Source: Raillietiella orientalis | Taxonomy: Eukaryota | DNA: 25,156 nt | NCBI GenBank assembly: GCA_036172245.1 | Contig: JAYWIR010000040.1 | Coordinates: forward strand, 1,984,001-2,009,156 | Reading direction: 5' to 3' | Shown: piece by piece, positions 1-25,156 of the stretch | Position numbering within the stretch: the first letter of the stretch is position 1 | Layout: the number at the start of each line of letters is the position of its first letter | Translations under genes and position numbers: made by a program | Notes under the pieces: model-generated | The model's database searches: none | What the model saw: the letters and a program-made list of their open reading frames with translations, nothing else | Told to the model about the DNA's origin: nothing

Positions 1-197
1 AAGGCTTCGCACGGAATGCTCCCTTCTTTCCTTCGCTGCAGAGCTCCCATCCGAACAGCCCCTTTATACTGCAGGTGAGCCACGTGCCACAACAGCCCCA
101 GCTGCAAATGACCCCCGCGAAATCCTGAGTAACTCCCACTTTTCGTTGGGGACGCGCGCGTTCGCTGCAATCCAAAGCGAATGACGCGGCTCGACAG

Positions 198-257
198 CCG
201 TCTGGTGACGGAGGCGGATCCCGGAAACCGTCTGGTGGTGAAGGCGGATCCCGAAAA
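198..257. repeat. 30-bp tandem duplication (2 copies)
   Basis: ccgtctggtgacggaggcggatcccggaaa (198-227) is followed by ccgtctggtggtgaaggcggatcccgaaaa (228-257); 26/30 identical. Confidence 0.9.
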
Positions 258-1739
258 TTGCGGAAATCTGGAAACACTCGCGGAGAGAGACGTGACGTTT
301 CGGCTGAGAGCATCGGTGTCCGATGATCTCTTACGTGTGAAGGGAGCACCTCAAGGAACGACGGTCCGAGGTCGCGTGGATACACCCTCTCTTCCCACAA
401 GAGATCACCCATTCAGATGGCCAGCCCTCGGTGTGAGAAAGATGCATGTGCATCCTGGGGCACGCTGCCACCCGTTATGGATGCTGGATGGAGGGAGGGA
501 AGAGATTTCCTTCCTTAGCACTCCTGGCCTCCCTCTTCGTTCGGACCTGCGGACAGATTCGGAGCGAACCAATTTCAGAAGGGGCTGAGCCTTGGGAGGC
601 TCCAGAGATCGAAGGACTACAGATGTTCTCCTCCATGCAAACCTCTCTCCTTCCAACGCTGCGGACTGACAAGAGGGCTGTCCTGTGACACAGCTCTAGC
701 GATCACGAACGACGGACATGGGCAGAATACATCGCAGAATTTTCCTGCAGCCTCCTCGGAGGCAGAACCATTGAGAGATCGAATTTCGCTCAGAGCGGAT
801 TGATCGAAAGGCGCGAGACAGCTATTTGTCTCGATCTCATGTTAGCGTGGCAGATGCAGACGGAACTCCATCCCACCTAAGGCATCACGCTTTCAATGAG
901 TAGCAGATGGTGCCTCTGGCGGGTGGACCCCTAGGAACTTGCGAAACTCTTGTAGAGGCTCCGTGACGCAGAATCCCTTTCAGAGCGTTCCTAATTACGC
1001 ACTTTCCTCGTGGCCGCACTCACCCGGCTGCAATGGACCTCCAAACAGGCAAGTTCTTGGCGATACTGTTTGGAAAGAAGTGCCAACACATCTCTCAGCC
1101 CTGTTGATGCAGGCGCTATCTGAGAGGGATCCAGCATTGGTATCTGGAATCAGCGATTTTCAGACCCTTTTCTTTTTTCCCTCGAGCTCTTCCAGCCGTC
1201 AGTACACCTATCACGTTCAACCTGCGCAGTTCTCCTTCGTGGGCCTCGTTTCCGCTCTCAGGGAAGGGAGGGGAAGGAGGATCACGGTTCTTCCTACGAA
1301 GGGAGATCTCTTGTGGAGGACCCGGAGTCTCTTTTCCGACCGAGACAATGGCATGTTCAGGGAACCGTAGGTTGGGGCTTGGTGCACCCGCCTTCATTGC
1401 AACAGAGTCATCCATCTTTTCCTGCTTGCCTCCTTGGAACGATAGCACCGATTTGGTTGGAATCTGATACTGTTGCTAACGTCTGAGTCTTGCAGTTTCT
1501 TTTTTGACGGCACACCTTTTTTTCTCTGTATGTTTTCTTATCTCTGGAAGCTCTCCAGGTGCGAGTCGATCACCACGCTGCCCACTACCTGTGGCTGCAT
1601 CCGCAATTGACACTCCAGTCTTGTGGATTTGGGGTCCCCGGAGATCAGGTCCACAGACATGCTTTCCGATGAGAGAGACGGTTACTCTGAGGAGTGGCTT
1701 CCATCTGCCCTTAACCTTCTATCAAGAAGAACTCCCCGT

Positions 1740-3450
1740 TGGCATCTCCAGAAAGCAGTCACTCGCATTCTCATCTTCTCTCGCTTCCGATGATCTCCGA
1801 GCAGTTTGTTCCCGGGAAGCAGGAGACATTACTAGATGCCTTCTGGGCAGCGCAATCTGTTGCTCAGCCTCCTCTTCCAAGATCCTCTGCCCGTTCGCTC
1901 CCCAAAGGCAATCATTGCTCACCCAACCTAGATTCAGAACTACCAGAGATTTCTTTCCTTCCAGCTTTTTATTTATTTTGGCTCTCGAGGAGTACGGAAG
2001 AACCATTTGCCTCAGGGGTGAATGGGGAACTCACAAAGTCTCTAAACACTGTCAACATTACCCGTAACTCTTCAAGTTAGGGGGTGATTTCGGAAGGACC
2101 ACCCTATGAATTCAGGAAGACTCCAGAGGAAGGAGTCCGTTCCTCTTATGCTTGAGAGGGAACCCCAAAGGGAACCCTCTCCCTGGTTGTCTCCGAAGGG
2201 ACCCACGGAGGGGACTCCCATCCTCATTTCTTCTTCGGAGGGAATCTGGAAAAGATCCACTCCTTGTTTACTCCTCTGAAGAGGATCCCGATGGTATGCT
2301 TCCCAATTTTCCTGAAAGGCGCTTCCCGAAAGGAGCAGAGCGCTTCCAGCACTCTTGAGAGGCAACCCCCGAAGGGAATGTCAATCAGCTCCATGGTACA
2401 CGATGGAGAGTCCCTCTCTCCGAGGGGGAAGATGGCTCCATTCTCCCAGCCGGAGGGAAACGGCTCCTTGATTCCTGGAAGGACCCCGGAAGGTCCACTT
2501 CCAATCCCCGCCAGTCAACGGGGGCATCCGGCCTACGCCAGTGCCGCACACGAAGCCAACCGGACCAACCAGAGTCATACTGCGGGGAAGAACCGAAAGC
2601 CATGACTTCCCCCTCCCCCCCCTTCTGGTTCTCAGCATCGATCCTCTACTTCGGGATTCGAACCCGCAACGCTTGGTGCCACGTGCGGAGAGCGCAGCCA
2701 CGCGTACGCCAACATGGACCAGAGATTTCTTGTTTTTTCCACAGGGGACGCAAAGCTACTCGCGAGGCCTACGATGGCACCAGGCGAACTGCCAGCACCC
2801 ACCACGCACGAGATGCTCTGGAACATCCACGCTGGCCACGTGTGGCTCGCTGTTCTGACGCATGGTTCGCCCGCGACGACGGGACGGGACTCTTCGCACG
2901 GATGCATCCTGCAAAGGGAAAGGATGTTACATGCCAAGCCTTCCCCCTTCCTTAGGACCCCGCGTGACGTAATGAAAAGTGCGCCGTTCCGAAGAAGCTG
3001 ACCACGGATCAGGGTCTAAGGAGGTCGGGTAAGCTCGGAAGGGGCCACTTTGCTCCAGTGGCGCTTAGGATCGCTGCTGGGGCACCACATGGGCGCAGGG
3101 GCATCCCCTTCGGAGCAGAGTGTAGCCGCTGATCAGTTCGCCGCGTGGGTTTTGTGTGCTATTCCAAAGTCCACTGAGCCGTGCTTCCTCAAAAAGCTCT
3201 CAGCTCTTTGGCTCGGCCTCCCGGCACGTGACGAGTGGTGTTGCCTTGCTCCCCGGTTCTCGTGCCGAGAGTTGGATGAAGGAACGGCCTTGGGCGAACT
3301 TAGGGGTCTGGGCTGGCGGCCACTGCTCTGCGATATCGATTTTCCCGCTTTGATCCGGCCATTGCTAACGGCAGTCGACAGAGGCAAGCTCTGGAGGCCC
3401 GGGGCTCACGCCGCAAAAGGTAGCTTGAAGAGGCGAAGGAACTGCCTTTC
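1740..3450 (+). mobile_element. Degenerate Ty3/Gypsy LTR-retrotransposon pol relic (integrase best preserved)
   Basis: Ordered motif remnants across frames: RNase H-like PAYAS (~2528), integrase zinc-finger-like EMLWNIHAGH (2810-2839), integrase core VPKKLTTDQG (2986-3015, cf. GvPxxixSDqG), C-terminal-like RELDEG...WRP (~3267-3322). Many stops and frameshifts; no LTRs seen. Confidence 0.55.
2645..2720 (-). other. tRNA-like fragment (tRNA pseudogene or tRNA-derived SINE head)
   Basis: The minus strand has a T-arm CGGG-TTCGAAT-CCCG (2666-2652) containing B-box GGTTCGAATCC, and an A-box-like TGGCGTACGCGTGG about 45 nt upstream. Acceptor and anticodon stems do not fold convincingly. Confidence 0.4.
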
Positions 3451-4159
3451 TACGCGCAAAAAACTTGACCTTCCAAGGTGTTGTCTGTTATCCCTTTTGG
3501 TCAGATAAAGGCTTTCAAAAGGTCACATCATGCGGGTAGACGAAATGGTGCAGAACGGCAGGATAATGTCTGCAGGAAAAACGGGCTCTTCTTCTCCTCC
3601 GCTTCCCTTCCTTGATCTCTGCTTCTCGTCTCTTCAAAATTCTTCCGGGTGAAGAATCCCGAGACAGCCGCTACACTGCTTGTGAAGCATCCGCCTTGGG
3701 CATGGAGCTGGTCGTCTAGAACCTGAAGCGGCTCCTTCACCTCTCCCTCTTGCTTTCCCTTAAATCCTGCTCTTGCTTTCTCTTGAAAGGATCCAGACAG
3801 TACCTCGAGAGACGATGAGCACACAGGAAGAAGTCATTCCATCTTCACCGGGAGAAACGCTCTTCTTCCCTGAATCTCGAAGAGAGCCTCCGGAACACTT
3901 TCTTTCCCGATGCTTGCGTTCTGGAAGAAGCGGGCATCATCATCCTCTAGAGAGGAAGAGTCATCATATCCCTGAGGGAGTGGTGGGGCCAGACAGCATG
4001 GGCATGAGCCGCCACGGATTGCCCACGTGCTTCCTGTCTCGCGTTCCGGTGTCTGTGAGAAAAAAAAAAAAAGGAATGCTCGTCCAATGGTGCACCTCCG
4101 TCCGATTTTCCTGTCTGCAAAGGCACGATACTCAGGGAACAGAACTGCAAGCAGGGATA

Positions 4160-4568
4160 TCAGCGGTTCGTCAGCTCCACCAACTGGTGCTGCGTCTCGG
4201 AGAAGCTCCAGGCGAGGTCGTCGTGGGCGCCGGCAGCCGCATGCTCTTACGCGGCCTACAGCCGCATGAGACTCCCAGCCCGACCACGGAGCCTACGAGC
4301 TCCTGCAGGTCGACCCAGCAGCATGCGGACGCTCTGGCCATGACCTCCTCACGCTGCTGCAGAGCTGCGGACACGTTGCTCTCCCGGACCACGTCCAGCG
4401 GCTCCGGCTTCAGGTCGCCCACCGCCTACCGTGGCCAGTGGATCTTCTCGTCGTGGGCGTCGAGGAACCTGCTGGTGTGCGCCGCGAGAACGCCTCCTCT
4501 TGACGGATAGACAATTCCGACATGACCATTCCAAGATCGGACCTGAGGATGTCGAAGTTCTCGCGTAG
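4160..4568 (-). pseudogene. Decayed protein-coding exon, coiled-coil-like, product unknown
   Basis: A minus-strand acceptor tttccctactttgctgctgcag precedes 4568. GC3-rich codons follow, reading LRENFDILRSDLGMVMSELSIRQEEAFS / HTSRFLDAHDEKIHWPR*AVGDLKPEPLDVVRESNVSAALQQREEVMARA / AHDDLAWSFSETQHQLVELTNR, broken by frameshifts and one stop. Confidence 0.5.
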
Positions 4569-5719
4569 CTGCAGCAGCAAAGTAGGGAAATCTTCTTTTT
4601 TCTTCCTCTCCTCCCTTTCTTTCTCCGAAATTCCATGGTTTGGGGGGAAAGCGGTGATCGTCTTGCTCGGTGGCGCACGAAAAGGGGACCCCGCATGGAA
4701 GCGAAGAAAGCAGCCGGAAGCAGTCCGGAGGCACCCTCCGAGGGAAGCTCAGGGATTCTGTGTACCCTGTTCCTGGAGGTTCTCTGCGAACTGCTCGGGT
4801 TTCTGTTTAGGAAGAAACGGCGTTATCGCCAGCCCCGGTTCCCGTGCTCCCGCCGCGTGCTGCCGCCAGGCTGTTCCTCGTTTCGGCACGCTGGGCGGTA
4901 CGCCCCCAAGGATCAAATCAACAACAGTGCGAGGCCATTTTGGACGGAACGGGTTTCCAGGGACGGCTGTAGCTGCGGAGCTCCCCTAGGGGTACGAGAT
5001 CATCTCTCTTTCCTGCCTTCCGCGCCTCCGGGATCCGCCGTTAAAAGGAAGGAAGAGGAGGAAGAGCAAGAGCAACGAGGGGGTGAAAGGAGGTGCGCAA
5101 TGACCCTAGAGACTCGGAGTCTAGAGATTTTCTCTTCCGTGGGCTCAACGACAGCAAGCCGATGGATCGGCCGCTTTGATGCCCGTTCCCGAGACCAGTG
5201 ATCAGATTCCTCTTTTTCCCAGTTACCTGAGCCCCTTCCTGTCCTGAGGAAGAAAACCGAGGAGTTCTTCCTCTGGGCCCTTGAAAGGACAGGAGGTCAA
5301 CAGCCCCCGCCACCTTTCCGTTTCTTTGGAAAGGCACACGCGGATGAGGGGACAAGAGTGGGCGACTGCTGGGGGCCAAGGAAGGCAAGAGATTTGGCGC
5401 TCCCGAGGTTACTCCTTCCCTTTTTCCTTAGTCCGTTATCCGGAAGGATGCTCAAGGAGCTCCTCCGACCGACTACTCCTTTGAGTTTTGCTTGAGAGAA
5501 ACCGAAGACTAGGGAGTCCCGAAACGATCCCTTAGAAAACTTGAACACCCCCCCCCCCCAGGACGCCGAAAGGAGTAGGGAGTAAGGATGGGATTCCAGA
5601 GATCCCACGGGATTTAATGAGTCAGCAAGCGGTGTAACGAAACTCCCTTCTGACAGGATTGAATAAACTCGTTAGGTAAGTATTGAGAGACGGACGGAGG
5701 GGATTACCTGGAAGCGAAG

Positions 5720-6530
5720 GTTGCAAGGAAGTAGGCACTCTTGTTTCTCGTACTAGCTGGGTATTTGGATATTTTCCCTCCCTCCTGCCTCTACATTTGC
5801 TCCTGACGGATCAAAACATTAAGGAAATCTTCCCGGCATCCAAGCGTGGGTGCTATCTGGACGAAGGATCCTCCAGGAGGAAAAAATCTCCCGGGAGGAT
5901 CCTTCGAAGAAACATGACCTCTTGGAACAACAGATAGGCTCACGCGAGAGGAAGTTCTTAGAAAACGGCTCCTCTCGGAAGCATCCTGGAATTCCCAAGG
6001 GTAGTTCCGGGGCGCAATCAGTAAAGAGTGACAGCGCGGCTCGGGAGCGGAACCGTCGACTCCGGCAGACAGAAAGTAGGAAGCGAGGCAGCAGCCAGCG
6101 AGACATCTGTGGGGGCGTTCCGTGGCGTTTCTCTCTTCTCAGCCACATTGGATGGATCGGGGACTCCTGAGGGGGCTCAGTGAGCATGGCCGTGCGATGC
6201 AACTGGAGGCGCAAAGGAAGGCGCGGTTGTGACCTTGCTTCGTGGCGCAGACCGCATCGCTTGACGATATGCGCCGAGGCTCTAGGAAAAGACCAACTTT
6301 AATCAGGACGGGTAAGGAGATGGAATCCTGTCGCTCGGGAGGCAGCTCAGATTGCATTGAGGCACCTCGACCCCCAACGAATGCGCTTCTGGGATGTGGC
6401 AGTTCCGCTTCTTACCTATGCGCTCCTGGAGGACCCTCCTTCTCCAGGAACTGACTTTTTCGGTGTGGAGTGTTCCGGCGCGTCGGCGACCTATTACAGG
6501 GCATCCCAACAGGATCGTGCAGAATCCTAG
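5720..6530 (+). mobile_element. Degenerate Ty3/Gypsy RNase H-integrase relic
   Basis: In Gypsy order: LLLTDQNIKEIF (cf. FxlxTDHkPLxxif), KHPGIPK (cf. HxGHPGixk), VPW, APRPPTNAL (cf. aPyhPxtNGlaE), ITGHP. Confidence 0.45.
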
Positions 6531-6959
6531 GGGTTTCGGGCACCGCTTTCCGTCAGCTGATCCTAGGACCTTGAACTTTCTGACTCTGTGGCTCTTCACC
6601 TCCAAGCACCTCTTTGAGGAATTTCTTGGCACACCTTCCCGCAATGGCTGCTCTGCGTTCGATACGAAAAAACAACGTCTCTGCCCTGTGATGGTCTGCC
6701 GAGAGTGAATAAAGAGGTTACCAAGGACAGCCAGATGTCTTCTATTTCCAATTTTTCCCTCCAGAAGGCACTCATCGTCGCTTCCGTCAGCAATTCACGT
6801 GAGCTCCTACGGCAACCTTGCTCTCGTCTCCTCTTCCTGTTCCCTTGAGCTCATGAGCTGCAAAAGTCCAAGAATCCGCAGAGTCCACAACCAGACTAAT
6901 TGAGCGGCAGGTACTCTGACTTGCATCTCTGAGGAGGAGGCAATTCCAGGGTAGTCTTC

Positions 6960-8580
6960 CAGGAGGAAAGCTGTTAGTTCTGGAACGAAGACGCTCGCTG
7001 CAAGAGAAGCAAAAGCAGGGAACCATCGCAGGTTCGGTTTCGGTTTCCATAGACAGAGATTTCGAAGACGCCTCTGCAGATGCTCTTGGACTCTGCCGCA
7101 CGCAAGCTTCTTTGTAGGAAGAACCCTCACGACGAAAGGCTTGAATTCAGTATTGCCTCATGGCATGCGTGGCCTCGAAGGATTCTAAAGGTACATCAGC
7201 GGATTCTCGAGCGAGGTCTGGCGGTCAAGTACGTCGGTTCCGGGAATGAGGTTCTCGGGCATTGGAAGAGAAGCAGAAGGAGACACTGGTCTTCCAAGCT
7301 GAAGAAGAAAGGGGAGAAAAAAAAAAGCAAGCGTCTCGCACACTCTTTGGGCCGCTACACGGCATCCCACCGGAAGGCATGCCTTTAGAGCACTCACTTC
7401 TCGAAAGATGCAGCAGCCTTCGTCAAATTCTGAAATACTCTATCCTCGAATTTTACAGCCTCAAGCAGCCTCGGATCCTCGACCAGCCGCCATAACCTGA
7501 CTTCAGCTGTTGAGATTAAGGGTGGATCCTTCATCTGAAGGGCCACTGAACCAATGTATCCTCGACAAACGCGAACGGAAGTTGTTTCGTTCATGGTCAT
7601 GGCGCTGCAAGTTTTTCGCGGTCTCCCCTCTCCCCCCTCTTTCCCTTCGATAGCTGCTGGATCGCATGGTGCTGCGACGTCAATGCATGTCTGAAGCCGA
7701 CGAGCGGTGCAGATGCTGCTGTAGCGAGATAACCTGCAAGTCTCCAGAACGCGGTATGGAAGACCGGATGTCACCAGACTGAGTAGCTGGTGACCCCGGG
7801 AACCTAAAGCAGGCGGTAAGACGATGTGAGTAAGGCAAAATCAGCGCTTCTCCGAGGTCGCAGCAAACGTAAGAAGACCTACAGTGCGTCTGGGAGCAGA
7901 ATGTGATGCAGGATCCAAGCAGCAGCATGAGATCAGAGGCAGAGGCCTCCCGGAAGACCTGAGAAACAGTCTCGGAAGAACCCACTGCTGTGTCTTTTTA
8001 TTTCTCAGGGGGCCTCGTGCGATCCTGTCTCACTCCCGGATGTCTTTCCGTTCCCAAGACCTAGTGAAGGAACCTGCTGAAACACTTTCCTGGAAGCACT
8101 CAGAAGTCACGGAAACAAAGTGAAGCTCGAGGGCTCATTTAGGAATTCTCCGGAAGGCACTCGCTAAGTGAAGGAAAAGAGAAATCAGTTCTGAAGAAAT
8201 ATCCTGTGATAGATATCTCGTTCCCAAAGAACTCTTCCTTCTCCAATAATTCCGAAAAAGCACGGACGGGCATGGGTTCATCCTCTGCCGCGCCATTCTT
8301 TCGCGAGTTTGCTCGAGATTATCAAGAAGAGCACACTTGAGCCATTCGTCTCAAATATACTCTTCGCCTAGATGCCTCATCTCCCTCATCCAGGTGGCTA
8401 GCGATACGTTCTCAAGACTCCCCAAAGTTGGTTTCTACTTCCTTGCGTTTCTGTGATTTCTCGGACGGAAAATTCACGGAGAGCGCCAGCAGTGGGAGGT
8501 TCCACGTGGCAGCTGACTCGACAAAGGGCATCAAAAGTCACAGTTGCACTTCGGAGAAGGGTCGAGCAAACGGCATCCAC
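6960..8580 (-). mobile_element. Possible degenerate hAT DNA-transposase relic
   Basis: Weak ordered remnants: BED-like CRVSC...GALREF (~8470-8525), SRYSS (cf. TRWnS, ~7716-7730), and LWK...WFPAFASLAASVFVPELTA (cf. hAT C-terminal dimerisation domain, ~6970-7055). No TIRs or TSD found. Confidence 0.3.
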
Positions 8581-8599
8581 TTTTCATCCTTGTTTTAAA

Positions 8600-11050
8600 C
8601 CCGTTCTCTCGAAGCAAAGGCGCGAAGACTGGAAAAGAACGGTCCTCTTCCGTTATGCTTGTCGTCCAGCAATGAAAAGCAGTCACAGGACTGGGGAAAA
8701 TCCCTGATGCGAACCCGCTCTGTGTTTTTACCCTCATTAAGACTTCGCTGCGGAGACCTCTTCTTCGAAAAAGTCTTCGCAGATTGTCTGAGGGTTCCCG
8801 AGAACTGATAGTCCCTATGGCTCTTGGGAACTCATCCGTCTCCACGTTTACATTTCTCTTCACAGCGTCATTATCAACGACAAAGCCAACCCAGCTAGAA
8901 GGAGAGTTTCCAAGCAAGACTCCATTTTGTTTCCCATGAAAGGAACCGTGACAACACGATGGAACGAATCCAGGAACCATTCCCGGGGAAAGACACACTG
9001 AAGTCTGCAAATCGGTTGCCGCAATTAGCTGCAGACCAGCCTGGCGTGTTGCAGAGAGTCACTTCTGTAACTGCTGATCCCGACCGTGTGCGGCAGTCGC
9101 CATGAGATTGCCGGGAGCCTGGGGCGCACACCCATCACTCTCCTGCTGGCATCATTTCCATCGCAACACGCCTCACCGCTCCAGCATTGTCCCATACCGG
9201 TTTCGCTGATCCTGCATTCCGCCCACGGATACAGGATTTTCCGCGTTCTTAGCCTCGAGCAGATTCTCTCAGCGAAGATAACGAAACCTCCTCTCGCAGC
9301 CGCGAATTAAAAAAATCTGCAGACATTCATTCTTTTCATACTTTCATCTGCAAAAAAACTTCCGTTCTCTGCACCTGGAAACTGCCTCCTACAGTTTGCA
9401 AACGGTGTACCCTGTCACAGTGCCTGAGCTCCCAAAGTTTCGGAACGCGCGCCGGTGTTCTCCAGGGTTGTGGCGGCTCTTTTCGATCTGCAGTAGGGAA
9501 GCAGTCGGGCTTAGCAGACCTTGCCAATGCACCTACTGAATTCGAAAGCGGTATCGCTTCTCCTTTTCCGCCTCCTCCATTCCTAGTAAAGATCTTCCAT
9601 TCCCTCTCTTTCTCTTCTATCATCGCTCCTTCATTTTTTTTCTGCTCTTTTCATTTTCCTGATGAGGGTAATGGTTGTCATGGTTGCAATTTTCGGCTGT
9701 TATCTTAGGAGCCATCAGTCGGTCTGCACCCTCCACCACCGTGCGGACGACATCCGTTCGTGTTCCTCCGCGTCCCTCAGTAGACATCCCACCGGGTGTT
9801 GAAGCAACGCTTCCATAGCCGCTTAGAGCTGGGTTCGAAGTGCGTCCTGCTCCTGTCGCCGCTGCGAAGGGTGAGACCAGACCGACAGGCCGGGAAGCAG
9901 GAGAACCACAGCTGCCCCGGGGGGCGTCACACCATTTCCCAAAGACGTGCCAGACCAGAACTCCCGTGACGAGCCATGCCAAGGGGCGCGGGAGGATGAC
10001 ACAGATCCCGAAACGCGATCAAACAACTTTCTCTCTCTCCTCAAGAGTGGTCATCCCTGAGGAGCATTCCGAACTCTCGGATGTTCACGTGCTCGGTCGT
10101 GCACTCTCCAGAGGCCCCATCAGTCGCTGCACGATTTCAGAGAGCCCCATGATTTTATGAGCGATTGCCTCCCTGCGCAACGGATTCCTACCTCTTGCCT
10201 CCGGAGGAGGGGGACCCAAAGATCTCAGCAGAGCAGAAGAGTCGGTCGAACCGGTAGTATCTTTCGAGGGGAGGGGGGAGGAAAAGAAGTAGGCTACCTG
10301 CGACGGATCGTGCAATTCCCATCCTCCATCTGCCAAAGATCCGCTTCGCACCTGTAAGAATTTCGCTGAGGAACTCGGGACGAGTAAGGATGCAGAAACC
10401 TCCTCTCAACTCTACCATTCTTGCCTCCGGGTTTTGCGAGCTTCCTGATCTTCCTCAAAGGTGTAGGCGACATATCGCGGCGGACGGTGGCCATGCAAGC
10501 AGGGAGACCTGGCGGTTTCCTTCTTTCTTTTTCAGTTTTTCAGCGACTTCTTGTAGCCTCCTGGTGTCGTTCATCTCGGCCAGCTCCCAGTTCTTAGCGG
10601 GGCGGCGCTGAATTCTCGCCTAGCTGGGAACGCCGCCAACCTTAAGCAGCGACGTCAATTCGAGGTCGACGGCGCTCGAGAGACAAGTTCGAGGTCCTGC
10701 AAAATCGTCTCCACCGGCGCGTTCAGGAATCTGCAGGTTTTCCTGAAACACATTTTCTCCTGGAGATATCCTGAATCCATCCCTCGCCTGGTTTGAAGCA
10801 GGAAAACGGTGCCACTCCCCGGAGAGCGAGCATCCCCTCAGGTCTCTGGTGCACCCGACAATCGAAGACCTCTGACGCGAGACCTAATCCTCAGAGCTGA
10901 CCTGGAGATGTTACAGACCATGACGGAGGGATCTATGCTCAAAGTCCATTCTCTTGAGGTTTTTCTCGTCTCGTTTAGCCGAAATCCCGAATATTTCCCA
11001 TCTGCGAGCATCGCCTCCTCCGCGTCGCGCCTCCTGAAAGGGGAAGAGTA
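8600..11050 (-). mobile_element. Degenerate BEL/Pao LTR-retrotransposon gag-pol relic
   Basis: Ordered BEL-type motifs: gag GDARRWEIF (11015-10989, cf. FxGdxxxWxxF); RT-like SLGPPP...LRREAIA; GVLVW; RPVGLVSP (9892-9869, cf. DPlGlxsP); SGYGSV (cf. DASxxaYG); SNSVGAL..ADR (cf. DSxvaL..anR); HNPG (cf. NPAD); L*QGTPF (cf. WxxGPxFL); DNAGAVR; LQHA..LRQ; RRLFRRRG (8779-8756, cf. LRRFxxRRG). Confidence 0.65.
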
Positions 11051-12079
11051 ACAGGAGGAGTAGGAGGACAATGCTCTCGAAGCCCGTAGACTTGCATTGC
11101 AAGAGAGGGTTCGCCTGCACATGCTCTGAGCAATAGAAAGGAAGGGGGAAGAGATGCGTGCGCTCACGGAATCCACGAGGGCAGTAGGGCGAGGTCGTGG
11201 TGGAACGCCGCGACGAGCCGTTTCTGGAGGAGAAAGGTCTGCGGCGATGACCCTCTGCTCATCAATCTGCGATAGACCCAGCACAGACAGATAAGTTTTT
11301 CATTCCCAGCGCTTCCTCGCTTGAGCGCTGCACAACCATTCTTATTCCCCCTTCGCCTTTCACTCCTCTTGGATCGTCTCGACCGTTCCACAGCTCCTCC
11401 TTCACCTTCGATACCATGATCTCGTCCACTTTCTGTCCACTGTATGATTGTAGCCTCCTCTTTTCAACCCATTCTTCTGTAGAGTGCTTTTCTTCCTCAT
11501 CATCATTGCCACCACTACCATCATCATTTCAACTCCGCAAGAACAAGGGACGCCGGGTGCCCTTCCCGCTTCACGACGGTGGCACCCTCACCCTGACCTT
11601 GGAGTTTCTCTTATTGCCGTCCCTGCTGCAATCCATGCTCACCACTCTTTCAGACGGATCTCGGACTCACAACTCGCCTGAGTTCCACTCCCTCCCCCAT
11701 CTTCCAGTGGTCATCTATCTTCCTTCTGCCTCCCACTAACCTGTAAAGATCTTAGCGGCAGCGACAGGCATACCACCCGAGAAAAGCTCCGCAAACCATA
11801 ACTGCACGTTGAAGGACGTTCAGGACTCCTTTCTCGGTCCAAAGCATCCTCAACGAGCGTTGCAAGTGATCCCAACCTGGAGGAGACGTGGTTGCGTTGG
11901 TCGGGACGCAGGACTGAACTGCAGTGCTCGATTGGGTCTCTGGATATGCCACGGTCTCCAAGAAACCAAAGTTCTTCGATGTCAAGAAGCGAGGATGCGG
12001 AGCGATGCAACCGAGGCCTCAGTTCGGCCTCCAAGGAGAAAGAGGAAGAATAAAAAAGAGGAATCGTTCAGAGTGGATG

Positions 12080-13045
12080 CGAATGTGCGTCACCGGCTGA
12101 AATTGACTCTGGTAACATGATCGCTTACACAAGAAAGAGCTGAAGTGGCCCCTCAATCACTGCCAATGACAGCAAGGCTTGTCCATCTGTTAATTCGATG
12201 CGAATCTGCTTCTTCTTCCGTAGGTGCTGTCGTTCCTCAGCAAAGTTTCTGTTCCGGAGAGTAGCCCACCTTGGTCTCCCAGAGCATGCACCCTTTCTCC
12301 CCGATGTGCTCTGCCCGTCTCCTTGAGATCTCGAGTTCACTCATCAAGTGCGCATTCCCATGAACACAAGGATCTCTCAAGGATCGATGCGAGGGCTCCT
12401 CTCGTGGTGAAACGGAGAACCAGTCCTCAGTAATTGTCCTCTTTGAGTTGGCCGTACTGATTGGCTGGTAGAGGCGAGCAACGTTCATTCTTCACTCTGA
12501 CTGGAGTACCAGAAAGGGAACCGTTTTTCCAGAATAAGTTTTCAATCGAGTCCACCTCAGCTATAACTTCCTGGGAAATCCTTCTGCTCTAGACCATCGG
12601 CAGCTCCAATGTGACCGCCTCTCGACTGAGGAAAGTGACGGAATGTGACATCTGGCCTCTCGACTGTCACATTCCAGCGCGAGGAGGGTTGCCTGAAGGA
12701 CTGCTTTCACACCACGCGCTTCCTGCACCTGAAATCGATCCCGCCGTCCCTGCTGAGAGCTGCTCCCACAGGTGGCGGGTCAGGGCGCACCTCGCTTACT
12801 TGGAAGTCTTCAAACCAGTGTTTCCTGTCGAGCAGGAAGTGTGCTGCTGACGCCATATGATGCGGAGGGTGCCGTCTCGTTTCAAGGCGCCTCGAGAGGG
12901 AAAAGGAAGCAGCCATACTTTAGTCTGGAGAAAGGTGTGCAACCGACTGGATCCGGAACTTCTTTCCAGGAGACTTGAGAGGGCAGTAAACAACTGTCCA
13001 CTTACTCTTGTTCGAATCTGACGGAACTTCAAGGATGCTCCACGT
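12080..13045 (-). mobile_element. Degenerate Ty3/Gypsy RNase H-integrase relic, ending at the U2 fragment
   Basis: PGKKFRIQ (12970-12947, cf. lxGkkFxixTDH), GGIDFRCRKRVV, EGFPRKL (12584-12564, cf. GlPxxl), LYQPISTANSKRTIT (cf. PYhPqsNGxaERxixT), EGPLQLFLV (cf. GPxsYxV). Confidence 0.5.
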
Positions 13046-13055
13046 TCCAGAAGTA

Positions 13056-13093
13056 ATTCGCTTCTCGGCCCTTTGGCTAAGATCCAAATGCAG
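13056..13093 (+). ncRNA. U2: U2 spliceosomal snRNA 5' fragment (approx. nt 1-37), interrupted or pseudogenic
   Basis: attcgcttctcggccctttggctaagatccaaatgcag versus the conserved U2 5' end ATCGCTTCTCGGCCTTTTGGCTAAGATCAA(A)GTGTAG. 13058-13084 matches U2 nt 2-28 at 26/27. Similarity ends in the branch-point recognition region. Confidence 0.9.
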
Positions 13094-14970
13094 CCATGTA
13101 CTGAGTAAATGAGACATCTGACGGCTGCCTCGTGTATTCAGCGCAGCCGTGATGTCCACTAGACTCACCGACTTTAGCACCCACCAGACGAGGCAGACAG
13201 CTTGAGAAAACACTCTAAGAGAGACGAGATGAGTGGGCCAGAGACAGACGATCGTCACGAGGAACTTCTTCACGAAACAGCCCATCGATTCCAGGAATCC
13301 TACGCCCGAGCCAGGAAGATTATGCGAAGCGAGCCCGATCGTTATTATGATGTACTTTTTCCTGCTTAATCAAAAATGCTCTCTCCATCATGAGGGAAAG
13401 TTCCGATGAGAACATTCTTACGGCATACGCCGATGATCTGGCCATCTTTGAGGATTCTGAGCATGAACTGAGAAGGGGCTCAATCAGATACCCGAGAAAG
13501 TGTGCTCCGTCTTGTTTTATTTAAGGAAGACCACCCTGTGGTTGAAAACGACATTTCTGAAAGTTATAGATGGACGAATTCCGAATACAACCACGTCCAA
13601 AGTCTACAAATACTTAAGAAAACCGTTCGAAATGGAAGTTTTTAATATCCACCATCTAAAAAAAAAGGTTCCTTTCAAAGTCGGGAAAACATTGCTTTGC
13701 GGTCGTCCGCCCTGGCAAAAATAAGATTCGCTGAAAACCTTTTTCCCCCCAGCCTGGTGCACTTTGAGAGGCTGGGGACGCATCCAAAGGCTTATTGGGA
13801 GTTTGTTGACGGAGGAATTTGGTGAATGGTGAAGGATCTTTTGCATCTTCCACAAAGGGCAGAGACTCAGTACCTGCATGGAGACAGAAAGAAGGGCTGC
13901 CTGGTGCTTGAGTGGCTGTGCGATGAAGTGGATGCTTTCATCATGGACAGCTGCTTTAAGTTACTCACTTCGTCCGACGTCACTGACAAAGGACTTGCCA
14001 AGGAGACCAGTCGGGAGGTGGTATTCGAAAAGATTCTTCAAGCTCCCTCGGAAAAAGACCTGAAAAGTTCCTGTCTGGTGAATCCAGCTGAAAATTTTCT
14101 CGGGTCAGCGGTGTCCTGAGGAGCATGTGGATGGTGGGGAGGCAGGTCTCCTTCCGTGCTGGAGCTACATGGGAGTTTGCTGAACCGAAAGTGCTCATTG
14201 GCGAACTGTGTTTGAGCTTCTATCGCGAAGGAGATCTGCTGCCACGTTGCGGGCTACCCAACTAGAACGATCATGGAAAGAACTGATGAGAGAACACCCT
14301 GGTTTCAGAGGAAAGCCATGTGTTGCGCTGGTCCTCACTGCAGTTTGAACTACTTCATCGCCTCCGCAGATCATGCCAGACGTGCTCATTATCGCTTCAT
14401 CCATGTGGCATGGCTCAGTTTGCTCTCCACACGTGGAGCAATTAAAAGACCATTGTGGATCGCCCGTGTCGGAGATGTGGACCGTGAAATGAGACTCTGC
14501 CCACATGTGAAACCACCGCATGAGGCGTGCATCTCCCCAGTTCGCTGCCAGACACGATGCCTTCGTAGAAAGACTCTGCAATCATTGCAGCTGGATGGAA
14601 GATTATCTCAGTAGCCAGTGTGTCCCCCGGAGCGAATGCCAACCTACGTCTAGAGCTGGTAATCCAAAAGGACAATCGTCTGGCAATATTGGAATTTGCC
14701 TGTCCGTTTGAAAATGGAAAGGTAGCTTTCAGTACTACCAGACGACCAAAATAGTCCATACATGAAGACGGTTGTTCATCGGGTGAATCGAAAAGGATTA
14801 CCGACTAAGGCCTTTGTAGTTGGTTCACTTGGATTCTGGGATCCTGACAAAGACAGAATCGTTCGCGATTTAGGACTCCCTAGGTTACTCCCCGAAAACA
14901 TGAGGCAGCTCATGGTTGCCTCATGCATTGGGGCAGCCGCGACGTTTCATCGACTTGGGCACCCACAAGA
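13094..14970 (+). mobile_element. Degenerate Utopia-type non-LTR retrotransposon (NeSL-related, RT + CCHC + restriction-like endonuclease)
   Basis: AYADDLAIF (YADD 13426-13437), PRKC, YKYL, PWQK*DSLKTFFP (13710-13748), LPQRAETQYLHG, FKLLTSSD, YRFIH, CRRCG..ETL/PHV (from 14467), RHDAFVERL, ILEFACPFEN (PFEN 14704-14715), AFVVGSLGFWDP (~14810-14845), MRQLMVASCI. Multiple stops and frameshifts. Lies directly downstream of a U2 5' fragment. Confidence 0.9.
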
Positions 14971-15010
14971 TAACGCCGATAATTTGAAGGAATACGCAAC
15001 GCAGGATGAT

Positions 15011-15067
15011 ACGGATGGGGCTGCGAACAAACGACCGTGATGTGCAGCACAGTGGGGAACGGCTTCA
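15011..15067 (+). ncRNA. Possible highly degraded U2 snRNA 3' portion (stem-loops III/IV)
   Basis: acggatggggctgc and cgaccgtgatgtgcagcacagtggggaacggc loosely resemble arthropod U2 3' sequence as I recall it (acggag..ggggcttgc; gacccggtattgcagtaccgccgggatcggc), in the expected position and orientation. The match is weak. Confidence 0.25.
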
Positions 15068-17204
15068 AGAACCGACTCGCTCATCCCAGGATCCTGACTA
15101 TACAGGGACGAAGATATTGAAGGCAGGAGAGGAGGAATGAAATGGAAGTAGGGAAAGGTTTCTGTCGCAGAGGAAACGAGCAGAACTCTTGACTGGAAGA
15201 TTGGAGTTTGGTTCTCAAGGACGGGCTGTGTGGCATTCCGACAAAAATGCTTCCCAAGAAGGGAGTGGGTTCCTGAAAAGAGAGAGAGAGAACAAGGATT
15301 CTCGGAAAGACCTGCAGATACAGGAAGAAGAGTTGCCTGCGCTTCCCGAAAGTGACAGCAAAGTTTGTGGAAGACAGGCTGAACGCACTCCAGTGCAGGC
15401 ACTGCTTCGTAAGTCTCAGGCGCTTGGCTAAGTTGGCTGCTGGAAGGGAGGCGCGACCTGGAGAGAAGGGCATTCCATGTTTGCACCTCCTGGACTGCAT
15501 CGTACCGCACAGTCGCCTTTCAGGTTTGGCGCAACGATGGAGGAAGCGACGTCAGTGCAAAGAAGAAATGGCGGCAAGAGTTTTTGCACCTTAGGTGGGG
15601 CATCCTTCAAGAAACCCCAGGACATAATCTGCAGTGCACACGAGGAAGATGTGGATGTCCTTGGAAACGTCCGGTTTTATTTGGAAAGAGAGACAGATGA
15701 ACGGCGAAGGCTGTGCAACCGTCAACGTCAGAGGAACGCCACGTGTTCCAGCGGCGCACCAAAAATTCACCTCGCTTGCCGATCCCACAGGGATGCGAGG
15801 AGCAGGAAGCTTGAAAAGCGCCGCTTCCGTCATCATCAGTGGAGGAGCCTAGGACTCGTGTTGTCGGCGAGAGAGGCGCACTGCCACAGGCGTTGGCATC
15901 GCAGGACTTGCTAAAAAATTTGATCCGAACTTCCATGACCCTCTAGCACCTTCTGCATCTCACCTTCTTTTGTCGTGCTCTTTCCTCTGCCGGGCTGCGG
16001 CCCCGCAGAGGAAGATCGTGACCTTTCTTGCTCCCTTCTCTCGTTTGCCCTCCGCTTGCTGTCTGGAGCCGTCCGTTCAAGAGCATGGCTTTGCCGTGCC
16101 ACTGTACAGATCGCAGAGTACGATTGGCCGAGATGATGCAGCGTAGACGTGATGCAGAGAACAAGACAGGCGTAAGGCTCGAGGTTCGGTCACCAACCGA
16201 ACGAGCTGCTGCAGTCAGCCTGTAGCCTTGGGAACAGAAGATTCTATGAGTTCGGAAGAACCGAGAGGATTCTTCGAGGACACGATCGGTCGGCGGCCTC
16301 ACGAAGACACTTCCTTCCCCTGCGTCGAGAAGCGGAAGGGGTCGCGTGTCTCACCCAGACCTTCCGCGAGGCGGCTCAGCGGGGGCACCGAACCCGCGGG
16401 CAGGAGGCCTGCAGGAACATCGTCTGGCACTTCCGGCTCTCGCTTTCGCGAGCCTCTCGACTCGCGGGGCAGCTGGGGACCGACTCTCAAGTGCAGGTCA
16501 AAGGAACCTCTCCATACGAGGGGTGAGGAGTGCAGCTCCCCTCCTCCGCCCCAGGGGGACTCCGCGTTCCGGCAGCGTCCTCTGCTAACCCTTCCCCGTC
16601 CCGGGGCTGCCCAATGCTCTCTCAGAGACGGTTCGGGGTTCACGGAGGTCCCGCTGCCTGGAGAGCGGCGAAGGATGACGGCAGCTTCGCGGGTGAGGAA
16701 CAACCGCAGCCGAGCGCCGCCGCGGACGCCGTGCCTTCTTCCCCTCCCCCTTCCCCCTCTTTGCTTTCCTTTTTCCTCAGTGTTCACAACACCGTTTCAC
16801 AGAGGTGGAAAAGGAGGGCGAAGGGGTGCAAACTCTGCCGCGTCCTTTAGCGCACGTCGGGTCATGGCTGCGCGCGCCAAGGATGGGAGGATGGGAGCGA
16901 GCGCGCGAGGAGGGAGGAATGCATCTCACGTGCTCATGTCATTTCCACACGATGACGACACCGCGGCTCGGGTTATCGGATGGCGGGAGAGTGCCCCGCC
17001 GCGCGCTTCTTTTTTTTTTTTTGGACTCTCCTCCCCTCCCCCCTCTCTCTCTCTTTTCTTTTTCCCGTCTTCCAATACGCAGAAGCATTCCGGGCGGGTG
17101 CGGGAGCACCCGCTTTTCTCATGTGACCGAGCGCTCCCCGCGGGAAGCGGCCGCTCCCTTGGCCAGACTTTCCCTCATGCACCGGCGTGAATTTTCGTCA
17201 GTCT

Positions 17205-17290
17205 GCATCTTCTCTCTCCCTCTTTCTCTCTTCCTCTTTCTTTTTTTCCTTTTTCCTTTTTTTTTTCTTTTTTTTTTTCCTTTTCTTTTT
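17205..17290. repeat. Long polypyrimidine / low-complexity T-C tract
   Basis: About 85 nt almost exclusively T and C; a second tract lies at ~17007-17070. Confidence 0.9.
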
Positions 17291-17427
17291 GGTGCACGCG
17301 CGTGTGCCCCGGCTGACGCTGTCCCTGCTCTTCCTCTCTCTGCATAGGCGCGGTCGATCTTCAGGGACGACGGATGCTCGAGGGGTCACGGAGAGAGGAG
17401 GCCTCTTCTTTCACGATGCAACTTTTA

Positions 17428-17441
17428 GCGCGCGCGCGCGC
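17428..17441. repeat. (GC)7 alternating tract
   Basis: gcgcgcgcgcgcgc read directly. Confidence 0.9.
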
Positions 17442-17590
17442 GGAGAAGGGGCTTTTGGACGGGGAAGAAAGCAGCTGCTGGCAAAGAGGAGACTGAGCGA
17501 CCCGGAAGCCCTGTCGAAGAGGCAGCCTCTCCGAACTCCTCATTCTTCGGCGGATCCAAAGAACCGCGGAGCGGGAAGCGAAGGGGCAGC

Positions 17591-17623
17591 AGATGACCCC
17601 CCACGTCTCCTGGGGGGTCATCT
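17591..17623. repeat. Perfect 13-bp inverted repeat, 7-nt loop
   Basis: agatgacccccca-cgtctcc-tggggggtcatct. Confidence 0.95.
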
Positions 17624-20099
17624 CGCTAGGAAACTCCTCGCTTCACTCCTGGAAGCCGCAGAACTGGAGGACCAGGAGAAGGAGACGGCATCCTCGCGAA
17701 CAGCACCGAAACGGTTGGTTCTCCTCTTCTCCACCTCAGAGCAGAAGAGCATTCTGCGGAGCAGGAGTCCCATCTTCCTTCCGCTCGTCGAGGGGACAGA
17801 CCGGCGGGCAGCCGCCGGAAGTGAGACTCCGGGCCGCGGCAGGCTGCTCCAGGGCAGCCCTTCCCTCTTCTGGAAGACAAAGGAGCCGAGAAACGGAGCG
17901 GGGATGCCGGTGAGATGCGTCGTTCGGGACAGCAGCGCGTCTTTGATGCTTGCCGCGGGGCCTCCCACGACACGCTTCGAGCAGCCCGGCCGGCGCGACG
18001 CCGCAGTTCCTCGCCCGCTCGGCCGCGGCGGCTGCGAAGCTGCCCCTTCTGCGTCGCCATGGAGCGGAGCCGAGCGTTCCCAGAGACGCTTCTGCGCGAC
18101 CTCCCATCCACCTCACCCGCGGAGGGTCCTCTCGGTGACTCTTCTCCCTGCGCAGCGCGCATGCGTCTTCGCAGCTTGAGAAGGCGGTGGAATCCTTGGA
18201 CAGCCTCTCCACGGTGGCCCGACGGTGGGAGGCGGCGCTCTCCTTCCTCCCCCCCCCTCCCCCTCCTCCCGAGACCGCCTTCCCGCTCGCACGTACGCAC
18301 GCGCTCTCGCTTACGCGCAGGAATTCCTCCGGATAAACATCGGCGCTCGCCTATTTCGTCACGAGCGAGGCGAGGCGACGAGGGCGGTTGCTTCACACTC
18401 CGGGCAAGGCCGTCGACGACCTGCGTAGCAGCGGCGGCCGGAAGAGGAGGGAGAGAGGAGGGGAAAGGGGAGGACTCCCATCCTCAAGAAATGCCTGCCG
18501 GCTTCCTCACCAAAAGGAGGGGCGTGGGGTGGGTTCGGCGAAACTCGGGAAGCGGCACAGGAAGCAGCTCGTCTCCTGGAGATGTGAGGGCGCTGCGAGC
18601 GAGGCTGCGTCGCTGGAACGACTCCGCATCTTCCCGGCCCCGAGAGGAGTCGGCGGGATCCTCGACCCGGCCCGCCGAGCAGGCTGGATGAAGAGGAAGG
18701 AGCGCTGCTTCCACAGCCGCCTCCCGACCCGCTGCGAGCTCCGGGATCTCTTGTTGCGTAAAAGAGCTGCCGATGACGTCTCTGCCGTCGCCCCCGTATC
18801 GTCGCAGCAGCCGCCGCAAGGTGCGCTCGCTCGCCACCCGTCTCCCCGCCTGCCCCGCGGCTCGCGCGCGCGGCTCGTCCGAACGTTCGCGCGACCTCGG
18901 GGGAGGAAGCTGCCGAGACCGAAGGAAAAGGCTGCGCGATCCGGAAGCAGCGGCTCTAGAATGCCTGCGGGGGTTTCCTTCCTCGGGAGGCAACGAGAAA
19001 GGAGGGGAGGTTTCTCCAAGGCAACCCCGCTCCAGCCCAGGCGAACGAGCAGCTCGGTGGGAGAGGTGCAGCAGGCAGTTATCTTGGTCCCAAGGCCATC
19101 CGAGTGGTCCCTCCGTTCTCGAACGATCCGTTAGTTTTCCGAGGGGCTCCAGGGCGAAGAGCACGCGAGACTGCGCTCAGGATGCGCAGCCTTTTCGGAA
19201 CGGGAAGGATCGATGGAGGCCGTGAGTGGAGGCGGTCGCGGCAGTTGGTCCGCGGCCCAAGGATGTCTTTCGCTCCAGCGGGTGGAGGTGGTTTCCCTCT
19301 TGCGGAGAGTGATGGCGCCCTCCGCAGAGAGGGAGCGCAGCAGAGGGGACCTCACGCCCGGGAAGCAGCCAGGGTCAAGAGGGTCCTCAGCCCCTTTTCC
19401 TCTCCCGGTAGCCATGTTGAAGCCGCTGGGTCGCGCCGCGCAGCTGAAACTCCGCCAGCTGCAGGATGAACCTCTGTGATCGGAGCCACCTTTCCTCCAT
19501 CTTACCCAAGCCGAGCGTCGCAGACTGCGGGAAGCACCATCATTCACCGCCAAACCCACGGCCAGTGCCTCTGGCGCACCGAGAAAACACACGCGCACAC
19601 TCCGCCGTGCGCCCTGAATAAAGAAAGGGCCAAAGAAGGATCCTCCAGGTTCGTTCCGGGAACCCGCCTTCAGATGCTAGGAGAAGCTTACATCCTTCGG
19701 GCATTCCTCTTCCGGGTGGCGGCGGATGAGATGAAGGGGAGGGACAGCAGGGAACGAGAAAGGGAAGAGATCATGCTGCAGAGCGGAAGCTCCTGACCCG
19801 CACTGCGGAGCCGACTCCCGATGCCCGAACCGTTCTCGGGCACAGCTTCAGCGCCTCATCATCAAAGTCTCCTCTCTCCTTCCTGGAGGGATCCCCTCAC
19901 CTCGAGCAGGGTGTGGGTCCTTGCTCGCGCCCCGCGATATGCATGGAGGAGACAGCCACGTGTCCACTGCTGATAGTTACCGGGGTTACCCCTCTACCAT
20001 ATGCTTTGGCCGCGGCTACTCCATAGAGACTTCAAACACCCGGGAGACAAAAGGGAATTGAAAGGAGACCGGCATTCGACCTGCATCACCTCTGACGCG

Positions 20100-21110
20100 G
20101 AAGGTCGGCCTGTCAGATGTTCACTGCCAACCTGCGCGCCGCCCGTCCTCCCCGATGGGCGGAGGCTGAGCGCTCCGCAGACCGACCGGGAATTCAGCGT
20201 TGTCGCCGAGCGGACCTCTCGTGCCGCACCGTCTTTGGAGCAGCGGGCAAGCAAGGAGGTGGTATGGGGAAGGGGGTCTGAGCCCCATCCTCAAGACAGG
20301 ATGCTCGCTGCGTTTTCGGTCCGTCTTCGGCCGATGGTGTGCTTCCTGGAGACGCGCCCAAAACTCCGCCCTAAATGGGAATCGGAGAACCCGGAGTGAA
20401 GGCCAGTCTGGACCAGGGGACAACCTCTCAGACGGGATGCGAGCAGCGCGCGCGTGAGGGCGCACCAAGGGGTTCGCTCCACAGTCGTCTGGCACCCACT
20501 CGCCCGTCTCTCCGGTCCCAGAAAGATCTTCGTCCGCTGGCGAGCTCCTGCCCGTCTCACGGCCCACTGCAGCTTCTCCGCATCATCGTTGGATCGCGTG
20601 GGCGGAAGACGCCTCATTGAAGAGCGCGCGTGGTCCACTTTCACGCGCGGTAGCGGCGAGGAAGCCGCCGTTTCGGTCCGCTGCGAAGGAGGGGAACGGA
20701 AATGAGACGGCGTCCCGCTACTGCGGCGGCCCAAGCGTCTCCGGGGCCTCCCCGTTTTTCCGTCTCTCTCGCGGGACCTCGCGCAGGGACTCGCCCGACG
20801 TCGACGGAAACCGCTCGGCCGTGACCGAAGGGTCGGCAGCGTCGAGGCAGCTTCGTTGCCACGAGAGACGCCGCCTCGTAGGTCAGCGAGCGGCCCTGCT
20901 CTGACGCACCGGCGCTCTCTCCCCTTCCTTGCTGCTGCTCCTCCACGAAGCTGAAGAGTTTCCCCTTCCTATCGTATTGGGCTCCGCGCCCACGTGAAGG
21001 AGGAAGTGAGGGAGGGAGGGAGGAAAGTAGGGAGGCTGAAAGGCGGCAGGTGGGGCCATTCTCTGCCCGCGAGTTTGCGGAGACCCCTCGTCCCATGGTA
21101 CCAGTATCCC
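20100..21110 (+). mobile_element. Degenerate Ty3/Gypsy RT-RNase H relic
   Basis: PPVLPDGRRLSAPQTDREFS...APSLEQ (PDG from 20151, cf. KpdGxxRlcvDyRxlN...Pxie), HPQDRMLAAF (cf. pxdrxxTaF), SQKDLRPL, SGASPF (cf. DASpy), ASRQLRCHER (20839-20868, cf. ASRxLtxaEr), PLVPW. Confidence 0.6.
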
Positions 21111-21329
21111 ACTGCGAGCAACCACGCAGGCGAAAGAGCTGCTCCACCGAACGCAGCCCCTCCCCCGCTGGTGCGTGAGTTTTGGGCTGAGTGCCTTCAC
21201 CCTAGTGACCCATGAGCTCATCACCGCAGCCTGGACTCGAGAGCGACTCCCTGCACGCCCTCTGGAAGACACTGAAAGAACACTGGGGTCTTCAGGAAGC
21301 AAAGAGACAGAGACAGGGCCTGAAGAGGG

Positions 21330-21910
21330 AACCACGAGGGGGATAAACACCGAGGAAGGTCACGAAAGCAAGTTCTCTGAACTTGCTTTCGTGACCTTTT
21401 TGCTGTCCTTTCAGGAAAATACGGTCATAACTTGAATCAATTTCAGGATTATTAAACTAGTCTGGAAAAATAGGTAATGACTTATACTCTGAGGAATGTT
21501 CAAATCTTTGCCATTCCTCTTGAACAGCCTCGCTCAACTGTCATTGCCAACATGTCATACTAGTATTTCAGCCTTGCCAGAGCTTTCACTTTATTACTCA
21601 ATTCCTCGCCATCATCAAACGCAGGGTGACCTCTTTTTCGTGACCTCTGGAAACCTTGTTCGTCCCTTGCTTGCAATGGAAGGGAAACTGGACTCTTCCG
21701 AACTCTTCCTACGGGCACGCTAGGCATGCTCCCCTTTGATCCGTTATTAGTCCTATCCTGGAGCACTTCCGCTCCTGGGACCTCTCCTCTTTTCGGATGG
21801 CCAGTCACCTCACTGCTTCGCTCGGCATCTGGCGCGGAGATGTCGGTCGCTTTCTTCTCCGCTGCTGCGCAATGCGTTTGGTGCCCCGGCGGCTGCAGCA
21901 GCTCATGGAA
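21330..21910 (-). mobile_element. Degenerate Ty3/Gypsy protease-RT relic
   Basis: Knuckle-like CSRRGTKRIA, protease-like NNGSKGS, RKSPVSL..EQ..RG, QLSEAVQEE (cf. LNxavxRe), YFSRL (21472-21458, cf. yFSkLD), AFVTFLGVY (~21369-21343, cf. aFxTpfGxy). Confidence 0.5.
21356..21398. repeat. Perfect 20-bp inverted repeat, 3-nt loop
   Basis: aaggtcacgaaagcaagttc-tct-gaacttgctttcgtgacctt. Confidence 0.97.
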
Positions 21911-22360
21911 ACTCTTAGTCTCCCATCAACCAACTTCCCCATCCCGTTGCGCTACCGCACTACAGAGGCCCTCTCGAAGCAGTAAGCTTATGGAATTTTT
22001 TCCCTTTGGGGGAGGGAGTGCTCCCCGTCTCTTCAGAGGTGGGGAGATCCGTCTCAGGTGAGTGCCCGATGGAGGGAGGCAACTGTGGCGCAAGCCTTTC
22101 GAATGCCACTCTCCTGCAGCCAGGAACCTGAGGGGTAGCCAGAGGGGACGTCTGAGGTAGCAAACGTGCAGACCGTACGGTGGCGCCGCAGAGAACGAGG
22201 GTCACGTTTGGTGATCCCTTCCAGGATGCGTGAATGTCGAGGAGGAGCAACCCCGTTTGCTGTGGAAGAAGCTGGGCGGTGATGGGATTCGTGGTGCCTG
22301 CGGAGGGAACGCTCTTGATTTTCGTACCGGACCGACGCAGCAACGCTCTATGGGTCTCCT

Positions 22361-22383
22361 TTATTATTATCATTATTATTATT
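22361..22383. repeat. (TTA)n microsatellite, imperfect
   Basis: ttattattatcattattattatt. Confidence 0.85.
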
Positions 22384-22900
22384 GGCCACAGACAGAGAAG
22401 AGGCTGCTTTCCCACGCTTCTTCCATCTCTGTCCAGAAAAGCCTCCCGCCCATGCGTCACGTGCATCCTTGCCAGTCTCCGCCTTCCAGGTCCCTCGCAG
22501 CAACCTGCAATTCCGGCGAGGCGCTTACGGGCGGGACTGGTGGCTCCGCGATTCCTATCCGGCGTGCAGGAGAAGACGGGAATTCCGAGAAACGTCCAAA
22601 TCCGCTCCCTGGTCGTCCACGCCTTGGGACTGCGAAGGCGTCAACAGGCGGAAAAGTTCATTTTTGCCTCCGGTGAACGTCCCTCCTGAGCAGTGGAGCG
22701 CATTGATTCTCTCTCTCTCTCTGTCGTGCTGCCGGCGAGAAGAAGAAATAAAATATAGTAAAATAAAATAAAAATGGGAACCTCTGGCATGCGATCCCGG
22801 CGCGTCGAAAACGCGATTCCGGAGCGTAACGGAATTCTCATTGTGACGTTAGGAAACCTCGGCGAAGGAAGCGCCGCGCTGCAATTTTTCCTCTTTTTTT

Positions 22901-22920
22901 TGTGTGTGTGTGTGTGTGTG
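22901..22920. repeat. (TG)10 microsatellite flanked by T runs
   Basis: Read directly. Confidence 0.95.
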
Positions 22921-23143
22921 TTTTTTGTTTGTGTTACGCTTCACGCGCAGATTTCGGGTTACGTTCGTACGTCGGGCGAAGAGCCGAGCCCGTTCTCTCG
23001 GGCGAGCGTGCCGGAGTGGGGCTGCGGCCCGCCGAAGTCGGCGGGCTCCGTCTTTCTCCAGACCGAGAAAGAGCACTGCTTGCCCATTTTTCTCTTTTGC
23101 GAACGCAGACGCATGAGGATGGAGCAACGGCAATAAATCAAGA

Positions 23144-25156
23144 CCGCAAGCTGCAAATGGACGCTTCGGAGAGAGGCGCAAAAGTGCAAAGGTGTCATCT
23201 GCTGATTTCGAATTGATTACAAACCTTTAAACGTCCAAATTCGGTCCACATAATGATTCAAGTAGAAATAAAACATTCCCTTTGTAATTACGACACTGGT
23301 AACCATGAAAACGAAAAAGAGTCCAAAGTGTCCCACCCTATGGAAAGGACGCACTTTTCTCAATGTTCTTCTGAACCCAGTCAAATGTACGTATGTGCAG
23401 CTATCCATGACACGAATTTGCCGCTCCCTGCAAATGGACGCTCCGGGGAGAGGCGCAAAAGTGCAATGTATCATCTGCTTATTTCGAATTGATTACAAAC
23501 CCTGAAACTTCCAAATTCGGTCCACATAATGATTCAAAGAGAAGGAAAACATTCCCTTTCTAATTACGACACTGGTAACCATGAAAACGAAACAGAATCC
23601 AAAGTGCCCCACCCTAAGGAAAGGACGCACTCCTCTCAATGTTCTTCTGAACCCAGTCAAATGTACGTATGTGCAGCTATCCGTTACACGAATTTGCCGC
23701 TCGCTGCAAATGGACGCTTCGGGGAGACGCGCAAAAGTGCAAAGGTGTCATCTGCTAATTTCGATCTGATTACAAACCTTTAAACGTCCAAATTCGGTCC
23801 ACATAATGACTCAAGTAGAAGTAAAACATTCCCTTTCTAATTACGACACTGGTAACCATGAAAACGAAACAGAGTCCAAAGTGCCCCACCCTAAGGAAAG
23901 GACGCACTCCTCCCAATGTTCTTCTGAACCCAGTCAAATGTACGTATGTGCAGCAATCCATGACACGAATTTGCCGCTCCCTGCAAATGGACGCTTCGGG
24001 GAGAGGCGTAAAAGTGCAAAGGTGTCATCTGCTTATTTCGAATTGATTACAAACCCTGAAACGTCCTAATTCGGTCCACATAATGAATCACAGAGAAGGA
24101 AAACATTTTATTTCTAATTCCCACACTGGTAACCATGAAAACGAAACAGAGTCCAAAGTGCCCCACCCTAAGGAAAGGACGCACTCCTCCCAATGTTCTT
24201 CTGAACCCAGTCAAATGTACGTGTGAGCAGCTTTCCATGACACGAATTTGCCGCAAGCTGCAAATGGACGCTTCGGAGAGAGGCGCAAAAGTGCAAAGGT
24301 GCCATCTGCTGATTTCGAATTGATTACAAACTTTGAAACGTCCAAATTCGGTCCACATAATGATTCAAGTAGAAGTAAAACATTCTTTTTGTAATTACGA
24401 CACTGGTAACCATGAAAACGAAACAGAGTAAAAGTGCCTCACCCTATGGAAAGGACGCACTTTTCTCAATGTTCTTCTGAACCCAGTCAAATGTACGTGT
24501 GTGCAGCTTTCCATGACACGAATTTGCCGCTCGCTGCAAATGGACGCTTCGGAGAGAGGCGCAAAAGTGCAAAGGTGTCATCTGCTGATTTCGAATTGAT
24601 TACAAACCCTGAAACTTCCAAATTCGGTCCACATAATGAATCACAGAGAAGGAAAACATTCCATTTCTAATGCCGACACTGGTAACCATGAAAACGAAAC
24701 AGAGTTAAAGTGCCCCACCCTATGGAAAGAACGCACTTTTCTCAATGTTCTTCTGAACCCAGTCAAATGTACGTGTGTGGAGCTTTCCATGACACGAATT
24801 TGCCCGTCGCTGCAAATGGACGCTTCAGAGAGAGGCGCAAAAGTGCAAAGGTGTCATCTGCTTATTTCGAATTGATTACAAACCCTTAAACGTCCAAATT
24901 GGGTCCACATAGTGAATCAAAGAAAAGGAAAACATTCCCTGTCTAATTCCGACACTGGTAACCATGAAAACGAAACAGAGTCCAAAGTGCCCCACCCTAA
25001 GGAAAGGACGCACTCCTCTTAATGTTCTTCTGAACCCAGTCAAATGTACGTATGTGCAGGTATCCATGACACGAATTTGCCGCTCGCTGCAAATGGACGC
25101 TTCGGGGAGAGGCGCAAAAGTGCAAAGGTGTCATCTGTTGATTTCGAATTGATTAC
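23144..25156. repeat. Tandem satellite DNA, 276-277 bp monomer, ~7.3 copies, runs off the window end
   Basis: The anchor GATTAC recurs at 23215, 23491, 23768, 24045, 24322, 24598, 24874 and 25151 (spacings 276, 277, 277, 277, 276, 276, 277). Monomers align along their whole length with scattered substitutions. Confidence 0.98.

Follow-up and report, generated by a model that had tools for sequence, protein, structure and literature searches.

The segment at 13057–15122 is probably a dead, tandem, 5′-truncated insertion of a Utopia-lineage retrotransposon in a former U2 snRNA gene. A fragment of the 5′ end of U2 is located directly upstream of the relic of a non-LTR element with a reverse transcriptase (RT) and a restriction-like endonuclease (RLE), and both have the same orientation. 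The original prediction was likewise a Utopia-type RLE element that targets U2, and this identity is supported by the U2 junctions of the relatives of the relic and by their phylogenetic tree. Throughout, positions refer to the window, which is the whole stretch of 25,156 nucleotides that was analysed. The features discussed below are as follows.

13057–13092, + strand: U2 snRNA 5′ fragment; nt 1–28 near-perfect (13057–13084), nt 29 to ∼36 degraded (13085–13092)
13093–13108, + strand: 5′ junction zone; the U2/element boundary lies somewhere in 13085–13108
13109–13329, + strand: copy A, element 3′ tail only (last ∼45 ORF codons and 3′ UTR), homologous to 14900–15122
13325–13645, + strand: copy B, RT remnant from motif 4; YADD at 13426–13437, followed by GL.I..EK and YKYL; frame 1 changing to frame 0
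13646–14455, + strand: copy B, RT thumb and linker, including a FADWRFIHRARLN-like stretch; frame 2 for the most part, frame 1 at ∼14101–14214
14458–15037, + strand: copy B, CCHC knuckle and PD-(D/E)XK restriction-like endonuclease, spread across all three frames
14467–14481, + strand: CCHC knuckle CRRCG, from the three-frame translation
14550–14558, + strand: RHD, from the three-frame translation
Within 14458–15037, + strand: LRLELV of the copy B endonuclease, from the three-frame translation
14704–14715, + strand: PFEN, from the three-frame translation
14822–14845, + strand: GSLGFWDP, from the three-frame translation
15038–15122, + strand: copy B stop (15038–15040) and short 3′ UTR; the homology to copy A ends here, at the 3′ end of the element
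15123–16400, no strand: 3′ flank, outside the element; no U2 and no target-site duplication relative to 12956–13056

The U2 snRNA fragment

The stretch 13057–13084 differs from U2 nt 1–28 at two positions. The 24-mer CTTCTCGGCCTTTTGGCTAAGATC from the 5′ end of U2 is found at 13061–13084 with one mismatch, and none of 100 dinucleotide shuffles contains a match to it even when up to three mismatches are permitted. This is in agreement with the near-perfect U2 5′ fragment that had been claimed from reading the sequence. The covariance model of U2 leads to the same alignment: cmscan places 13057–13084 on model positions 1–28 with high posterior probability and with a total score of 22.5 bits (E = 0.014 for 401 nt and E = 0.89 for the whole window). 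Because this score is below the Rfam gathering score of 46, the piece is to be seen as a fragment and not as a gene; it surfaces only under an E-value threshold, and at the gathering score Rfam returns zero matches for the whole window. The intact U2 of one of the metagenome loci described below (L014) is 92.6% identical to 13058–13084 over 27 nt.

The eight bases that follow, 13085–13092 (CAAATGCAG), resemble U2 nt 29–36 when compared by eye, with six of the eight bases in common and one inserted base. Since this match is partial and contains an indel, the breakpoint in U2 may be anywhere between nt 28 and nt 38. The U2 piece ends at about nt 36, within the branch-point-binding GUAGUA, and thus stops in the branch-point recognition region as originally proposed. 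It also corresponds to the 5′ flank of Utopia elements, which consists of U2 up to approximately nt 38 and is variable among families. U2 nt 1–28 is the sole trace of U2 that cmscan, nhmmer and blastn-short detect in the window.

The RT/RLE relic

Downstream of the U2 fragment, the RT of the relic starts at motif 4 (∼13325–13351), while motifs 0–3 and all N-terminal parts are missing. This part of the relic, copy B, is 5′-truncated inside the RT. It shows the domain order of Utopia, in which the RT is followed by a C-terminal CCHC knuckle and PD-(D/E)XK endonuclease, not one of the APE type, in the form of a broken remnant. All of the motifs that had been ascribed to the broken RT/RLE reading frame (YADD, CCHC, RHD, PFEN and GSLGxWDP) could be located on the same strand as the U2 fragment.

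A read-through of 13646–15040 in frame 2, with stops written as X (P0002), was compared with 1.84 billion representative proteins and matches 143 of them at E ≤ 1e-3, 24 of which are at E ≤ 1e-10. The best match (P0003) has an E-value of 5.5e-24 and 37% sequence identity. Pfam RVT_1 is present in 16 of the 18 matches that were scanned and is positioned upstream of the matched region. When the 143 proteins are aligned to the window with tblastn, all 247 HSPs at E ≤ 1e-3 fall within 13300–15099. One of these relatives, P0007, is collinear with the relic: its residues 666–711 align to 13351–13473, residues 731–816 to 13497–13754 and residues 797–1232 to 13703–14980. P0007 and P0003 are placed in RT-like clusters of arthropods, cnidarians and chordates, which is uninformative with respect to the clade.

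The frame path of the relic is 1, 0, 2, 1, 2, 1, 0, 1, 2, corresponding to at least eight frame changes, and internal stops are found in addition. Where the family consensus reads 'LRPDLV ... IIDVT.PFEN' the relic reads 'LRLELV ... ILEFACPFEN', and the acidic residues of the RLE in 'PD' and 'IIDV' are thus altered. Judged from its sequence, the relic is dead and can neither move nor encode anything. In ten ORF pieces of the relic, Pfam detects RVT_1 with an E-value of 0.016, which does not reach the cut-off. Four further Pfam families on the relic ORF pieces (E = 0.061–0.45) are at chance level and were discarded. A search for longer homologous proteins using the 104-amino-acid C-terminal ORF found none.

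Two partial copies in tandem

The region between the U2 fragment and copy B is homologous to the 3′ end of copy B. Segments 13109–13329 and 14900–15122 have 149 identical bases out of 207 aligned, and their local alignment score of 47 compares with 12.5 ± 1.8, and at most 21, for 300 shuffles. Eight relatives additionally give weak tblastn matches with their C-terminal ends at 13073–13189 (E between 0.16 and 4.9 each). Copy A ends at ∼13329, where it meets the RT start of copy B (∼13325–13351) head to tail. The order of the parts is therefore U2 (nt 1 to ∼36), the tail of copy A, and copy B, which extends from motif 4 of the RT to the 3′ end.

The relic is a composite of two tandem partial copies, as judged from this alignment, with a tail copy of ∼220 nt lying between the U2 piece and copy B. 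The presence of two copies had been missed in the original reading, the RT/RLE nature of which is borne out. As the homology to copy A stops there, the 3′ end of copy B is at ∼15122 and not at 15067, where the element had been thought to end. Neither 13329 nor 15122 is marked by poly(A).

Relatives in metagenomes and their U2 junctions

An alignment of ten CCHC+RLE segments taken from the protein matches (A2) was scanned over metagenome contigs, which resulted in 47 loci encoding relatives of the RLE domain of the relic. These relatives were classed by the U2 sequence in their own flanks and without the use of named Repbase families. U2 is found by cmscan at or above the gathering score in ten of the 47 loci. 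In eight of these (L003, L007, L015, L016, L029, L043, L044 and L046, with L043 and L044 being identical in sequence) U2 is located downstream of the ORF on the strand of the element, at a distance of 130–700 nt from the stop. In the other two, L014 and L047, it is on the opposite strand, and L014 includes one intact U2 (137 bits).

The downstream U2 begins at nt ∼38–40 in seven of the eight loci (L003, L007, L015, both copies of L016, L043, L044 and L046), and the sequence is U2-like from (A)UCUGUUCUU or CUGUUCUU onwards; only in L029 does U2 begin later, at nt ∼84. The published Utopia junction is at U2 nt 39 (PMC4640811). The U2 piece of the relic ends at nt ∼36–38, where the downstream U2 of the relatives starts.

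Of the 44 loci with a stop, 12 contain the U2 8-mer CTGTTCTT no more than 1 kb beyond it. Across all 166,727 bases the 8-mer is found 14 times on the plus strand, and these loci account for 12 of the 14. It adds short downstream U2 pieces in L002, L026/L028 (which are identical) and L041, while L032 is ambiguous. Sequence of 700 nt or more beyond the stop is available for 24 loci. Only four of them show plus-strand U2 at the gathering score, and the group is consequently not uniformly U2-flanked. This proportion fits the existence of Utopia families with 'weak specificity' (PMC4640811). A U2 5′ piece was not found beside the 5′ ends of the relatives, most loci being without a 5′ flank.

Two of the U2-flanked loci contain uninterrupted ORFs with RVT_1, of 1273 amino acids in L007 and 966 amino acids in L003. 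The relic matches L007 with an E-value of 6e-16 (query residues 25–439) and L003 with an E-value of 4e-12. Its best-scoring locus is L021 (97.9 summed bits), which has no U2 in its flank of 947 nt.

Placement of the relic in the tree

Trees were calculated from the thumb+RLE segments of the relic (with X at the breaks), 44 protein matches and 20 locus ORFs. They are rooted at the midpoint and contain neither an outgroup nor named Utopia, NeSL, R2, R4 or HERO elements. Using LG+G4, the relic and L007 belong to a well supported set of 31 rows (SH-aLRT 98). Using LG+C20 PMSF, for which L011, L013, L017, L027 and L028 were dropped, they are found together in a set of 28 rows (SH-aLRT 99). The clade of the relic holds one U2-flanked locus, L007, while the U2-flanked loci as a whole are distributed over four separate deep branches that bracket the entire tree.

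The relic forms a long branch (1.6 and 2.5 in the two trees), and because of this, and because the trees contain neither an outgroup nor named references, its exact placement is uncertain. Within this limit of a long branch in trees without an outgroup, the RT/RLE of the relic appears to group with U2-targeting elements. In line with the original prediction, the relic thus sits with L007 rather than with a clade that does not target U2, and its relatives precede U2 copies that lack the first ∼38 nt.

The 3′ flank and the remainder of the window

The most constant feature of Utopia, a 3′ end that is followed by U2 from nt 39 onwards, is not seen in the relic, as there is no U2 past 15122. No U2 was detected in 14900–16400 at E ≤ 10, and the 5′ piece is the only one that emerges when the whole window is searched at E ≤ 5. 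Searches of the window with nhmmer, using a U2 profile built from the metagenome loci, and with blastn-short did not recover additional U2, and CTGTTCTT is absent from both strands of the window. The element had been expected to be still joined to its U2 target, which is the case for the 5′ half but not for the 3′ half, of which none is present in the window. A target-site duplication around the composite was not found either, the best local score (14) being no higher than the mean of the shuffles (14.7). The 3′ UTR of copy B is ∼85 nt long, which is shorter than in the relatives (130–700 nt).

Among 11 families that have U2 on the 5′ side, ten are described as having it on the 3′ side too (PMC4640811). 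As a lone 5′ half of U2 is unusual in this respect, a later deletion has to be assumed.

The window has a GC content of ∼55% and an observed/expected CpG ratio of 0.88, and CpG is thus not depleted. A vertebrate host, such as one of the reptiles known to carry Utopia, was rejected for this reason. Pfam assigns no family to the 117 other ORFs of at least 95 amino acids in the window. The end of the window is occupied by a 277 bp satellite. A 14-nt exact match to the U2 of L014 at 23258–23271, inside this satellite, was judged to be due to chance, and cmscan finds no U2 there.

Proposed history of the insertion

In the reading that we prefer, target-primed reverse transcription would have placed a Utopia-lineage RLE element in a U2 gene, at about nt 38/39. 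The endonuclease would have nicked the U2 gene, after which the RT would have copied the element RNA from its 3′ end and halted inside the RT region, giving rise to copy B. Copy A, the last ∼220 nt of an element, may then have been added from another template or by another insertion at this nick, after which the upstream U2 half would have been attached to the cDNA. The downstream half of U2 would have been lost later, and the copy would have decayed afterwards. This order of events is our inference, as are the jump between templates and the disappearance of the U2 3′ half.

Alternative origins

The missing U2 3′ half after the element and the exact start of the U2 piece at nt 1 are also what a chimeric retrocopy could look like, in which the RT, acting at a site other than U2, switched from the element RNA to U2 snRNA and the U2 piece is cDNA instead of target. 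Chimeras of snRNA and LINE sequences generated by template switching are documented (PMC4494074), and the junction between copies A and B requires a template jump in any case. The break, however, coincides with the family target at nt 38/39, which for an RNA of ∼190 nt we estimate to be a coincidence of about 1 in 10 to 1 in 20, and the composite is not surrounded by a target-site duplication. Moreover, a template jump onto an snRNA normally begins at its 3′ end and should yield full-length or 5′-truncated U2 rather than nt 1–36. A chimeric retrocopy is thus an unlikely origin.

It is quite improbable that the relic is an RLE element with another target specificity or with none (NeSL-, HERO- or R2-like) that lies beside a U2 pseudogene fragment or has recombined with one. 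The U2 piece has the orientation of the relic and ends at the family target position, the clade of the relic contains the U2-flanked L007, and U2-flanked loci bracket the tree. The thumb and RLE of the relic do not match solved R2 proteins at E ≤ 1, while its relative P0007 does so at 1.8e-62. The points that keep such an element under consideration are that most relatives with long flanks are without U2, that the class is derived from U2-flanked relatives and not from named clade references, and that the spliced-leader-specific NeSL is located inside or next to Utopia (PMC4640811).

An snRNA head joined to a LINE 3′ tail is the architecture of a SINE, and the U2 piece (nt 1–36) with the 220 nt tail of copy A might accordingly be read as a unit of its own. 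U2-headed SINEU elements exist in crocodilians, and SINEU-3 carries a 32 bp U2 5′ piece (PMC4494074). Nevertheless, the window contains a single instance, which has neither poly(A) nor a target-site duplication, and a 5′-truncated copy at its own target gives the same layout more simply. That the unit is either a U2-headed SINE-like element or a chimeric transcript with a U2 leader that is driven by a U2 promoter, mobilised by Utopia, is very unlikely, and a non-autonomous SINE-like element that was mobilised by Utopia and adjoins copy B is very unlikely indeed. If true, snRNA-headed SINEs would have arisen independently a second time, here in association with a site-specific RLE element. The host lineage would then be one from which Utopia has not been described, and the base composition together with the lack of recognisable coding domains in the 25 kb would suggest a protist rather than one of the listed animal hosts.

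Finally, a chance origin of the 28 nt stretch would be compatible with its score below the gathering threshold and its E-value for the whole window, but it has next to no probability given the result of the shuffles, the identity to the intact U2 of L014 and the position of the stretch, which immediately precedes a member of a U2-targeting family and shares its orientation.

Comparison with known elements

Utopia elements are RLE non-LTR retrotransposons of the NeSL clade that target U2 snRNA genes (Kojima & Jurka, 2015; PMC4640811). The relic resembles them in that the RT is followed by CCHC and PD-(D/E)XK domains and in that a U2 5′ piece is located upstream. Its 5′ truncation and its head-to-tail copies are also as reported for Nasonia: in N. 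vitripennis, 20 Utopia 3′ ends are flanked by Utopia versus 74 flanked by U2 (PMC4640811). Unlike Utopia, the relic is without the 3′ half of U2, the N-terminal zinc fingers and RT motifs 0–3. Utopia elements are described as having one to three such zinc fingers (PMC4640811), in a region that is absent from the 5′-truncated relic. The membership of the relic in this lineage is established through U2-flanked metagenome relatives and not through named Repbase families.

The arrangement of RT, CCHC and RLE and the mechanism of target-primed reverse transcription are shared with R2, which is specific for 28S rDNA. P0007 matches solved R2 proteins (R2Bm, R2Tg and others) with E-values from 1.8e-62 to 1.5e-43, best over the RT region, whereas the thumb and RLE region of the relic matches none of them at E ≤ 1. 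According to cmscan there is no rRNA or rDNA in the window, and the target piece of the relic is U2 and not 28S. Given the absence of rRNA from the window and of a match between the relic and solved R2 proteins, an identity as R2 was rejected.

NeSL-1 has the same domain order as the relic but targets spliced-leader genes. It carries an N-terminal Ulp1 protease, and the corresponding 5′ part is missing from the relic. NeSL-1 and its relatives are placed in the same broad clade as Utopia (PMC4640811).

Keno, of the Tx1 clade, uses the U2 insertion site of Utopia and has 3′ flanking U2 sequence identical to that of Utopia, and its endonuclease is of the APE type (PMC4640811). Keno was rejected as an identity for the relic, in which the endonuclease is a C-terminal RLE and not an APE domain N-terminal to the RT.

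The SINEU elements of crocodilians, which have U1 or U2 heads, possess poly(A) tails and apparently depend on Tx1-type LINEs (PMC4494074). The fusion of a short U2 5′ piece to a retroelement tail is common to SINEU and the relic. In contrast to SINEU, the relic has no poly(A), its tail is that of the Utopia-like element itself and it is a single instance.

Implications

Utopia is already published and widely distributed, and the dead copy by itself adds little. The uninterrupted Utopia-type ORFs of L007 and L003 with their precise U2 junction are a by-product of the analysis that may be more useful. With the flank-junction test, RLE clades can be labelled according to their target without recourse to Repbase. 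Utopia has been reported from Amoebozoa, oomycetes and animals (PMC4640811), with Porifera Utopias being noted as well (PMC13580325), and the known range would widen slightly if the host is outside the listed taxa. The relic itself records the former, and perhaps continuing, presence of a U2-specific RLE element in its genome. Elements of this type are being screened as programmable insertion tools, and NeSL/Utopia is among the screened sets according to a 2026 review in RNA (PMC13580325).

Relationship between the two copies in the relic

The decayed element, probably of the Utopia lineage, contains a 3' tail (copy A, 13109–13329) followed by a 5'-truncated element (copy B, about 13325–15122). 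The ORF tail of copy A remains open for 63 codons (13178–13369) and continues beyond the position equivalent to the stop codon of copy B (15038–15040). As the identity between the two copies is only about 72%, each may stem from a different subfamily, or both may be of great age.

A similar arrangement is echoed in P0003 and P0004, the two top protein-database matches to the frame-2 read-through of the relic, in each of which the RLE tail is repeated several times in tandem. In P0003, residues ∼610–1107 comprise four RLE-tail units of about 133 amino acids with in-frame joins. Both gene models were probably drawn across tandem arrays of 5'-truncated copies.

Other features of the window

Outside the relic, no recognisable protein-coding domain is found across the whole 25 kb window, in which three further features were noted.

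16000–21000: GC-rich stretch (GC 0.60–0.68) of low complexity
21356–21398: perfect inverted repeat of 20 nt with a 3 nt loop
23048–25156: tandem satellite with a 276–277 bp unit, at least seven copies of 64–96% identity, running off the window end

All six reading frames of the GC-rich stretch contain long ORFs, none of them with a Pfam domain. The inverted repeat gives weak, sub-threshold cmscan matches resembling miRNA precursors. Within the satellite, 14 nt (23258–23271) match nucleotides 26–39 of the U2 gene of metagenome locus L014 exactly; cmscan detects no U2 there and the match is probably due to chance.

U2 genes flanking related elements

In metagenome locus L016 (17–2093), which encodes a relative of the RLE domain of the relic, a 5'-truncated U2 is followed by the element and then by a second 5'-truncated U2. 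This locus is an array of disrupted U2 genes, resembling that described in Phytophthora. Its close relative L014 (1–2450) carries an intact U2 together with another U2 on the strand opposite to the element.

Two further metagenome contigs encode relatives of the same domain.

L007, 1–4327: uninterrupted RT/RLE ORF of 1273 amino acids, cut by the contig start
L003, 3–3760: uninterrupted RT/RLE ORF of 966 amino acids, cut by the contig start

Downstream of each ORF lies a U2 gene from which the first ∼38 nt are missing. The two loci are candidate Utopia elements that may be intact or of recent activity.
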